Notes under the pieces: generated by a model
Told to the model about the DNA's origin: nothing
The model's database searches: none
What the model saw: only the letters and a program-made list of their open reading frames with translations
Program-made: the position numbers and the translations under genes
Origin: Anaerolineaceae bacterium
GTDB lineage: Bacteria > Chloroflexota > Anaerolineae > Anaerolineales > Anaerolineaceae
Assembly (NCBI GenBank): GCA_034430175.1
Contig: DAOUFI010000023.1
Coordinates: 16,592-80,591, forward strand
Reading direction: 5' to 3'
Length of the DNA stretch: 64,000 nt
Shown here: one piece after another, positions 1-64,000 of the stretch
Layout of the letters: every line of letters starts with the position of its first letter
How positions within the stretch are numbered: the first letter of the stretch is position 1

Positions 1-380
1 GTGAAGGCTGTGATGAGCGAATCACCATTGCTTGCCAGTCGAAAAGCCGCCTGGTCACGATTGTAAGCGTCGGAATAGAAGTAGCCGGCGTTCTGAACGG
101 GTGTGTCGTAGCCAATCGCAGGTAGGGCGGCGTAGATAAAGATGCTAAACGCGATTCTCAGTAAAAACGCGGTTAGCATTAACGCAGCCAGGGGGCGATC
201 CCCGCCCAACGAACGCCAGATCCGCATCAACAGAAAGAGAGAAATGAATGAAAGCACCCCGACTGCCAGCCAACCTTGCCAGAACGAGCCATTTGAGAAC
301 GCGGAGAGAATCGCGCCCAGTGCTGCCGCGCCGAGGAATGAAATAAGCAGATCGATCAGGGGTTGGCGTGTTTTTATCAT
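1..380 (-). CDS. integral membrane protein, 5' part only (gene runs off the window start)
   Basis: Own minus-strand translation from ATG at 380..378 gives MIKTRQPLIDLLISFLGAAALGAILSAF... It stays open to position 1 and is hydrophobic with multiple TM segments. It lies 13 nt downstream of the GT4 gene on the same strand. It is absent from the ORF track because no stop falls inside the window. Confidence 0.45.
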   Translation of the reverse strand, partial: MIKTRQPLIDLLISFLGAAALGAILSAFSNGSFWQGWLAVGVLSFISLFLLMRIWRSLGGDRPLAALMLTAFLLRIAFSIFIYAALPAIGYDTPVQNAGYFYSDAYNRDQAAFRLASNGDSLITAF

Positions 381-393
381 TGGTTCCCGCTTT

Positions 394-1524
394 TTATTGA
401 AGATTGAAGGAGGAAAGGATCGCTTTCATTCTTTCATCCCAGGAGTATTGTACAGCATCCAATCTGGCTTGCAGGCCGAGCGATTCACGCAAGGCTTTAT
501 CATTTTGTAACCGCTCAAGCGCGGCGGATAGGGCTCGCAGGTCTTCGGGGGGATAAAATGCCGCGTTCTTCTCATTGAGCACTTCATGCAGCACGGGCAG
601 GTCACTGCAGAGGATAGCTCGACCACAGGCCATATATTCAAACACCTTCATTGGGCTGGTGACGTTGGCAATGTCGCCGCCGCTGCTTCCGGCTACCTGC
701 TTGCGGTAGGGCATCAGCAATACATCCGCGCACGCCTGGTAAAGCGGCAGTCTCTCATTGGCAATAAAACCAGTCAAGATGAGGTTCTTCAGGTGCATTG
801 TGGCGGCTTTATCCTGCCATTCCTGGATATCCTGCGACTTACCACCGACGCAAACAAACTGTATTGATGGAAAAGCGGCAGCCAGGTCAAGCAAGATTTC
901 GAGCCCGCGTCCGGGGTAAAATCCGCCCGAGTATATGGCTGTAAACCGTTCGGGCAGGTTAAGCATCTTGCGTGCTTCCGCAGCACCGGGTAAATTCTGG
1001 AAGCGTTCCAGATCCACCCCATCGGGCGAAATCTTGATCTCACCATCAATGTGATGCACCTTTAATTTGCTCTCGATGAGCGCTTTAAGCGCGGTCGTGA
1101 TGAAAACGGTCATTTTTCGACCACGTAGCCGCAGATACCTTTGATATAACTTTGGACCAAGCCGGCCGGTTGGGACGTCATGCATCTCGAGGATAACCGG
1201 AAGCCCGGCGCGCAGGGCCAGCTCGGCCACGCGGATTAACCGGGTGTATATCAAATCGGAGTGGTCCATCTTGGCGAGCGCTACAGAGCGAATCGCGAAA
1301 TCTATCTTACGCAAGGCGGGAATAAACGGCAGCCAGGTGATCTTGAATTCAGTGTTCAAGCCGTAATGGCTTTTCAAAGTCTGGAAATCGTTGAAAGGAG
1401 TTCCGGCCACAACCAGTTCGACCTCGTGACCGAGATGGGTGAATGCCTGGCACACCTTCATCACCTGCATGCTGTTGGCAGTTTCCGAGGGGATTGTCGA
1501 TGGGGCTATGTATGTAATCTTCAT
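394..1524 (-). CDS. glycosyltransferase family 4 (GT1-type Rossmann fold)
   Basis: 376-aa ORF with N-terminus MKITYIAPSTIPSETANSMQVMKVCQAF and a C-terminal EX7E-like region (PMKVFEYMACGRAIL) typical of group-1 glycosyltransferases. It overlaps the upstream flippase gene by 4 nt. Confidence 0.8.
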   Translation of the reverse strand: MKITYIAPSTIPSETANSMQVMKVCQAFTHLGHEVELVVAGTPFNDFQTLKSHYGLNTEFKITWLPFIPALRKIDFAIRSVALAKMDHSDLIYTRLIRVAELALRAGLPVILEMHDVPTGRLGPKLYQRYLRLRGRKMTVFITTALKALIESKLKVHHIDGEIKISPDGVDLERFQNLPGAAEARKMLNLPERFTAIYSGGFYPGRGLEILLDLAAAFPSIQFVCVGGKSQDIQEWQDKAATMHLKNLILTGFIANERLPLYQACADVLLMPYRKQVAGSSGGDIANVTSPMKVFEYMACGRAILCSDLPVLHEVLNEKNAAFYPPEDLRALSAALERLQNDKALRESLGLQARLDAVQYSWDERMKAILSSFNLQ

Positions 1525-2876
1525 GCCGCCTCAACTTCAGGGAATTGCTTCTCCCCCTTGCGCACCATTGCCAATCCGATGACAACCAGCAATCCAACCG
1601 TAACGAAGAAGTTTCCTGAAAGCAGGGCGGCTTCGCCGTTGATGCCGAAAACTGGAACGATCACGAACGCCAGGGCGGTTTTAATCACCGCTACCGCAGC
1701 CAGCACGTAGAGAGCAATATTGGCTTTACCGAAAGAGAGCAACAACGAACGGTTCCAGAAGAAAATATTGGAAATGCTGTATCCCAGGATCAGAATCATC
1801 ATAGTGGGGTAGGCCGGGACATATTCTTTTCCCCACAGCGAAAGGATCCAACGTCCACACAGCAGCATTGCCAGGAAGAACAATACCGTCCAGGCTCCCG
1901 AGATCGTCGTCACGCGGCGTAGCAGACGGCGCAATTCCTTCCACTTTTTCGTGGCCACGCAACGGGTGGTCTCAGGATAGGTGGTATTGATGAATTGCGA
2001 AATGGGCACCATCAATGGGGTGGCGATGCTCAGAGCGATCTTGTAGTAGGCTACGGCAGCCGTATTTAACAGAAAACCCACAAGAAGCGGTTCGCTTTCA
2101 CTCACCACAAGTTTGACTGTACCGCTCAGGTTGGTACTGATGGTGAATCCAGCCATTTCTTTGAACGAAGCCAGACCATCGCTGGGTGATTTCCACCAAT
2201 CCTTGCCGAGTTTCTGATTGAGCGCGATCAATGCTGCCACCACCGGTCCGATCCCTGTGATCAATTTTCCAATCAAGTAAGCCCAGAGCACAAATAGGAT
2301 CGTGCCGTGGGTAAAGAAGGCAATTGTGATCAGTGTAGCGGTGAGGATGCTTTGCGCCAGGTTGATCCCCGCCTGGATCTTGAAGCGGTTGGTTACCTGC
2401 AAAATGCCGGTGGCCGTTTCGTTAGTGATATTGGCCAGAATGAACAACCCGTACAGGTAGAAATAGGGCAGGGTGGTGGGGTCTTTGGCAAAGACGCGTG
2501 CTCCCCAGCCCGCAAGAAGCATGAATACCCCATAGGTGAATAGTGATGTGCAGGTTTCGGTGATACCGGCGATGCGGGCATACGCTCCGGCTTTTTTGTA
2601 ATCCTTGTTGGCCAGTTCACGCCCCATGAACTGGATCACGAACTCACCCATGCGGAATGAGAACAACCGGTTGATGTTGGTGGCAAAGGTCATCACCACT
2701 ACCAGTGTTCCGAAAACGCTTGCTCCTAATAAACGGGTTGCCAGGATGCTCTGCCCGAGGGAAAGCCCCATAGCGACCGCCTGTGAACTGAATAAATAAC
2801 CGGTGTTGCGTAGGACTCTTCGAAGTAGAGGATCGTTCTTCCAGATGTCGACGAGTTTTTCGCGGAGAGAACTCAT
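1521..2876 (-). CDS. polysaccharide biosynthesis protein / oligosaccharide flippase (MOP/Wzx-like)
   Basis: Multi-TM ORF of about 450 aa with the usual flippase architecture. Start is chosen at MSSLREK (ATG 2876) because it forms an ATGA overlap with the stop of the upstream epimerase. The track ORF extends to 2921. Confidence 0.7.
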   Translation of the reverse strand: MSSLREKLVDIWKNDPLLRRVLRNTGYLFSSQAVAMGLSLGQSILATRLLGASVFGTLVVVMTFATNINRLFSFRMGEFVIQFMGRELANKDYKKAGAYARIAGITETCTSLFTYGVFMLLAGWGARVFAKDPTTLPYFYLYGLFILANITNETATGILQVTNRFKIQAGINLAQSILTATLITIAFFTHGTILFVLWAYLIGKLITGIGPVVAALIALNQKLGKDWWKSPSDGLASFKEMAGFTISTNLSGTVKLVVSESEPLLVGFLLNTAAVAYYKIALSIATPLMVPISQFINTTYPETTRCVATKKWKELRRLLRRVTTISGAWTVLFFLAMLLCGRWILSLWGKEYVPAYPTMMILILGYSISNIFFWNRSLLLSFGKANIALYVLAAVAVIKTALAFVIVPVFGINGEAALLSGNFFVTVGLLVVIGLAMVRKGEKQFPEVEAA

Positions 2877-3850
2877 GGGGTCAAGACCTGGCTCGTCCAG
2901 GCACGCTCCTGCATGTACCAATCGACCAGGGCTGCGATGCCCTCATCCAGCGTTACCTGCGGTTCCCAGCCCAATATCTGGCGGGCTTTTTCCACGTTCG
3001 CCCAGTTGGCATTCACGTCGGCCGGGTTCTTGTCGATGTACTTGATCAGACCTTTGCGGCCCAGGCGGTCTTCGATCTTATGCAGTAACTCATTGATGGT
3101 GATGGTTTCGTGACCTCCCAGGTTGATGATCTCGTAGCCCATTGGCTTGAGACCAAGCAACACACCGCGGGCGATGTCGTCAAGGTAGGTGAAACCGCGC
3201 ATCTGGTTACCGTCGCCGGTGATTGTGACCTGCTTGCCCTCAGCCAGCCACTGGACGAAGCGGAACATCACCATGTCGGGCCTACCGGCCGGTCCGTAGA
3301 CCGTGAAGAAGCGGAAGATGGTGACATCCAGACCGAAGAGATGATGATAGGTATAAGCCATCACTTCAGCGGCCTTTTTGCTGGCGGCGTAGATTTGCAA
3401 TGGATGGCTGGAATCGGCATCTTCGGGGGTGGGCAGCGGTGGGTTGGAACCGTAGATGCTCGAGGTCGAGGCCATAACGAGTTTCTTGATGCCGTTCTGA
3501 CGGCAATACTCAAGGATATTCAAAGTGCCATTGGCATTGGATTCGAAATAAGTGGTCGGGATCTCAACTGCCTGACGAACCCCTGCCCGAGCCGCCAGAT
3601 GGATGACAGTGTCGATCTTGGGATAGTTCGCAGCGATCTCGCGGAACAACTCAGCGCGTCGGATGTCTTCCTGCAGGAAAGTGAAACCGGAAAGCTTTTT
3701 CAAACCTTCCAGCCGCCAGAGTTTCAGACGCACGTCGTAGGAGTCATTCAGGTTGTCGACACCGACCACCTGATGACCCTCGGCAAGAAGCATTTCAATC
3801 ACGCGGCGGGCGATGAACCCTGCCGCACCGGTGACCAGATACTGTGACAT
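2873..3850 (-). CDS. NAD-dependent nucleotide-sugar epimerase/dehydratase (SDR family, UDP-uronate 4-epimerase-like)
   Basis: GAAGFIA Rossmann motif at the N-terminus and a YAASK catalytic motif, 325 aa. It shares a TAATG overlap with the upstream dehydrogenase. Confidence 0.8.
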   Translation of the reverse strand: MSQYLVTGAAGFIARRVIEMLLAEGHQVVGVDNLNDSYDVRLKLWRLEGLKKLSGFTFLQEDIRRAELFREIAANYPKIDTVIHLAARAGVRQAVEIPTTYFESNANGTLNILEYCRQNGIKKLVMASTSSIYGSNPPLPTPEDADSSHPLQIYAASKKAAEVMAYTYHHLFGLDVTIFRFFTVYGPAGRPDMVMFRFVQWLAEGKQVTITGDGNQMRGFTYLDDIARGVLLGLKPMGYEIINLGGHETITINELLHKIEDRLGRKGLIKYIDKNPADVNANWANVEKARQILGWEPQVTLDEGIAALVDWYMQERAWTSQVLTP

Positions 3851-5166
3851 TAGAGCCTCACTACCTTCGGGTTCTTCACTCCAAGCTTGCCCAGGGCGTT
3901 GCGGGTGTCGACGATTAGCTTGGCTTCCTTGTGGATGGTGTTGTAATCGTAGACCTTATGGTTAGTGACAATGACGACACAATCCGCGGACTTGACCTCG
4001 GCCATCAAGTCTTTCACCGATTCGATCTTCCAATCATCGTGGTGAATGACGGGGATGTAGGGATCATGGTAGCTGACCTTCGCGCCTTTGGCTTGCAGCA
4101 GGCGAATAACGTCAATGGAGGGACTTTCGCGCAAGTCGTCGATATCGGGTTTGTAGGCAGCACCGAGCACGAGCACTTTGCTGCCCTTGAGCGATTTTTC
4201 GTGTCCGTTAAGCGCGTCTTGCACCTTGGTAACAGCGAAACGCGGCATGGAGGTATTGATCTCGGAAGCCAGGTCGATGAAACGGGCTGTGTAGTTGAGC
4301 GAGCGCAGCTTCCAGGAAAGGTAGAGCGGATCGATGGGGATACAGTGTCCGCCCAAGCCGGGCCCTGGTTGGAACTTCATGAAACCGAATGGTTTGGTGG
4401 CAGCAGCGTCGATCACTTCCCAGACGTCCACGCCGAGACGGTCGCACATCAGCGCGAGCTCGTTGACGAAGCCGATGTTGATCATACGGAAGGTGTTTTC
4501 AAGCAGTTTGGCCATTTCAGCCACTTCGGTGGAAGAAACGGGTACGACGGTATCGAGCGCTTCTCGGTACCACGCGGCTGAAACCTCGGTGCATTTTTCG
4601 GTCATGCCGCCGATGACCTTGGGGGTGTTCTTGGTGGTCCAATCGGTGCGGCCCGGATCGACACGTTCGGGGGAGAAGGCGACGAAAATCTCTTCGCCAA
4701 CTTTAAGTTTACTTTTATCGGTAAGGGTGGGCAGTACCAGTTCACGGGTGGTGCCTGGATAAGTGCTCGATTCAAGCACGACTACCAATCCGGGGTGGAC
4801 ATACGGAGCCAATCCTTCAGCAGCGCTGACAATGAATGACAGGTCGGGGTCGCCGGTCTGGCGTAATGGGGTGGGCACGCAAATGGCCACCGCGTCTACT
4901 TTTGCCAGCACGGAATAATCAGTGGTTCCACTTAGCTTGCCTTCTTTCAAAAGTTTAGCCACTTTCTCGGACGGGACGTCCATGATGTAGCTTTCGCCTT
5001 TGTTGATTTTGTCCATCTTTTCCTGAATCGGGTCCACCCCGATCACAGTAAACCCTGCTTCGGCGAATACGGTCGCGAAGGGTAATCCGACGTATCCCAT
5101 TCCTAGCACAGCAATACGTGCGGTTTTATTCTGGAATTTTTCGATCAATGTTTTGGAGTAATCCAT
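3850..5166 (-). CDS. nucleotide-sugar dehydrogenase (UDP-GlcNAc/UDP-ManNAc 6-dehydrogenase-like)
   Basis: 438 aa with IAVLGMGYVGLPFA Rossmann motif and a GGHCIPIDP catalytic-Cys motif, typical of the UDP-glucose/GDP-mannose dehydrogenase family. Confidence 0.85.
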   Translation of the reverse strand: MDYSKTLIEKFQNKTARIAVLGMGYVGLPFATVFAEAGFTVIGVDPIQEKMDKINKGESYIMDVPSEKVAKLLKEGKLSGTTDYSVLAKVDAVAICVPTPLRQTGDPDLSFIVSAAEGLAPYVHPGLVVVLESSTYPGTTRELVLPTLTDKSKLKVGEEIFVAFSPERVDPGRTDWTTKNTPKVIGGMTEKCTEVSAAWYREALDTVVPVSSTEVAEMAKLLENTFRMINIGFVNELALMCDRLGVDVWEVIDAAATKPFGFMKFQPGPGLGGHCIPIDPLYLSWKLRSLNYTARFIDLASEINTSMPRFAVTKVQDALNGHEKSLKGSKVLVLGAAYKPDIDDLRESPSIDVIRLLQAKGAKVSYHDPYIPVIHHDDWKIESVKDLMAEVKSADCVVIVTNHKVYDYNTIHKEAKLIVDTRNALGKLGVKNPKVVRL

Positions 5167-5187
5167 GTTTAATCACCTTTAGGTAGG

Positions 5188-5859
5188 TTAGAAGAGACTC
5201 AATTGTTCCGCTGGACCTTCTTCTGGTTCGGCAGGCGGCTCTTCTACCGGATTATCGATCTTTGGAGTTTGTTTGATGTCCTTTTTAACCTGTTCCAGGG
5301 CTTTTGGCAATAGTTGAAAATCAGCAATTACCTGGGGTTTCAAGGAAGGTTGATGCAAAGCTGCTGCCGGATGGAACATTGGCACGATCACCCGATTCTG
5401 AATCACGCGCGGTTTACCGTGGATCTCGCTGATGCGCGCGTTCGGTAGGAATTTACCCATCGAGTACCGTCCAAGCGTAACGATAACGCCGGGGTTGATG
5501 GCTTCGATCTGTTGGTCGAGATAAGTGCTACACGCGCTTAATTCTTCAGGCAAGGGATCCCGATTGCCAGGGGGACGGCACTTGACCACGTTGCAGATGA
5601 ACACGTTCTCGCGCTTCAAGCCGGCGGTTTCGAGCAACTCATCCAAGAACTTCCCAGCCTGACCAACGAAGGGGCGTCCCTGTTCGTTTTCATAGAAGCC
5701 TGGTCCTTCACCGATGAACATGAACTCGGCGTTGGCTGGGCCTTCTCCGGGTACGGACAACTTGCGTGAAAAATGCAAGGCGCATTTTTCACAGTTCGAT
5801 ACCTGTGCGGCGACACTCAATAGAACGTCGATTGCAGTCACGAGGAACCTCCCCTGCAA
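5188..5859 (-). CDS. uracil-DNA glycosylase, family 4
   Basis: Contains the CxxC cluster region (CEKCALH), the GEGPG motif followed by GRPFVGQAGKFLD, and HPAAAL near the C-terminus. Confidence 0.85.
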   Translation of the reverse strand: MQGRFLVTAIDVLLSVAAQVSNCEKCALHFSRKLSVPGEGPANAEFMFIGEGPGFYENEQGRPFVGQAGKFLDELLETAGLKRENVFICNVVKCRPPGNRDPLPEELSACSTYLDQQIEAINPGVIVTLGRYSMGKFLPNARISEIHGKPRVIQNRVIVPMFHPAAALHQPSLKPQVIADFQLLPKALEQVKKDIKQTPKIDNPVEEPPAEPEEGPAEQLSLF

Positions 5860-5884
5860 GGATATGTCAACCTCTAATTTTACC

Positions 5885-6394
5885 TTACCCTTGGGAATTC
5901 AACAGATCAGGATCGATTTTTTGCAGGCTCATAAGGATCGCGTCCTCATGGTTGTCTTGATAATAATGCGGACGCACACCGTCCTCCTGGTATCCCAGTT
6001 CGCGATAAAGTTGACGCGCCGCCGTGTTGCCTTTGCGCACTTCAAGGAAGGATACCGTCGCGCCTTCTTTTTGCGCTTCCAACAGCAGATGCGCCATCAA
6101 CTTGCGGCCGATTCCCAAACGGCGGAATTCGGGGGCAGATGCGATGGTGGCAATGTGGATCTCATCTACAATCAGCCAGCCGACAATCATGCCGGCGATC
6201 ACGCTATTCCCGGCGGCATCCTCCGTCTCGGCCACCCAGGCACGTGCTGCGTCGTTCTTTTCCACTTCATAATGGAAAGAGCTCTCTGGCCAGGGCAACG
6301 AGAAGGAAGCGCGGTCAATCTCGATCACCCGGGGTAGATCGGCGGGGGTCATTTTACGAATTTGGAGGGGGAAGGGAACTTGCGAGAGGCTCAA
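5885..6394 (-). CDS. rimI: ribosomal-protein-alanine N-acetyltransferase (GNAT)
   Basis: 169-aa GNAT with RRLGIGRKLM acetyl-CoA motif. It sits immediately downstream of tsaB and tsaE, the classic tsaE-tsaB-rimI arrangement, with a 4-nt overlap to tsaB. Confidence 0.8.
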   Translation of the reverse strand: MSLSQVPFPLQIRKMTPADLPRVIEIDRASFSLPWPESSFHYEVEKNDAARAWVAETEDAAGNSVIAGMIVGWLIVDEIHIATIASAPEFRRLGIGRKLMAHLLLEAQKEGATVSFLEVRKGNTAARQLYRELGYQEDGVRPHYYQDNHEDAILMSLQKIDPDLLNSQG

Positions 6395-7059
6395 TCGGGG
6401 ATGGCCTCAGCCACATGCAGATAGATGGGCGAAAGCGAGATGGGCTCATCTTTTTCGCCGGCTTGCAGGTGGTTCCATGCCAGTTCAGCCAGCATGGCCG
6501 GGTGGCGCACGCACTGAGCCGGCGAAGCCAAAATGGCGTTTTTATACTTACGTCCGAGGATTTGGCGTTCTTCAGCGTCGAACTCACCGCAGATATACGT
6601 CCTGCCGTCGATCATGGCGGATAGCGCTTCGGCGGTCATGATGGTCGCTTCTCCTTCAGCCGTCCACTTGTTGTCTACATTCTTATACCAGCCCACAGCC
6701 AGGCGTCCACGCCCGGCGGGGAGTATGGCCGCCAGCGGGATGTCCAGTAAAGGCTGCGTTGCCACCAGAAAATCGAAAGTTGGGATTCCGATAAGAGGAA
6801 TATTTAATGAAAAAGCCAATCCTTTGGCGAAAGCCAACCCAATGCGCATGCTGGTAAAGGAACCCGGTCCGAGCGCGCAGGCGACAGCGGTCAGGCTGGT
6901 GGAGGCGACGCCGCATTTCTTCAGCAGGTCCTGCGCTGAAGGCGCCAGTTCGACGGTGTGGTGGGTCTGGGTGCGCCAGTAGGTTTCGGCGAGTGCCTGA
7001 GACCCGTCGTAAAGCGCCAACCCCATCGTCTGTGTTGAAGTATCCACTGCCAGTAACAT
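6391..7059 (-). CDS. tsaB: tRNA threonylcarbamoyladenosine biosynthesis protein TsaB
   Basis: MLLAVDTSTQTMGLALYDG is the typical TsaB N-terminus and GPGSFTSMRIG is also present. Start is chosen at the internal Met (7059), which abuts the tsaE stop. The track ORF extends to 7107. Confidence 0.85.
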   Translation of the reverse strand: MLLAVDTSTQTMGLALYDGSQALAETYWRTQTHHTVELAPSAQDLLKKCGVASTSLTAVACALGPGSFTSMRIGLAFAKGLAFSLNIPLIGIPTFDFLVATQPLLDIPLAAILPAGRGRLAVGWYKNVDNKWTAEGEATIMTAEALSAMIDGRTYICGEFDAEERQILGRKYKNAILASPAQCVRHPAMLAELAWNHLQAGEKDEPISLSPIYLHVAEAIPD

Positions 7060-7060
7060 C

Positions 7061-7555
7061 TCAGCCTCCAAAGAGCTGGCTCTTGAGCAACCTGGCCAGT
7101 TCTTCATACCTTTTACCGTTGGGAATGAATGCCATCCCGCGCTGCTCGTCAGCCACCCAGGAAAGCTGGATGGACAGGCGCTCGGCGGGCAGGGCGGAAT
7201 CGATGCGTTCAGCCCACTCGACGATCAACACACCGCTGGTGAGCATTTCGTCCAGATCGAGGTCCTCGGCTTCCAGCGCGGATTGGATACGGTAGGCGTC
7301 CATGTGGTGGATGCGCCCGCCATCAGGACGGGTGTAGATGTTGACCAGCACAAAAGTGGGGCTCGATACCGTGTCTGTGGAACCCCAGCCCTTCGCGATA
7401 CCCTGGACGAATGTGGTCTTGCCGGCGCCCAGGTCACCTGTCAGCGCCAGCAGATCGCCGGGGCGCAGGAGTGAGCCCAGCCGCATGCCGATGCGCCGGG
7501 TCTGTTCCGGTGAGCGGCTGACAATATCGAAGCTTTCCGATGAGTAGATTGGCAT
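7061..7555 (-). CDS. tsaE: tRNA t6A biosynthesis ATPase TsaE
   Basis: P-loop GDLGAGKTTFVQGI followed by SPTF. Start is probably ATG 7555 (MPIYSSE), preceded by a TATAAT box 9 nt upstream. The alternative is GTG at 7588. Confidence 0.85.
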   Translation of the reverse strand: MPIYSSESFDIVSRSPEQTRRIGMRLGSLLRPGDLLALTGDLGAGKTTFVQGIAKGWGSTDTVSSPTFVLVNIYTRPDGGRIHHMDAYRIQSALEAEDLDLDEMLTSGVLIVEWAERIDSALPAERLSIQLSWVADEQRGMAFIPNGKRYEELARLLKSQLFGG

Positions 7556-7599
7556 ATTGATAAAATTATAAGGCAGCGCCGGGAGCACGGCAAGGCGGA

Positions 7600-8730
7600 T
7601 TATTTCTTGTTCGCTGTTTGCATGATCAACCGCGCGATCTGGCGTGCCGCTTCCGGGCGGGCCAGACTGCGGCTGGAGGCTTGCGCTTCAGCCAGACGGT
7701 CGGGATGCTTGACCCAGTTCTTGATCACCGAAACCACCATGCCGGGTTCGGGCGCCCACATCCCCGCGCCTTCGCCAATGACGTAGAGCACGTTGCCTTC
7801 TTCCTGACCAGGTTGGCGGTTGTAGAGGATGATCGGCAATCCGGCAATGAACCCCTCACTGATTGTGCCCGGTCCGGCTTTGGTGATGAGCACGTCTGCT
7901 GCTTCCATGAACTCGGGCATCTCACGCACGAAACCGTAGATCTTGTGGGGGAGCTTCCAGTCGCGGGCTTCCAGACGATCCTTCAGGCGTTTGTTTCGTC
8001 CCGTGACCACCACCAGCGAGACCGGCAGCCCGGAATCGTCGATTGCTGCGGCAGTGGCTTCGAGCGGGCCCATGCCTTCGCCGCCGCCGACGAGCAGCAG
8101 GGTCATTTGCGCCTCGGGCCAGCCGAGTTTCTTTCTGGCAGCCAGTTTATCGTGCCCCATATGGAGGAAGCGTTCTGCCACTGGCAGACCGCACACTGCC
8201 ATTTTCTTCTCGCTCATCCCCAATTCCAGGCCGCGTTCGTACGCGCTCTCGGTGGGAAGGATGGTGAGATCGACCAACGGGTCGTACCAGAAGGTGTGGG
8301 TCGAGACCATGTCGGTCACCACCGTCACGAAGGGGATCTTCCTGCGGTGGATCACCTGGCGCACGGGTTTCGTCATCAAAGGATGTACCGAAACGATCAT
8401 GTCGGTGGGGTGGTCTTTGAGCAGATACCACACCGATGAATACAGGTACGGGTAAGCCATACGGTTGGCGATAGCCACCTGACGCTTGCCGTTGCTCATG
8501 TTGTAACTCATCGCCCACAGGCGTTCGCTTTTGGAAACCAGCGGGTAGATCTCTGGAGCCAGATTCAGCGGGGGTGGAGCGTATTCTTTGAAGAAGTCGA
8601 CTTTGCTGGCCACGAACTGACCGTGAAATTCCAACTCCATCGCCTCGATGATGGCTTCCACCGCGCTACGGTGACCACCGCCTGTGTCTGAATAAAGGAA
8701 CAGGATTCGGGGCGGGTTGTCATTGGTCAT
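7600..8730 (-). CDS. monogalactosyl/diglucosyl-diacylglycerol synthase family glycosyltransferase (GT28, UgtP/MGDG synthase-like)
   Basis: N-terminal ILFLYSDTGGGHRSAVEAI motif and a C-terminal GT28 region (ITKAGPGTISEG) are typical of the MGDG_synth family. Confidence 0.8.
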   Translation of the reverse strand: MTNDNPPRILFLYSDTGGGHRSAVEAIIEAMELEFHGQFVASKVDFFKEYAPPPLNLAPEIYPLVSKSERLWAMSYNMSNGKRQVAIANRMAYPYLYSSVWYLLKDHPTDMIVSVHPLMTKPVRQVIHRRKIPFVTVVTDMVSTHTFWYDPLVDLTILPTESAYERGLELGMSEKKMAVCGLPVAERFLHMGHDKLAARKKLGWPEAQMTLLLVGGGEGMGPLEATAAAIDDSGLPVSLVVVTGRNKRLKDRLEARDWKLPHKIYGFVREMPEFMEAADVLITKAGPGTISEGFIAGLPIILYNRQPGQEEGNVLYVIGEGAGMWAPEPGMVVSVIKNWVKHPDRLAEAQASSRSLARPEAARQIARLIMQTANKK

Positions 8731-8923
8731 GTTCTGTGTCTCCGGGGAGGATGGCTTTAAGGCGGTGTGCCAGTTCGCGGCGCGAGAGCATTACCTTGTG
8801 CCCGCATTTGATGCATTCCAGGCCGATGTCGGCGCCGAGGCGCACCACGCGCCACTCGTAACTGCCGCAGGGGTGCGGTTTGCGCAGTTTCACCCGATCG
8901 CCGATGTTGATCTCTGGTAGCAT
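8720..8923 (-). CDS. DUF951 family small protein
   Basis: GDRVKLRKPHPCGSYEWRVVRLGADIGLECIKCGHKVMLSR matches my recollection of the conserved DUF951 core (KKPHPCGS...W...R.GADI...C..C). ATG 8923 lies 6 nt after a TATAAT box, which would give a leaderless-type mRNA. Confidence 0.7.
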   Translation of the reverse strand: MLPEINIGDRVKLRKPHPCGSYEWRVVRLGADIGLECIKCGHKVMLSRRELAHRLKAILPGDTEHDQ

Positions 8924-8983
8924 GGAGCGATTATATCCCATGTTATAATCCAGCAAACTACCGAAAAGGCGAGCCCTTTAATC

Positions 8984-9625
8984 ATGTTCAACGTAACCAC
9001 AGACGAACTGATCTGCCGCGTGCTGACGCTGGTCATCGCGCTCACCGTGCACGAGTTCGCGCATGCCTGGGTGGCGGATTATTTCGGTGATTACACCCCC
9101 AGGGCATCGGGGCGGCTCACGTTGAACCCATTGGTTCACCTGGATTTTCTTGGCAGCCTGCTGCTGCTTGTCGCTGGTTTCGGTTGGGCTAGACCCACTC
9201 CTATCAACCCCGACCTGCTCAAGAAGCGTTCACGCTTTGCTGTGCTCTGGGTCTCGCTGGCCGGGCCGCTCTCAAATCTCGTCCTGGCCGCCATTTCCGG
9301 GCTGCCGCTGCGGTTGGGTCTGGTGGAGCTTTCCGTGAATACCGGGGGCATCCCCTCATTGGGTGAGTTCCTTTACGTTTTCAGCTACATCAATATCATC
9401 CTGGCCATCTTCAACCTGCTACCGTTCCCGCCGCTGGACGGTGAGAAGATCCTCTCCGCGCTGCTGCCGCAGTCGTTCGAACAGGGATTCGCCAAATTCC
9501 GCCCAATCGGTGGTCTGATCCTGATGGTGCTGGTCATCGGTGGTTCGCGTTTGGGGTTCGATGTGATCGGATGGCTGATCACCCCACTGGCTACTGCGTT
9601 TTCACGAATTTTCATTGGAGTTTAG
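8984..9625 (+). CDS. site-2 protease family (peptidase M50) membrane metalloprotease
   Basis: HEFAHAW zinc motif in TM1 and NLLPFPPLDG second motif, 213 aa, multi-TM. Confidence 0.85.
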   Translation: MFNVTTDELICRVLTLVIALTVHEFAHAWVADYFGDYTPRASGRLTLNPLVHLDFLGSLLLLVAGFGWARPTPINPDLLKKRSRFAVLWVSLAGPLSNLVLAAISGLPLRLGLVELSVNTGGIPSLGEFLYVFSYINIILAIFNLLPFPPLDGEKILSALLPQSFEQGFAKFRPIGGLILMVLVIGGSRLGFDVIGWLITPLATAFSRIFIGV

Positions 9626-9626
9626 C

Positions 9627-10595
9627 GTGACGATCCAGATCACCGTGGTTGGGTTATACCGGATCGGAACTTCGATTGGGCTCGCGCTGCAGAAATACAG
9701 CGAGAAGATCCTCCTGATCGGGTTCGACGAGGACACGGGCCAGGCGGGTAGGGTGGAAAAGCTCAAGGTATTTGCTGCCGTTGAACGCGCTCTGCCAGAC
9801 GCCGTCAGGGATGCCGATCTCGTGATTCTAACCGTCCCGGCTTCTTCCGTGGATGAATACTTCCATCTACTCGCAAACCATCTCAAGCCCAATGCGCAGG
9901 TGATCGACACCTCACGCTTGCACCAGGGGATGGACGATCTCGCTTCCAGTGTCTTGCCAGTTGGCTGTCAGTTCATCTCCGCCACGCCGCTGCTCAATCC
10001 TAAGTATATGGAGCACCCTGACGACGAGCCGCATGCGGATCTCTTCGCCAATGGGGCGCTGCTTATCTGCAAAGCTCCCCAAACAGCGCCAGACATGATC
10101 AAGGTGGCCGCTGACCTGGCGCAATTGCTGGGAACGCAGGCTTATTTCACCGATCCGCTGGAAGCTGATGTGCTGCTTTCAGAAGTGGAATTGCTGCCAT
10201 TCTTGACCGTTGCAGCGTTGATGAACACCGCCGCCTCCAATCCGGGCTGGAGCGAGAGCAAACGGGTCGCTGGAGAGACCTTCTTAGCGTCGACCGGTTT
10301 GTTGGATCGCCAAGACTCCGCCGAACTGGCATTGACCGCTCTGCGCGCGCGAGAGATGACGTTGCGGGCACTCGACCGGTTTTCGAGCCGAATTGCCGAG
10401 ATCCGTGTCGCCGTGGAAAACGGTGATCAGGACGAATTGAAGGCATTGCTCGAAGCCGCGACCGATAGCCGCGAGGATTGGCGGTCTTTCAAAAGCAAAT
10501 TCGATTGGAGTACACCTGACGGCAAGCCCGTTTCAGGGAAACGCGAGGCACCCGGTGGCCTTCTGTTCCAGAACCTGATCCGCAGAAAGAAATGA
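9627..10595 (+). CDS. prephenate/arogenate dehydrogenase family protein
   Basis: N-terminal Rossmann-like ITVVGLYRIGTSIGLAL and length/organisation resemble TyrA. GTG 9627 has a GGAG 6 nt upstream and sits 1 nt after the M50 stop. The track start is TTG 9615. Confidence 0.55.
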   Translation: MTIQITVVGLYRIGTSIGLALQKYSEKILLIGFDEDTGQAGRVEKLKVFAAVERALPDAVRDADLVILTVPASSVDEYFHLLANHLKPNAQVIDTSRLHQGMDDLASSVLPVGCQFISATPLLNPKYMEHPDDEPHADLFANGALLICKAPQTAPDMIKVAADLAQLLGTQAYFTDPLEADVLLSEVELLPFLTVAALMNTAASNPGWSESKRVAGETFLASTGLLDRQDSAELALTALRAREMTLRALDRFSSRIAEIRVAVENGDQDELKALLEAATDSREDWRSFKSKFDWSTPDGKPVSGKREAPGGLLFQNLIRRKK

Positions 10596-10873
10596 CGCGT
10601 ATGGCGTATTATTGTTATATTGTTGAGTGTGCGGATGGCAGTTATTACACGGGTTGGACGCTTGACCCGGCACGCCGCGAGAAGCAGCACAACAGTGGCA
10701 GGGGTGCGGCTTATACCAGGCTTCACCGCCCGGTTCGCCTGGTTTATGTGGAGGAACAGCCCGATCATTCTACCGCGCTCAAGCGCGAGGTCAAGATCAA
10801 GGCTTACAGTCACGATCAGAAGAAGAAGTTGGTCGATTCCTATCAGCAGAGTTTAAAAGATGTCAGCAAATAA
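10592..10873 (+). CDS. GIY-YIG nuclease superfamily small protein (UPF0213-like)
   Basis: YCYIVECADGSYYTGWTLDPARREKQHNSGRGAAYT is a canonical GIY-YIG module. It is translationally coupled on both sides, with an ATGA overlap upstream and a 14-nt overlap with galK. Confidence 0.8.
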   Translation: MTRMAYYCYIVECADGSYYTGWTLDPARREKQHNSGRGAAYTRLHRPVRLVYVEEQPDHSTALKREVKIKAYSHDQKKKLVDSYQQSLKDVSK

Positions 10874-11999
10874 TAATTATGAGATTACTGTACTTTCACC
10901 GGGTCGGGTGAACCTGCTGGGGGAACACGTCGATTATAACGACGGTTGGGTACTGCCCATCGCTATTGATAAGGCGATCACGATCACAGCCCGCCACAGC
11001 AAGGATGGTGTGACAAGGCTTACTGCCAGTGATCTCGGTCAACATGCGGAATTCTCAAACGAATCGCTGCAGCAGAAGAAAGATATAAATGGAAATGATC
11101 TGCCTACGTGGGCACGGTATCCGGCTGGCGTTGCCTGGGCGCTTCTGAAGCATGGACTTGCCGTGAACGCTGTGGAAGCCGAGTTCCATTCCAATCTGCC
11201 CATTGGTGCGGGGTTAAGCAGTTCGGCGGCGGTTGAGGTCGGTTTTGCCGTACTTTGGGAAGCCGTCGCGGATTGGAAGCTTGACCGTATGACCCTGGCG
11301 CGTTACGCCCAGGAAGCCGAAGTGAATTACGTGGGCGTGAATTGCGGATTGATGGACCAGTTCGCCAGCGCCAATGGCGTCGTCGGTCATGCCCTATTGC
11401 TCGACACGCGTACCTTTGAGTGGCGACCGGTAAGCCTGCCTGCCGGGGTGGACATTGTTATCGCGGATTCACGGGTGAAGCACAACCTGGTCGAATCAGC
11501 CTACAACGTGCGCCACGATGAATGCATTGCCGCGGTCAAGGTTCTGCAAACCAAATATCCGAATGTGATCGCCCTGCGCGACGTGAATCTGGAACAGCTC
11601 GCCTCCATGCAGGCGCAAATGCCCGACAACGTTTACCGGCGCGCGCGTCATATTGTCAGTGAGTGTTTGCGTGTGCCCAAAGCCGCCGCCTTGCTGGACG
11701 CGGGCGATAGCCGTGGCTTTGGTAAATTAATGTTTGAGACCCACGCCTCGCTGCGCGACGATTACGAGGTGAGTTGCTCTGAGTTGGACATCCTGGTGGA
11801 CCTGGCTTCGCGCATCCCCGGATGCCTGGGCGCGCGCCTCACCGGAGCCGGGTTTGGCGGAAGCACGGTCAACCTGGTCAACGAAAAAGACAGCGAGGCA
11901 TTCATGCAGTCGCTGCGTGAGGGGTACAAGGCAAAAACTGACATCGAGGCTAATGTGTTCCGCTGCAAGGCTGAAGCCGGTGCACATGTAGTGAAATAG
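10860..11999 (+). CDS. galK: galactokinase
   Basis: GRVNLLGEHVDYNDG galactokinase signature plus the GHMP kinase motif PIGAGLSSSAA, 379 aa. Confidence 0.9.
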   Translation: MSANNNYEITVLSPGRVNLLGEHVDYNDGWVLPIAIDKAITITARHSKDGVTRLTASDLGQHAEFSNESLQQKKDINGNDLPTWARYPAGVAWALLKHGLAVNAVEAEFHSNLPIGAGLSSSAAVEVGFAVLWEAVADWKLDRMTLARYAQEAEVNYVGVNCGLMDQFASANGVVGHALLLDTRTFEWRPVSLPAGVDIVIADSRVKHNLVESAYNVRHDECIAAVKVLQTKYPNVIALRDVNLEQLASMQAQMPDNVYRRARHIVSECLRVPKAAALLDAGDSRGFGKLMFETHASLRDDYEVSCSELDILVDLASRIPGCLGARLTGAGFGGSTVNLVNEKDSEAFMQSLREGYKAKTDIEANVFRCKAEAGAHVVK

Positions 12000-12004
12000 A
12001 CAGA

Positions 12005-12044
12005 GAAACCCGGATTCTTCAAGAATCCGGGTTTCTTTATATTT
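12005..12044 (+). terminator. intrinsic terminator after galK
   Basis: Near-perfect 15-bp stem gaaacccggattctt/aagaatccgggtttc followed by TTTATATTT. Confidence 0.75.
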
Positions 12045-12059
12045 GTTTGAACTAAGCGG

Positions 12060-12611
12060 TCATTCACAAAAGACGGGCAGGTGACCCAGTGCCACGATAT
12101 CGCTCCACTTGGCTTTGTCACCTTCGGTAAAGATGGCGGCTTCACCGGCGATCTCAGCTTCAGCTTTGGTTACCAGTTGGCGCATCGCTTCCAGTGTTGA
12201 ACCGGTGCTGATGACGTCGTCAACGATCAATACTTTTTTCCCTTTCAAGACCTTGAAGTCCTTCTCGTCCAGGTAGAGCGTCTGGGTCTGTCCGGTCGTG
12301 ATTGAAAGCGTCTCATGTTTCAGCGCGTTGCCCATGTAGGGTTTGTAGCTCTTGCGTAAGATCACGTAAGGTTTCTTGGTTTCCACGGAAAGCGCGTAAG
12401 CCAGCGGAATACTCTTGGCTTCAGCAGTAAGCAGCACGTCAAATTTTTTGGTGGCCAATTTTTGCCCCAATTCTTTGGCGCAGGCCTGTACAAATTCAGT
12501 GTCACCCAGGATATTGAGGATGGCGATCTTCAAACCGGGTTTGACCTCGAAAAGGGTCAATTCACGATGGACCCCGGCAACATCGACTGGATACGTAGCT
12601 CTTTCGACCAT
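12060..12611 (-). CDS. phosphoribosyltransferase family protein (purine PRT-like)
   Basis: PRPP-binding motif VLIVDDVISTGSTLEAM, 183 aa. The exact substrate cannot be assigned by eye. Confidence 0.65.
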   Translation of the reverse strand: MVERATYPVDVAGVHRELTLFEVKPGLKIAILNILGDTEFVQACAKELGQKLATKKFDVLLTAEAKSIPLAYALSVETKKPYVILRKSYKPYMGNALKHETLSITTGQTQTLYLDEKDFKVLKGKKVLIVDDVISTGSTLEAMRQLVTKAEAEIAGEAAIFTEGDKAKWSDIVALGHLPVFCE

Positions 12612-12707
12612 TATTTTGCTCCCTGATTCAGAGATTCTTGATACTCAACGCGACAAGTTTATCACAATTTAATTGTATAGACACATCGGTCAAGATCGAG
12701 GGTCGGG

Positions 12708-12753
12708 TTAAAAACTGAAGATCCCCGCACACCGGTTGGCGCGAGGATCTTTT
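12708..12753. terminator. bidirectional terminator-like hairpin in a 380-bp non-coding gap
   Basis: The 9-bp GC-rich stem gatccccgc/gcgaggatc is flanked by TTTT on the plus strand and by cttcagTTTTT on the minus strand. No CDS ends next to it. Confidence 0.4.
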
Positions 12754-12991
12754 GGGAGGGAAACCGCCATAATAACGTTATGGTACAATCATCGAGAGCC
12801 GGGTCGCCTACCCCGGCTCTCATCTACAAGGAGGAGAAGATAAGAAGTCGCCCATAAACATAGTACTAATTTGGGTGGTTTTTTGCTTGACTCTTACCCT
12901 ACGCTATCCCTACGATATATCTGTCCATTCGATTTTCAATTTTCGAGATAATTCAACAAGAAATGTTCTACAATCACTAGTGGAGAGGATT

Positions 12992-13492
12992 ATGGTCATT
13001 TCAAGTCTTTATATTGCTCGAACAAACCAGACACCCCTGGGGTGTGTGGAAGTGCGCGCCGGCAATTACGGCTTGACGAACGTGTTCTTGTTTGGCAAGA
13101 ACCCTCCATTCAAAGCGGACGAAATTCTCCCGTCATCGCAAGACCCGGCCATGATCGCCTTGACACAGATCATGGAATACCTGGATGGCAAACGTCGTGA
13201 ATTCGAATTGACCATCGATTGGATGTTCATCCGAGGTTTCCAACACGATGTGCTCAAACGTACCCTCGAAATTCCCTACGGCGAAACAACGACCTACAAC
13301 AAAATTGCAGATGACCTTGAAAATCCATTTGCGAGCCGCGCCGTTGGTGGAGCGTTGGCCAACAATCCAATTCCCATCGTAATTCCATGCCATCGCGTGA
13401 TCGCCAAGGATGGCAAGCTTACCGGCTTCTCCGCCGCTGATGGTATCCGCGCCAAGAAGTGGCTGCTCGAACTGGAAGGGCACAAGTTTTGA
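12992..13492 (+). CDS. ogt: methylated-DNA--protein-cysteine methyltransferase
   Basis: Active-site IPCHRVI motif and a C-terminal DNA-binding domain. ATG 12992 is preceded by GGAGAGG. The track ORF from 12875 adds an implausible N-terminal extension. Confidence 0.85.
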   Translation: MVISSLYIARTNQTPLGCVEVRAGNYGLTNVFLFGKNPPFKADEILPSSQDPAMIALTQIMEYLDGKRREFELTIDWMFIRGFQHDVLKRTLEIPYGETTTYNKIADDLENPFASRAVGGALANNPIPIVIPCHRVIAKDGKLTGFSAADGIRAKKWLLELEGHKF

Positions 13493-14421
13493 GCCTCAAG
13501 AATTGGATTAAATTCATCTGCCTCGGCCTGGTCTGGGGCTCTTCCTTTTTATGGATAAAGCTGGCGCTTGGCGAGGTCAGCCCATTCATGCTTGTCTTCT
13601 TCCGGGCCGGGATTGCCTTCCTGGGGCTCAGTGTGCTCTGGATCATCCGCAAGCCGGAGATCCACTGGCGTGACGCCTGGAAGTTCCTGGTGATGGGTGT
13701 GTTCAACCATGCTTTTCCGATCCTGCTCATTTGCTGGAGCGAAACGCACATTTCATCCGGATTGGCATCCATCCTTAATTCCACAGTTCCACTTTTCACC
13801 ATCATGATCGGGCCGATCTTTCTTTCCGATGAGCGAATTACACTGCCACGCCTATTGGGGCTGGTCATTGGTTTTAGCGGCGTGATCATTCTGGCAGCAA
13901 ACGAATACGCTACGGATGATGTGTTGAGTGGGGTGGGCATCGTCACTATGCTGGTCGCCGCGCTCAGCTATGCGGCAGCGGGAGTCTTCGCCCGTAAGGC
14001 CATGGTCGGTATCAATCACGAGGCGCAATCGATCGGGCAGATGGGCACGGCTTTCCTGGTGATGATCCCCACCGTCCTGATCGCTGACCCCACTTTTCCT
14101 TTACCGGTGCACACGATCACCTGGGTGGCTCTCCTCTGGTTGGGGCTTCTCGGAACATTCGTTACCCTGCTCATCTGGTTTTCTCTGCTGAATTCAGTGG
14201 GGCCATTGAAGACCAGCATGGTTACCTACATGTTCCCCCTTATGGGTGTTTTGCTCGGCTGGATTTTTCTGGGTGAACAACCTACATGGCGGCTGCTCGT
14301 GGGTGGGGTGCTGGTCATCCTGGCGGTAATCATCGTTAATACGTTCGGAAAAAGGCAACTTCCTGCTACAATTGAAAATGAACCTGCCCCGAGAAGAGAA
14401 ACGGAGACAATCGATGGCTGA
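13459..14421 (+). CDS. EamA/DMT superfamily transporter
   Basis: About ten TM segments and duplicated EamA-type halves (WGSSFLWIKLAL... and a second half). The start is uncertain: GTG 13459, or TTG 13489 overlapping the ogt stop. Confidence 0.75.
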   Translation: MAARTGRAQVLSLKNWIKFICLGLVWGSSFLWIKLALGEVSPFMLVFFRAGIAFLGLSVLWIIRKPEIHWRDAWKFLVMGVFNHAFPILLICWSETHISSGLASILNSTVPLFTIMIGPIFLSDERITLPRLLGLVIGFSGVIILAANEYATDDVLSGVGIVTMLVAALSYAAAGVFARKAMVGINHEAQSIGQMGTAFLVMIPTVLIADPTFPLPVHTITWVALLWLGLLGTFVTLLIWFSLLNSVGPLKTSMVTYMFPLMGVLLGWIFLGEQPTWRLLVGGVLVILAVIIVNTFGKRQLPATIENEPAPRRETETIDG

Positions 14422-15334
14422 ACAAACGAAAATATCCAAAGCTGGTTACGTGGCGGTGGTCGGACGCCCGAACGTGGGTAAATCCACCCTGATCAATACC
14501 TTGCTCGATCAGAAGATCGCGGCTGTCTCTTCCAAACCGCAAACCACGCGACGGCGCCAGCTTGGTATTTTGACCAGCGACGGGTTACAGATCGTTTTTG
14601 TCGACACGCCAGGAATTCACAAACCGCAGCACAAGCTTGGCGATTACATGAATGATGAAGCCCTTGCCAGCATCAGTGACGCGGATGTGGTGTTGTGGCT
14701 GATTGAAACTGACGAAGCTTTGACGCCGGAAGATCATCTGATTGCTGAGAAGTTATCAACCATCCGCCGATTACCACCCGTGCTCATGCTGCTCACCAAG
14801 GTAGATCTCATCGACGTGGCCAGGTTAGAAGCTTTCAAGAAATCCGCGATCGAATTGTTCCCAGCCAAAGATATGCTGGAAATTTCCACGTTTCAAAAGA
14901 AGGGCTTACAAGAGCTTCTTGAGCGATTACGGGAAATGCTGCCTGAAGGCGAACCGTTCTTCGATGAAGACACGGTCACTGATTATTACGAGCGCGATAT
15001 CGCAGCTGAGTTGATCCGTGAGTCGGCCATGAACTACCTGCATGATGAAGTTCCTCATTGCATCGCGGTACGCATCGATGAATTCAAGGAACGGAGTGAG
15101 GACAAGGCTTTCATTGAAGCCACCATTTTTGTGGAACGCGATTCCCAGAAAGGGATCATCATCGGCAAGGGCGGTGATATGCTTAAACAGATTGGCACCC
15201 GCGCGCGTCAGGAGATCGAGTCGATGAGCGGCCGCGAGGTATTCCTCAGCCTGCGCGTCAAGGTAGACAAGAACTGGCGCAATAGCCCCGAGGCATTACA
15301 AATGCTCGGATACCAAAAAATGAAGGAGGATTAA
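14414..15334 (+). CDS. era: GTPase Era
   Basis: GYVAVVGRPNVGKSTL (G1), DTPG (G3), TKVD (G4) and a C-terminal KH domain. ATG 14414 is preceded by GGAGA. The track ORF starts at 14372. Confidence 0.92.
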   Translation: MAEQTKISKAGYVAVVGRPNVGKSTLINTLLDQKIAAVSSKPQTTRRRQLGILTSDGLQIVFVDTPGIHKPQHKLGDYMNDEALASISDADVVLWLIETDEALTPEDHLIAEKLSTIRRLPPVLMLLTKVDLIDVARLEAFKKSAIELFPAKDMLEISTFQKKGLQELLERLREMLPEGEPFFDEDTVTDYYERDIAAELIRESAMNYLHDEVPHCIAVRIDEFKERSEDKAFIEATIFVERDSQKGIIIGKGGDMLKQIGTRARQEIESMSGREVFLSLRVKVDKNWRNSPEALQMLGYQKMKED

Positions 15335-16005
15335 TGTTCTCCTGGCTCTTTTTCCTCGCAATTGCTTTCGCTTTCCTGGACTGGTACGCCGCCTGGAAAG
15401 AAAATCGCTATCTTCTCCTGATCGCTAAACCGCTGACCGTGGTGTTTATGATGCTCTGGACGCTGGAATTCAGCGGCTGGCAGGGTGCCATGTTGTTCTT
15501 TGGTCTGGGTCTCCTCTTTTCGTTGGGTGGCGATGTAGCACTGCTTTTCTCGGCACGATGGTTCATGCTTGGCCTGGCCAGTTTTCTGGTAGCCCACATC
15601 ATGTTCATCATCGGTTTCAGCCGTCCGCTGGCTCCCTTTTCCGCGTTCTCGGGGGTGATCGCGTTGATCATCGGTCTGACCGGAGCGCGTATCCTGCGGG
15701 CGGTCCGCGCTGGCATCGACCGGATGCCTGGATCGAAGAAAATAAAACCGGCAGCGACTATTTATGGTATCGCGCTTTCGCTGATGCTGCTGTCAGCCAT
15801 ACTGACCTTCTTCAATGAGCTATGGAGTGCTGCTTCCTCGATCATCGTGGCATTGGGAGCCTCGTTCTTCTTTGCTTCGGATTCCATGCTTTCGTATGAC
15901 CGTTTTGTGCGAAAACTCCCCCACGCCCGCTTCTGGGTGCACGTTACCTACCACCTGGGCTTATTTGGCATCCTCATTGGAGCAATGCTTCATTTTGTAA
16001 AGTAG
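15334..16005 (+). CDS. YhhN family lysoplasmalogenase-like membrane protein
   Basis: 223-aa polytopic protein with YhhN-like organisation, a strong GGAGG RBS and a TAATG overlap with era. Confidence 0.55.
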   Translation: MFSWLFFLAIAFAFLDWYAAWKENRYLLLIAKPLTVVFMMLWTLEFSGWQGAMLFFGLGLLFSLGGDVALLFSARWFMLGLASFLVAHIMFIIGFSRPLAPFSAFSGVIALIIGLTGARILRAVRAGIDRMPGSKKIKPAATIYGIALSLMLLSAILTFFNELWSAASSIIVALGASFFFASDSMLSYDRFVRKLPHARFWVHVTYHLGLFGILIGAMLHFVK

Positions 16006-16014
16006 AACAAGTTT

Positions 16015-16050
16015 AAAAAGTTCCAGCATTTCATGGCTGGATAATTTTCT
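16015..16050. terminator. bidirectional terminator between convergent yhhN-like and yitT-like genes
   Basis: Short stem tccagc/gctgga is followed by ATAATTTTCTT on the plus strand and by ACTTTTTAAAC on the minus strand. Confidence 0.4.
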
Positions 16051-16115
16051 TGAAAATTTCCAGTATCCGTTATTGATACCGGGAATTTGCATTTTCTTTG
16101 AGGGGAGGATGGATA

Positions 16116-17009
16116 TTACTGTTTTAGAGGTCTGAATCCTTCGCCCAGCACTTCGTGGGCTGAACCGATGACCACCAGCGCGTCAGGGTCGAGCGCTTTG
16201 ACCAGCTCCTTGAGTTGGTTGACCTCTGAACGGGTGATCACGCAATACAATACCGGGCGTTCTTCCCTGGTATAACCACCTGTCCCTGCTAGGATGGTCA
16301 CACCCCGTTCAAGATCGGTCAGGATCTCCTGCATGACCTTTTCGTGTTCTTCGGTGATGATGATGGCGGTTCTGTAGATGCTCTGGCCTTCCGAAATGGC
16401 TTCGGCTGCCAATCCGCTGATGTAGATGACTCCCAAACCGTAGAGTGCCTTTTCCCAGTTGAAGGCAAAACCGCCAGCCAGTACCACCAGCGAATCGGTG
16501 ATCATATAGGCCATGGAGATGGAAATACCGAACCGCCGGTTGAGGATACGACCCAGAATGTCAGAGCCGCCGCTGGTACCCTGTCCGCGGTAAACCAGAC
16601 CAAGCCCCGCTCCATAGAGGATGGCGCCGTAAACTGTGTTGAGAACGATGTCTTGAAGCATGCCCTCGGCGGGGATGAACAGGGTCAGCAGGTCGGTGAA
16701 AAGCGAAAACGCTGCTACTGAAATGGCTGTGCGTACCGCGAATTTTCGCCCACCCAGGTGACGCCAGCCGAGGACGAATAATGGAACGTTACCCACGAAA
16801 ACCATCACACCGATGGGGAAGGGTACGAAGGAGTTGATGATCTGTGCCGCGCCGCTGATGCCGCCCGAAACGAGTTGACCGGGCACCAGGAAGAGACGCA
16901 TGGCCAATGCCTGAACGAGAGCGCCGATTAGAATCAATGAATAATCCTGCACGGTCTTCCAGGTGATGGCAGATTTGATCTTCTTGGTGAGCGTAACGCT
17001 GCTTGACAT
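16116..17009 (-). CDS. YitT family membrane protein (DUF161 + C-terminal DUF2179)
   Basis: 297 aa with an N-terminal polytopic region containing paired GG-rich helices and a soluble C-terminal domain (VTILAGTGGYT...VITRSEV), typical of YitT. Confidence 0.7.
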   Translation of the reverse strand: MSSSVTLTKKIKSAITWKTVQDYSLILIGALVQALAMRLFLVPGQLVSGGISGAAQIINSFVPFPIGVMVFVGNVPLFVLGWRHLGGRKFAVRTAISVAAFSLFTDLLTLFIPAEGMLQDIVLNTVYGAILYGAGLGLVYRGQGTSGGSDILGRILNRRFGISISMAYMITDSLVVLAGGFAFNWEKALYGLGVIYISGLAAEAISEGQSIYRTAIIITEEHEKVMQEILTDLERGVTILAGTGGYTREERPVLYCVITRSEVNQLKELVKALDPDALVVIGSAHEVLGEGFRPLKQ

Positions 17010-17072
17010 GAATTCCTCTTTATTAATGAAATACGCCTTATTTTACTCGATTAAGTGAAGTTGGCGATTTAA

Positions 17073-17101
17073 TTGACACCCCCCGGTGCCTATGATAAAA
17101 T
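17073..17101 (+). promoter_or_regulatory. sigma70-type promoter of tRNA-Glu
   Basis: TTGACA (17073-17078), a 17-nt spacer, then TAAAAT (17096-17101). The mature tRNA 5' end lies 15 nt downstream. Confidence 0.6.
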
Positions 17102-17115
17102 CTCTTCGCTCAGAC

Positions 17116-17188
17116 GCCCCCATTGTCTAGTGGCCTAGGACGTGGCCCTCTCAAGGCCAAAACTCGGGTTCGAATCCCGATGGGGGCA
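17116..17188 (+). tRNA. tRNA-Glu (anticodon CUC)
   Basis: Cloverleaf folded by hand: acceptor GCCCCCA/TGGGGGC, D arm GTCT-AGTGGCCTA-GGAC, anticodon arm TGGCC-CTCTCAA-GGCCA, variable loop AAAC, T arm TCGGG-TTCGAAT-CCCGA, discriminator A. 73 nt, CCA not encoded. Confidence 0.9.
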
Positions 17189-17313
17189 CTTTCTATTTAA
17201 CAACGACGATTTCTTTATCTTGTTTACTGGCCCTCTCAAGTCTCACCCTGCTGCACTGGGCAGGAAACTTGGGTTCGAATCCCGATGTCCCCTACGGGGA
17301 GGCTGCGCACGGG
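17187..17313 (+). repeat. tRNA-Glu-derived repeat unit 1 (trailer + anticodon-arm fragment + T arm + acceptor 3' fragment, with hairpin inserts)
   Basis: 127-bp unit containing TGGCCCTCTCAAG, a 24-nt insert, AAACTTGGGTTCGAATCCCGATG, a 23-nt insert with the hairpin tcccc-tac-gggga, and GGGCA. It lacks the acceptor 5' strand and D arm. Confidence 0.85.
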
Positions 17314-17460
17314 CACTTTCTATTTAACAACGACGATTTCTTTATCTTGTTTACTGGCCCTCTCAAGTCTCACCCTGCTGCACAGGGCAGGAAACTCGGG
17401 TCCCCTTTCGGGGATAATAATTCGAATCCCGATGTCCCCTGCGGGGAGGCTGCGCACGGG
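17314..17460 (+). repeat. tRNA-Glu-derived repeat unit 2 (same as unit 1 plus 20-nt hairpin insert in the T arm)
   Basis: Same order of segments as unit 1 with 3 substitutions. An extra cccctttcggggataataat is inserted between GGGT and TCGAATCCCGA. Confidence 0.85.
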
Positions 17461-17463
17461 GTA

Positions 17464-17487
17464 CACACCCGAAGGGTGGTTTCTTAT
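17464..17487 (+). terminator. weak terminator-like hairpin closing the tRNA-Glu/repeat transcript
   Basis: Hairpin caccc-gaa-gggtg followed by gTTTCTT. Only a 5-bp stem, so this is tentative. Confidence 0.3.
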
Positions 17488-17553
17488 GGGGTAAGGCACT
17501 AAGTGCTCCTTGGAGTATATGATGCCTTAGTCCGATCAATTAGATAGTCGTCT

Positions 17554-18438
17554 TTACTTCATTCGCGATCCCAAAAACTGCGCTAAATCGTCCAGTGACT
17601 GTTTTGCTTGCGGTAGGTCGAGGAATAATTGCCAGACGTGCCACATACGCGGATAGATTTCTAATCGTGCGTCTACACCGTGGGATTTGGCAATTTCGGC
17701 AATCTTGATTGCGTCGTCACGTAGCACTTCGTTCTCTCCCACGTGAATTAACAGCGGCGGAAATCCTCTCAGGTTGCCAAACACCGGCGAGATCAACGGA
17801 TCGCGTGGATCGTTCTGCGCGACGTAGGCTTCGGTATACAACTTCATCGCTTTGGGCGGCAGCAGGGGATCGTTGAACCCTTCACGCCGTTTCTCCTTTT
17901 CGGTCAGGTCGGTGACCGGTGAAAGGCAGACGGCAGCGGTGGGAAGAGGAATGCCTTCGGCGTGCAACTTCAGCATCGTGGTGAGCGTCAGGTTGCCGCC
18001 GGCCGAATCCCCAGCGAAGGCGATGTTTTGCGGTTTGTAGCCCTGATTCAGCAACCAGCGGTAGACAGAAATGCATTCCTCCAGCGCGGTTGGAAAAGGA
18101 TGTACCGGGGCAAGGCTGTAATCCACCATCAATAGCCGAACCGACATTTTCTTCGCCAGGTACGCCCCCATCTGCAGGTGCAGAGGCGTTTGACCGAACA
18201 CAAACCCGCCTCCATGCAGGTAGAGCAGCACGCGGCTTGCTTTTTCATCCGCTGGGATCAGCCAGTCGCAGGCGACGCCGTTAATAGAGATTGTTTGGCG
18301 TGAGATTCCACTGCCCAGTCGGACGTGACGGCTGACTCGACGTAAAAACTGATCGGAGGATCCTGGTTGAACCCGGTTCTGGAGAAATCGAACGAGCGGC
18401 AACATCGCGCGTATCATGAGTTCGGTCGAATTTGGCAT
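17554..18438 (-). CDS. alpha/beta hydrolase fold-3 esterase/lipase (HSL family)
   Basis: Oxyanion HGGGF motif (LYLHGGGFVFG) and nucleophile elbow GDSAGG, 294 aa. Confidence 0.85.
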   Translation of the reverse strand: MPNSTELMIRAMLPLVRFLQNRVQPGSSDQFLRRVSRHVRLGSGISRQTISINGVACDWLIPADEKASRVLLYLHGGGFVFGQTPLHLQMGAYLAKKMSVRLLMVDYSLAPVHPFPTALEECISVYRWLLNQGYKPQNIAFAGDSAGGNLTLTTMLKLHAEGIPLPTAAVCLSPVTDLTEKEKRREGFNDPLLPPKAMKLYTEAYVAQNDPRDPLISPVFGNLRGFPPLLIHVGENEVLRDDAIKIAEIAKSHGVDARLEIYPRMWHVWQLFLDLPQAKQSLDDLAQFLGSRMK

Positions 18439-18537
18439 GGCGGTATCTCCTTTGATCGAGTTATTGCAGTATACGTGACTTGGATGTTTTTCGAAAGTCT
18501 GTTTGGTTACTTGTTCAATAAGGTAATCGCACTTACA

Positions 18538-19077
18538 ATGGAAAAACTTATGATCGAAACCAAGCGATTGTTAATCAGAAAATTTTTAGTAACCGACGCG
18601 GCTGACCTGTACGAATATCTCTCCCTTCCGGAGATCTATGAGTTCGAACCGGGCGGACCGATCACACTGGAAGAAGCGCAAGGCATGTCTGCCTCGCGCG
18701 CGGCAGGGGACGGCTTCTACGCTGTTGTTCTCAAAGAGACCCAAAAGATGGTTGGTCATCTATATTTCGCGCAGATCGAGCCCAAAGAGTTCCTCACCTG
18801 GGAACTGGGCTACATCTTCAATCCAAAATACCAAAATAACGGCTATGCCAGCGAATCTGCGAGGGCACTGATTGAATATGGCTTCGCGTATAAGGGCATC
18901 CACCGTGTGGAGGCGTATTGCAATCCGTTAAACGTGGCCTCCTGGCGGGTGATGGAAAAGATCGGCATGCGCCGTGAGGCACTGCTCATTAAGCATGCCT
19001 TCTTTCATCGCAATCCGGATGGATCCCCCATTTGGATCGATTCGTACGGATATGGGATGCTAAAGGAAGACCTTTAA
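18538..19077 (+). CDS. GNAT family N-acetyltransferase (RimJ/RimL-like)
   Basis: TKRLLIRKF N-terminal signature of the RimJ/L subgroup and a YQNNGYASE acetyl-CoA region. Start is ATG 18538. The track ORF from 18367 overlaps the divergent esterase start. Confidence 0.8.
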   Translation: MEKLMIETKRLLIRKFLVTDAADLYEYLSLPEIYEFEPGGPITLEEAQGMSASRAAGDGFYAVVLKETQKMVGHLYFAQIEPKEFLTWELGYIFNPKYQNNGYASESARALIEYGFAYKGIHRVEAYCNPLNVASWRVMEKIGMRREALLIKHAFFHRNPDGSPIWIDSYGYGMLKEDL

Positions 19078-19102
19078 TGAATGAAATACTCATATTTCAA
19101 AA

Positions 19103-19111
19103 TGCTATAAT
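19103..19111 (+). promoter_or_regulatory. extended -10 box (TGCTATAAT) giving a leaderless mRNA
   Basis: TGnTATAAT ends 6 nt before the ATG at 19118, so transcription would start at or next to the start codon. Confidence 0.45.
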
Positions 19112-19117
19112 GGTTTT

Positions 19118-19351
19118 ATGGTAGTGAAAGAAGAGTGTCAGGCCTATCAGAATCGCTGGAAAGAGGTGGAGGCTGTCGTCGCGGAAGAAAGGCGAACAGC
19201 ATCTTTGGAATTGCGCTGGCAGCAATTGAACAGTGCTTATGCCATGGCACAAAAACTGGGGTGGGTTCGTGAAGATCAGAGCGAAGCTGAGGTTTTTGCT
19301 TTATGGGCAAAATTGAAAAAGGAAGCCATCCTAAAGTCACCGAAAATTTGA
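19118..19351 (+). CDS. small helical protein of unknown function (candidate partner/antitoxin of the downstream nucleotidyltransferase)
   Basis: 77-aa ORF with helical heptad-like composition. Its stop overlaps an in-frame TTG of the next gene (TTGA). No family recognised. Confidence 0.45.
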   Translation: MVVKEECQAYQNRWKEVEAVVAEERRTASLELRWQQLNSAYAMAQKLGWVREDQSEAEVFALWAKLKKEAILKSPKI

Positions 19352-19902
19352 AACAATTCCACGATCCGCTTGTGGCTGCACTAAGATTGATTTCCGTGTA
19401 TGGAAGCAACGGTGTGATTGTTGGTGGGATTGCTTCCAGTCTGCTTGGAACACCACGTTACACTGTCGATATTGATATCGTTTTACTGATCGCAGATGAA
19501 GGGATATCAAAGTTAGTCATCGAAGCTGAAAAACTGGGGATGACACCCAGAATAAATGCTGCGGAAGAATTTGCTGAAAAGAACCGGGTTTTATTGCTTC
19601 GTCACAACATCAGCGGAACAGACATCGACATAATTCTAGGAAGCCTGCCTTTCGAAGTGGCTATGGTGCAACACAGCCAGGTAATGGCTGTGGGTGGATT
19701 GGAATTACGCCTGCCCACGCCAGAAGACCTAATTATTATGAAGACAATTGCGCATCGTGAGAAAGATCTGGGGGATATTCGTACGATCGTGCAATGTCAC
19801 CCACAACTGAATCGGGAGTACATTCACTCCTGGTTGACACAATTTGAGCAAGCTTTGGATCAATCGGATTTATGGGAGCAAATATCAAAGATCTTGCAGT
19901 AA
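19348..19902 (+). CDS. minimal nucleotidyltransferase-fold protein (MNT/AbiEii/DUF2204-like)
   Basis: VGGIASSLLGTPRYTVDIDIV matches the G[GS]-x9-12-DxD pol-beta NTase signature. A C-terminal helical region carries K-x4-R-x-KD-x2-D. The start is TTG 19348 (TTGA coupling) or ATG 19303. Confidence 0.6.
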   Translation: MKQFHDPLVAALRLISVYGSNGVIVGGIASSLLGTPRYTVDIDIVLLIADEGISKLVIEAEKLGMTPRINAAEEFAEKNRVLLLRHNISGTDIDIILGSLPFEVAMVQHSQVMAVGGLELRLPTPEDLIIMKTIAHREKDLGDIRTIVQCHPQLNREYIHSWLTQFEQALDQSDLWEQISKILQ

Positions 19903-19984
19903 ATAAACGCGGATAACTTTTCGCTCCACCTTTGCAGAACAATGCGAAGGACTTAGTGAATCTAAATCCTGCACCAGAGACAGC

Positions 19985-20812
19985 TTATTCAGCCAATAGG
20001 TTTGCAAGAAATTCCTGGACGATCTCCATGTATTTTGCATATTGATCACGGCGGATGTTGTGCCCGGCTCCCTTTACTGGAACGACATGAAGTTGGGGCA
20101 GGTAACCCTTGAGAGTCTCGATATCCCGAGGTTGCGACGCGGCCCCACAAGACGGGTCAGCAGCGATAAGCAGAACGGGGCAAGCGATTTTCCTCGCCAA
20201 ACCGGGAATATCGATTGAAGCCATGTCGGTCGGGTGGAGCAGGGCGGTGGCTGCCGGGCTGAACCGCTGTTTGGAATCGACCCAGGGTTTGAACTCGGCC
20301 TCCTGCCAATTTGGGTTTGCGGCGCGTCCCTGCGCCATCAATTCATCGGCGGTCATGCGTTTGATGGAATGGATCCACTGCATCAGGTCGTGATCGTGAT
20401 CATTGTCGTCTCCGGTTTCGCTTTGCCAGTCCCAGAAGGGCGGGGGGTCTTCGAGAATTACGCCGCGAGGCAGCTCTGGGAATAAACCGGCAGTGATCAA
20501 AACAGTGATGGCGCCCATGGAATGGCCCATCAGGACCGGTTTTTTGATACCCAACCCATTAACCACACCGGCTAGTTCTGTTGAAACGTTGCGGAGAGTG
20601 TAACCATCCTCCGGCGCTTCCGTTTTACCATGGCCGCGGCTATCCACCATGACCACGTCGTGACTTGCCGACAGCGCTTCGGCCACCGGTGTCCAGCACA
20701 GGCCGTCGTCAGTGATGCCGTGCGCCATGACAATTGCTGGATCACCCTGACCGGTACGGTAATAATGGTATCGCACGCCGTATGAAGCGATGTCGCCCGA
20801 TTTGAATTCCAT
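19985..20812 (-). CDS. alpha/beta hydrolase
   Basis: HG oxyanion region (VMAHGITDDG), nucleophile elbow GHSMGA and a C-terminal GAGHN catalytic His region, 275 aa. Confidence 0.8.
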   Translation of the reverse strand: MEFKSGDIASYGVRYHYYRTGQGDPAIVMAHGITDDGLCWTPVAEALSASHDVVMVDSRGHGKTEAPEDGYTLRNVSTELAGVVNGLGIKKPVLMGHSMGAITVLITAGLFPELPRGVILEDPPPFWDWQSETGDDNDHDHDLMQWIHSIKRMTADELMAQGRAANPNWQEAEFKPWVDSKQRFSPAATALLHPTDMASIDIPGLARKIACPVLLIAADPSCGAASQPRDIETLKGYLPQLHVVPVKGAGHNIRRDQYAKYMEIVQEFLANLLAE

Positions 20813-20823
20813 GATCTGCCTCC

Positions 20824-20864
20824 TAAAATAAAAATCCAGAGAGTATTGGTAAAGTACTCTCTGG
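20824..20864 (-). terminator. intrinsic terminator (minus strand)
   Basis: 11-bp stem tccagagagta/tactctctgga followed on the minus strand by TTTTTATTTT. It lies downstream of the decayed gene patch. Confidence 0.6.
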
Positions 20865-20931
20865 ACTTATTCTACACGACGATGGATTTTTTCAAATTTA
20901 CCTAATCTCAAGCCGTGGAGCCGAACTTGAT

Positions 20932-21360
20932 CTACCCTGAGCGCGGGTAATTGGCAATGACCACCCCGCTGGGACACGTCATGCTCTTGACCAATTCCAA
21001 TCCTGCCGGGATGGTTCCCTCGGCGAACAGGCGCTTGCCTTTGCCCAATATCACCGGGTAGATCTTGAGCCAGTATTCATCCACCAGGTCGTGATGCAGC
21101 AGTTGTTGGATGAGCTACCCGCTGCCGCGCACCTGGATCATAGGATCGGCTTAAGCCATGTTCCGGGCGATCTCTCCCGCCACATCGACGGTGACTCCGG
21201 CGGTGTTCTTCCAGACTTCCGTCTCGGGTGGGACTGGCCGGTCAGTGACCACTTATTTCCGGTAACTGTTGATGACGTTTCCCGGTTTCGTCGCAGGACA
21301 GGCGGCAGCGAAGACGTCATAGGGCTTGTGACATAACAGCGTGTCAAAAAGATGGCCCAT
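20932..21360 (-). pseudogene. dihydrofolate reductase-like (RibD C-terminal domain) family gene, 5'-truncated with three in-frame stops
   Basis: Own minus-strand translation in a single frame gives MGHLFDTLLCHKPYDVFAAACPATKPGNVINSYRK*VVTDRPVPPETEVWKNTAGVTVDVAGEIARNMA*ADPMIQVRGSG*LIQQLLHHDLVDEYWLKIYPVILGKGKRLFAEGTIPAGLELVKSMTCPSGVVIANYPRSG*. This matches the family pattern (TYE.FAAYWP...KYVVS...GSG.L...LVDE..L.I.PV.LG.GKRLF). The stops are at 21253-21255, 21151-21153 and 21115-21117. Confidence 0.7.
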
Positions 21361-21661
21361 TTGTTACCCCACGGTTTATCGAGGCCATCATCCCAATAAC
21401 CGCCAACCAGCCGTACTGGCTTACTTCGTTGCCTTTAGTAAGGACAGACCAATAATGATCCACTTCAGCCTGGTCAGCGCAATTGATGTAAAGAAACGCT
21501 ACCTCGCTGAACTTGAATTCCGGGCCGCCATTCAGAGCCATGAATTCTTGCTCGTCCTGAGCAACTTTCATGACAAGGACAGTTCCTACCGGTAGAGGGC
21601 GGCTTCCTCTGCCTGGGAATCGCGCCATAAGGATGTTGTGATATTTTACGTTGAGCTCCAA
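21344..21661 (-). pseudogene. VOC/PhnB-like (3-demethylubiquinone-9 3-methyltransferase-type fold) gene remnant
   Basis: The core GTVLVMKVAQDEQEFMALNGGPEFKFSEVAFLYINCADQAEVDHYWSVLTK...YGWL matches the PF06983-type pattern. The usual N-terminal strand is cut off by a TGA directly upstream of a TTG start. The C-terminus diverges after GWL and runs into the DHFR-like remnant. Confidence 0.45.
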
Positions 21662-21757
21662 TTTTCATCGATGGATTATTTCCATCTGAGACCTTTGCGG
21701 TACTATATCGGATAAAAATCAGCCAATTACGACGAAAGAGGAGCAACAGAAATAATT

Positions 21758-21778
21758 AGCGCGTCCAACGGACGCGCT
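21758..21778 (-). terminator. terminator-like hairpin after the 120-aa gene
   Basis: agcgcgtcc-aac-ggacgcgct is a perfect 9-bp stem. The minus strand continues AATTATTTCTGTT. Confidence 0.4.
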
Positions 21779-21786
21779 CGTGACCA

Positions 21787-22149
21787 TCAGGCTTGAACCG
21801 AATCTGTAAAATCGAATTTGAGTTTACCAATATCCGCCGAGACGGCGGTCACTGATACCTTCTGCGGACCGGTAGCAAGCTTTTCACCGGTGATCCTGAT
21901 CTTCATGGGCATACCCATGGTGACCGGGATGGCGTTGTCGCGGGTGAGTTCTGTACCCATGAGAGTCTTGTCCCCCACGGTGAGGGTGATAACTTCAGCG
22001 CTGTAATCTTTTCCTCCGGCGCTAATTGGACCGACCTCGACCAGGTTGGTGGAATCGACGATATTCTTGAGGGCGAACTCAAATCCGTCCTCAGTGTTCT
22101 TGAGTGATCCCTTGACATAAAGTTTGGCGAGTAAAAAGGCTGGGAACAT
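21787..22149 (-). CDS. hypothetical protein co-transcribed with GH38
   Basis: 120-aa ORF starting 16 nt after the GH38 stop with an AGGAGAAG-type RBS. No family recognised. Confidence 0.5.
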   Translation of the reverse strand: MFPAFLLAKLYVKGSLKNTEDGFEFALKNIVDSTNLVEVGPISAGGKDYSAEVITLTVGDKTLMGTELTRDNAIPVTMGMPMKIRITGEKLATGPQKVSVTAVSADIGKLKFDFTDSVQA

Positions 22150-22165
22150 TTTCTTCTCCTCTCGG

Positions 22166-24811
22166 TTATTTGATCTCGATCAGCAGGGTCTGGCGTGGCG
22201 CGATGCTCACGCTGACGCTGTTGCTGGTGACGGCTAGAGGCTCGATCGGCGAGCCGAAAAGGTTGCAGCGCGTTGCCTGGGTGAATTTGACCAAGGCGCT
22301 GGCAACCGTAGCTTTTTGAACTTCATCGCTGGCATTGAACAGGGTCAGCAGGGCACCTTCGCTGGTGGCACGCAGGTTTTGAACCAATACGGGTGGCTCG
22401 GGCAGGGTCAACAGCGAACCACTGACGGGTAGTTGCTCCGTTTCAGCGGGTTCTCCGAGTGGTTGGAGAACCGGACGTGCGTTCTCATATTCCGCGGCGA
22501 AGCGATCCGCGGCGGCTTCATCGAACGCGCCGTTATAGGGCCGCAGCGCGTAGCGAGCGCATACCACGCCGGGTTGGGCAGCCGGGAAGTTTGTCTCCCA
22601 GTAATTGTTGGTGACCCAACCCAGCAGAAACGCTCGCCCGCAAGTCAATTCCTGCTGATTTTTGGCGAAGTTGAAATCACCGATCTGCACCATCGGGTTC
22701 TCGGGCAGTGCCACGGTGATGCCAGCTTTGCCGTCATTGAAATCGACCCAGTTTTGCACGGTGAAATAATCGCGGCAGCAACCGGGGAGCTGGTCCAGGT
22801 GCGGACGCACGGCCACGCCATCGATATTGTAGCGTGCCTGGGCGCCGGGCAGGTTGAACGGGAAGAGCAGGTAAGTGGCTTCGGGATGTTCGTCTGTACC
22901 CATGTGCCATTCGGATTGGAACTCGATGCGGCTGCCGTCGTCAGGCAGGAAGACACGTTGGTAAATCTTCCCCATTTTCTCATGTTCGACGATCTGCTCC
23001 ACGGTGATGCCGTAAGCCAGGCGATAGGTCTTGTGTAAAATCACTTTGGATGCAGCCGTGCGGTTGGCTTTCCAATCGGGATGCCAGCCGCGGTTCGTTT
23101 CAGTGGTAGCGGCCCAGTTGATCTCAAAGAGTTGCTTGCGTGGTTCCGGTACGTCATGGTTGGCGACTTCTTCGTGAAAGAATTCGTGTAGTTTGTAGTT
23201 AGTCGAAGCATCCACCCATTCCCGGTTAAGCTGTTTGTCGAAGAGGGATATCACGCCACCTTTTTCTTTGTCGAAAGTCAGCTTGAAGCGCTTGTTTTCC
23301 ACTTCGGCTTCATCGCCCTCGGTCGCTTCCATCATGCTCGACATGGCGTCCCAACCAACCACGGTGTATCCCAACGCAGGGACCTTGACAGGTTGCAGTA
23401 GCCAGCCCATGCCACCGTTCCAGTTGGTCTGAGAACGATCGGTCCAGAAGTCGGTGGGCGGCTCGAAGTGACCGAAATAGTGTCGGCTGGTGGAGGGATC
23501 TTCGGGTAAGCCGCGAGGAACCATGTAATGCTTGCCGATCGGACCATAGATGATTCGCTCCCAGGGTAATGGATTGAATACAGCGATTTCGCTGGGGTCG
23601 TTGCGCGGGACCAAGCGGGCCAGGTCAGCCAGGGCGTCACGCTCGAGCAGCAGGCTTAGAGAACGCGCTTTGTATGCGAGTTGTTTCTTGTGGTTGTCCA
23701 TCGAAAGAGAATCTTCAAGCTGCGGTCCGAGAGTGGCCATTTCGCCGCCCCAGGTGTGCTCGCCGTAGAGATCCAGAGATTGCCAGGCCTCGTCACGGTA
23801 CAGTGAGAATGTACGCTCTGACCAACGGCGGGAATTAGCTTTTACATCCAGCAATTTGCCCGCAGCATTGAAGGCCTCGGCACGGATTAAGCGGCTGCGC
23901 GAGGTGAGGCTGATGGTGGTTTCACGTGCGGCGGAGATACAGCCGAAATTCCAGTAGTCCGTCCAGTCACCGCGCAACCGTGGCAGCTCGGATTGGTGCG
24001 CCTTGACCTGTTCCCAGAACATGCGCGGTGTGGCAGTCATCAGTTTTGGAGCGCGCCCCGACGCGTTCCAGCGTTTGGTAAATTCAGCGAAGGCAACCCA
24101 GGCGGAACCGTTGTCGCCATAGGGATGATAGCCTTCGAGCACAATGAAGGACAGGGGGTAGTTAATCTCGGTGAGATAGGCTTCGATCCTCGGCAGCCAT
24201 TCAACGAACAAGTCTTCGTCGTCCATGCATAGCCCGAAATCGTTGGCCTTGGAATATTGCCAACCATTGTGGGCAGGCAGGAACCGTCCGCTCGGGGTCT
24301 GCCATAAGAAGACGTTCGGGCGCGGATGCAGTGGACCGCCAAAGTGGTGATTGATGGCCATGCTGAAGCCTTCGATGCCTGCGTCGAGCAGGGTGTCAGT
24401 CATGGTCCAGTTCTGACCGTTGATGTCGCAGTTCATGGCGTAACGAATATCCAGCCCCAGGTCGCGGCGCAGACGGTGTATTGGCTGCAGGCTCTCGATC
24501 AATTGAGCGTTGTTAAGTAGCGGGGTGTTGTTGGTCTGCATCGCCATCACTTCGATGTATCCGGCTTTATCGGCTACCACTAAGCGGTCAATGTCGCGAC
24601 TGGGGGCAGTCTTGAGCCAGGCGTCAAGCCCGCAAGTGGTCTCCACCGTCCAACGAAAGCGGCTTTCTTCAGGAAAATCGGCTGACCGGTCGATCAGACG
24701 AAGGGCTTCATCGATGAACCGGTACTGCATTTCCCAAAAGACCGGCTGATCGTTGGTAAAACCGATGTCGGTGTGGGTGTGGTGGACGAGATAGATGGTT
24801 TCGAGATGCAT
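22166..24811 (-). CDS. glycoside hydrolase family 38 (alpha-mannosidase-like)
   Basis: The N-terminal metal-binding signature LVHHTHTDIGFT (HxHxD) and the 881-aa multi-domain size fit GH38. An AGGAGG RBS precedes the start. Confidence 0.75.
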   Translation of the reverse strand: MHLETIYLVHHTHTDIGFTNDQPVFWEMQYRFIDEALRLIDRSADFPEESRFRWTVETTCGLDAWLKTAPSRDIDRLVVADKAGYIEVMAMQTNNTPLLNNAQLIESLQPIHRLRRDLGLDIRYAMNCDINGQNWTMTDTLLDAGIEGFSMAINHHFGGPLHPRPNVFLWQTPSGRFLPAHNGWQYSKANDFGLCMDDEDLFVEWLPRIEAYLTEINYPLSFIVLEGYHPYGDNGSAWVAFAEFTKRWNASGRAPKLMTATPRMFWEQVKAHQSELPRLRGDWTDYWNFGCISAARETTISLTSRSRLIRAEAFNAAGKLLDVKANSRRWSERTFSLYRDEAWQSLDLYGEHTWGGEMATLGPQLEDSLSMDNHKKQLAYKARSLSLLLERDALADLARLVPRNDPSEIAVFNPLPWERIIYGPIGKHYMVPRGLPEDPSTSRHYFGHFEPPTDFWTDRSQTNWNGGMGWLLQPVKVPALGYTVVGWDAMSSMMEATEGDEAEVENKRFKLTFDKEKGGVISLFDKQLNREWVDASTNYKLHEFFHEEVANHDVPEPRKQLFEINWAATTETNRGWHPDWKANRTAASKVILHKTYRLAYGITVEQIVEHEKMGKIYQRVFLPDDGSRIEFQSEWHMGTDEHPEATYLLFPFNLPGAQARYNIDGVAVRPHLDQLPGCCRDYFTVQNWVDFNDGKAGITVALPENPMVQIGDFNFAKNQQELTCGRAFLLGWVTNNYWETNFPAAQPGVVCARYALRPYNGAFDEAAADRFAAEYENARPVLQPLGEPAETEQLPVSGSLLTLPEPPVLVQNLRATSEGALLTLFNASDEVQKATVASALVKFTQATRCNLFGSPIEPLAVTSNSVSVSIAPRQTLLIEIK

Positions 24812-24914
24812 GGTGCCCTCCTGGGGTGAGATCGTAAAAAGTCAGTTTATCGCGGCAATAAATTAATATAAGGTAATTTTCCAATTCCGATTCAAGGATG
24901 TTTTGGCGTACGCT

Positions 24915-25124
24915 TTAACTGGAGGCTTTCATTTCTATCTCCAGATGTTTGTAATGAGGGAAGACAGGTGAAAATTCCACGTGCCAATTGATACTATTTT
25001 CATCCGTTTGCCAGTATTGCTTGCACTCTACGCGTGGATGTATCCCTCCTGCTAACACGGGGAAGGTTCGCTCGATGAACGTGTCAACCAGTGCGTCAAT
25101 TCTGAACAATTGATCGAGGATCAT
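24915..25124 (-). CDS. hypothetical small protein (weak call)
   Basis: 69-aa ORF between the GPH transporter and GH38 genes on the same strand. No clear RBS and no recognisable family. Confidence 0.3.
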   Translation of the reverse strand: MILDQLFRIDALVDTFIERTFPVLAGGIHPRVECKQYWQTDENSINWHVEFSPVFPHYKHLEIEMKASS

Positions 25125-25144
25125 TTTTGCCAGCTATCAACTTT

Positions 25145-26551
25145 TTACTCGTAACCGTGTTGTTTCAGTGAGGCCAAGAGCTTCTTTTCATCGAATAAGA
25201 AGTAGAGCATCAGCAACGCGCCCAGGTTGCACAACGCACTTACCGTCGCCACTGTGCGCACGCCGGTCGGGTTTGCCGCGCTGCGTCCAAGTAGCAGCAG
25301 TGACGGTAAGACAAGGTTGACGAATCCACTTGGAATGGCTGTTAATAATCCTGCAGCCGCGCCGAAGGAGGCTTCCTTGGCCTCGCCAGTACGTAATGTG
25401 TCTTCACGGATGATTTCATTATTGATCGCGCCGGGGATGATACCTGTGATGGCGCCGGGAACAGCGATCATCGCTACCAGGATCCAGGAAACAATCTTAA
25501 CCGGGAAGGGCAGTTTGTCAGCAAAGCCGAGCAGGAACGTGATCACGGTCATGGCCACCAGAGCGAGCATATAGAGATTTTTCTTGCCAGTTTTCTTGGC
25601 CATGGTTCCCACGAAGGGGTAGATCACGAACGCCAGACCCATAATAATGGCGCCAAACGCGATCAGCATCGAATCAGAATATCCAAAAATGATAGTGACG
25701 AAATAGACAAGACCGCTCTGGAAAAACCCGTCAGCCCAGTAGTAGACCTGATTGGTCAGGGTGTAAAGCACAAAGGTCTTATTTGAGAATGCCATTTTGA
25801 GGGATTTTATCAGGTGGATTTGGGATGATTTTCCCGATCCATATCGTCTCTCGTCCACCACCCAAACCTGCAGCGCAGCCAGGACGCTTGAGATGGCTAC
25901 CAATCCGCCGACGGTGATGCGGAAGGCTTCAACCGGACTCATACCGGTATTGATTAGAGCATCCTTGATTAGGTAAATCGCCTGCGAACCAATAATATAA
26001 CCGATCACCCAACCGATCGAACTGTAGGTGTTAAACTTCATGAGGATGTTGCTGTTTGAACTAAATTCAGGGATTAGTGCGCCTGACACGCCGTACAGAG
26101 CACGGAAAATATTCAGAAAAACGATGATGGCGAGCAGCCAAACAGCATTAATTGAGCTGACGTGGTCAACCGGTGGAACAAACATCAAGTATGTAAACAG
26201 ACCAACCGGTAGGAAGGATACCAACATGAAGATTTTACGGCGTCCGACGCGTGCTTTGGAGCGATCGCTCCAGTTCGCGACAAAGGGGGCGATAAGTATT
26301 CCCAGGATGGTGCCGATATAACCGATGAGACCGATGATGGTGATGCCCAAGATGGTCCCGTTGGAAAGGAACTGCGGAAAGTCTGATTGTGATGTTTCTG
26401 GAGGAACATAGAAATAGGTCATCAAGCCAGCCAGACTACCGATGATCGTTGATCCTACAGTGCCCAGTGACCAGACAACAATTCTCCAGGTTGGAAAGGG
26501 CTCTTTTCCCTGGAATTCAGGTTTGATTGCTTCAGCAACGGTTTCAGCCAT
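25145..26551 (-). CDS. glycoside-pentoside-hexuronide (GPH):cation symporter family MFS transporter
   Basis: 12-TM protein with the GPH loop motif WSDRSKARVGRRKIF (DRxxxxxGRR[KR]), 468 aa. Confidence 0.8.
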   Translation of the reverse strand: MAETVAEAIKPEFQGKEPFPTWRIVVWSLGTVGSTIIGSLAGLMTYFYVPPETSQSDFPQFLSNGTILGITIIGLIGYIGTILGILIAPFVANWSDRSKARVGRRKIFMLVSFLPVGLFTYLMFVPPVDHVSSINAVWLLAIIVFLNIFRALYGVSGALIPEFSSNSNILMKFNTYSSIGWVIGYIIGSQAIYLIKDALINTGMSPVEAFRITVGGLVAISSVLAALQVWVVDERRYGSGKSSQIHLIKSLKMAFSNKTFVLYTLTNQVYYWADGFFQSGLVYFVTIIFGYSDSMLIAFGAIIMGLAFVIYPFVGTMAKKTGKKNLYMLALVAMTVITFLLGFADKLPFPVKIVSWILVAMIAVPGAITGIIPGAINNEIIREDTLRTGEAKEASFGAAAGLLTAIPSGFVNLVLPSLLLLGRSAANPTGVRTVATVSALCNLGALLMLYFLFDEKKLLASLKQHGYE

Positions 26552-26945
26552 GGTGGAAAACCTCCCGAGCAGAATTTGGGATGGCGCAAGATTGTGACTC
26601 TCTTACTTTGAAGAATTTAAAAGATCAATAGAGATGATGGCAAAAACCTGACATTGTATGAAAAATCAAACTGGATTGCTAATTATTGGAAAACTATAAA
26701 GGGATTGCATTGAAAGTATAGGGTACAAAAAAATGGCTGTCAAGAAATTGAACACCTATGAAAACTTGGACGTAATTTCTCTCGTTTTATGCCTTCCAAT
26801 ATTATTTAGATGTTCAAGGGATTGATCGTCGATTTCAGTGTAAAATGAAAATTCATTTATTGGTCGATACAAAAACAACTTTGGTAATTCCCATCGTTCT
26901 AATAAAAAAAGCAATCAATGCAAGTATTTTTTTTCTGGAGAAATC

Positions 26946-28304
26946 ATGGAACAATCGCATGTTGAACCGACCGTGACCCCCGCGAAAGGGATGCGTACCT
27001 TTTTCACTATTTGGTCTGGTCAATTAATTTCCTTGCTCGGATCACAATTCACAGGATTTGCTCTGGGGGTGTGGGTGTACAGCCAAACCCACTCGGTAAT
27101 GATGCTGGCATTGGTGCAGGTGGCTCAGCAGGCACCATACATCCTGCTTTCTCCATTGGCCGGTGTACTTTCTGATCGCTGGAACCGTCGCACTGCCATG
27201 ATCGTCAGCGATTTTGGCTCAGGGCTGGCAGTGCTGGCCGTAGCCATTCTTTACCTGAGCGGGAACCTGCAAGCCTGGATGGTGATCCCGATCAACCTGT
27301 GGATGGCCACCTTCAATACTTTGATGTGGCCGGCCTTGACCGCATCAGTGACGCTGCTCGTACCCAAGGAGCAATTTGGACGGGCAAATGGTTTGGTGCA
27401 ATTGGGTGAAGCTATCCCGCAGATTGCCGGTCCAGCCCTGGCTGGGATGATGTACGTCACCATAAAAATGGGCAACATGGCTCTGATCGATTTTGGCACT
27501 TACGCGATTTCTGTGCTACTGATGCTCTTTTTTGTCCGCATTCCCACCCCGCCGAGGACGATTGATGGCGAAAAAGGCAAGGGGTCGATCTGGAAGGAAA
27601 TGCGTTTTGGCTGGGATTACATTGTTGCGCGCAAAGGATTGGTTGGATTGCTTCTCTTCTTTCTATCCACGAATTTCCTTTTTGGCATCATCGGCCCGTT
27701 GATCACCCCCTTGATCCTGGATAACTGGGACGCCAGTACGTTGGGTTGGTTGAGTACATTGATGGGGGTGGGCATGCTTGTGGGTACTTTGGTGATGAGC
27801 GCCTGGGGCGGTGGAAAGCGAAAAATTTTCCCATTGTTGATAAGCGGTGTTGTCGGAGGTCTATTCCTTGCCCTGACCGGGTTGCGCGCTTCTTTACCTT
27901 TGATCGCGATTGGTGGCGTAGGGATGATGTTGGTGATGCCAATCATGAACGCCTGCAGCCAGGCCATCTGGCAAGCCAAGGTTGCCCCTGATGTTCAGGG
28001 AAGGGTTTTTGCTGTGCGGCGAGCCATCGCCTGGTCAGCCGGTCTCATCGCGCCGTTGTTGGCAGCACCTCTCGCGGATAAGGTTTTCAAGCCGGCCATG
28101 ATCGCGGGCGGTTCTCTGACTGGAGTGCTCGGTCCAATCTTTGGGGTTGGCGCCGGTCGCGGTGTGGGCGTGCTGATCACGCTCGTTGGCTTGCTGAGCG
28201 TGATCGTCGCGTTGATCGGATTCATCGTTCCAACTGTGCGAGATGTCGAGATTGACCTGCCCGATTTTGAAACCGCTAGAGAGGTTGTCAAAACCGCGGA
28301 TTGA
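26946..28304 (+). CDS. MFS transporter (MFS_3/EntS-like)
   Basis: 12-TM, 452 aa, with an LSPLAGVLSDRWNRRTAMIVSD loop 2-3 motif typical of this MFS subgroup. Confidence 0.75.
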   Translation: MEQSHVEPTVTPAKGMRTFFTIWSGQLISLLGSQFTGFALGVWVYSQTHSVMMLALVQVAQQAPYILLSPLAGVLSDRWNRRTAMIVSDFGSGLAVLAVAILYLSGNLQAWMVIPINLWMATFNTLMWPALTASVTLLVPKEQFGRANGLVQLGEAIPQIAGPALAGMMYVTIKMGNMALIDFGTYAISVLLMLFFVRIPTPPRTIDGEKGKGSIWKEMRFGWDYIVARKGLVGLLLFFLSTNFLFGIIGPLITPLILDNWDASTLGWLSTLMGVGMLVGTLVMSAWGGGKRKIFPLLISGVVGGLFLALTGLRASLPLIAIGGVGMMLVMPIMNACSQAIWQAKVAPDVQGRVFAVRRAIAWSAGLIAPLLAAPLADKVFKPAMIAGGSLTGVLGPIFGVGAGRGVGVLITLVGLLSVIVALIGFIVPTVRDVEIDLPDFETAREVVKTAD

Positions 28305-28393
28305 TCGAACCTAATCAATAATTCAATCTCGCGTTGGGCTATCCAAGCGATTTGATGCAAAACGAATTCATATTTCGTTCTAAGTCTGTTCGA

Positions 28394-28422
28394 TTGAAAC
28401 CAAGGATTTTTCGCGCTATATT
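28394..28422 (+). promoter_or_regulatory. sigma70-type promoter of the c-di-GMP riboswitch array
   Basis: TTGAAA (28394-28399), a 17-nt spacer, then TATATT (28417-28422). The predicted TSS coincides with the first aptamer's P1 (about 28429). Confidence 0.6.
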
Positions 28423-28428
28423 GTTAAT

Positions 28429-28538
28429 GCACTCCGATAAAATGGCAAAGTCAGCAAAAGCTGGCGGCGCAAAGTCAAGGGTCTAAAGTGAGAACAGCGA
28501 TCCTCACCACGATAGCCTGACTGACCGAGAATAGTGAC
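28429..28538 (+). promoter_or_regulatory. c-di-GMP-I (GEMM-I) riboswitch aptamer, unit 1
   Basis: AUGGCAAA-GUCAGC-AAAA-GCUGGC-GGCGCAAAGUCAAGGGUCUAAAGUGAG...CUCACCACGAUAGCCUGACUGACCGAGA parallels V. cholerae Vc2 (GGGCAAACC..GAAA..GGGACGCAAAGCC..GGCCUAAACC...GGGGUUACCGAUGG). The P1 pairing CACU/AGUG closes the unit. Confidence 0.72.
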
Positions 28539-28543
28539 GTTAT

Positions 28544-28614
28544 GCGAAAGCAAACGGAACAAGTCCGTGATCTAAAATCATCTTAAGTTGATCAAGATGC
28601 CGGACAACCGAAGG
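28544..28614 (+). promoter_or_regulatory. divergent GEMM-I-like middle unit (degenerate aptamer or expression platform)
   Basis: GC-GAAA-GC mini hairpin, then AAACGGAACAA, then GUCCG-U-GAUC-UAAA-AUCA..UGAU-CAA-GAU-GC-CGGAC-AACCGAAGG. It shares the P-stem/UAAA-CAA internal loop and the 3' ACCGAAGG with units 1 and 3 but lacks CGCAAAG. Confidence 0.3.
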
Positions 28615-28702
28615 CTAACCTCGCGAAAGCCTGGAGCGCAAAGTCAAGGGCCTAAAACCAGAAGACAAAGGTCAAGGCAGCCTGACTACCGAAGAGTGCA
28701 TC
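28596..28702 (+). promoter_or_regulatory. c-di-GMP-I (GEMM-I) riboswitch aptamer, unit 3
   Basis: AAGGCUAA-CCUCGC-GAAA-GCCUGG-AGCGCAAAGUCAAGGGCCUAAAACC...GGUCAAGGCAGCCUGACUACCGAAGAG. A possible closing helix is GAUGC/GCAUC. It shares an identical 15-mer, GCGCAAAGUCAAGGG, with unit 1. Confidence 0.72.
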
Positions 28703-28713
28703 CATAAGCGATA

Positions 28714-28744
28714 AAGCGAACGAATTGCCGTTCGCTTTTTTTTC
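28714..28744 (+). terminator. intrinsic terminator ending the riboswitch array (likely its expression platform)
   Basis: Stem agcgaacg/cgttcgct followed by 9 T. A duplicated AAGCGA just upstream could form an alternative pairing. Read on the minus strand it may also serve the convergent dsrE-like gene (TTTAT only). Confidence 0.75.
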
Positions 28745-28776
28745 ACATTTTTAAGCTGATCAGTATACAATCCAGG

Positions 28777-29127
28777 TTAAAGGGATATGACCTTGCCAGC
28801 GCGACGCAACGCTTCTAAGATATCCGTCATACCGCCCACAATGCCCACTTTTACTTCGTCGGTCAAACCGAAGAACCCCAGACAGGTACTACAAAGGATC
28901 AATCTCACCCCTTTTTCTTCGAGTGATTGCAAAGAATCCAGCACCGGTGAACCAGTGACCGCCAGGCGCACGCCGTCCGTGTAGAAACAGATAGCTGCGG
29001 GCAGGATATTATTTTCATTCAAAAGTTTCAAATAGGTCGTCGCGAGCTTGATTTGTAGATCGGGGGCAGCTTCACCCATGCCATTGCGGGTGAAAAGAAT
29101 GACAGTGTCTGAATCGGGTATGGTCAT
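28777..29127 (-). CDS. DsrE/DsrF-like sulfur-relay family protein
   Basis: 116 aa with VILFTRNGMG at the N-terminus and a conserved Cys region LILCSTCLGFFG. A strong GGAGGAAAAT RBS precedes the start. Confidence 0.6.
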   Translation of the reverse strand: MTIPDSDTVILFTRNGMGEAAPDLQIKLATTYLKLLNENNILPAAICFYTDGVRLAVTGSPVLDSLQSLEEKGVRLILCSTCLGFFGLTDEVKVGIVGGMTDILEALRRAGKVISL

Positions 29128-29239
29128 ATTTTCCTCCTGGGTTGATTATGATGACTATTTGATTGATTTTATCATCCAAATTAATTGCAACCTCCGTCAG
29201 GCGATAACGTATATTTGATATATGGAAAAGGAGAGAGAA

Positions 29240-29461
29240 ATGACAGTTGAAGCAAACGAAAATCATGAGGAATGCGTTCACCATCATCACCACGGTCGAA
29301 GTGGTGGTGGGGATGCTGTCTACGGATTGGGCTTCATCGGGGCCGCCATCTACTTCATTGGTCATGCCGCCACATTCTGGCTGGGTGTTTTGGGTTTCCT
29401 CAAGGCACTTGTATGGCCAGTCTTTGCAGTGATGGGGCTGCTGAAATACCTTGGCCTTTAG
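29240..29461 (+). CDS. small His-rich two-TM membrane protein
   Basis: MTVEANENHEECVHHHHHGRSGGGDAVYGLGFIGAAIYFIGHAATFWLGVLGFLKALVWPVFAVMGLLKYLGL. ATG 29240 has a GGAGAGAGAA RBS and a clean terminator follows. The track start 29222 is less likely. Confidence 0.6.
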   Translation: MTVEANENHEECVHHHHHGRSGGGDAVYGLGFIGAAIYFIGHAATFWLGVLGFLKALVWPVFAVMGLLKYLGL

Positions 29462-29477
29462 TCCAGGGCAAGAGAAA

Positions 29478-29506
29478 ACGGACGCGCGAGTGTCCGTTTT
29501 TTGTTT
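29478..29506 (+). terminator. intrinsic terminator after the small membrane protein gene
   Basis: acggac-gcgcgagt-gtccgt followed by TTTTTGTTT. Confidence 0.7.
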
Positions 29507-29549
29507 GATGTTAAGAATTGGTTGCAATGAGTAGGGGCACGATATGCCC

Positions 29550-30473
29550 CTACTTTACTCTCTTTTTCGCGAGTTCAACGGCAATCTCACCGCCAACCCT
29601 GGCGTTGTTTTTGATGAGAGCGATGTTCGCGGTCAGACTTTTGCCTTTTGTGGCTTCCTTGATGGTTGAAAGGATGAAGGGAGTTACCCCTTTACCGGTG
29701 ATCCCTTTTTTGTCGAGTTCTTTTAGCGCGATTTTTATTGCGCTCTGTGTTTCTTCGTAACTTAGCGCGTCTTCGCTTTCCAGGGGGACACCTACCAGCA
29801 ATCCACCTTTGTGTTGGTTGACCAGTTTCTGATAAAAGATCTCTGCGGCATCGGCGGCGGAATTGGCTGACCAATCGATTTGATAGCGGCTATCGCGGGT
29901 GTAGAAAAGAGGAAAGTTCTTGGTTTTGAATCCCACCACTGCCACGCGGTTTGTTTCAAGGTATTCCAACGTGGCGGGGATGTCCATGAAAGCTTTTACC
30001 CCCGCGCAAACGGTGACACACGGATAATCTGCCAGCGCGATAAGGTCAGATGAAATATCCATCGTCTTGTAACCTTCTGGACCAACACCACCGATACCGC
30101 CTGTAACGAAAACGTTAATCCCGACCGCGGTGGCAATGGCCAGGCTGGCGCTGACCGTTGTGGCCGCGTGCAGCTTCTTGGCGAGGATGAAGGGAATGTC
30201 GCGGTCGCTCGCCTTGAGGATGGTTTTGTCAGTGGAAAAGAATTCAATTTCCTCACGGCTCAATCCAACCTTCATTGTGCCGCCAATGATCGCGATCGTG
30301 GCGGGGATCGCTCCGGTCTGGCGCACGATCTCTTCCACAGCCAGCGCGGTCTCGAGATTTTGCGGGTAAGGCATGCCGTGGGCAATGATGGTCGATTCCA
30401 GCGCCACCACGGGATCGCCTTGTTTGATCGCTTTACGAACCGCGTCTCCAATTTCAATATTCTTTCCGATCAT
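29550..30473 (-). CDS. psuG: pseudouridine-5'-phosphate glycosidase
   Basis: The VVALESTIIAHGMPYPQN signature and overall length fit PsuG/IndA. ATG 30473 forms an ATGA overlap with the upstream kinase stop. Confidence 0.88.
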   Translation of the reverse strand: MIGKNIEIGDAVRKAIKQGDPVVALESTIIAHGMPYPQNLETALAVEEIVRQTGAIPATIAIIGGTMKVGLSREEIEFFSTDKTILKASDRDIPFILAKKLHAATTVSASLAIATAVGINVFVTGGIGGVGPEGYKTMDISSDLIALADYPCVTVCAGVKAFMDIPATLEYLETNRVAVVGFKTKNFPLFYTRDSRYQIDWSANSAADAAEIFYQKLVNQHKGGLLVGVPLESEDALSYEETQSAIKIALKELDKKGITGKGVTPFILSTIKEATKGKSLTANIALIKNNARVGGEIAVELAKKRVK

Positions 30474-31468
30474 CTCTTCCTCCAAAACGCATTATGGCGT
30501 TTGATTTTCGTCAATCTTGCAGCCAATTCAGATTCATTATTCTTTATCAGAATTCTTGACAGGTCTTCGATCCGTGGTGGAGCTTCATGACCGCCGTAAC
30601 GCGCGATGATGTGAGCGGCTGCCGACGAGCCAATTTTACACGCGCTGACGAGGTCAATTTCGTTCGCTACGGCAAATAGAAAACCTCCACAGAAGGCATC
30701 ACCAGCTCCAGTGGTATCCACCACCGGCTCGTCATTTTCGAGCTTGATGAAATATTCGATACCATCACCAACCACCAGACAGCCGTCCTTATCCAAAGTG
30801 ACGATGACCACGCGAGGTCCGTGCTGGCGGATCTTTCGTGCTGCTGCCAACGGATCGCGGAGTTTGGTCAACTGATAGGCTTCCTCACGGCTCGGGAAAA
30901 AGTAATCCACCTTTTGAAGAACAAAATTATCTTCCAGGTTCGTGCTTTGAGCAAATAGGAACGAGGGGTCGAGAGAAACTTGCAGTCCATGTCTTTTTGC
31001 GCCTTGTATCAGTTCGGTTGCCACCTTGCATGAATTGGGAGTCTGAAAACTGTAACCGGAGAGATGCAGGATTTGCCGGTTGGTAAAGACGGCTTCGGGA
31101 ATTTCTGGGTAGGAAGGAAGGACATTCACCCCGCGATAAGAGTAAAACTTCCGTTCTCCGTTCAGCGCGAGGATAGAGATGCACACTGCCAGCTTCCCGT
31201 GGGCGTGGCGCAGGTGACGCGTGTCCAATCCGTGTGCGTTCAGATCATTTTCAAGCAATCTCGACCAGTGATCGTCACCGACGACTCCCAGAAACGTGGC
31301 AGGCAGACCCAGTGTACTGGCGATGACCGCGCAGTTGACAGCAGATCCACCCGGGGAAATGTGCAGATCCTCGACTTTTTCATCTTCATCTGAATCCACC
31401 GAAGCAGCTTTTTGAACGATCACGTCCATGGCGATGTCGCCGTAAGCGAGCAAGCCGCTCTTTCTCAT
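30470..31468 (-). CDS. PfkB family carbohydrate kinase (pseudouridine kinase-like)
   Basis: PfkB motifs GGSAVNCAV and DTTGAGDAF. Translational coupling to psuG suggests PsuK function. Confidence 0.75.
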   Translation of the reverse strand: MRKSGLLAYGDIAMDVIVQKAASVDSDEDEKVEDLHISPGGSAVNCAVIASTLGLPATFLGVVGDDHWSRLLENDLNAHGLDTRHLRHAHGKLAVCISILALNGERKFYSYRGVNVLPSYPEIPEAVFTNRQILHLSGYSFQTPNSCKVATELIQGAKRHGLQVSLDPSFLFAQSTNLEDNFVLQKVDYFFPSREEAYQLTKLRDPLAAARKIRQHGPRVVIVTLDKDGCLVVGDGIEYFIKLENDEPVVDTTGAGDAFCGGFLFAVANEIDLVSACKIGSSAAAHIIARYGGHEAPPRIEDLSRILIKNNESELAARLTKIKRHNAFWRKR

Positions 31469-31709
31469 TTACCGGTCATCCTTTCAAAGTGATATTGCAG
31501 CTTCACTCAGGGTTAGTTCGTATGTCACATTGTGAAGCGATTGAGGAAATAACTGAACGGAGTCTATGTATTTTATTACAACCCCTGGTTTATGATAAAC
31601 TTGCATTTACGGTGTTTATTGGTAAATTCCCTCTGTCAATCCAAAATGGTTGAACTTCAGATTATGAATGTGATCCAGAAAAACTCTATCCCTAGAGGGT
31701 AAAAGATTA

Positions 31710-32747
31710 ATGACTAACATCGAGCAGCGGAAGGGGCATCACAAATTCAAGATCTGGCATTATATTCCCATTGCCATTATCCTGCTTTTGGCTGGTTATT
31801 TTCTCTATCCACAGATCGCGTTATTGACCCGGTCGTGGTATGTCGTGAAGAGCATGATGCTCTGGGCAGTTCTTGCTGCCGCCGCAGCAGAGACGCTGAG
31901 TTGGGTCGGTAATGGTCTCATCTTCCATTACATTCTCAAAGCGAACGGAAAAAATCTTCCTGTTATAAAAGGATCGTTAATCGCGCTTGGAACCCTGGCG
32001 ATCAGTTTGGTAGCGGGAGGAGCTGTAGGGTTGGCAATGTCATATGGTTGGTTGAACCGCGAAAGCAAAGATGGCAATGCGTCGTTTTTGGCAGCCACCT
32101 TACCCGCATTTTTTAATACCGGCACGATCATGGGGGTGTCAATCATCGGTGTAATCTATCTTTTTCTTGCGCACGACTTGACCACTGGGCAATTGATTGA
32201 ATTTGGAACCGCCCTTTTGTTTCTTATGACTACCACCATCCTCACACTGCTGGCATTACGGGCGGAGCCGTTGGTCAAACGTGTTGGAGTCAGTGCTCTG
32301 GGTCTTTGGGCAAGGATCCGCCAACAGTCTTTTAACCCAGAAGAAGTGATCGATTCGATCGACAAGTTCTTTTCAGCATTGAAATCGATGGGAAATGGCA
32401 AATGGGCACTGGCGCTTATGGGTGCCATCGTCAATGTTGGTTTCGATATGCTGGCGATGTTCTTTTTGTTCATCGCCGCTGGGAGTCCTATCTCTGCGGC
32501 CACACTCTTTTCTGGTTATGGCCTGCCCCTGGTGTTGTCGAAAGTCGCATTCATATTCCCGGGTGGCATTGGGATCATCGAAGGCAGCATGAAACTCCTT
32601 TTTGAAAGTCTGGGAGTTTCATCAGCGATCAGTGTTGTCGTGGTCATGAGTTATCGGCTTTTTTCATTCTGGATACCGACCATTTTGGGGTTTGGAGCTT
32701 CAGCATACTTGAGCGGGCGGTTGGCACATCATCACCGCAAAGTATAA
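31710..32747 (+). CDS. UPF0104 / lysyl-phosphatidylglycerol-synthase-TM-like (flippase-like) membrane protein
   Basis: 345-aa polytopic protein whose organisation resembles the LPG_synthase_TM family. The assignment rests on overall pattern only. Confidence 0.45.
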   Translation: MTNIEQRKGHHKFKIWHYIPIAIILLLAGYFLYPQIALLTRSWYVVKSMMLWAVLAAAAAETLSWVGNGLIFHYILKANGKNLPVIKGSLIALGTLAISLVAGGAVGLAMSYGWLNRESKDGNASFLAATLPAFFNTGTIMGVSIIGVIYLFLAHDLTTGQLIEFGTALLFLMTTTILTLLALRAEPLVKRVGVSALGLWARIRQQSFNPEEVIDSIDKFFSALKSMGNGKWALALMGAIVNVGFDMLAMFFLFIAAGSPISAATLFSGYGLPLVLSKVAFIFPGGIGIIEGSMKLLFESLGVSSAISVVVVMSYRLFSFWIPTILGFGASAYLSGRLAHHHRKV

Positions 32748-32768
32748 ATAATCCAAATATAAAAATTA

Positions 32769-32797
32769 TTACCGCCTGGATTTGCTCCAGGCGGTAA
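32769..32797. terminator. bidirectional terminator between convergent genes
   Basis: 12-bp stem ttaccgcctgga/tccaggcggtaa is flanked by cgTTTATTTATT on the plus strand and by TAATTTTTATATTT on the minus strand. Confidence 0.75.
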
Positions 32798-32804
32798 CGT
32801 TTAT

Positions 32805-33299
32805 TTATTCGGCTTTTCTTTTACCCAATTGATGGTCGAGCATCAATATAGCTGTGCCTTTGGCGTTGATCAATTCAAGTTGTTGGACAATATCAGCCGC
32901 GTTCTTCTCTTCTTCGACCTGTTCACTAATAAACCATTGCAACATCATCTGGGAAGGATAATCCTTCTCCTGCAACGCAGTCTCGTATAATCCGTTTATC
33001 GAAGCAGTAACCTGGGCTTCATGTTTCTGCACTTCCTTGAACACTTCCAGATGAGATTTCCAATCTGACTTGGGTGAATCAATTGATGGTAATTCAACCT
33101 TACCACCGCGATCAATAAGGTGTTTATAGAATTTCATGCCATGTTCTTTTTCTTCACCAGCCTGAATGTACATCCAAGAAGCAAAACCTGGTAAATTTTC
33201 ATGTTCAAAATAGGCTGCCATTGCCAGGTAGAGGTAGGCAGAAAAGAATTCCTTGTTTATTTGTTCATTAATTGCTTTTTGCATTTTTTCTGAGATCAT
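32805..33299 (-). CDS. ferritin (non-haem, bacterial Ftn type)
   Basis: INEQINKEFFSAYLYLAMAAYF and the EEKEHGMKF ferroxidase-centre motifs, 164 aa. Confidence 0.88.
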   Translation of the reverse strand: MISEKMQKAINEQINKEFFSAYLYLAMAAYFEHENLPGFASWMYIQAGEEKEHGMKFYKHLIDRGGKVELPSIDSPKSDWKSHLEVFKEVQKHEAQVTASINGLYETALQEKDYPSQMMLQWFISEQVEEEKNAADIVQQLELINAKGTAILMLDHQLGKRKAE

Positions 33300-33327
33300 T
33301 TTTATCCCATTTCTTCAATATTGTTTT

Positions 33328-34047
33328 TTATTCTTTGATCAGTGTTTTCAAAACTGTTTCTTTATCGATAGGCTTGGTGCAGAAGAACCAATCGTAACAA
33401 TGCATTTTTTCTTGTGTTTTGCCTTCCATGCGGTCTTTTGCAACGCCACAAGAGCCGGCAGTCGGTACGATCACTTCATCGCCAGGTTGCCAATCAGCAG
33501 GAGTGGCCACTGAGAATGCATCAGCAGTCTGCATGGCAATGAGTGCGCGATATAGTTCGTCGAAGTTACGGCCTAGACTGAGCGGGTAATAGATGATCGC
33601 GCGAATGATCCCTTTGGGATCAATGAAGAAAACAGCTCGGACAGCTTTAGTGCTGCTCTCACCTGGCTGAATCATGCCATAGCGCTTCGCGACTTCCATC
33701 GTGATGTCTTCAATGAGAGGGAATTTCACCTCCACATTTTTCATCCCTTTGTACTCGATCTTATCTTTGATCGTACGTAACCAGGCAATATGACTGTAGA
33801 GGCCATCCACAGAGAGTCCAACAAGCTTGCAGTTAGCCTTGGCGAATTTCTCTTCCTGCGATGCAAACGTCATGAATTCAGAGGTGCAGACCGGAGTGAA
33901 GTCAGCCGGGTGACTGAAAAGGATCACCCAACTTCCTGAATAATCAGCTGGAAAATTAATTTGTCCCTGGGTTGTTACAGCTTTGAATTCGGGTGCCTTA
34001 TCTCCGATACGGGGCATAGGTGTAATTTGAACATCGTTTGTTTCCAT
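33328..34047 (-). CDS. peroxiredoxin (Prx6/1-Cys or archaeal-type 2-Cys)
   Basis: IGDKAPEF...ILFSHPADFTPVCTSEF peroxidatic Cys motif. ATG 34047 is preceded by AAAGGAGAAAAA. The track ORF extends to 34092. Confidence 0.88.
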   Translation of the reverse strand: METNDVQITPMPRIGDKAPEFKAVTTQGQINFPADYSGSWVILFSHPADFTPVCTSEFMTFASQEEKFAKANCKLVGLSVDGLYSHIAWLRTIKDKIEYKGMKNVEVKFPLIEDITMEVAKRYGMIQPGESSTKAVRAVFFIDPKGIIRAIIYYPLSLGRNFDELYRALIAMQTADAFSVATPADWQPGDEVIVPTAGSCGVAKDRMEGKTQEKMHCYDWFFCTKPIDKETVLKTLIKE

Positions 34048-34060
34048 TTTTTCTCCTTTT

Positions 34061-34486
34061 TTATCCCTTTTGACAATCAGGGCACAAGCCATAGATCAAT
34101 ACACTTGTTCCTATGATCTTGTAACCCTGTGGAACCACGTAATTAAGTTTGTTCAGGCTGGCAGCGCTATCGGGAACATCGATAATTTTCTTGCATGATA
34201 TGCAGGCCAGGTTGATGTGGGGATCGATATCACCATCGTAATGCACATTACCATCACTTGCGCTTCCTATAAAACGGATGGCTCCTATCTTAACCAATGT
34301 CTTCAAGGTGTTGTATACGGTCATCAATGAAAGAAAAGGATATTCTTTCTTCAGGTTATTAAAGATTTGGTTGGCGGAGGGATGTTGATCCGTTTCACAA
34401 AGTTGCCTGCAAATGGCAATGCGTTGAGGGGTCATTCTCATTCCCGCGAGTTTTAGTTTTTGAGCAAGTTCAGATGTTGTCTGCAT
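34061..34486 (-). CDS. Fur family transcriptional regulator (PerR-like)
   Basis: MTPQRIAICRQL wHTH region, an HxH region and two CxxC pairs (CISCKK, CPDCQ). Location upstream of the peroxiredoxin and ferritin genes favours a PerR role. Confidence 0.8.
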   Translation of the reverse strand: MQTTSELAQKLKLAGMRMTPQRIAICRQLCETDQHPSANQIFNNLKKEYPFLSLMTVYNTLKTLVKIGAIRFIGSASDGNVHYDGDIDPHINLACISCKKIIDVPDSAASLNKLNYVVPQGYKIIGTSVLIYGLCPDCQKG

Positions 34487-34507
34487 TTATTTATAAAAAT
34501 TATCAAT

Positions 34508-34522
34508 TTATAAATATTATAG
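34508..34522. promoter_or_regulatory. candidate PerR/Fur box
   Basis: TTATAAATATTATAG matches 13 of 15 positions of the B. subtilis PerR box TTATAATNATTATAA. It lies about 25 nt upstream of the perR-like start. The AT-rich context raises the chance of a random match. Confidence 0.4.
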
Positions 34523-34562
34523 CAAATAAGATAAAAAAAGTCAACAATCAGTTTTGGAAAAT

Positions 34563-34594
34563 TAAAAAAGTCCTGGCAAAAATTAATCCAGGAC
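34563..34594 (-). terminator. intrinsic terminator after the aminotransferase gene
   Basis: On the minus strand, gtcctgg-attaatttttg-ccaggac is followed by TTTTTT. Confidence 0.65.
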
Positions 34595-34611
34595 CCAACC
34601 AGAAAAGAATG

Positions 34612-36012
34612 CTATTTACTCAATCGTGCTGCGAATTTGATAAAAGCGTCCACATCAGCGAAATTGCTCACCAACCCCACCGAGATGCGGACAGCGCCTG
34701 ATGCTTTCCCGTCAATGCACAGTCGGAATTCATCGTAGGTGAGATGCGCCGAATGTGTGGGTTGAGTAAAGCAGGAATGCAGTTCTTCAGATGAAATACC
34801 CAGGGCAACCTCACCGGCACCAGGGTTGCAGAAACACCCCGTGCGCAGAGAGAGGTCGATCTTGTTCGCGTTTTCTTCCACTGAACGGTGGTCGATAACT
34901 CTGCCTTCGGAATCGACAAAGTTCAGCGCGATGGTCCCGCCGCGTTTCTCGTTGATGAGAGGACCGTAGATCTTGAGTACCGGCCTGCCATTGGCATACT
35001 TCAACTTCAGCATTTCCTGCAGCAGCCAGCCGGTGAGCGCGTGGACGCGCTTGTGGATGGTCTCCATGCCGATGGAATTGAGATGGTTTAAACCAATCTC
35101 CACGGCGGGGATGCTGAGAAAATTCAACGTCCCGTCTTCGAAAGCGCTTGGCGCTTCGGCAAGGTAGAATTTTTCGCCTTGCACCGATGCCACCGTGATG
35201 GTGCCGCCCGCGAACCAGGGCCGGCGCAGTTTTGCCAGCGCTTGCCTGCGCGCCACCAGCACACCGATACCTGTCGGATAACCGAACATCTTGTAGAACG
35301 AGATCGGAACGAAATCCGGATGATATTTTGACAGGTCCAACCGGTTGGTTGGAGCGAACGCTGCGGCATCGAGAAGCACGTCCCAACCGAGTGCGTGGGC
35401 GCGCTTGATCCACTCCAATGAGTGTTGGCGACCAGAGAAGTTGGACTGCGCTGGAAAGGCAAAAAGGCTTGGCGATCCTGAATGAATCGATTTTAAGGCA
35501 TCATCCAGTTTGGACTCATCCAGGTCCATTTCGGGAGGTAGCACGGGGATGTAGGTCACCGTCGCGTTGTGCGCCAGCGCGTATTCGCGGATGCCGTTTA
35601 CCGAATTATGGTTGTCATAAGTCAGAACGTAATGGCTGTTTTTTTCAAAGGGAAAGGATTCACCCACCAGTTTTAATGCTCCGCTGGCATTACTTGTAAA
35701 GATCGCGACATATTCCTTGGGATCGGCATTGAAAAACTGAAGGATCGCCTCCCGCGTCCTTTCCACCACCGCAGTCGAGATCGCAGAGGTCGGATTAGTT
35801 GAGTGTGGATTGCCAAAAACGTTGCTGCTCAAAAACTCACGGTGTTTACGCAACTGGCTTTCGGCGTATACCCCTGAACCTGTGTAATCGAGATAGATAT
35901 GGCCCATTTGATCCAAGCGGGCATAGTCCGTTGCACGGAGTTCATCGATCTTTTCGGTTTCACGATATTCAGGGAATTGTTCCAGGAAGCGGGGGTCAAT
36001 TGAATTGGGCAT
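34612..36012 (-). CDS. aminotransferase class V-fold PLP enzyme (MoCo-sulfurase/NifS-like N-domain type)
   Basis: 466 aa. IYLDYTGSGVY...VFGNPHS near the N-terminus and an SFYKMFGYPTGIG PLP-lysine region resemble the ABA3/MOCOS-type cysteine desulfurase domain. Confidence 0.6.
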   Translation of the reverse strand: MPNSIDPRFLEQFPEYRETEKIDELRATDYARLDQMGHIYLDYTGSGVYAESQLRKHREFLSSNVFGNPHSTNPTSAISTAVVERTREAILQFFNADPKEYVAIFTSNASGALKLVGESFPFEKNSHYVLTYDNHNSVNGIREYALAHNATVTYIPVLPPEMDLDESKLDDALKSIHSGSPSLFAFPAQSNFSGRQHSLEWIKRAHALGWDVLLDAAAFAPTNRLDLSKYHPDFVPISFYKMFGYPTGIGVLVARRQALAKLRRPWFAGGTITVASVQGEKFYLAEAPSAFEDGTLNFLSIPAVEIGLNHLNSIGMETIHKRVHALTGWLLQEMLKLKYANGRPVLKIYGPLINEKRGGTIALNFVDSEGRVIDHRSVEENANKIDLSLRTGCFCNPGAGEVALGISSEELHSCFTQPTHSAHLTYDEFRLCIDGKASGAVRISVGLVSNFADVDAFIKFAARLSK

Positions 36013-36143
36013 AGGGTTATTTTAGCGCAGTCTTGCGCAAATGGCAGTGAAAACCATCACCTGATAATTCGCCAATGGTCAGCAGAATGCTGGCTGGTTT
36101 TATCATGCTATACTCTTTCATATCGATTATTCAGGACAAACGA

Positions 36144-38114
36144 ATGAATGAGCTCAATCCCAAGCAGGTCAAGATCGACGATGCCTTCTGGAGTCCCAAA
36201 CTCCGGGTAAACGCGGTCAACTCTATTTTCCATCAATGGGAGATGTTGGAAGCCAGCGGTTGCATCGATAATTTCAGGATCGCCGCCGGAGAGAAGCAAG
36301 GGTTTCGAGTGGGCTGGTTCTTCGCGGACTCAGATGCCACCAAATGGCTCGACGCGGCTGCCCGGATTGAGCGGAACCACCATGATGCAGAACTTTGCCG
36401 CCTGATGGATGGTTTCATTGATTTGCTGGCTCGCGCGCAAATGCCGGATGGCTATTTATTTACCTACAACCAAATCCATTTCCCGGGGCAGCGTTGGGTC
36501 AACCTGCAGGTTGAGCATGAGCTCTACTGCCACGGGCATCTGATCGAAGCAGGTGTTTCGCATTTTGAAGCCACCGGGCAGGAGAAGATGCTCATGATCG
36601 CTCGCAAGGCTGCCGATCTGATCGTTCATGATTTTGAGGATGGTGGTCCGAAGAGTACGCCAGGCCATGAGGAGATTGAAATTGCCCTGCTGCGGCTATT
36701 TATGGTGACTGGGCACGAACCTTACCGGCAGACCGCCCGCCATTTTTTGGAAGTTCGCGGCAAGATTCCCTTTTTTGGTATTTCTCTGATCAAACAATTT
36801 AGCAGTAATGCCAGGCGCGAGAAACTGATTGCTAAACGACTCACTGATTACAAATCCACCCATCCCGACCTTGCGGTAGGGAAGATCTCTGCTATGAATG
36901 AAGCAAAACGCCCGCCTTTCAGTTTGCTGCGTTTTTATTTGAGCGGGTTGAGCGGAAAGTACTTCCAGCAGCATCGCCCCATCCGCGAGCAAAAGGTACC
37001 GGTGGGTCATTCCGTTCGCTTTGGCTACCTGGAAACCGCGGAAGCCATGCTGCTGCGTGGTGAGCAAGATGAAAAACTATTGCAAACAATGGAAATTGCC
37101 TGGGAGCGTATGGTCACCCGCCGTATGGACGTCACCGGTGGGCTAGGCGCCCTTCCCGATAGCGAGGGTTTTGGCCGTGATTACGAACTCGACCCCGAAG
37201 TGGCTTACAACGAGACTTGTGCCGCCATCGCCAGCCTTTATTGGAACTGGCAGCTTGCCTGTTTGACAGGCAAGGCCAGATACAGTGATCTGTTCGAGTG
37301 GCAGTTGTACAACGCGGTTTCTGTTGGTGTTGGCCTTGAGGGAAAGAATTACTTCTATAACAACCCGACTCTTTGTCGCGATGGTATCACCCGCCAGCCG
37401 TGGTATTCAATCCCGTGTTGTCCGTCGAATATCGCCCGAACTTATGCTGACCTGGGGAAGTATGTTATATCGTATGAAGGTCGAGATTTGTTTATTCACC
37501 AGTATATCGGCTGTAAGGCCAGCTTGCCGGAGTTGGACGGACTGCGGATGGAAATTGAGTCTGAATTGCCGGTGAACGGCAAAGTGGTGATCAAAATGAA
37601 CATGCCCCGACCGCAAGCGATTACGGTAAAGCTGCGGTCGCCGTCGTGGGCAAGTCAATTCTCTGTAAACATTGACAACGATCCTCTGAGTGCAGATCCC
37701 ATGTCGTCAAGTGAGTTGGAACCGACCGCGACCGGCTGCGACCCGCGCAAAGCGGAGTTTGTATCAATCCCGCTGTTAGGAGAGGGCAATCACACCCTGG
37801 AGATTCAAATGAAGATGCCGATCAGGGTTCTGCGTCCGCATCCAAAGGTGAAGGCGTTACGAGGAAAAGTGGCTATATCTCGGGGACCAGTTGTGTTCTG
37901 CCTTGAGAACATTGATAATGCCAGGACCGATATTTTCAACGACGTTGTGGACGCGAAGACACTGGAATATGAATATCTAAATGGTCTGCTTGGGGGTACT
38001 GGATGCGTTGCAGGACGAACAATCGGCGGGAATCCAGTCCTCTTCATACCATATGCGCTAAGGGGAAACCGGGGTGCTTCCGCAATGACCACCTGGGTCA
38101 GGATTAATGGATGA
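36144..38114 (+). CDS. glycoside hydrolase family 127 (beta-L-arabinofuranosidase, DUF1680)
   Basis: N-terminal DDAFWSPKL...NFRIAAG and the Cys-rich catalytic/zinc motif IPCCPSNIAR are characteristic of GH127. ATG 36144 is chosen. The track ORF starts at 36075, upstream of a TGcTATACT -10 box. Confidence 0.8.
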   Translation: MNELNPKQVKIDDAFWSPKLRVNAVNSIFHQWEMLEASGCIDNFRIAAGEKQGFRVGWFFADSDATKWLDAAARIERNHHDAELCRLMDGFIDLLARAQMPDGYLFTYNQIHFPGQRWVNLQVEHELYCHGHLIEAGVSHFEATGQEKMLMIARKAADLIVHDFEDGGPKSTPGHEEIEIALLRLFMVTGHEPYRQTARHFLEVRGKIPFFGISLIKQFSSNARREKLIAKRLTDYKSTHPDLAVGKISAMNEAKRPPFSLLRFYLSGLSGKYFQQHRPIREQKVPVGHSVRFGYLETAEAMLLRGEQDEKLLQTMEIAWERMVTRRMDVTGGLGALPDSEGFGRDYELDPEVAYNETCAAIASLYWNWQLACLTGKARYSDLFEWQLYNAVSVGVGLEGKNYFYNNPTLCRDGITRQPWYSIPCCPSNIARTYADLGKYVISYEGRDLFIHQYIGCKASLPELDGLRMEIESELPVNGKVVIKMNMPRPQAITVKLRSPSWASQFSVNIDNDPLSADPMSSSELEPTATGCDPRKAEFVSIPLLGEGNHTLEIQMKMPIRVLRPHPKVKALRGKVAISRGPVVFCLENIDNARTDIFNDVVDAKTLEYEYLNGLLGGTGCVAGRTIGGNPVLFIPYALRGNRGASAMTTWVRING

Positions 38115-38129
38115 AATGGGAGACGTGTT

Positions 38130-38555
38130 ATGTGGTTCATGAATCATATTTATAATCCGATCGTACGCTGGCTGCTGCAATCACCATTCCATGCAAGCTT
38201 AAGCAAAGATGTGCTGCTGATCGCCTTCACTGGCAAGAAGAGCGGCAAGGAATATATTACCCCGGTCCAATACGCGCGTGATGGGTCCGTGGTATGGATT
38301 GTGGTGGGTTGGCCCGAGAATAAGCGTTGGTGGCGCAATTTGGTAGGTGGAGCTACGGTGTGCCTCTGCCTGAATCGTCAATGGGTGAGCGGCACCGCTT
38401 TGGTATTCGATGGTGAATCGGGCAGGCAAGGTGTCATCGAAGGACTGCGCGTTATGTCAGCCAAATATCCAAAAATAAAAGCGGCTCAATATGGTCAGGA
38501 TGCCCCGGCTTTCGATGCAACAGGCCATGTCGTGGTCAAAATCATTTTGAGCTGA
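38130..38555 (+). CDS. DUF385 / deazaflavin-dependent nitroreductase-like family protein
   Basis: LLIAFTGKKSGKEYITPVQYARDG...WWRNL fits the split-barrel DUF385 pattern (TTGRKSG..R..PL.....G.......WY.NL). Confidence 0.55.
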   Translation: MWFMNHIYNPIVRWLLQSPFHASLSKDVLLIAFTGKKSGKEYITPVQYARDGSVVWIVVGWPENKRWWRNLVGGATVCLCLNRQWVSGTALVFDGESGRQGVIEGLRVMSAKYPKIKAAQYGQDAPAFDATGHVVVKIILS

Positions 38556-38573
38556 TTCTAATTTTTTGCCTGG

Positions 38574-38606
38574 TATAGCCACCCTAAACAGGTGGCTATA
38601 TTTTTT
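38574..38606 (+). terminator. intrinsic terminator
   Basis: tatagccacc-ctaaaca-ggtggctata followed by TTTTTT. Confidence 0.8.
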
Positions 38607-38933
38607 CCTGAATTCTGCGCTGATTCTTCACAAGAAAAACATACATGAGAAGTAATCTTGTTCTATGCACAGAAGAAAGGAGAAGTTGATCCTCAAGATT
38701 GACAAACAAGATTCTTTGCTTGGGATAACTATGTAAGAAAATGGTCTTTGCCTTCTTTGACAGTCAGACAATCTGTGCAAATGGTAGGAAATCTCTTTTA
38801 CTGTTGAACGCGCTTGAAACCTTCGACGCCCGCAAAAGAGATTGAGTTGCCTGACCACACTGAGGGCAAAGGCCGACTAGATTCGTTCATATGGATCGCA
38901 AGGTCCATAATCTATTTAATAACGGAGAAGTTT

Positions 38934-39641
38934 ATGCAAAAAAAGATAATGATCTTCAGTCTGATCGTCGTGTTTGCCCTGGTATTGAGCGCCTGCAATG
39001 GCACAAGCTCAACCCCGGCAGTGGCGACTGAAAATGAAGCAATCGCCGTGGGAACCAACGCCATCGCCGACACGTCGCTGGATAATGTGGCTGCGCAAAG
39101 CCTTCAGCTTGCCATTGGCGTGATCAACCTGCGCAGTTCGCAGGTTCCGATTGATACGGCACAGGCCGAGACGTTAATCTCACTCTTCCAGAACCTTCAG
39201 ACTCTGTTGGGTGGATCGTATGACGCCAGTCAGGTGCAATCTGCTCTGGACGCGATCAAAGCTGCCCTAACAGCCGAACAGATCCAGGCGATATCTGACA
39301 TGGGTACGTTAACCCTCGATAACTTAATGATGGGTGGCAAAGGCGGTCAAATGAATGGCACGCCTGATCCCAACATGACGCCGGATCCCAACATAACTCC
39401 TGGGGTTGGTGGCCGTGGTGGTGGTAACGGGCAGGGTGGTCCACAGGGAACTCCTGGCGCTGGTGGCCCCGGAGATGGCAGCAACCCACCTGACACACAG
39501 GGAGCTCCCGCGGAAGACCAAAACGGTGGACCGCAGAATATGCAGGCGATGATCGAAAGTATCCAGTCTTCAGGCCTGCAACCTGGTTTGAATCCCGATC
39601 TTATAGGACTGGTCATTTCAGACTTACAAATGATCAAGTAG
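38934..39641 (+). CDS. lipoprotein with Gly/Pro/Asn-rich low-complexity region
   Basis: Signal peptide plus lipobox (MQKKIMIFSLIVVFALVLSAC) and a GGAGAAG RBS. The central GGKGGQMNGTPDPNMTPDPNITPGVGGRGGGNGQGGPQGTPGAGGPGDG tract includes an 18-bp tandem duplication. The track ORF from 38814 is an upstream extension. Confidence 0.7.
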   Translation: MQKKIMIFSLIVVFALVLSACNGTSSTPAVATENEAIAVGTNAIADTSLDNVAAQSLQLAIGVINLRSSQVPIDTAQAETLISLFQNLQTLLGGSYDASQVQSALDAIKAALTAEQIQAISDMGTLTLDNLMMGGKGGQMNGTPDPNMTPDPNITPGVGGRGGGNGQGGPQGTPGAGGPGDGSNPPDTQGAPAEDQNGGPQNMQAMIESIQSSGLQPGLNPDLIGLVISDLQMIK

Positions 39642-39646
39642 AAAAA

Positions 39647-39679
39647 ACTCCGCACCATCTGGTGCGGAGTTGCTTTTTC
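39647..39679 (+). terminator. intrinsic terminator
   Basis: actccgcacc-atct-ggtgcggagt followed by TGCTTTTT. Confidence 0.8.
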
Positions 39680-39819
39680 TATGTCTTATTATCGAGATAA
39701 TTTTTACAATTTTTCCCTTGGGGCGGTGGCTGATTTTTCAACATCTATCCTTTCAATCTACATATTTCCTCCATATCGAAAGAGTATCTTTACACTAACT
39801 AAATGTTAAGGAGTCAATA

Positions 39820-41289
39820 ATGAACCGTAAGTTAAGAACCATCAGTTTTATCGTGTTACCTCTGATATTGATATCATCAATCCTTTCGGGTTGCTCTTCT
39901 TCAACAACATCGGAAGCAACGACTGGTATAGTCACTGCTTATTCAATGTCTTCAACCATTGATACTTCAGGGACTATTTCAGCAAAACAACTCACCACTT
40001 TGAGCTGGGGAACCAGCGGTATTGTCGGGGCGGTGAATGTGGCTGTCAACGACGAGGTGAAAGCGGATGATATCCTCATGGCTTTAGATCCCACCACGGC
40101 TCCGTCAGACGTCATCGCGGCGAATGAAACTTTGACCTCTGCCAAGCAGGCGCTTGAAGACGCGCAACAATCCAATTCTTCCAGTGCCGCGGCCGAACAG
40201 GCTTTGGCAAACGCGCAAAGTGCATACAACACTGCCCTGGCCAATTATTGGAATGCTACCGATGGCAGCGCCATTGGCACCGAAGAACAGATAAAGCTTT
40301 ACGAAGCGCAATATTACCAGGCTGACAACAACGTAAAGGAAAAACAAAAAATTTACAATAAATATAAAGATCTTCCAGATACAAATGATAAAAAGGCCAA
40401 GGCTCAGGAAGATCTCCAGAAAGCCATCATCGCTCGCGATGAAGCCAAAGCCACCTTGGACTATTACAAGTCCACACCCTCACCGGCAGACATTCAGGCC
40501 CTCAAAGCTGCTTTAGATGTAGCCAAGGCTGCTCTTGAAGATGCCCAGCGCGCTTACGATCGTGTGAAAGATGGCCCCAATTCTGACGTGATTGCTTCAG
40601 CCCAGGCGCAGGTGGACGCTGCCCAGGCAACTGTGAACCTGCAATACATTATTGCCCCGTTTGACGGTGAAGTTGCCGCGATCCTCACTCAGGAAGGCGA
40701 TCAGGTGAGTGAAGGCACGTCCGCCATCATCATTGTTAATCGTTCCAGTCTATATGTGGATGTCTCAATCGATGAAACGGATATTTCACGTGTGGAACTC
40801 GGCGATACTGCCACGATCACGTTTGACGCTTTGCCCAATGTCACAGCAACTGGCAAGGTAACGTTTATCAACCCTGTTGGAGCTTCCTTATCGGGAGTTG
40901 TCAGTTATACCGTTCGCATTACCCTTGATGAAAGCGATCCCAATATCCTGCTTGGTGCCACTGCGACCATTTCGATCGATACCGGCGCGGCAGAGTCTCT
41001 GTTGACTGTGCCTGTTTCCGCGGTCAAGACTGATGATAGCGGAAACGAGTATGTGATCCGCGTCAATGCTGACGGCAGCACTGAACAGGTGTTTGTCACC
41101 AGCGGAACGATCGTTGGAACCACTGTGGTTGTCTCCGGTGATCTTGCTGAAGGTGATGTTGTGGAATTGGGTGATTCAACCGCATCGTCTTCATCCACCC
41201 AGCAATCTCAGGATAATGGATTTAATCTTCTCGGTGGTGGCAATGGTGGTGGAATGCCCCCCTCAGGTGGTGGTGCTCCCGGTCAGTAG
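39820..41289 (+). CDS. efflux periplasmic adaptor (HlyD/MacA family), lipoprotein
   Basis: Lipobox LSGC, a long coiled-coil hairpin region (AQQSNSS...ALEDAQRAYDRV), barrel-sandwich and beta-barrel segments, and a Gly-rich tail. AAGGAG RBS. Confidence 0.8.
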   Translation: MNRKLRTISFIVLPLILISSILSGCSSSTTSEATTGIVTAYSMSSTIDTSGTISAKQLTTLSWGTSGIVGAVNVAVNDEVKADDILMALDPTTAPSDVIAANETLTSAKQALEDAQQSNSSSAAAEQALANAQSAYNTALANYWNATDGSAIGTEEQIKLYEAQYYQADNNVKEKQKIYNKYKDLPDTNDKKAKAQEDLQKAIIARDEAKATLDYYKSTPSPADIQALKAALDVAKAALEDAQRAYDRVKDGPNSDVIASAQAQVDAAQATVNLQYIIAPFDGEVAAILTQEGDQVSEGTSAIIIVNRSSLYVDVSIDETDISRVELGDTATITFDALPNVTATGKVTFINPVGASLSGVVSYTVRITLDESDPNILLGATATISIDTGAAESLLTVPVSAVKTDDSGNEYVIRVNADGSTEQVFVTSGTIVGTTVVVSGDLAEGDVVELGDSTASSSSTQQSQDNGFNLLGGGNGGGMPPSGGGAPGQ

Positions 41290-41327
41290 AAATGGTACAC
41301 CATTCATTGCACGAATGAGGCATATTA

Positions 41328-42098
41328 ATGATTGAAGTAAAAGATGTTTACAAGATCTACAAGCTCGGCGACCAGGAGGTCCACGCGTTGGACGGTGTTT
41401 CCCTCAAGATCGAAGATGGTGAAATGGTATCCATCATGGGGCCTTCCGGTTCCGGCAAAAGTACTTTGATGGCGATCCTGGGATGTTTGGATATCCCAAC
41501 CTCTGGTTCATATTTTATCGATGGACAGGAAGTAGAAAAGATGTCAGAGGATCAACTGGCGAATTTGCGGGCGCACAAGATCGGGTTTGTTTTTCAACAA
41601 TTTAATTTGTTACCCCGTACCAGCGCCCTCGAAAATGTCATGCTTCCGCTTCAATACGATGGCTTAAACGCAAAGATGCGACTTGAAAAAGCCAAAGAAG
41701 CGTTGGAGATCGTCGGTTTGGCTGAACGCATGCACCACCATCCGAATCAACTATCGGGTGGACAGCAGCAACGGGTGGCAATTGCCCGAGCCCTGGTGAA
41801 TGAGCCGTCCATCCTGCTGGCTGATGAGCCTACAGGCAACCTTGACAGCCGCACCGGCGCGGAGATCATTGCCATGTTCCAAAAGCTGCACAAGGAACGG
41901 CATCAAACTGTGGTTTATGTAACTCACGATTCCTTTACCGCCAGGCATACTGAGCGAGTCATCCATATCGCGGATGGCCAGATCAAGCGGGAAGAAATGA
42001 TCGCTGAACCCTTGATCGCCGGTGTAGCCCATCGCCCGGATGACGGGAGTAATGGATCCACGCTGGACAAGCAGACGGGCAAAAAGAAGGAGAAATAA
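41328..42098 (+). CDS. ABC transporter ATP-binding protein (MacB/LolD subfamily)
   Basis: Walker [10 protein letters not shown], signature [15 protein letters not shown] and Walker B ILLADEPT. Confidence 0.9.
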
Positions 42099-42099
42099 A

Positions 42100-43332
42100 A
42101 TGAATGTAATGGTAAATGTCCGTGTTGCCTTGCGCGCATTGCTCGCGAATAAACTACGCTCGTTCTTAACGATTTTGGGTATTGTCATCGGTGTGGCCGC
42201 TGTTGTAGCCTTGCTTGGTGTGGGTCGTGGAGCCACCGCGAGCATCACTGATCGGGTCGCCAGCATGGGTTCCAATTTAATCTCCATCTCAGCCCAAAGA
42301 AGGTTTGGCCCGGGAATGTCGAGTGGTACGACGACTTCGATTTATTTCTCAGACTATCAATCGATATTACAGAATATCGATGGGATCGCATCAGTGGCGC
42401 CTGTTTATTCATCCTACTACACGGTAAATACAAGCTCCCGGACATCGAATTATGAAGTAACCGGCGTCACGCCGAATTACCTCGATGTGCGGTCATACAC
42501 AATCGCGGAGGGACGATTTATCTCTGAAGAAGATTATCTGTCCAACAAACAGGTGGTTGTAATCGGTTCACAGGTCTCGACAGATTTATTCGAAGGCCTG
42601 GATCCTATCGGTAGAAAACTGAAGATAAAAAGTGTAGAATTTACTGTGATCGGAGTGTTTGAATCTTCTGGTTCCTCCAGCGGTATGTCGAGCGGTGATA
42701 ATATCATTGTCATCCCCCTCAGTACCGGTTACTCCAAGGTCTTTGGAAGCAATGCCATGAGCGGTGGAAAACAAACCCTCTCTTCCATCTATATTTCCGC
42801 GGCAAGTGCTGATACTGTAGACCAGGTGATTTCTGACACGGAACTGCTTCTGCGATCAAACCACGCGCTTACTCTCAACGATGATTTGCCCTTCTCGGTT
42901 TCCAGTCAGGCTCAGGCCCTCGAAACATTGAGTGCGGTTTCCGGTACATTGACGGCTTTCCTTGGCGCGATTGCTGCAATATCCCTGCTGGTTGGTGGTA
43001 TCGGGATCATGAACATCGAACTGGTATCTGTCACTGAGAGAACTCGCGAAATCGGCCTGCGTAAAGCTGTTGGCGCAACTCGAAAGGCAATTCTGTTTCA
43101 GTTTCTCGTTGAAACAATGACCCTGTCCATTTTGGGAGGGGTGATTGGTGTGCTGTTGGGATCGTTGATCGCAATGGTCTTCACGTGGACCGGGATGATC
43201 ACCGCCAAGGTCACGGCTGATGTGATCACCCTGGCATTCTTCTCGGCGGTATTGATCGGTTTGTTCTTTGGTATCTACCCGGCTTTCCAGGCGTCCAAAC
43301 TGCGCCCGATCGAAGCACTGCGTTACGAGTAA
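42100..43332 (+). CDS. ABC transporter permease (MacB_PCD + FtsX domains)
   Basis: [27 protein letters not shown] is the typical MacB-type N-terminus, with a C-terminal FtsX 3-TM module ending [20 protein letters not shown] 42100 lies 1 nt after the ATPase stop. Confidence 0.88.
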
Positions 43333-43359
43333 ACAGATGTGTTGGAGAGAGATCACTTG

Positions 43360-43989
43360 ATGAACAGACCAGTCACTGTAACCATTGCTGCAATATCAGT
43401 TGTAGTCTTACTGCTGGTAAGCGCGGTATGGCCACTTGTGGGCGGGGATGAGTTGCTTGGGTTAGGCAACTCCGCGGCTCCCGGGGGTAACATGCCCCCG
43501 GGACCCCGGGTTGATCTGATCCAGGGTGCTCCTCCTTCACTTAATGGAACGGCACAAGATGCTTCGCAGCCGCCGTTACAACCGGACAAGATTTCGCAAC
43601 CAGGGGATTCCAGCGCTCCAGATTTGGCGGAGGCTTCAAATGGAGACATGAACCAGCCAGGTAATCCTGCCGGGATTCAGCCAGATTCTAATGCAAATCC
43701 ATCAGACAATGGGATCATACGCAATATGCGTATCTTGCAGTACGCGCTGTATGTGATCGTGATTGTGTGTGGATTGATCGCTTTCGGCGGTTTATGGGCC
43801 TGGAAGCCTTGGGGGATCGTCATGGCAGTGATCACTTCTTTGATCGTGATCGTCATGTCTGCGGTCTCGTTTTTCGGCATAAGTTCGACATTGATGTTGA
43901 TTGAAAGCATAGTGAAAGTAATCATCGCTCTGGTAGTAATCGTTCTTGTACTATTGCCTGTATCAAGAGTTGTTAAAACTGAAGTGTAA
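43360..43989 (+). CDS. membrane protein with Pro/Asn/Asp-rich extracytoplasmic linker, unknown function
   Basis: One N-terminal TM, a roughly 110-aa low-complexity region, then three C-terminal TM helices. It follows the permease gene closely on the same strand. Start is ATG 43360. Confidence 0.55.
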   Translation: MNRPVTVTIAAISVVVLLLVSAVWPLVGGDELLGLGNSAAPGGNMPPGPRVDLIQGAPPSLNGTAQDASQPPLQPDKISQPGDSSAPDLAEASNGDMNQPGNPAGIQPDSNANPSDNGIIRNMRILQYALYVIVIVCGLIAFGGLWAWKPWGIVMAVITSLIVIVMSAVSFFGISSTLMLIESIVKVIIALVVIVLVLLPVSRVVKTEV

Positions 43990-44091
43990 TAAATCCTGTG
44001 GGTGATCCACGTATTCGAACAGTGGATTGCCCAATTTACAACCAGGTATATAAATCAGGAAATTTGAATCATTGGGAAGAGGAAGGATAAA

Positions 44092-44772
44092 ATGTCAAAA
44101 AAAATACTTATCGTGGATGATGAACCAAAGATTGTAGAAATTTGCCGAGATTACTTGAAAGCTGCCTTCTTTGACACAGTGATAGCAAGCGATGGGCCAT
44201 CAGCTCTGGCAGCTGTGGAGCGTGAGAATCCTGATCTGATCATTCTGGATCTCATGCTCCCCGGTATGGATGGATTGGATGTTTGCCGAGAAATTCGCCG
44301 TGAACATAACACCCCCATCATCATGCTGACCGCCAGAGTGGATGAAGCGGATAAACTGATCGGGCTTGAACTAGGCGCGGATGATTACATGACCAAGCCT
44401 TTCAGCCCGCGTGAACTGGTCACGCGCGTTCGTACGGTTTTACGACGAGTCACCGGCAACTCCCCGGCGGAGATTATTCGCGTGAGTGATCTGACGCTTG
44501 ACCGCAACCGTTATGTGGCGATTCTTCCAGAAGGTGAGGTATCATTGACTCCCACGGAATTTGAGATTCTGGCCACATTGGCCAGCCAGCCTGGAAGGAT
44601 TTTTTCCCGATCTCAATTACTGGTAGCTGTGCGTGGTGTGGCTTTTGAAAGCTATGAACGCGCCATTGATTCGCATATCCGCAACCTGCGCAGAAAGCTG
44701 GAACCTGCGGAAGGTGAACCGAAATACATCATCACGGTGCACGGAGTAGGTTACAAATTCGCCGGCAGGTAA
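44092..44772 (+). CDS. OmpR-family response regulator
   Basis: Receiver domain (ILIVDDE...DLIILDLMLPGMDG...TKPF) plus a winged-helix output domain (TVHGVGYKF). Confidence 0.92.
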   Translation: MSKKILIVDDEPKIVEICRDYLKAAFFDTVIASDGPSALAAVERENPDLIILDLMLPGMDGLDVCREIRREHNTPIIMLTARVDEADKLIGLELGADDYMTKPFSPRELVTRVRTVLRRVTGNSPAEIIRVSDLTLDRNRYVAILPEGEVSLTPTEFEILATLASQPGRIFSRSQLLVAVRGVAFESYERAIDSHIRNLRRKLEPAEGEPKYIITVHGVGYKFAGR

Positions 44773-44773
44773 T

Positions 44774-46156
44774 ATGGGAAAATTGGCGCAAAATTCAGTA
44801 AAGGATATTCGACGACGATTGCTCTTTGTCATCCTCAGGGCTTTAATCATCGTGGTCGTTTTGATGGTTCTGGGCATTCTCTCGACCACGACTTATGAGC
44901 TCAACAATAAAGCCAAGGGGAATCCGTTCTATCGCTCTCCCAGTGGAATGCTGTTAGAAGCTTATTACATCGGTCATGGCAGTTGGGATGGCGTTGGTGT
45001 TCTGGTCAGCAATGTTGAAAACCCGGAAAGTGGTTTCATATCCCAGGACTGGTCCAACTCGATCGTCATCGATGATAACAGCATCGTGCTCATCGATCAT
45101 GGACGGACAGATACCTATTTGGTTGGACAAAAATATAACCCTCCGGAAGGCGCGCCGGTTTCACAGCTCAAGGTGAATGGAAAGATCGTGGGTGGCATCA
45201 TTAACGATCCCCAAGACCTCCCTCATCCCTTAAAATTAACTTTCTCGGTTATCAATCCGATCGCTCAAATTTCAATCGGTGTGGCAATTTTTGCGATCGT
45301 TTTAGGCATCCTGTTGACACAAAGGGTGGTCAACCCGATTGCAGAAGTCATTTCAGCGGCTGAGAAAGTATCGCGTGGAGATCTGACAACTCGCATTGCC
45401 ACCAAAAAAGGGAACGATGATCTCTCAGCACTGGTCAATCATTTTAATGATATGACAGAGGCACTTGAGAAAAATGACATCGAACGGCGCCAATTACTGG
45501 CGGATATTGCGCATGAGCTGCGAACTCCGCTGGCAGTGCTGCGCGGACGTCTTGAGGGAATCGTGGATGGTATTTACCCGATCAATGATGTCAGCATCGC
45601 GCCGGCTCTGGAGGAAACCTATCTCCTGGAACGGCTGGTGGAAGACCTTCGGTTGCTCACCCTGGCAGAAACGCGTAAACTGCATTTCGAGTTAAGGGAA
45701 TTGGATATTACCCGTTTGATCGAAAAAGTGGTCAATGTATTTGAGCCACAGGCTGCGGAAAAACAGATCAACCTGAAATCCGAGTTTTCAGGAGATCTGC
45801 CAAAAACCTGGGCAGATCCACAGCGGGTGGAACAAATCATTGGTAACATTATCGATAACGCGCTGAATTACTCGCGCGAGAATTCCACCATTCGGATCAT
45901 CACTGAGCCTTTTGTCAAAGGTGTTCGTGTTTCAGTGATCGACCAGGGGAATGGCGTGCCAAATGAGGAAGTCGACAAGATCTTTGACCGTTTTTATCGT
46001 AGTGAGAAGAGCCGCGCAAGGGCTTCGGGTGGCGCTGGATTGGGATTGGCAATTGTCAAGCAACTGGTAGAGGGTCAGGGCGGATCCGTGGGCGCTGAAA
46101 ACCACCCGGACGGAGGCCTCTGTGTCTGGTTTACCCTGCCAGAAAAGCCTGAGTGA
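44774..46156 (+). CDS. sensor histidine kinase (HAMP-HisKA-HATPase_c)
   Basis: Two TM segments flanking a sensor loop of about 140 aa, a HAMP domain, the H-box ADIAHELRTPL, an N box and G boxes (DQGNG, GGAGLGLAI). Confidence 0.9.
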   Translation: MGKLAQNSVKDIRRRLLFVILRALIIVVVLMVLGILSTTTYELNNKAKGNPFYRSPSGMLLEAYYIGHGSWDGVGVLVSNVENPESGFISQDWSNSIVIDDNSIVLIDHGRTDTYLVGQKYNPPEGAPVSQLKVNGKIVGGIINDPQDLPHPLKLTFSVINPIAQISIGVAIFAIVLGILLTQRVVNPIAEVISAAEKVSRGDLTTRIATKKGNDDLSALVNHFNDMTEALEKNDIERRQLLADIAHELRTPLAVLRGRLEGIVDGIYPINDVSIAPALEETYLLERLVEDLRLLTLAETRKLHFELRELDITRLIEKVVNVFEPQAAEKQINLKSEFSGDLPKTWADPQRVEQIIGNIIDNALNYSRENSTIRIITEPFVKGVRVSVIDQGNGVPNEEVDKIFDRFYRSEKSRARASGGAGLGLAIVKQLVEGQGGSVGAENHPDGGLCVWFTLPEKPE

Positions 46157-46170
46157 TCTTCATGAACAAA

Positions 46171-46204
46171 GAAATGGAACGGACACCCCGTTCCATTTCT
46201 TTTG
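46171..46204 (+). terminator. intrinsic terminator after the two-component system
   Basis: gaaatggaacgg-acacc-ccgttccatttc followed by TTTTG. Confidence 0.75.
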
Positions 46205-46293
46205 ATAAATAATTTCCGTTTTTTATCTGACTGTCAGTAAGCGCATTTGTCGATATAATCTTCTTGTCCAAATCCAAAACGCGGAGCGTTGAC

Positions 46294-47517
46294 ATGGAAA
46301 AGAAAGAATTCAAGCTTTATCCGTACCGCTGGGTGATCCTGGCGGTATTCATGTTCATTAATCTGACGATTCAAATCCTCTGGATCAGCTACGCACCAAT
46401 CGCAAGCGCTGCGGCTGATTATTACAGTACCACCCCTGAGGCGATCAATTTCCTCGCAATGACTTTCATGATCGCCTTTATCCCGCTGTCGATCCCCGTT
46501 TCCTGGGCGATCGATAAATTTGGTTTTACCAAAACAGTTGGGCTTGGTGCCATCCTCATGAGCGTATTCGGTGTCCTGCGCGGAGCCACTGGCGATAATT
46601 ACACCATAGTGCTCATCAGCACGATCGGTATCGCCGTCGCTCAACCTTTCCTGCTCAATGCCTGGACGACTGTGCCGGCCAAATGGTTCAATACCGAATT
46701 TCGTGCCACGGCTGTGGGATTGATCACAATTTCCAACCTGATCGGCACTGCCATCGGTCAGGTGCTCACTCCGGTGCTTACCGACACGATGGGCATTTCC
46801 ATTCCGAGGGTGCAGTTGATCTATGGCTGTGTCGCGGCTTTTTCTGGGTTGTTGTTTCTGATCTTTGCCCGCGAAAAACCCGCCACACCGCCCTGCCCTG
46901 CCGGTATGGAAGTTCGCTCGCTCATGTTGGACGGGCTGAAGAATGCCCTCAAGAACCGCATGTTCTGGTTCTATCTCATTGTTTCGTTCATCGGCATGGG
47001 TATCTTTAATGGAGTGATGACCCTGGTGGAAATGATCATCAAACCACGCGGTTTTAGCTCGATTGACAACGGCCTCGTCGGCGCGTTGATGCTTGTTGGC
47101 GGGCTTGTCGGCGCCGTGGTCATCCCGCCGTTCTCCGACCGCACTCACAAGCGTAAACGCTACCTGCTGTTGGGGATGGCAGCCGCCATTCCCTTTATGT
47201 TTGGCTTGACTTTTGCCACCACCCCCTGGCTGCTCTACATTTCCGCATTCGCGCTTGGATTTTTTATCACCAGTATGAGCCCGGTGGGGATGCAATACAC
47301 GGCTGAGATCACCTGGCCCACTCCCGAAGGCACCAGCAACGGGCTCATCCAGCTATTCGGGCAGGCTGCGGTTGTCTTTGTCTACCTCATGCAGGTGATG
47401 AAAGACAAGAACGGTACGTTGACCCCTGCCATGCTGCTTGCGGTTGGTTTGATGCTGGTCAGTGTGTTCCTTTTGACGCGTTTGAAGGATCCGGATGTTC
47501 TAAAGAAGGCGGAATAG
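46294..47517 (+). CDS. MFS transporter, paralog A (FLVCR/OFA-like subgroup)
   Basis: 12 TM. MEKKEFKLYPYRWVILAVFMF... aligns along its whole length with the product of 50059-51312. Start is ATG 46294, whereas the track starts at TTG 46264. Confidence 0.8.
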   Translation: MEKKEFKLYPYRWVILAVFMFINLTIQILWISYAPIASAAADYYSTTPEAINFLAMTFMIAFIPLSIPVSWAIDKFGFTKTVGLGAILMSVFGVLRGATGDNYTIVLISTIGIAVAQPFLLNAWTTVPAKWFNTEFRATAVGLITISNLIGTAIGQVLTPVLTDTMGISIPRVQLIYGCVAAFSGLLFLIFAREKPATPPCPAGMEVRSLMLDGLKNALKNRMFWFYLIVSFIGMGIFNGVMTLVEMIIKPRGFSSIDNGLVGALMLVGGLVGAVVIPPFSDRTHKRKRYLLLGMAAAIPFMFGLTFATTPWLLYISAFALGFFITSMSPVGMQYTAEITWPTPEGTSNGLIQLFGQAAVVFVYLMQVMKDKNGTLTPAMLLAVGLMLVSVFLLTRLKDPDVLKKAE

Positions 47518-47518
47518 T

Positions 47519-49093
47519 ATGAGTAGCGAACCCTGTTTCCTCGCGGTTGACCTGGGGACTTCCGGCTGCAAGACCGCGTTGGTCACTCTGAGCGGGCGTG
47601 TGCTGGGTTGGGAATTCATCGAGGTACCGATGCATATCCTACCAAACGGTGGCGCTGAACAGGACCCACGCGATTGGTGGAACGCTTTTCTGCTGACCTC
47701 GCGAAAGCTGATTGGCAAGGGATTGGTTGAGGTTGAATCCATTCAGGCAGTCTGCTGTTCCACCCAGGGGGAGGGCACCGTCGCGGTCGACCGAGACGGC
47801 AACGCCTTAATGAATTGCGTACTGTGGATGGATATGCGTGGAGCCCGACACCTGAAGAAAATCACCGGCGGTGCCCCCGAGTTAGCGGGATACAACGCGG
47901 CTAAACTCATGCGTTGGATCAACCTGACCGGCGGTGCGCCTTCGTTGACTGGCAAGGATCCTGCGGCGCACATGCTCTTCATCCGCGACGAGTATCCTGA
48001 TATCTACGCGATGACATACAAGTTCCTGAACGTGCTCGATTACATGAACCTGTGTCTTACCGGTCGGTTCACCGCCACCCCCGATTCGATCCTCACTTCG
48101 TGGGTGACCGATAACCGTGATTCGCGCAACGTAAAGTACGCGCAGGTACTGCTGGCCAACTGCGGCATCGATCCCGATAAATTCCCCGAGATCATTCCAT
48201 GCAATGCCATTGTCGGTGAGTTGAAGGGCAGTGTCGCTGAAGCCATCGGACTGAAAGCCGGCGTCAAGGTGGTGGCTGGCGCTATCGATACCACTTCGGC
48301 GGCTATTGGCTCAGGGGCTGTCAAAGATTATGAGGGGCATCTCTATATCGGTACTTCCTCCTGGATGGCCACTCATGTACCGTTCAAGAAAACCGATCTC
48401 GCCAGTTCGCTGGCGTCCGTACCCTGTGCCATCCCTGGTAAATACCTGATGATCATCATGCAGACCACCGCGGGCGGCAACCTGAATTACCTGCGTGACA
48501 AGATCCTCTATCACAAAGACGAATTACTGCAGGAAGAACACGTCCCCGACGTGTACCGCATCATGGATCGCATTGCCGAGCGTGTGCCAGCCGGCAGCCA
48601 CGGCGTGATCTACACTCCCTGGCTGTTCGGGGAGCGCTCGCCCATCGAAGACAAGAGTGTGCGCGCGTCGATCTTCAACCTCTCGCTCGAAAACTCGCGC
48701 GAAGACATCATCCGCGCCGTGCTCGAAGGTGTGGCGCTCAATACCCGCTGGATGCTCAACCCGGCAGAGAAGTTTCTGGGACGCAAGATCGAGGCCCTCA
48801 ACTTCGTCGGCGGCGGCGCCAAGTCGCGCGTTTGGTGCCAGATCTTCGCAGACGTGATGAACATAACCATCCGCCAGGTCAAGGATCCCATCGAGGTTAA
48901 CGCCAAAGGCGCGGCCTTTATTGCTGCCGAAGCGCTGGGCTTGCTCAAGTTCGAGGAGTTGGAGAGCCGGGTGGAGTTTGAGAACATTTACACCCCCGAT
49001 CCCAAGAACCGCGCGATCTACGACAAGATATTTGGTGAATTTGTGCGATATTACAACCAGACCAAAGAAATTTACAAGCGTTTGAATGGGTAA
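47519..49093 (+). CDS. FGGY family carbohydrate kinase (xylulokinase-like)
   Basis: The N-terminal LAVDLGTSGCKTAL ATPase motif, 524 aa and the FGGY_N/FGGY_C architecture (GGGAKS). Confidence 0.85.
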   Translation: MSSEPCFLAVDLGTSGCKTALVTLSGRVLGWEFIEVPMHILPNGGAEQDPRDWWNAFLLTSRKLIGKGLVEVESIQAVCCSTQGEGTVAVDRDGNALMNCVLWMDMRGARHLKKITGGAPELAGYNAAKLMRWINLTGGAPSLTGKDPAAHMLFIRDEYPDIYAMTYKFLNVLDYMNLCLTGRFTATPDSILTSWVTDNRDSRNVKYAQVLLANCGIDPDKFPEIIPCNAIVGELKGSVAEAIGLKAGVKVVAGAIDTTSAAIGSGAVKDYEGHLYIGTSSWMATHVPFKKTDLASSLASVPCAIPGKYLMIIMQTTAGGNLNYLRDKILYHKDELLQEEHVPDVYRIMDRIAERVPAGSHGVIYTPWLFGERSPIEDKSVRASIFNLSLENSREDIIRAVLEGVALNTRWMLNPAEKFLGRKIEALNFVGGGAKSRVWCQIFADVMNITIRQVKDPIEVNAKGAAFIAAEALGLLKFEELESRVEFENIYTPDPKNRAIYDKIFGEFVRYYNQTKEIYKRLNG

Positions 49094-49115
49094 ATATTGG
49101 CGTAGCTAAATAATT

Positions 49116-49150
49116 GTTGGGGCACGATATATCGTGCCCCAACAGGTTTT
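49116..49150. terminator. palindromic hairpin between convergent kinase and aldolase genes
   Basis: gttggggcacgat-at-atcgtgccccaac (13-bp arms) is followed by aggTTTT on the plus strand and by AATTATTT on the minus strand. Confidence 0.55.
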
Positions 49151-49164
49151 AATTCAAGAACAAC

Positions 49165-49842
49165 TTATTGGATCCGGTTCAGATCTTCGGTTTTCTTCTC
49201 ATCCTTACGTAGCATGGCGAACGCCAGTTCGCGGAACACATCCGGCACCTTCGTTACCTTCTTTTCTGTGCACAGTGCCAGGATGTAGGTAATGGCGCAT
49301 TTTTCCAGCAACTGGACATTGAAGATGGTGCGGTCAGGGTCGGGGCCGAGCAACAGCGCGCCGTGGTTTTGCATGATGTAGGCGTTGGCTTTATTGCTCA
49401 GGCGTTTGGCTACACTGTTCTTCAGGAACGGCGTACCTGAGGGGGCGTAATCGACGATCTCAACCGAGCGTCCCAGGAAACGGACCTGCTCGTCGTAGAG
49501 CGCGGGGATGGGTGTGTGGGTGAGCGCCAGCGCGCTGGCGTAGACCTGGTGGGTGTGGATGACGCAATTCGTGTCCGCTCGTTTTTCATAGATGGCCGCG
49601 TGCATACCGCTTTCCACGGAGGGCTTGAAGTTACTCTCGATCACTGTCATATCCCAGCCAAGGACGCATATATCATCAGGAGTCATTTTAGTGTAATCAT
49701 AATTGCTGCGGGTGATGGCGAACGCTTTTTGCCCCTGCACGCGCACCGACACGTTGCCGCCGGTCCCCATCAAAATGCCCTTGGCGATCAGTTTCTTGCA
49801 AATTTCAACAACGGTTTCTTTGGCTTGCTGGATCTCATTCAT
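49165..49842 (-). CDS. class II aldolase/adducin-domain protein (fuculose-1-P aldolase / ribulose-5-P 4-epimerase-like)
   Basis: GTGGNVSVR phosphate-binding motif, ES..H and HTH metal ligands (PSVESGMH, VIHTHQ), 225 aa. Confidence 0.85.
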   Translation of the reverse strand: MNEIQQAKETVVEICKKLIAKGILMGTGGNVSVRVQGQKAFAITRSNYDYTKMTPDDICVLGWDMTVIESNFKPSVESGMHAAIYEKRADTNCVIHTHQVYASALALTHTPIPALYDEQVRFLGRSVEIVDYAPSGTPFLKNSVAKRLSNKANAYIMQNHGALLLGPDPDRTIFNVQLLEKCAITYILALCTEKKVTKVPDVFRELAFAMLRKDEKKTEDLNRIQ

Positions 49843-50058
49843 GGGTTCACCTGTTGTTATTTAATATTTACATTTCAGATTATAGTCCAGCCATACCCGC
49901 GCGCGCGTCTCTGGACTGCGGAAGTTAAATAAATTCCGCGAATTGTACCTTTTAACATATCAGCGGTTACTGTGTTGCAACTTTCCATAACCACGGGGGT
50001 TAGTAATTAGCGAGTGGTAAAATCACTCAGATCCCTTTTTACCAAGAAAGAGCCTGTC

Positions 50059-51312
50059 ATGCCAAAAGAACAAGAGTATCGTCTTTATCCATACCGTTGG
50101 GTTGCGCTGGCTGTCTTTATGTTTGTCAACCTGATGGTGCAATTATTATGGGTTTCGTATTCTCCAATCACCAAACAGGCAGCCGAATTCTACGGTGTGA
50201 CCGATAACAAGATCGGACATCTGGCTATGTCGTTCATGGTTGTCTATGTCATCCTTTCCATCCCCATTTCGTGGGCAATCGATAGATTTGGCTTCCGCAA
50301 GGCGGTGGGTTTTGGAGCTTTGCTGATGGGTGTATTTGGTTTGTTGCGTGGATTCGCTGGCCCCAATTACACGCTGGTGATGCTGTGCTCGATTGGTATT
50401 GGTATCGGTCAGCCCTTCCTCATGAACTCGTGGACGACGCTTCCAGCACGTTGGTTCGAGAAAGGATTCCGCGCCACCGCTGTGGGTCTGGTGACACTTT
50501 CGGGACTGATCGGTATTGCCCTGGGCATGGTCATCACCCCGGCTCTTGAAGCTACCATCCGTATCGATATCATCCAGATGGCTTACGGTGCCGTGGCTCT
50601 GTTCTCTGCCTTTGTGTTCATTATTTTAGCGCGGGATAATCCCCCCACGCCACCCAGCCGTGAGAGCGCCGACGACCGCGCGCTCGTGCTGGATGGCTTG
50701 AAAAGCGCCTTGAGTAATAAGATGTTCTGGCTGCTCGTCTTTATCCAATTCCTCGGTATGGCCATTTTCAACGGCCTCACCACCAGGATCGAACCGATCT
50801 TTCGCAACCGCGGTATTGACTCCACTCACGCCGGCGACCTCGGCGCCCTCATCCTGGTGGGTGGTATCATTGGCGCGATTGTATTGCCAGCCTTTTCCGA
50901 TCAGTTGAGAAAACGGAAGATGTTCTTATTCATCGGTGTGGCATCCTCTATTCCATTTCTGATCGCATTAACCTTCATTCCATCATACCCGCTGTTGATG
51001 GTTTGCGCTTTCTTGATGGGCTTTTTTCTGGTCAGCGCCAGCCCCATCGCCATGCAGTTTGCCACGGAGATTACTTTTCCAACCCCGGAGGGCACTTCGA
51101 ACGGCTTGATGCAGTTATTCGGGCAAATCTCGGTGGTCTTCGTTTACATCATGGAAGTGATGCGTACTCCTGATGGCTCGTTCACGCCTTCTTTATTGCT
51201 GGCCGCGGTTTTATTGGTAATTTGCGTGGGAACAATCACTTTCCTGAAGGATCCAGATTTTTCGTCCAAAACGGTCGACGAGACGGTCATCCAATCCTCT
51301 GAAATCGCATAA
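50059..51312 (+). CDS. MFS transporter, paralog B (FLVCR/OFA-like subgroup)
   Basis: MPKEQEYRLYPYRWVALAVFMF... is collinear with paralog A, roughly half identical by eye. Start is ATG 50059. Confidence 0.8.
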   Translation: MPKEQEYRLYPYRWVALAVFMFVNLMVQLLWVSYSPITKQAAEFYGVTDNKIGHLAMSFMVVYVILSIPISWAIDRFGFRKAVGFGALLMGVFGLLRGFAGPNYTLVMLCSIGIGIGQPFLMNSWTTLPARWFEKGFRATAVGLVTLSGLIGIALGMVITPALEATIRIDIIQMAYGAVALFSAFVFIILARDNPPTPPSRESADDRALVLDGLKSALSNKMFWLLVFIQFLGMAIFNGLTTRIEPIFRNRGIDSTHAGDLGALILVGGIIGAIVLPAFSDQLRKRKMFLFIGVASSIPFLIALTFIPSYPLLMVCAFLMGFFLVSASPIAMQFATEITFPTPEGTSNGLMQLFGQISVVFVYIMEVMRTPDGSFTPSLLLAAVLLVICVGTITFLKDPDFSSKTVDETVIQSSEIA

Positions 51313-51326
51313 CGATTGAGGTAAAA

Positions 51327-52193
51327 ATGGGTTGGCTCTTACTTGTTTCACTTGCATGGGCATTTTCATTCGGGTTGATCAAGACCAATCTGACCGCGAT
51401 TGACTCCAACTTTGTCTCCTTCGCGCGTATGGCTTTTGCCTTGCTGGTATTCCTGCCTTTCGTGAAATTCAAGAGAATTGGCTCCAGGTTAGGCTGGAAA
51501 CTGGCTCTGGCAGGAATGGTCGAATTTGGCATTATGTACATTGCCTATATTGCAGCTTTTCGGTATCTGAAAGCATATGAAGTGGCGCTTTTCACTGTTT
51601 TCACACCCATCTATGTGGCGTTGATCGACGATGCCATCGAAAAGAAATTTAACGCGCTTTATCTCGTCACCGCCGCGTTGGCCGTGGTGGGCACATGGGT
51701 GGTGAAGTCGGGGCAACCTCTTTCATCTTCGATCTGGCTTGGATTCCTGCTGGTGCAGGTCTCGAACTTGGCTTTCGCCTTTGGGCAGGTCTTTTACCGT
51801 AAGGTAATGGCCGGGACGACCGGTCTACGCGACCAGGATGTTTTTGGTGTGCTGTATCTTGGCGCAGCCGCGATCACTGCGCTGGCAACTCTTCTCTTTG
51901 TGCCAGTTAAGAACATTCAGGTAACCCCACCGCAGTTTTGGACACTAGTTTATCTCGGTGTGTTCGCCTCGGGTTTTTGTTTCTTCTTGTGGAACCTCGG
52001 CGCGCGCAAGGTGAATACCGGAGCGTTAGCGATCTTCAACGACCTGAAGGTACCGCTCTCGATCCTGGTATCCCTGGTGGTGTTTGGTGAACAGACCAAC
52101 CTGGTCAAACTCCTCATCGGCGGCAGCATCGTGGTCCTTTCACTGATATTGAATGAGCTATTGGCGAAGAGGAAAACCAGACTCGGCAATTAA
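51327..52193 (+). CDS. EamA/DMT superfamily transporter
   Basis: Ten predicted TM helices in two EamA-like halves, 288 aa. Confidence 0.7.
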   Translation: MGWLLLVSLAWAFSFGLIKTNLTAIDSNFVSFARMAFALLVFLPFVKFKRIGSRLGWKLALAGMVEFGIMYIAYIAAFRYLKAYEVALFTVFTPIYVALIDDAIEKKFNALYLVTAALAVVGTWVVKSGQPLSSSIWLGFLLVQVSNLAFAFGQVFYRKVMAGTTGLRDQDVFGVLYLGAAAITALATLLFVPVKNIQVTPPQFWTLVYLGVFASGFCFFLWNLGARKVNTGALAIFNDLKVPLSILVSLVVFGEQTNLVKLLIGGSIVVLSLILNELLAKRKTRLGN

Positions 52194-52231
52194 GGAAAAA
52201 CAGCTCCAGTATATGTCAAGAACAAATTCTT

Positions 52232-52271
52232 AAAAAATGACACCCGGTTTCTAAACTAGAAATCGGGTGTC
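52232..52271 (-). terminator. intrinsic terminator after pepT
   Basis: On the minus strand, gacacccg-(17-nt loop)-cgggtgtc is followed by ATTTTTT. Confidence 0.6.
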
Positions 52272-52289
52272 TGCTAGGTACGTTTGATT

Positions 52290-53519
52290 CTAGTAGCGCT
52301 TAGCAGCTACTTCGGCAATCTTCGCGATCATCTCCGCGCCTTTTTCCAGGGCGGAAGTTGGGATACATTCATATCGACCGTGGGCGAACATGCCGCCGGT
52401 GAACAGGTTGGGGCAGGGCAATCCCATGTATGAAAGGCGTGAGCCGTCTGTACCACCGCGCACGGGGATAGTGATTGGCTTAATGCCCAACTCAGCGAAG
52501 GCGGCCTGGGCCAGTTCAATGATGTGGAAGACCGGCTCGATCTTCTCGCGCATGTTGTAATACTGGTCCTTCATTTCCATCTCGAGGGTACCGGCACCGT
52601 AACGATCGTTGATCAGGTGGGCAGCCTTCTTCATCAGGGCTTTGCGCTTTTCGAAGATCTCCCGGCTGTGGTCGCGAATGATATAGATCATTTTGCAGGT
52701 TTCGATGTCGCCCTCGAAACTTAACAGGTGATAGAAACCTTCGTAGACAGCAGTATATTCAGGGCGTTCCTGTACAGGCAGAATGGCATCAAATTCGGTC
52801 GCCACATGGATGGCATTAACCATCTTGTTCTTTGCCGACCCGGGATGGACACTCTTGCCGTGTATGGTGATACGGGCTTCAGCCGCGTTGAAGGTTTCGT
52901 ACTCGAGCTCACCAATTTCACCGCCGTCGATAGTGTAGGCAAAATCGGCACCAAACTTCTTGACATCGAAGTGAGTCGCGCCTTCACCAACCTCTTCGTC
53001 GGGGGTGAAGCCAACTTTAATGGTGCCATGTTTGATTGAAGGATCGTTGATTAATTTTTCGAGCGCAGCCATGATCATGGCGATGCCGGCTTTGTCATCA
53101 GCGCCGAGCAGGGTGGTGCCGTCGCTGAAGATCATTTCCTCGCCGATATATTTTTTGAGTTCAGGGAATTCCTCGAGGGTCACGTGCATGTCCAGCTCCT
53201 TGTTTAGGAGCAGGTCCTTGCCATCGTATTTTTCAATGATCTGTGGATTGACGTTCGCTCCACTTACCTCGGGGCTCGTATCCATGTGGGCAATGAAGCC
53301 GATCACAGGTAACTTTTTGTCAGTGTTGGCAGGCAGGGTGGCCATTACATAGCAATTTTCATCCAGGCTGGCATCTTGCAGACCGAGCTCTTTTAATTCT
53401 TCGACCAATACCTTTGCCAAATCGAACTGTTTTTTTGTCGTCGGGACAGCTTGCGAGTTCATGTCTGACTGGGTGTCGATCTTTACGTATCTCAAAAAGC
53501 GTTCTTTTACTGATGTCAT
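52290..53519 (-). CDS. pepT: peptidase T (tripeptide aminopeptidase, M20B)
   Basis: The ERFLRYVKIDTQSD N-terminus, HMDT, GADDKAG and the FTPDEE motif are characteristic of PepT, 409 aa. Confidence 0.9.
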   Translation of the reverse strand: MTSVKERFLRYVKIDTQSDMNSQAVPTTKKQFDLAKVLVEELKELGLQDASLDENCYVMATLPANTDKKLPVIGFIAHMDTSPEVSGANVNPQIIEKYDGKDLLLNKELDMHVTLEEFPELKKYIGEEMIFSDGTTLLGADDKAGIAMIMAALEKLINDPSIKHGTIKVGFTPDEEVGEGATHFDVKKFGADFAYTIDGGEIGELEYETFNAAEARITIHGKSVHPGSAKNKMVNAIHVATEFDAILPVQERPEYTAVYEGFYHLLSFEGDIETCKMIYIIRDHSREIFEKRKALMKKAAHLINDRYGAGTLEMEMKDQYYNMREKIEPVFHIIELAQAAFAELGIKPITIPVRGGTDGSRLSYMGLPCPNLFTGGMFAHGRYECIPTSALEKGAEMIAKIAEVAAKRY

Positions 53520-53577
53520 TGTGTTCCTCCGGTGCGATAATTATATTCCACCTTTCAAAATTATCATCTGATCCACC

Positions 53578-53606
53578 ATTGAATTAATTGTAAAAGGTTG
53601 TATAAT
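53578..53606 (+). promoter_or_regulatory. sigma70-type promoter of the carH-like gene with TTGTA/TTGAA direct repeats
   Basis: TTGGAA, a 17-nt spacer, then TATAAT. TTGTA, TTGTA and TTGAA recur at 53588, 53598 and 53610 (10-12 bp period), overlapping the -10. This could be an operator and is tentative. Confidence 0.45.
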
Positions 53607-53635
53607 CTTTTGAAAACTGTTCGCGGGTGGAATCT

Positions 53636-54613
53636 ATGGCTACGATCACGGATTACTCAGATGAGCCACGATATAACATCAAGTCAGTCTCAGATAAGAC
53701 CGAAATCAATTCTGTGACTATTCGAGCCTGGGAAAGGCGTTACAACCTAGTCATCCCTAAACGGGCTGTTAATGGTTACCGGCTTTACAGTGAACGGGAC
53801 ATTGCTCTGTTGTTGTGGACTCGAGCCCGAATCGAAGCGGGTCTATCCATCAGTTCCGCCGTGGCTGAATGGGAACAGATGAAGTCGGCGGGTACTATGC
53901 CAGAAGTGGTTATTTCCACCAGCGGGCCGATCCCTTCCAGACAGTCTGGGAAGGTCAGCGCGGAAGTAGCCGTGCAACGCCTGCTGAACGACTTGCTGCG
54001 CCATGACGAGAAATCAGCCCAGGTAGTTTTTGAAGACGCCCTGGGAAGTTTCAACCTGACCGCGCTTTTTGAAAGCGTGCTGGCTCCGGTGCTGGTGGAA
54101 GTGGGCGAGCGTTGGGCCAGGGGAGAGATCAAGGTTGCCACTGAGCACTTTGCCAGTAACTTTATTCTTTCACGACTCCTCGCTATCTTCCAATCATTGC
54201 CGCTTCACGCTTCAGCGCCGCAGGTGATGATCGGTTGCGCCCCCGACGAATTGCATGTTATCGGACCTTTAATGTTGGCCATCCTGCTGCGCGAAGCCGG
54301 TTACCGCGTGGAATATCTTGGTCCAGATATTCCACTGAACGACCTGGCTGATTTCATCTGCGAAGATACTCCAAAGATGCTCATCCTCTCGGCGACGTTG
54401 AAAGAATCGGCCATCGCTCTGGAACGCTTTGCCACCCTGCTGGAAAAATGCCCTCAGCCCCCGGTGTTTGGGTTTGGAGGTTCGGCGTTCATTGTCCACC
54501 GCGAGTTGACTGATCGGGTCGATGGTGTATTTCTCGGTCCATCTTTAAGTCAAACCCTTGAGGCTGTCCTTAAATTGGTCCCTCTTAAACAGGCAAAGAA
54601 AAAATCGACTTAA
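53636..54613 (+). CDS. MerR-family, adenosylcobalamin-binding transcriptional regulator (CarH/LitR-like photoreceptor)
   Basis: N-terminal MerR wHTH (YNIKSVSDKTEINSVTIRAWERRY). A four-helix-bundle W-x9-EH motif (ERWARGEIKVATEHF). A B12-binding ExHxxG motif (DELHVIGP) with downstream LSATL and GGSAF. Confidence 0.8.
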   Translation: MATITDYSDEPRYNIKSVSDKTEINSVTIRAWERRYNLVIPKRAVNGYRLYSERDIALLLWTRARIEAGLSISSAVAEWEQMKSAGTMPEVVISTSGPIPSRQSGKVSAEVAVQRLLNDLLRHDEKSAQVVFEDALGSFNLTALFESVLAPVLVEVGERWARGEIKVATEHFASNFILSRLLAIFQSLPLHASAPQVMIGCAPDELHVIGPLMLAILLREAGYRVEYLGPDIPLNDLADFICEDTPKMLILSATLKESAIALERFATLLEKCPQPPVFGFGGSAFIVHRELTDRVDGVFLGPSLSQTLEAVLKLVPLKQAKKKST

Positions 54614-55596
54614 TCAATCTGCTGCCCGGCTACTTTTTGCAATTTTTCGCGCATGGAGCGGTATTCGATGATCGGTTTGTCGGCGGGGATGAGTTTCTCG
54701 CCAATACGTAATCCCGATTTCTTTGGCCGTTGCGTCAACACCACTCGTTTATCCTGGTTGAGGATGACGATGCTGGATAGATTGATCAACCCGGCCACCA
54801 GTTGTCTCAGTAAGGGGAATTTGACGAAACGCTGATAATAACGCAGATACATGATTGTGTTCTCATCATCCACCGGCGTGAAAAAGACAGTGATGCGCAT
54901 GTCTTCCGAAATTCGATTCATCCACAGGTGGGGGAATTTAAAAATGAGGAACGGCGGACGGGTGGGTTTGCCAAGTTCACTTGGTCGCCTGGCTGTAGTT
55001 TTTCCGTCATCCACTCGATTGTAAACCCAAATTTCAAGAGATTTTTCATCGATGATTGTCAACGGGCCATCTGCGACCGTGCGGTTGCCGCGGCCAATGG
55101 TGGTGGCATGGACGAACGGGAGGTGAAAGACGTCAAGCTGATTTTCGATGGCTCGGGAGTATTGCACAGCCCAGTGATCCACGAAATCACTGGTGGTGAA
55201 CGTCTCATCCAGATCATCAAACCAGGGCAGGGCAGGATACTCCTCTCGTGGTTCTCCCCACCAAATGTAAATATATCCATGCGCTTCTCTGGAGGGGTAG
55301 GTGACCACTTTGAGGACTTTGGGGAGTTCGGCGGTCCGACCATTGGCTGGAACGTACGCGCAGCGGCCATCGCGGTCATATTCGAAGCCGTGGAAAGGGC
55401 ACTGGATGGTATCTCCCTTCAGGCAACCGATGGAGAGAGCCACGCCGCGGTGGGGACATAGATCCGCCTGGCAGACCGGATTGCCCTGGTTATCGCGCCA
55501 GAGCACCATACGCTCACCCATGCGCAGCACCCCGATTACCTTACCTTTTTTCAATTCTTTGGATTGCAGGATGACGTACCACTGGTCTCTGATCAT
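54610..55596 (-). CDS. Rieske [2Fe-2S] non-haem iron oxygenase (PaO/Tic55/KshA-like alpha subunit)
   Basis: Rieske motifs CPHRG...CPFHGF and the mononuclear iron motif ENQLDVFHLPFVH (NxxDxxHxxxxH), 328 aa. Its stop overlaps the carH-like stop within TTAA. Confidence 0.85.
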   Translation of the reverse strand: MIRDQWYVILQSKELKKGKVIGVLRMGERMVLWRDNQGNPVCQADLCPHRGVALSIGCLKGDTIQCPFHGFEYDRDGRCAYVPANGRTAELPKVLKVVTYPSREAHGYIYIWWGEPREEYPALPWFDDLDETFTTSDFVDHWAVQYSRAIENQLDVFHLPFVHATTIGRGNRTVADGPLTIIDEKSLEIWVYNRVDDGKTTARRPSELGKPTRPPFLIFKFPHLWMNRISEDMRITVFFTPVDDENTIMYLRYYQRFVKFPLLRQLVAGLINLSSIVILNQDKRVVLTQRPKKSGLRIGEKLIPADKPIIEYRSMREKLQKVAGQQID

Positions 55597-56070
55597 CAGT
55601 TTTTTTCCATTAAGGCCGAAAGCCGTCGACTGACGGCTCTCGGTGGTTTGGCGCTGCGGCTTCCCTACATTATCACGAGGAGGGATGCCGCAGCGCTGTG
55701 TTTAAAATTACTACACATCGTAGACACCACCTCCTCATCGTTAGGATAGCTAGTCCATGATGATGGCAATCATCATCTTATTAAGTAAAACACAGCGGAG
55801 TATGAATGTCAATACTCCGTACAAGGTTTGGTAAAAAAGGCTCCTCCTCCAAAGGAGTTCTTCAGTAGATTATTCTTATCGTGAGCAGAGGAAATCATTC
55901 ATTTGGAAAATTCTCACCTGGTCATAACAAATCATAGAAAATTAAATATTCCATTTTTATTCAATCTCAACTCATCTCCCCTCTTCATCCCGCGGATGGA
56001 GAGGGGATAGACTAGGGTAAAAAACAACAAACAATGAGGAATTACCCGCTTTTGAATTTATAATCAAGTC

Positions 56071-56883
56071 ATGCGCTGGTCGGAGCTGAAACCTAAAATA
56101 TCAAAACCGGTGCTGGCACCGATACTGGTCACGTTGGCCGCGATGGCTGTGATCATCGTCTGGTTGTCCTTGACGCCAAAGGGTCTCGACGGCAAATTGC
56201 TGGCTCTGGCCGATTCGGTCTGTCGCGGTAACCCGGACCACCGGTTGCAGATTGGTGGGAAGCTCTTACCCTTATGCGCCCGCTGCACGGGCATGTTTCT
56301 GGGTTGCGCCCTGGGTGTGATTGGGTTTGGCAGGATTACCAAAAATAGCGGATATCCTTCTCCCATTTTCAGGGTGGTGATCGGGTTGCTGGTACTCTTT
56401 TTCGCGGTGGATGGTGTTAATTCAGGCATCGACACACTTTTCGATCACGCGCTGTACACACCAACAAATGAGCTGAGGCTGATCACCGGTCTGAGCATGG
56501 GTCTCGCGCTTGCGGCGATCATTGTCCCGCTCTGGCGGCAAATTATGCTTGGCGATATACCTGCCGGTCCCGGGTTGCGCAGATGGAATGAGTTCTTACC
56601 AATTTTTCTGGCAGAGGCAGCTATGGTACCTCTCATTCTGTATGCCCCGGAATGGATGTATTTACCAGTGGCAGTGATTTCCACGCTCACCATACCGATT
56701 TTGGTTACAATCGTGTACACTTTACTTTGGATACTGATCTTGAAAAAAGAGGCCGTGATTAGAAACCGTAGCCAAAAGATTACGTATATAGCTTTAGGAT
56801 GCCTGACCGCTTTTATCCAGATCGGATTATTTGATCTGTTGCGTGTTGTTCTGCTTGGCACATGGGCAGGGATCCAGTTTTAA
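56071..56883 (+). CDS. DUF2085 family membrane protein
   Basis: The Cys motif SVCRGNPDHRL...LPLCARCTGMFLG is typical of DUF2085, 270 aa, polytopic. Confidence 0.65.
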   Translation: MRWSELKPKISKPVLAPILVTLAAMAVIIVWLSLTPKGLDGKLLALADSVCRGNPDHRLQIGGKLLPLCARCTGMFLGCALGVIGFGRITKNSGYPSPIFRVVIGLLVLFFAVDGVNSGIDTLFDHALYTPTNELRLITGLSMGLALAAIIVPLWRQIMLGDIPAGPGLRRWNEFLPIFLAEAAMVPLILYAPEWMYLPVAVISTLTIPILVTIVYTLLWILILKKEAVIRNRSQKITYIALGCLTAFIQIGLFDLLRVVLLGTWAGIQF

Positions 56884-56899
56884 ACCAGTTTTGGAGAGG

Positions 56900-57475
56900 A
56901 TGATGGAGATTATCAACATTTTTTCGGCTTTTGGTTTGTCTGCCAGCGCGGGGTTGAACGCTTACATCCCATTACTCGTCGTCGGGTTGCTGGCGAAGTA
57001 CACCAAACTGATCACGCTCAAAACCCCCTGGGATACGCTCACTTCCTGGTGGGTGCTTGGCGTTTTGATCTTCTTGTGCGTGATCGAGATCGTAGCCGAC
57101 AAAGTACCTGCGGTCAATCACGTGAACGACGTGATCCAGAGTTTTATTCGTCCCACCGCGGGAGCTATAGTGTTCGCTGCCAGCGCTTCCAACCTGGCTC
57201 ACGTCAACCCGGTGGTTGGTTTGATCGCGGGTCTTTTCGTGGCTGGTGGAGTACATGCGGTTAAATCACTGGCAGTACGGCCAGCCGTTACCGCTGTCAC
57301 CGGCGGGGTAGGTAACGTTCCGGTTAGCATCGCCGAAGACGCCACCTCTACTGTGGTTTCAGTACTCTCCGTGGCTTTACCGATTATCGCGGCATGCATC
57401 ATCGTGATTATCATCACCATTCTGATCGCGCGATTGTTATTTAAAGAGAAGAACACGGACGAAAAATCCGGATAA
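56900..57475 (+). CDS. DUF4126 family membrane protein
   Basis: FGLSASAGLNAYIPLLVVGLL...EIVADKVPAVNHVNDV matches the DUF4126 pattern. ATG 56900 follows a GGAGAGG RBS. Confidence 0.65.
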   Translation: MMEIINIFSAFGLSASAGLNAYIPLLVVGLLAKYTKLITLKTPWDTLTSWWVLGVLIFLCVIEIVADKVPAVNHVNDVIQSFIRPTAGAIVFAASASNLAHVNPVVGLIAGLFVAGGVHAVKSLAVRPAVTAVTGGVGNVPVSIAEDATSTVVSVLSVALPIIAACIIVIIITILIARLLFKEKNTDEKSG

Positions 57476-57493
57476 GAGATATTAGACAGATGC

Positions 57494-57528
57494 ACTCCCC
57501 TCACATTGCGAGGGGAGTTTCTTTATTT
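57494..57528 (+). terminator. intrinsic terminator
   Basis: actcccctc-acattgc-gaggggagt followed by TTCTTTATTT. Confidence 0.75.
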
Positions 57529-57573
57529 CAGGGAAGAAATTCATGATCTACGCCTACTTTGAGGAATCGGAAA

Positions 57574-58617
57574 TTAAACCAAGATACGTGGATTTGTCGC
57601 TTCAAGATCTACTTTGATTTTCTCATTCGGATGAGTTTTGAACTTCAAGTTGATCACTAATATTTCCCCTTTATCGTTCTTCCCAACCGTGCGGTAATGA
57701 TCCCCCTTAAAGACGGATTCGATAACGGTCAGCAAGGTGCCTTTTTTCTTTGCATCTGATATCTCCGCATCCATTGATAGCAGAACCACTTTTACCACAT
57801 CACCAATGTTCAACCGTTTGTTATCCTTATTAGCTACTTCAAGCTCTCCAAACCCGGTGGATACGGTCAAAGGATTTAGCAGGATGATTTTTCCCTCGAA
57901 TATATTCTCCATGCCCAGAAAACGGGCCACCCATTCACTGCGCGGATGGCGGTAAACCTCCTCCGGTGAGCCAATCTGCACGATCTGACCCTCGTTGAGC
58001 AGGGCAATGCGGTCGCCAAGTGCCAGCGCTTCGTCCTGGTCGTGGGTCACATAGATGGACGGGATTCCCGCGTGGTGCAGCACCTGACGCAATTCCTCCT
58101 GCAATTGGGCGCGCAGGGCGCGGTCCAGCGCAGCCAGGGGTTCATCCAGCATCAGCAGGCGCGGTTCCGGAGCCAACGCGCGCGCCAACGCCACCCGCTG
58201 TTGCTCGCCACCGGATAGATCGGTGACGCTGCGTCTGGCGAAACCGGCCAGGTTTACCTGTTCCAACGCGGCGGACACTTTCTGTTCGATGGTTTGTTTA
58301 TTTTGCCCCTGTGTTTTCAAGCCAAAAGCGACGTTGTCGTGCACATCCAAATGAGGGAAGAGAGCGTAATCCTGGAACATCAACCCGAAGCGGCGTAAAT
58401 GGGTGGGCACAGCGGCCATGTCCTCATGATTCCATAGCACTTGCCCGCCTTCGCAATCTTCAATACCTGCGATGATGCGCAGAAGTGTGCTCTTGCCGCT
58501 GCCGGAGCGTCCCAGCAGGCACAGCACCTCGCCGGTATTTACCTCGAAGGAGATGCCTTTCAACAGCGGACTACCCTCGTATTCTTTCTGGATGTTCACG
58601 ACTTCAAGTTTGTTCAT
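57574..58617 (-). CDS. ABC transporter ATP-binding protein (thiamine/Fe3+/polyamine importer type with C-terminal TOBE-like domain)
   Basis: Walker [25 protein letters not shown] and LMLDEP. ATG 58617 (MNKLEVVNIQ) forms an ATGA overlap with the permease stop. The track ORF's 90-aa N-terminal extension is spurious. Confidence 0.88.
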   Translation of the reverse strand: MNKLEVVNIQKEYEGSPLLKGISFEVNTGEVLCLLGRSGSGKSTLLRIIAGIEDCEGGQVLWNHEDMAAVPTHLRRFGLMFQDYALFPHLDVHDNVAFGLKTQGQNKQTIEQKVSAALEQVNLAGFARRSVTDLSGGEQQRVALARALAPEPRLLMLDEPLAALDRALRAQLQEELRQVLHHAGIPSIYVTHDQDEALALGDRIALLNEGQIVQIGSPEEVYRHPRSEWVARFLGMENIFEGKIILLNPLTVSTGFGELEVANKDNKRLNIGDVVKVVLLSMDAEISDAKKKGTLLTVIESVFKGDHYRTVGKNDKGEILVINLKFKTHPNEKIKVDLEATNPRILV

Positions 58618-60314
58618 ATCTCGTTCATTCCTTCGGGTTGTAGCTTTTCGAGTAAATAGATCGAGAGCCCGCACAATACGAGCAGGAGGGTGGACATGGC
58701 CAACGCCTGCCCGTAATTCAGCTCGCCAGGCATGGAGATGTAGCGGTAGATGGCCACCGGCAACGTCGGTGTCTCTGGGCGCGCCAAAAAAGAGGTCGCT
58801 CCGAACTCTCCCAGCGAAATGGTGAAAGCGAAGATCGCTGCTACGAGCATCGGTCGGCGAAGCAGCGGCCGATCGACCTTGCGCCATACGTTAACCGGAG
58901 AAGCACCCAGCACACTGGCGGCCTGACGCAGCGAAGTGGGAATGGAATTGAGCGCTGGTTGCAGGCTGCGCACCACGAAGGGGGTGGCCACCAGCGCGTG
59001 CGCGATGGGAATGAGCAGCGGGAAGTGGCGCACGTTCAACGGTGCGCGGTTGAAGGTGATGACGAAGCCCAACCCAAGCGTCACCGCCGAGGCGCCTAGA
59101 GGCAGTGTAATCAAGGCATCCAACCAGCGCCAGGCGCGCTGGTTGTGATAAATGGCGTAGATGGTGAGCGTACCCAGCACCAGCGAGAAGGCAACGGTAA
59201 GCAGCGCGAAGAGCAGCGAGTTGAGAGCAGCGCTGACGGGGGGTACGTAGAAGATCGACTGGTTCGAGTTGACAAAGAGCTGCGTGTAATACTGCAGTGT
59301 GAATCCGGGGGTGAAAGATCCACGGTTACCCTGATCGGCAGCCAGGCGCAGAAAAGAACGCAGCACCAGCGCCAGCATCGGAGCTACCAGCAGCAGGGCA
59401 AGCAGGCTGTTCATCCCACAGAGAGCCACTTTCTCTTTCAGGCTGCGTGCCTGGCGCAGTATTTCTCCTTCCAACCTCGGTATGAGCGGCACGCGCCGAC
59501 TGCCATTTATCTTTGAATAGATCCAGGTGATCACGAAGGTGCATAAGAGCTGCACCACTGCCAGGATCCCTGCCAGGGGTAAATTAAACAGGGACATGGT
59601 TTGTTGATAGATGGCCACTTCGAGCGTGGAGAAGTAGGGTCCGCCCACCATGAGGATGACGCCGAAGCTGGTGAAATCGAAGAGGAAGACCAGCAGTGTG
59701 GCTGCCAATATCGATGGGCGTAGCAGCGGCAGGGTGACTTCACGCAGCGCCTGTCTTTTCGAAGCTCCAAGCACGCGCGCGGTTTGTTCCCAGCGCGGAT
59801 CGAGTTGGCTCCAGGCGCTGCCCACCACGCGCAGCACGATGGTGGTGTTGTAAAACACATGCACCAGCAGGATACCCCATAGCGTGTTCATAAACATGAT
59901 CGGCGGCTGGTCGAGCCCAAACAGTTTCATCAATCCAAGATTCAATAAACCGCGCGGGCCTAACAATGCAGTGAAGCCGGCCACCGCCACCACCGTGGGC
60001 AAAATGAAGGGTAACGTGGTGAGGGTACGCATCAAGCGTTTGCCCCTGAACCTGTAATGCGAATAGAGGTAAGCGGCAGGCAGCCCGAGCAGCAGGGTCA
60101 GCACGGTCGATAGCGCAGCCTGCCAGGTGGTGAACCACAGTGGCGACAGGGCTTGCTTGAACGAAGACAACCCCAGCCCATTTTCCAGCGCGGACCGCGC
60201 CGCGGTGGCGAGGATCTTAACCAGTGGCGTGAAGAAGAACGCAGCCAGAAAGGCCAGTGGTACCAGCCACAGCAGCATCTTTCCAAACCAGCTGCGTTTG
60301 CCGGTTTTGCTCAA
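58614..60314 (-). CDS. ABC transporter permease, fused double BPD domain (ThiP/FbpB-like)
   Basis: 566 aa, about 12 TM, with two EAA-type loops. It is coupled to the flanking SBP and ATPase genes by 4-nt overlaps. Confidence 0.85.
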   Translation of the reverse strand: MSKTGKRSWFGKMLLWLVPLAFLAAFFFTPLVKILATAARSALENGLGLSSFKQALSPLWFTTWQAALSTVLTLLLGLPAAYLYSHYRFRGKRLMRTLTTLPFILPTVVAVAGFTALLGPRGLLNLGLMKLFGLDQPPIMFMNTLWGILLVHVFYNTTIVLRVVGSAWSQLDPRWEQTARVLGASKRQALREVTLPLLRPSILAATLLVFLFDFTSFGVILMVGGPYFSTLEVAIYQQTMSLFNLPLAGILAVVQLLCTFVITWIYSKINGSRRVPLIPRLEGEILRQARSLKEKVALCGMNSLLALLLVAPMLALVLRSFLRLAADQGNRGSFTPGFTLQYYTQLFVNSNQSIFYVPPVSAALNSLLFALLTVAFSLVLGTLTIYAIYHNQRAWRWLDALITLPLGASAVTLGLGFVITFNRAPLNVRHFPLLIPIAHALVATPFVVRSLQPALNSIPTSLRQAASVLGASPVNVWRKVDRPLLRRPMLVAAIFAFTISLGEFGATSFLARPETPTLPVAIYRYISMPGELNYGQALAMSTLLLVLCGLSIYLLEKLQPEGMNEI

Positions 60315-61366
60315 TGCAGAATCGCCTCCGTCCAGTCGTTAAGCCATTGATCACGATTGGCGGCAATGACTGCCGGGTCAAGAGTTGCCGGGTGATCCGG
60401 AGTCTGCGTGTACTTAATGAGGACATCAGGCAGGCTGGCGTCGGGGTTAACTGGATACATGAACATCTGTAACGGCATGTCCTCCTGGAATTGCACACTG
60501 AGCATGAAATCGACAAACTTCTCGGCTAGCTCGCGGTGCTGCGTGCCCTTGAGGATGCCGACGAACTCGATCTGTCTAAAGCACATGTTCTTCCCCACCA
60601 GCGACGCGGTCGGGGCATCGTCCAGAGGGGTGGCGGCGTAGATCACTTCTACCGGGGGACTACTGGCGTATGAGAGTGCCATCGGCTGCGGGCCGTGACC
60701 GCTCGAAGCGCTGAAATTGGTGTAGTAAGCGGTGTTCCAGTCATTGACGATCACCAATCCGTTCTCTTTGAGCTGCTGCCAGTAAGCGATATATCCTTCA
60801 GCGCCATACTCGGCGATGGTGGCGAATAGAAAGGCTAACCCGGTGGAGCTGTTGGTCGGGTTCTCGACCACCAGTAGCCCCTTATATTTGGGTTCGGTCA
60901 GGTCGGCCAGTGTTTGAGGAATCGCTAAGTTGTGCGCTGCAAAGTAGGCTTTGTCGTAATTGATGCAGACGTCGCCGTAGTCCACTGGCAGGGCGCTGTT
61001 GCTGGCATCCAGTTTGAACTCTGTTGGGATCTTTGCCAGCAGGGGAGACTCGTACGACTCGTAGATGCCCTCGTCCAGAGCACGCGAGAGCAGGGTGTTA
61101 TCCACGCCGTAGAGCACGTCGGCCTGCGGGCTGCCCTTGCTGAGGATGGCGCGGTTGAGGGCAGCACCGGCATCGCCACTCTTGAGGAAGACTAGCTTGA
61201 CGTTGTTGGCCTGCTCGAAGGCGGCGATCACGTCCGCGCTGGCGGCGAACGAATCGTGGGTCATCACGGTCAAAGTGACTGGCTCATCAGTGGGTGTTAA
61301 TTTCGCCTGACAGGAAGCCAGTGCAAAACTGACAACTATGATAATGAGGATAAGTTTGTTTTTCAT
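60311..61366 (-). CDS. thiamine ABC transporter substrate-binding lipoprotein (ThiB/TbpA-like)
   Basis: Signal peptide and lipobox (LILIIIVVSFALASC) on a family-1 SBP fold. The thiamine assignment rests on the TPP riboswitch and the TPK gene in the same operon. ATG 61366 has a GGAGGAGAG RBS. Confidence 0.7.
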   Translation of the reverse strand: MKNKLILIIIVVSFALASCQAKLTPTDEPVTLTVMTHDSFAASADVIAAFEQANNVKLVFLKSGDAGAALNRAILSKGSPQADVLYGVDNTLLSRALDEGIYESYESPLLAKIPTEFKLDASNSALPVDYGDVCINYDKAYFAAHNLAIPQTLADLTEPKYKGLLVVENPTNSSTGLAFLFATIAEYGAEGYIAYWQQLKENGLVIVNDWNTAYYTNFSASSGHGPQPMALSYASSPPVEVIYAATPLDDAPTASLVGKNMCFRQIEFVGILKGTQHRELAEKFVDFMLSVQFQEDMPLQMFMYPVNPDASLPDVLIKYTQTPDHPATLDPAVIAANRDQWLNDWTEAILH

Positions 61367-62025
61367 CTCTCCTCCATGGGAGTGGCATGAGTATGGATGC
61401 ATAAAAGTTTCCCCGCCGCGATTTTGACCGTGGCGTTCTCAGCGGTCACCACGTTGCTGATGCCGCGGCTGCGTTCCGGATAGAGTGTTTCGGACTTGAG
61501 CGGGTATTCCAGATTGGTGGTGACCACGCCACTGGCCTTGCCCCACAGCGGCAGCAGCGACACCACGTCGCCCGGCTGGCCGTGAATCTTGGCTGAATCA
61601 CGGATAATGAAAACCTCTTCGATGCCATCCTCGCAGCGGACGTCGCAATCCACCAGATCGGGCAGGAGCAACAGACTCAGGTTGCCCAACGTCTGGTCCA
61701 AGCGGCCACCCAACGCTGCCACAACCACGATTTCACGATAACCCAATTCGCGTGCTGCCAGCAGCGCCAGCTCGAGATCGGTTTCGTCTTTGGCGGGCGG
61801 GTAACGCCGGATCTCTGCGCCTGCGGCTTGCGCGCGTTGCACTTGGGCAGGGGTAACCGAGTCCAGGTCACCAACGAGAAGCGCGGGGGCGAGGCCGAGT
61901 GCTTCCAGGTGGTTCAGCCCGCCGTCCACGGCGATGAGGAGATCATCCGCGCGCAGGTAGAATTTTAGCCATCTGCTGGCTTTTAGTTCGCCGTTGGCAA
62001 AGAGCATGGCTCGTTTTGCAGACAT
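61363..62025 (-). CDS. thiamine pyrophosphokinase
   Basis: MLFANGEL...LIAVDGGLNHL...LVGDLDS is the TPK catalytic-domain signature, followed by a C-terminal B1-binding domain. Start is ATG 62025 (MSAKRAML). Confidence 0.8.
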   Translation of the reverse strand: MSAKRAMLFANGELKASRWLKFYLRADDLLIAVDGGLNHLEALGLAPALLVGDLDSVTPAQVQRAQAAGAEIRRYPPAKDETDLELALLAARELGYREIVVVAALGGRLDQTLGNLSLLLLPDLVDCDVRCEDGIEEVFIIRDSAKIHGQPGDVVSLLPLWGKASGVVTTNLEYPLKSETLYPERSRGISNVVTAENATVKIAAGKLLCIHTHATPMEER

Positions 62026-62029
62026 AAAA

Positions 62030-62155
62030 AATACCCTCCGCCAGGGGAGGGTTGTGTGTTGATTCGTGAATTCCTCCGCCGGCATTATCCGGATCAGGTC
62101 ATGCGGGTCGAGGACTGTGCGTCCTCCTCTCAGCCCGGCGTTCGGGCTCCCCGTT
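62030..62155 (-). promoter_or_regulatory. TPP (THI-box) riboswitch with SD-sequestering/terminator hairpin
   Basis: On the minus strand, GGGGAGCCCGAACGCCGGGCUGAGAGGAGGACGCACAGUCCUCGACCCGCAUGACCUGAUCCGGAUAAUGCCGGCGGAGGAA carries the CUGAGA and ACCUGAUC(C/U)GGAUAAUGCCGGCG hallmarks. It is followed by CCCUCC-CCUGGC-GGAGGG-UAUUUUUUAUG. Confidence 0.9.
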
Positions 62156-62171
62156 CTGTTTGATTAAGCGC

Positions 62172-62200
62172 AGTATAGACGATTGACAGTTGAATGTCAA
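62172..62200 (-). promoter_or_regulatory. sigma70-type promoter of the thiamine operon
   Basis: On the minus strand, TTGACA (62200-62195), a 17-nt spacer, then TATACT (62177-62172), about 15-20 nt upstream of the riboswitch. Confidence 0.65.
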
Positions 62201-62213
62201 GCCAGTGATACGA

Positions 62214-62247
62214 GGATAAAAAGGTGTGTCCTTTTCGGACACACCTT
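62214..62247 (-). terminator. intrinsic terminator after the alcohol dehydrogenase gene
   Basis: On the minus strand, aaggtgtgtcc-gaaaa-ggacacacctt (11 bp) is followed by TTTTATCC. Confidence 0.8.
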
Positions 62248-62252
62248 TCGAT

Positions 62253-63425
62253 TTACAGTGCTTCTTTCAATATCCCAAGCAGTTCGGGCTTGCCGATCCT
62301 GGCATAGCTACCGAGAGTCCTATCCTGGAGGATCTGGTCAACCATCAGCTCGAGTTTTTCGCTGCCGATGCCGACTTCTTTGAGCGTGACCGGCGCGCCC
62401 ATCTGCTTGAACAGCGCCTTGGTCTTCTCAATGGCTTCCAGACCGACTTCGTAATCCGTGCGTCCTTTCGGATCGATGCCGAATAAGTTGACGCCGTACT
62501 GGCGGTACTTGGCCGGGTGGAACTGGCACAGGTACTTCATGTACGGCGGGGTGACGATGGCCAGCCCGGCGCCGTGAGCGATGTCATAATGCGCGCTGAG
62601 CACGTGCTCGATCTCGTGGCAGCCCCAGTCTCCATCCTTGCCCACCGGGATGATGGTGTTCAATGCCATGGTACCGCACCACATCAGGTTCGCCCTGGCG
62701 TCGTAATCGTCTAACTTGTTTTCCACAACGAAGACCTGGTCAAAGATCGTGCGCATGATCGCTTCTGCCAGACCATCTTGCACAGGAGTACCATCTGGTA
62801 GGGAGAAGTAGTCTTCATAGAGGTGCGAGAGCATATCCACGCAGCCATAGGCAATCTGGTTGACCGGGACGGTGAAGGTGAGTACCGGGTCCAGGATCGA
62901 GAAAACGGGATGCATCGCCGGCACACCCGCCAGACCGATCTTTTCCTTCGTCTCCATGTTAGTGATAACAGAGTTGCCGTTCATTTCCGTGCCGGTGGCT
63001 GCCAGTGTCAGGATTGCCCCGAGCGGGACGGAACGGGTGGGGTAAGCCTTCCGTTTAAAGAAATCCCAGACCTCGCCTTCATAGGGCACACCCACCGAGA
63101 TGGCCTTGGCGCAGTCGATGACGCTGCCGCCGCCCACCGCCAGGATGAAATCAATTTTCTTCTCCCGGCAGATACGTATACCTTCATGCACGGAGGTCAG
63201 GCGTGGATTGGGCTCCACGCCGGCGAGTTCGTAGACGGTCTTGCCAGTCAATTGGCGCATCACCCGGTCATACAGACCGCTCTTTTTGATGCTGCCTCCG
63301 CCGTAGACTAGTAGTACCTTTTGGCCGTACTTCTTCATTTCGTCGGCCAGCTTATCGGTGGTGTCCCTGCCAAAAATGATGCGAGTGGGGTTCTCGAAAG
63401 TAAAATTCCTCATTGTTAATTCCAT
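62253..63425 (-). CDS. iron-containing (group III) alcohol dehydrogenase, butanol dehydrogenase/YqhD-like
   Basis: GGGSVIDCAK NAD(P)-binding motif and the His-rich metal site (HEIEHVLSAHYDIAHGAG), 390 aa. Confidence 0.88.
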   Translation of the reverse strand: MELTMRNFTFENPTRIIFGRDTTDKLADEMKKYGQKVLLVYGGGSIKKSGLYDRVMRQLTGKTVYELAGVEPNPRLTSVHEGIRICREKKIDFILAVGGGSVIDCAKAISVGVPYEGEVWDFFKRKAYPTRSVPLGAILTLAATGTEMNGNSVITNMETKEKIGLAGVPAMHPVFSILDPVLTFTVPVNQIAYGCVDMLSHLYEDYFSLPDGTPVQDGLAEAIMRTIFDQVFVVENKLDDYDARANLMWCGTMALNTIIPVGKDGDWGCHEIEHVLSAHYDIAHGAGLAIVTPPYMKYLCQFHPAKYRQYGVNLFGIDPKGRTDYEVGLEAIEKTKALFKQMGAPVTLKEVGIGSEKLELMVDQILQDRTLGSYARIGKPELLGILKEAL

Positions 63426-63428
63426 CCT

Positions 63429-64000
63429 TTATACATGGCCGACGACAGGATGCGTTACGTAAGGTTCCTCGAGATACATAACCTCTTCCTGAGTTAGTTT
63501 TACGTCGAGGGCACCAACTGCATCCTCCAGATGAGAGATCTTGGTGGCGCCGATGATCGGGGATGTTATCGGTTCTTTTTGCAGCAGCCAGGCCAGGGCA
63601 ATATGGACGCGCGGTACGCTGCGTTTTGCGGCAAGCTCGGCCACGCGTTCGATCACCGGTTTGTCTGCATCTGTGCTTGAGCCGTATTTCTTCTTCCCGA
63701 TCTCATCCGTTTGCGAGCGTAGAGTGATTTCGGCAGTGTAATCACGTGTAAGCCTGCCTGAGGCTAGCGGACTGTAAGGGATCACGCCGATCTTCTCCTC
63801 TCGACACAGCGGCAGCATTTCGCGTTCCTCTTCGCGATAGATCAGGTTCAGGTGGTCCTGCATCGAGACGAACCGGCTCCATCCGTGTTTGTCTGAGGTG
63901 TAGAGCGCCTTTTGGAATTGCCAGGCCCACATAGCTGAAGCACCGAGGTAGCGGGCCTTGCCGGCTCGGACCACGTCGTTCAACGCTTCCATTGTTTCCT
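63429..64000 (-). CDS. aldo/keto reductase, 3' part (gene continues beyond window end)
   Basis: GKARYLGASAMWAWQF, the LNLIYREEEREMLP region and ALAWLL are typical of AKR11/AKR13-type enzymes. The reading frame stays open to the window edge. Confidence 0.8.
   Translation of the reverse strand, partial: ETMEALNDVVRAGKARYLGASAMWAWQFQKALYTSDKHGWSRFVSMQDHLNLIYREEEREMLPLCREEKIGVIPYSPLASGRLTRDYTAEITLRSQTDEIGKKKYGSSTDADKPVIERVAELAAKRSVPRVHIALAWLLQKEPITSPIIGATKISHLEDAVGALDVKLTQEEVMYLEEPYVTHPVVGHV

Follow-up and report, generated by a model that had tools for sequence, protein, structure and literature searches.

The window, i.e. the whole stretch of 64,000 nucleotides that was analysed, carries an intact gene for tRNA-Glu(CUC) followed by two tandem repeat units and a terminator-like hairpin (Table 1). 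ARAGORN and Rfam call this single tRNA at the locus. An earlier note on this DNA had described a canonical 73-nt tRNA-Glu gene with its own TTGACA-17-TAAAAT promoter, and a hairpin with a T-rich run behind the units; both were recovered, and ARAGORN, whose use the note had proposed, found one true tRNA and no pseudo-tRNA. The promoter is strong and is kept in relatives of the genus, where sequence matches begin ~40 nt upstream of the tRNA gene. It drives tRNA-Glu(CUC) and probably also the array behind it. The CACCCGAAGGGTG hairpin is the sole terminator behind the gene.

Table 1. Features of the tRNA-Glu(CUC) locus, with positions in the window.
Feature	Position	Strand	Evidence
Sigma-70-type promoter TTGACA-17-TAAAAT with TG extension	17073..17101	+	11/12 consensus matches
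tRNA-Glu(CUC), intact, without encoded CCA	17116..17188	+	ARAGORN; Rfam RF00005, 62.9 bits
Trailer copy 1, 39 nt (CTTTCTATTTAAC...)	17189..17227	+	direct repeat search
Unit 1 body, tRNA-derived	17228..17315	+	direct repeats; no tRNA call
Unit 1: tRNA positions 27-39	17228-17240	+	
Unit 1: 24-nt hairpin insert	17241-17264	+	
Unit 1: positions 44-67, intact T arm (23-nt block)	17265-17287	+	
Unit 1: 23-nt hairpin insert, TCCCC-TAC-GGGGA+GGCTGCGCAC	17288-17310	+	
Unit 1: acceptor end GGGCA	17311-17315	+	
Trailer copy 2, 39 nt	17316..17354	+	direct repeat search
Unit 2 body	17355..17461	+	direct repeats; unit also in conspecific contigs L108 and L109
Unit 2: tRNA positions 27-39	17355-17367	+	
Unit 2: 24-nt insert	17368-17391	+	
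Unit 2: AAACTCGGGT	17392-17401	+	
Unit 2: 20-nt T-loop hairpin insert CCCCTTTCGGGGATAATAAT	17402-17421	+	fits order-wide pattern TCCCC-N-GGGGA-tail-TTCGA
Unit 2: TCGAATCCCGATG	17422-17434	+	
Unit 2: 23-nt insert	17435-17457	+	
Unit 2: GGGG	17458-17461	+	
Terminator-like hairpin CACCCGAAGGGTG (17466-17478), then GTTTCTT	17466..17487	+	motif search; conserved in conspecific strains

The two units, of 127 and 147 nt, lie between the tRNA gene and the terminator and are each composed of the trailer and tRNA positions 27-73, split by hairpin inserts of 24, 20 and 23 nt. A direct repeat of 91 nt (17184-17274 and 17311-17401, spacing 127 nt) and a second one of 40 nt (17274-17313 and 17421-17460, spacing 147 nt), both with 98% identity, reproduce to the base the layout given in the earlier note, and the 91-nt match excludes a chance origin of the repeat. 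The sequence TGGCCCTCTCAAG is present three times, at 17143 inside the tRNA and at 17228 and 17355, and the T-arm block AAACTYGGGTTCGAATCCCGATG is found at 17160 and 17265 with a split version at 17392-17434. Three substitutions (17258 T/A, 17270 T/C and 17294 A/G) and the 20-nt insert distinguish the units, and unit 2 ends in GGGG-T where unit 1 has GGGCA. Their T-loops form a pair of filled and empty sites, unit 2 having and unit 1 lacking exactly those 20 nt. The T-rich start of the trailer, TTTnTATTTAA, recurs behind tRNA-Glu in relatives.

Neither unit has an acceptor 5' strand or a D arm. A cloverleaf sought in them with a covariance model and ARAGORN is absent, the sole call being the gene itself, which agrees with the earlier statement that the units are not tRNA genes. 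Infernal searches of the units against Rfam, a further proposal of that note, returned neither a tRNA nor any other family at the gathering thresholds or by E-value (up to 1), and the GTCATTGCGAG...CGAAGCAATCCCC element likewise matches no family at either threshold. The three ORFs that run across the repeat have no Pfam match. Tandem Repeats Finder reported no repeat at the locus; this is probably no contradiction, the array having just about two copies with an indel.

The array is found in a different form in two independent conspecific contigs from other metagenomes (L108 and L109), between flanks that are identical to those of the window, and both contigs share the window unit base for base. 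Judging from the sequences, the array differences between conspecifics are the product of recombination between units, which are gained and lost. The relatives examined have one tRNA-Glu(CUC) each and never tandem full genes; in those of the genus, the tRNA-Glu fragment is located behind a terminator or is absent. Architecture and copy number of the arrays vary between species and even between strains. The view that the locus is a decaying array of tRNA genes, which had been offered as an alternative, finds no support: the relatives examined have a single tRNA-Glu(CUC), and the units begin in tRNA loops and never had 5' halves.

Similar arrays lie downstream of 14 of the 45 tRNA genes of the window genome and upstream of none. 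They were identified by matches of at least 10 nt to the last 24 nt of a tRNA gene within 600 nt. This screen hit 16 of the 45 genes on the downstream side, two of them explained by neighbouring paralogous genes, and only three upstream, all accounted for by neighbours; the reverse strand and random controls gave no match. The intact gene always comes first and the most decayed units are the distal ones. On their left side, units begin within tRNA loops (positions 27-40, 42-45 and 53-56), most arrays starting in the variable loop at positions 42-45 and that of the window in the anticodon arm, while right boundaries are found 9-18 nt past terminator stems. Sequence 3' of the T-loop, like the trailer, matches the gene, and the short 5' piece drifts. 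In many arrays each unit closes with its own strong terminator. The arrays of the window genome at Lys-ttt, Met, Pro-tgg and Gly-gcc have units that end in a contiguous tRNA 3' block of 15-21 nt. The tRNA-Glu(UUC) array has four units, one of which has an acceptor insert identical to that of the window at 22 of 23 positions, with different flanks.

The hairpin inserts belong to a family of 19-23 nt in which a stem, for example TCCCC/GGGGA or TACCC/GGGTA, closes a short loop and is followed by a tail of 5-10 nt. They occupy fixed sites in single-stranded loops, namely T-loop 53/54, the anticodon loop and bases 2/3 of the acceptor 3' strand (TG^GGGGC), and are also present in loops of REP palindromes. 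The T-loop module is defined here as a perfect GC hairpin of 4-6 bp plus a tail of 5-8 nt at the junction of T-stem position 53 with TTCGA, hosted by a 5'-truncated tRNA copy behind its cognate gene. The insert at 17402-17421 is such a module and unit 1 its empty counterpart; the small hairpin insertions suspected in the earlier note are thereby placed, for the 20-nt insert, in an order-wide family. Its consensus, TCCCC-loop-GGGGA-TGNTA before TTCGA, is found in 92 of 201 genomes of the family (a reversed-pattern control gave ~9 hits) and recurs in another family of the order Anaerolineales; genomes sampled from the phylum's other orders and classes gave no match. Stem and TG-TA tail are conserved across the two families, while the loops and the third tail position vary. 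Whole genera have the trait and whole genera are without it. Arrays of 5-9 units are located behind Gly, Val, Ser, Arg, Lys, Asn and Glu genes. Genomes of 3.4-3.5 Mb that consist of a single contig have arrays too. Among the cultured strains of the family, Leptolinea tardivitalis has a short fragment.

The stems of the hairpins vary by compensatory pairs, and hairpin sequence is unrelated to the local T-stem. An origin as fold-back copy of that stem was rejected: the same TCCCC/GGGGA is found beside ACGCG, CGAGG and CAGGG T-stems. Sub-types recur at different places, TCCCCATTGAGGGGATGCTA behind Asn in one genome and, with the tail TGATA, behind Gly in another, and TACCATCGAGGTA in the Pro T-loop of the window genome and in the Glu anticodon loop of genome G020. 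A tail TAATAA is specific to the window genome, where it is found at three loci. Genome-wide there are 16 copies of TCCCC..GGGGA, nine of them in arrays, against ~8 in all expected by chance, and bare hairpins are at the level of shuffled sequence or only about twice that. Motifs of hairpin plus tail are all but confined to tRNA-derived arrays, so a dispersed REP-like repeat was discarded. The acceptor-side tail motif GGCTNCGCRCGGGGCA, considered as a second family-wide module, reaches 6 of 201 genomes, close to the control, which makes the acceptor-side insert a local variant. The 3' arm plus tail of the hairpin (GGGGATGA) resembles the 5' end of tmRNA, a possible coincidence.

The locus is best read as a tRNA-linked repeat array that arose by local tandem duplication and unequal crossing-over and was then colonised by loop-preferring miniature hairpins, a reading to which we give a probability of roughly 0.5. 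The array would be a by-product at the DNA level and not a set of genes. A first step, visible in the repeats, was the tandem duplication of the segment from a tRNA loop through the end of the trailer, the intact gene staying first. As the strain comparison shows, unequal homologous recombination then multiplies, deletes and homogenises units, which recombine with one another and with the gene's own 3' portion, so that everything 3' of the T-loop, trailer included, stays identical to the gene and the 5' piece drifts. In a third step, of which the pattern is observed and the mechanism proposed, miniature GC hairpins of 19-23 nt would invade the redundant copies. Not being locally derived, and having sub-types common to loci and genera, they point to a site-specific copy-and-paste mini-element or to short-patch transfer of T-loops, their mover being a hypothetical factor. 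They are seen only in spare copies, which would fit a presumed lethality of hits on the working gene. The array is probably co-transcribed as a trailer of ~370 nt and then trimmed away, and would have no function of its own.

Several observations fit this best reading poorly. Neither an enzyme nor a donor copy for the hairpin was found, and we know of no precedent for a mobile unit of 19 nt. The left boundary, ~10 nt upstream of the hairpin, is tightly linked to it, which two independent steps fail to explain. An RNA intermediate would likewise account for right boundaries past terminators and left ones in loops. The insert may have been removed from unit 1 by conversion from the gene, instead of having been gained by unit 2. 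Selection for a function could just as well explain why the stem, the tail and even the loop sub-types are strongly conserved across genera. A bolder proposal, which is tentative, is that the 19-23-nt hairpins are the smallest known autonomous-looking mobile DNA, inserted site-specifically, together with their tail, by a putative Anaerolineales-specific enzyme into loops of DNA hairpins such as T-, anticodon- and REP loops; hits on tRNA genes would be survivable only with tandem duplication, so that the element itself would drive the formation of arrays.

Alternatively, the units might be functional RNA modules, co-transcribed and processed to small RNAs with a hairpin-modified T arm and the tRNA 3' strand, which would act on tRNA-handling factors as decoys, sponges or signals for processing or termination, hairpin and tail being read by a conserved protein. 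The arrays of the window and of its conspecifics do sit between a promoter and a sole terminator, and three E. coli tRNA-linked repeats are sRNAs (PMC8144298). A kept stem and tail with free loops, compensatory stem variants and genome-specific tails, the latter as expected of co-evolution with a trans-acting factor, point in the same direction. In many arrays, however, the strong terminator of each unit means that distal units would rarely be transcribed, and the position of fragments behind the terminator in relatives of the genus, where they are not missing altogether, speaks against a conserved role as co-transcribed RNA. Their architecture and copy number are unstable between species and strains, RNAfold yielded no common fold of whole units and the units have no Rfam family, which renders this explanation unlikely.

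Each whole unit might also be an integrative element in miniature, or what remains, devoid of genes, of a cassette targeting tRNA genes. Entry into a loop by site-specific recombination or nuclease-driven homing would supply a new 3' end and displace the old one, marked by the hairpin, to a downstream position, arrays being the outcome of repeated entries. Fragments that start in the anticodon loop and T-loop, the classical integrase sublocations, and an intact gene in first place with the most decayed units distal are as this scheme predicts. Everything except the hairpin comes, however, from the local gene and its trailer, which makes arrival from elsewhere impossible. When the ORFs in the 5 kb to each side of the tRNA-Glu(CUC) locus were all scanned against Pfam, no integrase, recombinase or nuclease was found, and among the ORFs listed around the other arrays of the window genome none lies inside an array. 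The tRNA-Glu(CUC) gene and the fragment are spaced by 127 nt with no island between them, and the native 39-nt trailer is duplicated exactly, beyond the tRNA-identical core. A true island at tRNA-Arg(TCG), with its att pair on contigs C18 and C21, leaves a plain fragment without hairpin. The strain differences are accounted for by homologous recombination alone. These data, together with the like layout at 14 tRNA genes, bear out the earlier claim of tandem duplicates of trailer plus 3' part instead of att scars, and an integrative origin of the units is rather improbable.

Retro-duplication, in which unprocessed pre-tRNA cut in a loop would give 3' pieces that reach to the end of the transcript, are copied into cDNA and recombine behind the gene, with hairpins added at the RNA or cDNA stage, would account for left boundaries in tRNA loops and right boundaries shortly after terminator stems. 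It is very doubtful: replication slippage, too, typically leaves boundaries beside hairpins, the hairpins are found in REP loops too and no mechanism would add a conserved hairpin. A reverse transcriptase was rejected as source, the window genome having a single weak RVT_1 match, below the cut-off. An assembly artefact is next to negligible, for although the window comes from a 37-contig draft metagenome-assembled genome and tandem repeats misassemble easily, the same unit is present base for base in two independent metagenome contigs, arrays exist in single-contig genomes and the pattern is common to 92 genomes.

A Y1 (HUH) transposase was considered as mover of the hairpins and rejected: 162 of 201 genomes have the Pfam family, the presence of which does not distinguish genera with arrays from those without, and its match in the window genome is weak. 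That genome has a separate REP family of GTAG type, GTAGGGGC...GCCCCTAC, which flanks a RAYT-like ORF on contig C6. The array hairpins are without a 5' GTAG; TCCCC-TAC-GGGGA reads GTAGGGGA on the other strand.

A literature search on tRNA fragment arrays in Anaerolineae returned nothing relevant, and the arrays with their recurrent T-loop hairpin of ~19 bases are apparently an undescribed habit of Anaerolineales. The E. coli tRNA-linked repeats have been known since 1978, their origin and role unexplained. The type is far more frequent here, at a third of the tRNA genes of the window genome and, by one strict motif alone, in nearly half of the 201 family genomes. An exogenous hairpin tag at one nucleotide position of the T-loop makes the process traceable, through filled and empty sites and through sub-types shared between loci. 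Genera with and without the trait are material for finding the responsible enzyme by phylogenetic profiling. The arrays also create spurious ORFs and can mislead the annotation of tRNAs and att sites in Chloroflexota.

Short inserts in the anticodon loop, T-loop and acceptor region recall the non-canonical introns and split tRNAs of archaea. The units described here, in contrast, have no acceptor 5' strand and no D arm and so yield no tRNA product, and no bulge-helix-bulge motif was seen in them on inspection by eye. To our knowledge the archaeal splicing endonuclease is absent from bacteria.

REP and REPIN elements are mobilised by RAYT (Y1 HUH) transposases, and IS1397 and ISKpn1 are insertion sequences that target REP loops. 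The array hairpins resemble the REP elements, which are GC-rich hairpins of 20-35 nt: the stems are conserved, the loops vary more freely and a short flanking stretch is kept. The genome also holds a RAYT-like gene and a GTAG-type REP family, with some of the hairpins sitting in REP loops. The array hairpins differ from REP elements in that they lack a 5' GTAG, are not dispersed intergenically, are limited to loops of tRNA copies, with few in REP loops, and do not track Y1 genes.

The partial tRNAs left by integrative elements (Williams 2002 for the sublocations; PMC9897764) are likewise 3' copies that begin at the anticodon loop or T-loop beside a gene that is kept intact. The present loci have neither an island nor an integrase, and their copies are spaced by 70-150 bp and not by kilobases. 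The trailer is duplicated too and hairpins split the fragments, unlike in the tRNA-Arg-TCG att pair.

The closest described relatives, contrary to the earlier opinion that no such element had been described, are the tRNA-linked repeats of E. coli, which comprise the 178-bp repeats of tyrT in 3.14 copies (Egan and Landy 1978) and 22 repeats at 10 loci (Rudd 1999), both summarised in PMC8144298. In both systems tandem units come immediately after a tRNA gene and share its orientation, here also at 13 other tRNA genes, end in the tRNA's own 3'-terminal bases and include the spacer or trailer. Both often lie within the tRNA transcription unit and at several loci per genome, most of them without known function. 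The copied part is longer here, from position 27 or 44 to 73, as compared to 18-19 bp in E. coli, and the last contiguous tRNA block in the window is just GGGCA, the 23-nt block (44-67) being set off by an insert of 23 nt. Conserved exogenous hairpins interrupt the copies at fixed tRNA positions, arrays reach nine units behind about a third of the tRNA genes and, among the sampled genomes, the trait is specific to the order Anaerolineales.

The tRNA-Glu(CUC) gene of the window lies among ordinary genes (Era, YhhN, YitT, hydrolases, GNAT and an EamA transporter), and a repeat search places two tandem units between this promoter-driven gene and the terminator-like site. Each unit joins a trailer to a 5'-truncated copy of the tRNA split by inserts. 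Unit 2 differs from unit 1 by three substitutions and by one 20-nt hairpin, CCCCTTTCGGGGATAATAAT, located exactly 3' of G53-T54. Neither unit is called as a tRNA by ARAGORN, nor by Infernal even at E = 1, and the ORFs spanning them have no Pfam matches. The tRNA, promoter, trailers, inserts and units described in the earlier note were all re-derived, and two of the tools it had named, ARAGORN and Infernal with Rfam, both find one true tRNA followed by units that match nothing. The T-rich trailer start TTTTTATTTAA, directly 3' of the discriminator base, recurs in many Anaerolineaceae tRNA genes (fetched loci L030, L032, L034, L038, L148 and L149), and trailers of this type often have no separate terminator hairpin downstream. 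Elsewhere in the window, the ORF with DUF6036 and AbiEii-like domains possibly codes a type IV toxin-antitoxin toxin.

Features of the tRNA-Glu(CUC) locus and related elements (window positions, or positions on this genome's contigs where a C-number is given; L-numbers are fetched loci, L108 being a conspecific metagenome contig)
Feature	Position	Strand	Details
Promoter TTGACA-17-TAAAAT	17073-17101	+	score 11/12, TG extension
tRNA-Glu(CUC)	17116-17188/9	+	ARAGORN, sole tRNA in 64 kb; Rfam, 62.9 bits
Trailer start TTTTTATTTAA	17189-17201		
Unit part 1			39-nt trailer, in both units
Unit part 2			TGGCCCTCTCAAG, tRNA positions 27-39
Unit part 3			24-nt insert
Unit part 4			AAACTYGGGTTCGAATCCCGATG, tRNA positions 44-67
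Unit part 5			23-nt insert TCCCC-TRC-GGGGA-GGCTGCGCAC
Unit part 6			acceptor end
Terminator-like CACCCGAAGGGTG + GTTTCTT	17466-17487	+	only such site on the strand 3' of the tRNA
ORF, DUF6036 + AbiEii-like nucleotidyltransferase	19303-19902	+	
Tandem c-di-GMP-I riboswitch aptamers	28434-28528, 28603-28693	+	Rfam, 65.6 and 58.8 bits
TPP riboswitch	62054-62163	-	Rfam, 71 bits
REP family copies in window	about 29534 and 49119		C23:46125, C23:65710
REP copies with loop insert	C23:1510-1548, C1:243205, C14:15972		first copy just upstream of window
RAYT-like Y1 transposase ORF	C6:~2960-3190		flanked by two REP copies
GTCATTGCGAG element	C10:51563, 51708; C4:52647/56209/56818; C11:24129; C12:24455; C18:39039; C26:19105; C32:137558; L108 790-850; L039		
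tmRNA	C25:58670-59063		directly 3' of tRNA-Val(UAC) array
Hybrid tRNA-Arg(UCG)	C18:10183-10259		followed by island DNA
Displaced tRNA-Arg(UCG) 3' part	C21:21180-21530 (L099)		begins in anticodon loop

The window is part of contig C23 in a genome of 2.9 Mb and 37 contigs, which the neighbouring YitT gene assigns to the Anaerolineaceae. All 45 tRNA genes of the genome were scanned, to a distance of 600 nt, for matches of 10 nt or longer to their 3'-terminal 24 nt. Sixteen have a downstream match to their own 3' end, in two cases owing to adjacent paralogous tRNA genes; upstream matches occur at only three genes, all accounted for by neighbours, and the opposite strand and random controls gave zero matches in the same scan. 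The 14 genuine arrays follow Lys-UUU, Leu-UAA, Gly-GCC, Cys, Ser-GGA, Arg-CCU, Glu-UUC, Met, Pro-UGG, Glu-CUC, Pro-GGG, Val-UAC, Gln-CUG and Lys-CUU, with weaker cases behind Asn and His genes. They hold 1-4 tandem units, each a trailer, in many cases with a complete intrinsic terminator, plus a 5'-truncated copy of the same tRNA's 3' part. Behind tRNA-Glu(UUC) on contig C14 there are four units: the insert of unit 2, TCCCCTACGGGGAGGCTTCGCAC, is identical to the window's at 22 of 23 positions amid different flanking tRNA-derived bases, and unit 4 has a tandem pair of inserts of this kind.

Thirteen T-loop inserts, gathered without a presupposed hairpin sequence, all consist of a perfect 4-6-bp hairpin followed by a 5-9-nt tail. 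They are placed between T-stem position 53 and the T-loop TTCGA, except in Pro-UGG where the hairpin is 3' of C56. The stems (TCCCC/GGGGA, TCCC/GGGA, TACCC/GGGTA, TACCT/AGGTA and CACCC/GGGTG) therefore change by compensatory pairs, and the hairpin is unlike the local T-stem. Two sub-families are present in the genome, TCCCC...GGGGA + TAATAA (Glu-CUC, Lys-CUU and an Arg-like array on C21) and TACCC...GGGTA + CTACG/CTGTG (Met, Pro-GGG and Gln). The tail TAATAA is found in this genome only, other genera having TGATA, TGCTA or TGTTA, and its occurrence at three unlinked loci points to exchange between them. The Pro-UGG array has a 13-nt hairpin, TACCATCGAGGTA, that a different species of the genus carries within the anticodon-loop insert of its tRNA-Glu(CUC) unit. 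The 5' end of the tmRNA (GGGGATGAC...TTCGAC) has GGGGATGA in common with the 3' arm and tail of the T-loop hairpin (GGGGATGATA-TTCGA), a resemblance that may be coincidental.

The strict pattern TCCCC-N3-6-GGGGA-N4-8-TTCGA is present in 92 of 201 Anaerolineaceae genomes and 48 of 74 genera, against about nine matches altogether for the reversed pattern; the trait is present or absent by whole genus. Runs of the consensus TCCCC-loop-GGGGA-TG[A/C/T]TA-TTCGA usually have a period of 68-90 nt. All ten runs retrieved lie directly 3' of an intact tRNA gene (Gly-UCC, Val-CAC twice, Ser-CGA, Arg-UCG, Gly-GCC, Lys-CUU, Asn, Arg-GCG and Glu-CUC) and have 4-9 units, composed of trailer, positions about 42-53, hairpin and positions 54-76. 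Trailer and segment 3' of the hairpin are nearly identical to the gene; the 10 nt that precede the hairpin often have substitutions. Hairpin sub-types, including the loop (ATTGA, GGAA, GCAG), are identical across different tRNAs and genera. In a phylum-wide sample, consensus-type tandem matches are confined to Anaerolineaceae and a second family of the same order, the other orders and classes sampled giving isolated non-consensus matches; by these searches the trait is order-wide. The window's acceptor-side tail motif is found in 6 of 201 genomes, near control level. This marks the 23-nt and 24-nt inserts as local representatives of the hairpin family, its widespread member being the 20-nt T-loop insert.

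Fragments downstream of tRNA-Glu(CUC) vary among species of the genus. They begin at the anticodon loop with two or three hairpins in genomes G017, G020, G018 and G006, begin in the T-loop with the acceptor hairpin only in G001 and L039, are plain and 3' of a terminator in G024, and are missing in some species. Two contigs from other metagenomes match the window's flanks almost base for base around a different array: tRNA, trailer, and one composite unit, in which the 5' variant of the window's unit 1 is combined with two features of unit 2, the T-loop hairpin and the TGC variant; then a trailer unlike the first, with a "GTCATTGCGAG...AGCAAATCCC" palindromic element; and finally a partial, decayed unit that has the same 23-nt insert, before the same terminator. 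Arrays thus grow and shrink by homologous recombination. The simplest history would start from a three-unit ancestor: crossing-over of unit 1 with unit 2 would have removed a unit from one strain, and the window's strain would have lost the segment between the two 23-nt hairpins.

Hairpin-plus-tail inserts of the same family as those of the arrays also occupy the central loop of three REP palindromes (e.g. GGGCACGGC/GTACCCTAACGGGTACTTTGT/GCCGTGCCC), which suggests that what all these inserts share as a target is a DNA hairpin's loop. The classical REP family, GTAGGGGC[R]...[Y]GCCCCTAC, has co-varying inner stems and about 25-40 genome copies. Another palindromic element, GTCATTGCGAG-[variable hairpin]-CGAAGCAATCCCC, has about 12 copies, often 13-14 nt 3' of a tRNA or unit end, and no Rfam family; its reverse strand yields the spurious "LLAMT/FARND" peptides that occur in many phyla. 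Most Anaerolineaceae genomes encode, in addition to ordinary IS200-type transposases, one large ORF of about 480-1100 aa that has a Y1_Tnp-like domain and may be a domesticated HUH protein.

These comparisons establish tandem duplication of the gene's 3' part with its trailer, unequal crossing-over among units and concerted evolution with the gene, restricted to the 3' side; they also establish the hairpins as exogenous, structurally constrained, at fixed loop positions and common to several loci and genera. The hairpins would spread by site-specific insertion or short-patch copying at hairpin loops. They are found in spare copies only, as might be expected if a hit on the single functional gene were lethal, and transcription of the window's array would yield a trailer of about 370 nt that is then discarded. 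The reading that combines duplicated tRNA tails, recombination, loop-directed hairpin spread and a discarded trailer has a probability of about 0.5. Accounted for by no model are the roughly constant left unit boundary, some 10 nt 5' of the hairpin, and the right boundary, 9-18 nt past the terminator stems; the latter, with unit starts in tRNA loops, would fit an RNA intermediate as well.

The main rival, an unlikely one, is that selection for a function acts on the units or on the hairpin within the T arm: conservation of stem, tail and loop sub-types across genera speaks for it, but many units contain a terminator, their position relative to terminators varies among relatives and the arrays are unstable at strain level. 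Integrase scars were rejected because a genuine island in the same genome looks different. Its att pair is the hybrid tRNA-Arg(UCG) gene and the displaced original 3' part, adjoining matching AAGGTGCA(A)TTAAGGTGCA repeats; the fragment itself is plain and hairpin-free, its old three-unit hairpin-bearing array following behind. A Pfam scan found no recombinase among the window locus's neighbouring genes, and the earlier note's view that the units are not att scars holds. Its other option, a decaying tRNA gene array, fails because the locus always has a single tRNA-Glu(CUC) across the genus, with no tandem full genes in the relatives examined. Nor are the hairpins dispersed repeats, as nine of 16 genome copies of TCCCC-N3-5-GGGGA (about 8 expected by chance overall) are inside arrays and tail-anchored searches retrieve almost exclusively array copies. 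The different array between matching flanks in other metagenomes rules out an assembly artefact, and the lack of any Rfam match a known RNA family.

A search of the available literature gave no account of such arrays in Chloroflexota; prokaryotic tRNA fragments are traced there either to the integration of islands or to CRISPR (PMC9897764). Among described objects, the tRNA-linked repeats of E. coli (PMC8144298) come closest, and the duplicated tRNA tails of Anaerolineales resemble them in position, orientation, tandem structure and terminal tRNA bases. The Anaerolineales arrays differ in copied length, frequency and lineage restriction, and their units are interrupted by conserved hairpins.

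Follow-up and report, generated by a model that had tools for sequence, protein, structure and literature searches.

An array of c-di-GMP-I aptamers enclosed by one closing helix in an Anaerolineaceae bacterium: a predicted free-standing RNA

What is the role of an array of c-di-GMP-binding aptamers that has its own predicted promoter and behind which no gene follows on the same strand? To our knowledge, the c-di-GMP riboswitches characterised so far are all leaders, in which ligand binding is coupled to expression of the following gene. In the window, by which we mean the whole stretch of 64,000 nucleotides of Anaerolineaceae DNA analysed here, a first-pass annotation had described a tandem, possibly triple, GEMM-I array with its own promoter and terminator and with no co-oriented gene right after the terminator. 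This layout was borne out, as the next ORF is a convergent DsrE-like gene and the first plus-strand gene is that of a small protein (Table 1). Two outputs had been proposed, namely c-di-GMP-dependent read-through, as antisense RNA across the dsrE-like gene, into the small membrane protein gene or both, and a stand-alone c-di-GMP-binding RNA. From the evidence discussed below, we predict that the locus encodes a structured RNA of about 315 nt that stands by itself, rather than a leader acting as a switch for a downstream gene, a reading to which we attach roughly even weight. No signature of GGDEF, EAL or PilZ was found in the window by a crude motif scan, in agreement with the first-pass annotation.

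Table 1. Features of the array locus and of its downstream neighbours (positions within the window).
Feature	Position	Strand	Basis and remarks
Palindrome AACGAA-N7-TTCGTT	28361-28379	+	Conserved, ~59 nt upstream of predicted start; possible transcription-factor site
Predicted sigma-70-type promoter TTGAAA-17-TATATT	28394-28422	+	Consensus scan, 10/12 consensus positions
Closing helix (outer, shared P1), 5' strand AUGCACUC	28427-28434	+	Predicted transcript 5' end; MFE fold, RNAalifold consensus of three orthologs, covariation
c-di-GMP-I aptamer 1	28434-28528	+	RF01051, 65.6 bits, full model matched
Middle domain, remodelled GEMM-I aptamer homolog	28529-28609	+	Alignment with central aptamers of triple arrays
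c-di-GMP-I aptamer 3 (second unit of the first-pass annotation)	28603-28693	+	RF01051, 58.8 bits
Closing helix, 3' strand GAGUGCAU	28694-28701	+	Identical in 3/3 orthologs; same fold and covariation basis
Predicted intrinsic terminator	28713-28743	+	Stem of up to 10 bp, 6-nt loop, U8 at 28736-28743; consensus scan
DsrE/YedF-like gene (context only, not part of the RNA unit)	28777-29127	-	PF02635, E 2e-8; convergent
Small His-rich two-helix membrane protein gene (context only)	29240-29461	+	4781 homologs; with promoter-like motif 29185-29461

The two units recognised earlier as GEMM-I by their hallmark motifs are both matched by RF01051 above its gathering score of 35 bits, and the negative control RF01786 (c-di-GMP-II) gave no match even at E ≤ 10. 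Three ligand contacts are expected from the known structure: G20, which precedes GC in GGCAAA; A47, with which the AAA of CGCAAAG begins; and C92, with which CCGA begins in ACCGA. In the cmscan alignment, they correspond to G28444, A28471 and C28525 in aptamer 1 and to G28613, A28640 and C28689 in aptamer 3. As in Vibrio cholerae Vc2 and RF01051, units 1 and 3 combine the full model with equivalents of all three contacts and with P2 and P3 hairpins; unlike there, they lack a P1 of their own, one helix closing the whole array, they are not overlapped by an expression platform and no gene lies directly downstream. Among the orthologs of the array, namely the window and the loci L207 and L210, the P3 stem has undergone a compensatory change in each aptamer, from U-A to C-G in aptamer 1 and from C-G to U-A in aptamer 3. 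An A at the G20 position is the change tied to c-AMP-GMP recognition (PMC9481103). Most of the related triple arrays have this A in units 1 and 2 and resemble the GEMM-Ib (3',3'-cGAMP) variants in this respect, whereas both intact window units have G, for which reason c-di-GMP is their predicted ligand.

For the unit between the two aptamers, a stem of UCUAAAAUCA...UGAUCAAGA, a 3' ACCGAAGG and the loss of CGCAAAG had been noted. These features are present, and they mark the unit as a true homolog of the central aptamer in triple, contiguous GEMM-I arrays on Anaerolineales metagenome contigs; the middle unit aligns with the central aptamers of two of them (L128 and L164). The suspected triple origin of the array is supported. 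A third functional c-di-GMP-I aptamer was considered and rejected, as RF01051 did not match the middle unit in a 501-nt scan or, at E ≤ 10, when the unit was scanned alone (28527-28612). Scans of the 501-nt type suppress overlapping matches, as seen with the L105 control, and the unit was therefore also scanned by itself. In L105, the unit equivalent to the middle domain reaches 53.7 bits with RF01051. The middle domain keeps a P2-like hairpin with a GAAA loop (28538-28556) and a P3-like hairpin (28563-28605), its core motifs are altered from AGC-AAA to AGUGA and from GACGCAAAG to GGAACAAG, and its length is the same in all three orthologs, in which the hairpin pairs are kept through a G-C / A.C / A-U series. 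A local MFE hairpin, ACGGA/UCCGU, is lost in L207 (ACGAA) and was therefore dropped, the P3-like stem GUCCG/CGGAC being preferred.

Aptamer 1, the remodelled middle domain and aptamer 3 are all enclosed by one closing helix, the two strands of which pair with each other both in the MFE fold and in the RNAalifold consensus of the three orthologs. Across 19 distinct arrays, 83.6% of the cells are paired, compared with at most 48% in slid controls, and the fourth pair of the helix is GC in 11 arrays, AU in five, GU in three and unpaired in none. Transcription is predicted to start at the 5' strand, and the 3' strand is followed, after 11 nt and without overlap, by the start of the terminator. The junctions between the units, CCGAGAAUAGU and ACCGAAGGC, are too tight for individual P1 helices. 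A private P1 of the last aptamer (GAUGC/GCAUC), considered possible in the first-pass annotation, is not conserved, L210 reading GGCGG there; the conserved partner of GCAU is the transcript 5' end.

The array core of the three orthologs comprises 278 nt without a single indel and is 94.6% and 88.5% identical, compared with 42-49% at the fourfold sites of the neighbouring MFS gene and 56-64% in the 45 nt that follow the closing helix. By this comparison, strong purifying selection acts on the whole core, the middle domain included. This bears on the idea of a triple riboswitch that is decaying after the loss of its regulated gene and now serves no function, an idea which the missing Rfam signature of the middle aptamer and the lack of a co-oriented gene after the terminator in the window might bring to mind. 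We consider it extremely improbable, since the core has remained free of indels and 88-95% identical while synonymous sites are near saturation, compensatory changes preserve the middle-domain hairpins, and all three orthologs retain both promoter hexamers as well as a strong terminator. A loose GEMM-I regular expression produced many false positives and was therefore replaced by a covariance model of the two window aptamers. As this model finds diverse GEMM-I elsewhere at 50-80 bits, its negative results are meaningful. No array was detected at the more distant MFS_3 relatives (L208, L209, L215-L217) or at other small-protein loci (L211-L214).

The promoter reported in the first-pass annotation was also picked up by the consensus scan, and both of its hexamers are kept in the orthologs and the wider family; L207 is identical to the window, L210 has TTGAAA/TATAGT, and homologous -35 and -10 elements lie at the same distance from the closing helix in about 17 related arrays. 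The block GATGCAAAACG(A/T)ATTCAT(A/C)TTTCGTTCTA..CTGTTCGATTGAAA is common to the window, L207 and L210, and related arrays have TAGAACAnnTGTTnGATTGAA at the position equivalent to the window palindrome. Since this conserved palindrome lies upstream of the promoter, the level of array RNA may itself be under regulation. Towards the upstream gene, no terminator-like site was found by the consensus scan from the MFS stop (28304) to the array, and arrays of the family regularly lie 65-137 nt downstream of a co-oriented exporter gene, either HlyD-like or MFS_3. Both observations would suit a 3'-UTR element of the MFS_3 exporter mRNA, the transcripts of which would end at the array terminator and change in stability with c-di-GMP. 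Such an element is very unlikely, considering that the conserved promoter is positioned to start transcription exactly at the closing helix, that in two or more related loci (L115 and L149 among those shown) a strong terminator lies between the upstream gene and the promoter of the array, and that the upstream gene family varies by clade. With upstream genes as diverse as HlyD-like, MFS_3 and DUF3048, the array behaves as expected of a self-contained gene.

At the 3' end, the first-pass annotation had placed a terminator with an 8-bp stem and nine U. A strong hairpin of the array's own (28713-28738) followed by Ts was confirmed, with different dimensions: the GC core has 7 bp (28716-28722 with 28729-28735) and can be extended by three A-U pairs, and the U run is eight. 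In the full-length fold of the window, the pair probability is 0.95-1.0, and 0.72 for the outermost A-U pair. The terminators of the window, L207 and L210 each consist of a strong hairpin and U8 at the same position and have unrelated sequences; by this alignment, the terminator is conserved in function only and not in sequence. Beside near-invariant aptamers and a near-invariant closing helix, unrelated terminators make a conserved antiterminator pairing unlikely. Folding of the three orthologs predicted no antiterminator and no consistent sequestration of the terminator 5' arm, keeping in mind that in-silico folding may miss kinetic switches, and no ligand-coupled platform was found in the window array by folding and ortholog comparison. 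A segment resembling the terminator 5' arm (28548-28557, AAAGCAAACG) and the corresponding mimicries in L207 and L210 were rejected as antiterminators and are taken as chance, because they are inconsistent across the orthologs and would sequester the wrong arm. A terminator or RBS-sequestering structure competing with an aptamer helix, as a riboswitch would have, was thus not seen in silico. Neither is the array followed immediately by a gene on the same strand that lacks a promoter of its own: the next gene is convergent in the window and, in L210, is co-oriented and has a conserved promoter-like motif.

These results have to be weighed against a cis-acting transcriptional riboswitch, in which c-di-GMP would shift termination at 28713-28743 and read-through would reach the small gene at 29240, running antisense across the interposed dsrE-like gene in the window. 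GEMM-I aptamers usually act in cis through terminators, and the array is linked to the small gene in all orthologs found. The contigs ERZ22666135 and 3300075153 carry an MFS gene and, after a gap of about 490 nt, a gene for 72-73 aa on the same strand; an array is probably present there too, co-oriented with the small gene and about 55-60 nt upstream of it. We nevertheless regard the cis-acting riboswitch as rather unlikely. No antiterminator is predicted for it, the terminator stems of three orthologs with near-identical aptamers and P1 strands offer no possible conserved pairing partner, read-through in the window must cross 351 nt of a convergent gene in an arrangement that is not conserved, and the small gene has a conserved promoter-like motif of its own, TTGCAA (29185-29190)-N19-TATATT (29210-29215). 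The CGTATAT about 30 nt before its ATG is kept in the window, L207, L210, L211 and L213, and the upstream motif is present in every context examined, also in genomes without the array. Read-through into the small membrane protein gene is possible.

The gene that comes after the array differs between the orthologs. In the window and L207 it is dsrE-like and convergent; in L210 it is the small gene, which begins directly behind the terminator with no dsrE-like gene in between. The L210 array is co-oriented with the small gene and its terminator is situated about 55-60 nt upstream of it, which is the classical riboswitch layout and counts against a stand-alone RNA.

The proposed synteny of array and dsrE did not hold. 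GEMM-I occurred within 4 kb of DsrE at none of 80 loci in other Anaerolineae species (GTDB), and none of these loci shared the MFS, small-gene or psuG neighbours, so that dsrE was rejected as a conserved antisense target. The claim of c-di-GMP-dependent read-through as dsrE antisense is unsupported, because L210 has no dsrE and the downstream genes have their own promoters; in addition, the arrangement is not conserved, the terminators are unrelated and no antiterminator is predicted. SreA/SreB (SAM, Listeria), EutX/Rli55 and AspocR (B12) are riboswitch-linked RNAs that act beyond their own mRNA, either as terminated leaders or with a separate effector part, which is a protein-binding or antisense region. 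The window array resembles them in that its ligand-binding aptamers are predicted to sit on a short RNA, ended by a terminator, which is not just a leader for the gene that follows. Unlike in these RNAs, the aptamer array is the only conserved part in the clade of the window; a conserved AspocR-type arrangement of aptamer, conditional terminator and convergent target was not found, dsrE being present after the array in the window and L207 and absent in L210.

Tandem GEMM-I cases described so far are treated as complete, independent riboswitches in series, which have a terminator each and precede a regulated gene (PMC4759541, PMC9481103). The window array likewise has several GEMM-I units in a row on one transcript, but its units are contiguous, with no terminator between them, and share one closing helix and one terminator. 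The consensus scan found no terminator-like site between the aptamers on the plus strand (28529-28609), and the platform between successive aptamers that marks tandems of the Bc3-5 type is absent; at class-A loci from the metagenome scan, successive aptamers are separated by terminators. With the tandem glycine riboswitch, the array has in common adjacent aptamers for the same ligand on one RNA and no platform between them, whereas the glycine pair belongs to another aptamer class and drives a defined platform and gene.

The array can be placed in a family that we define here as contiguous shared-P1 GEMM-I arrays of Anaerolineales, the alignment of which comprises the window, 19 metagenome arrays and the two orthologs. 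Its members share a homologous promoter and a leader ..CUC|CGA.., followed by three contiguous units, a leader-pairing tail CCGAA|GAG.. and a 3' hairpin, all of which are found in the window. The window differs in its remodelled middle unit and in an ordinary terminator that replaces the conserved CAGGGAUGAC hairpin. The conserved promoter, the start at the closing helix, the lack of room for separate P1 helices and the 3' hairpin or terminator recur across about 20 arrays. In related triple arrays, the ATG of the following gene is preceded, at 7-8 nt, by a TATAAT belonging to that gene; these cases are leaderless ruvB genes and MBOAT loci that retain a ruvB 5' fragment.

Taken together, the comparative data favour the second proposal of the first-pass annotation, and a stand-alone c-di-GMP-binding RNA appears to fit best, with about an even chance of being correct; its function we infer as follows. 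Termination would be constitutive, so that the product would be a discrete RNA binding two c-di-GMP. Ligand binding may lock the closing helix and hence the 5' end, and the output could be sequestration (buffering) of c-di-GMP, or a ligand-dependent stability of the RNA or availability to partners. In the literature searched, we found no description, precedent or partner of a free-standing c-di-GMP-binding RNA, and a search for GEMM in Chloroflexi gave nothing relevant. More tentatively, and with somewhat less than even confidence, we propose an Anaerolineales gene family of free-standing second-messenger-binding RNAs, in which two to three GEMM-I aptamers would lie head to tail in one shared P1 under their own regulated promoter and with their own terminator, acting as c-di-GMP sinks or sensors and not as riboswitches. 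Relatives with A20 might also bind cGAMP, and the window would be a derived member in which the central aptamer was converted to a structural or differently specific domain.

An aptamer-only RNA gene with one closing helix and constitutive termination would put the GEMM-I fold to another use and could serve as a receptor made of nucleic acid, or as a buffer, for a second messenger; it would also show that GEMM-I units can work without P1 helices of their own. G20 and A20 units are mixed in the related arrays, and it may be asked if a single RNA can recognise two kinds of cyclic dinucleotide. Relatives with three intact units exist, and the three natural orthologs carry compensatory changes.

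The array, a predicted RNA of about 315 nt, was approached by comparing the complete window with Rfam under the gathering cutoffs, which returned four matches. Two belong to RF01051, the c-di-GMP-I (GEMM-I) family with a cutoff of 35 bits, and both lie on the plus strand and cover the full model, in agreement with the two GEMM-I units of the first-pass annotation. According to the Rfam alignments, the equivalents of the ligand-contact positions G20, A47 and C92 are present in both intact units. A permissive scan of 28300-28800 added nothing credible, and the c-di-GMP-II family, named earlier as a negative control, gave no match there. The promoter and the convergent dsrE-like gene of that annotation were recovered as well; its terminator holds as a hairpin followed by a U run, although the GC core has 7 bp (28716-28722 with 28729-28735, extendable by three A-U pairs) instead of 8 and the run has 8 U (28736-28743) instead of 9. 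The other two matches are a tRNA gene (RF00005, 17116-17188, plus strand, 62.9 bits) and a TPP riboswitch aptamer (RF00059, 62054-62163, minus strand, 71 bits, cutoff 54.3). The best-supported reading of the array is a free-standing RNA predicted to bind two c-di-GMP molecules, one in each intact aptamer.

Features of the array locus in the window
Feature	Position	Strand	Basis
MFS_3/MFS_1 transporter gene	26946-28304	+	
Predicted promoter TTGAAA-17-TATATT	28394-28422	+	consensus scan
c-di-GMP-I aptamer 1	28434-28528	+	RF01051, 65.6 bits
c-di-GMP-I aptamer 3	28603-28693	+	RF01051, 58.8 bits
Predicted terminator hairpin, then Ts	28713-28738	+	consensus scan
DsrE-family protein gene	28777-29127	-	
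Small His-rich membrane protein gene	29240-29461	+	

When metagenomes were scanned for pairs of GEMM-I cores spaced by about 170 nt, at least 120 stretches were recovered, and these are of two kinds. Class A has an intrinsic terminator within the linker and a ribosome-binding site after the second aptamer, and these are classical tandem riboswitches. In class B (about 19 loci), the “linker” of 79-89 nt is itself a GEMM-I aptamer, and these are contiguous triple arrays. The central unit is hidden in whole-locus Rfam scans, in which overlapping lower-scoring matches are dropped; scanned alone, that of the class B locus L105 scored 53.7 bits. The class shares a promoter, (A/C)TTGAA(A/T)-17-(C/G)AATAAT or GATAAT, with a conserved element immediately 5' of the -35 box, a leader (..UUGCUC|CGA..), a complementary tail (..CCGAA|GAGCAA), and short A-rich junctions, 4-6 nt long, from one unit to the next. 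RuvB proteins encoded beside these arrays fall into clusters labelled Anaerolineales or Chloroflexota. Most triple arrays (L096, L105, L110, L115, L117, L119, L128, L139, L149, L154, L162, L164) carry A at the G20 position in units 1 and 2 (AGAGCAAAA, AAAAGCAAAA) and G in unit 3; because G20 to A is associated with recognition of 3',3'-cGAMP, a single RNA of this type may sense two cyclic dinucleotides. The best match of one unit is RF03167 (c-di-GMP-I-GGC) and not RF01051 in two arrays (L122, 1460-1556, plus strand, the central unit; L152, 291-385, plus strand).

The window array is a member of this family of contiguous arrays. The class B counterparts can be aligned with its promoter, with its leader (AUGCACUC|CGAUAA) and with its tail (CCGAA|GAGUGCAU), and its middle unit (28529-28609) has the length of the central aptamers and can be aligned with that of L128 (GUCUAAAAUCAGCGCAAGUUGCUGAUCAAGACCGACCAGCUGACCGAAAGGC, against AUCUAAAAUCAUCUUAAGUUGAUCAAGAUGCCGGACAACCGAAGGC in the window) and that of L164. 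The core of this unit is altered, with AGC-AAA replaced by AGUGA and GACGCAAAG by GGAACAAG, and scanned alone it gave no RF01051 match at E<=10. The third, divergent unit noticed from the sequence is thus genuinely homologous to the central GEMM-I aptamer, although remodelled.

In the minimum free energy (MFE) fold, 28427-28434 pairs with 28694-28701 and encloses everything between. This closing helix was evaluated across 19 distinct arrays anchored on the invariant CUC|CG and AA|GAG; since anchoring, although done by sequence, favours the proposed register, the partner strand was slid by 1-3 columns as a control. Standard pairs were formed in 83.6% of cells in the proposed helix and in 31-48% of the slid controls, the covariation score was 0.30 as opposed to 0.10 or less, and none of 500 shuffles reached the observed value. 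At the fourth pair, 11 arrays have G-C, five A-U and three G-U, and none is unpaired; at the fifth, nine have U-A, three C-G and two U-G, and five are unpaired. The private P1 proposed for the last aptamer (GAUGC/GCAUC), by comparison, is lost in L210, an ortholog of the window array. Ligand binding would stabilise the closing helix at the 5' end of the RNA, and the output may be messenger sequestration or altered RNA stability or availability. In the second ortholog, L207, the CGCAAAG of unit 3 reads UGCAAAG (4690-4700), with the result that GGAGUGCA can pair along its whole length with the leader UGCACUCC, and the L207 MFE fold adopts this pairing instead. The pairing also exists in the window, with one mismatch, and could represent an alternative ligand-free conformation.

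Both orthologs came to light through closely related homologs of the MFS transporter and the small protein; no array was present beside more distant relatives of the former or at other loci encoding the latter. The array spans 278 nt from leader to tail in the window, L207 and L210 alike, with zero indels, and the window core is 94.6% identical to L207 and 88.5% to L210. Identity is 42-49% at fourfold sites of the adjacent MFS gene, 68% from the MFS stop to the -35 box and 56-64% over the 45 nt that follow the closing helix. In the RNAalifold consensus of these three sequences, the closing helix is retained, as are the hairpins of units 1 and 3; the middle domain retains two hairpins, in which two pairs run through a G-C / A.C / A-U series. 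Since the core is free of indels and these hairpins are kept, the middle domain is maintained as a structure. A decaying relic is disfavoured by the same indel-free core, its identity far above the fourfold sites and the kept hairpins, and a functionless remnant is the least likely of the explanations considered.

The array had been read as aimed antisense into the dsrE-like gene, but this arrangement is not conserved. The locus is unchanged on several contigs from one Anaerolineae population (L001-L006, L132), and L207, whose MFS protein is 90% identical, has the window order of MFS, array, terminator, convergent DsrE and small gene. In L210, no DsrE gene lies between the array and the small gene. 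The DsrE-like protein has about 2000 homologs, and 80 DsrE loci of other GTDB species were examined, each from a Chloroflexota or Anaerolineae MAG. A covariance model trained on both window aptamers found GEMM-I in none of them, nor was any other window neighbour syntenic with DsrE there. This absence is informative because the model picks up unrelated GEMM-I elsewhere at 50-80 bits. A promoter-like TTCACA-18-TACAAT (28742-28771, plus strand) directly follows the window terminator and is oriented so as to transcribe the dsrE-like gene in antisense; L207 has no equivalent interval, and its dsrE stop adjoins the terminator directly.

The main rival to a free-standing RNA is an attenuator that acts in cis on the small gene, as the layout of L210 would suggest, where this gene follows the array terminator by about 55-60 nt on the same strand. 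Two further contigs, for which only the gene layout is available, have an MFS gene followed, after about 490 nt, by a gene of 72-73 aa on the same strand. The three ortholog terminators (AAAGCGAACG-loop-CGUUCGCUUU, GAAGGGCGC-GUGA-GCGCCCUU and AAGAGACGC-GUAA-GCGUCUU) are each followed by U8, equally far from the closing helix. Since both strands of that helix are the same in all three and aptamer 3 is almost the same, neither can contain a conserved pairing partner for stems that differ so much. Terminator pairs have probabilities of 0.95-1.0 in full-length folds, except for the outermost (0.72 in the window, 0.91 in L207), and in transcripts cut in silico before the 3' arm, the 5' arm was not consistently sequestered. 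Together, the unrelated stems and these modelled folds argue for constitutive termination. Class B arrays carry a hairpin with a strongly conserved stem, CAGGGAUGAC..GUCAUCCCUG, 10-20 nt after the closing helix, with one compensatory variant (L141); its U tail is often weak, a second hairpin and U tract often follow, and the stem resembles P2 of unit 3 (AUCAGGGAAACCUGAUGAC). It is absent from the window clade.

The neighbouring genes appear to have promoters of their own. About 30 nt 5' of the small-gene ATG, a CGTATAT(A/T) motif is kept in the window, both orthologs and the small-gene loci L211 and L213, with a TTGCAA-like hexamer 19 nt further upstream in the three orthologs; the longer CGTATAT..ATATA is conserved in the window (29185-29239), L211 (2325-2500) and L215. 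After class B arrays, the next gene, ruvB included, has TATAAT 7-8 nt before its ATG, and this ruvB appears to be leaderless. The MBOAT (AlgI-like) loci L105, L115 and L119 retain the ruvB promoter and a short 5' fragment of ruvB (ATGAGCAAAC..CCCGCCCG), which suggests a rearrangement at the start of that gene. A strong terminator separates the upstream HlyD-like gene from the array promoter at two displayed loci, L115 and L149. Because of these promoters and this terminator, the arrays seem to behave as separate transcription units in varied surroundings; that the array serves the MFS mRNA as a 3'-UTR element is a less likely possibility. Beside the window promoter, the conserved element AACGAA-N7-TTCGTT (28361-28379), within GATGCAAAACGAATTCATATTTCGTTCTA..CTGTTCGATTGAAA, is a candidate site for recognition by a shared transcription factor; it occupies the same place in L207 and L210, and related class B arrays carry TAGAACAnnTGTTnGATTGAA just upstream of -35. 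In other genomes, the small-protein gene adjoins ArsR, ArsC (LMWPc), Acr3 (SBF) and MFS_3 genes, a setting suggestive of a function connected with metals or metalloids.

Tandem c-di-GMP-I riboswitches are well known, with 347 doublets and 12 triplets counted in one review, and are described as pseudo-cooperative, with one aptamer and one platform each (PMC9481103, PMC12452182, PMC4759541). The window array differs in that its units are contiguous and share one P1. In the literature searched, the coverage of which is incomplete, we found no description of such a shared P1 or of a stand-alone c-di-GMP-binding RNA, which is absence of evidence only. Longer series also occur: L138 has four GEMM-I matches, and L087 (5315-6045, plus strand) has seven in about 730 nt, more than the triplets in the literature covered, with linkers of 12-16 nt and one of 113 nt, ending 72 nt before an ORF of 920 aa.
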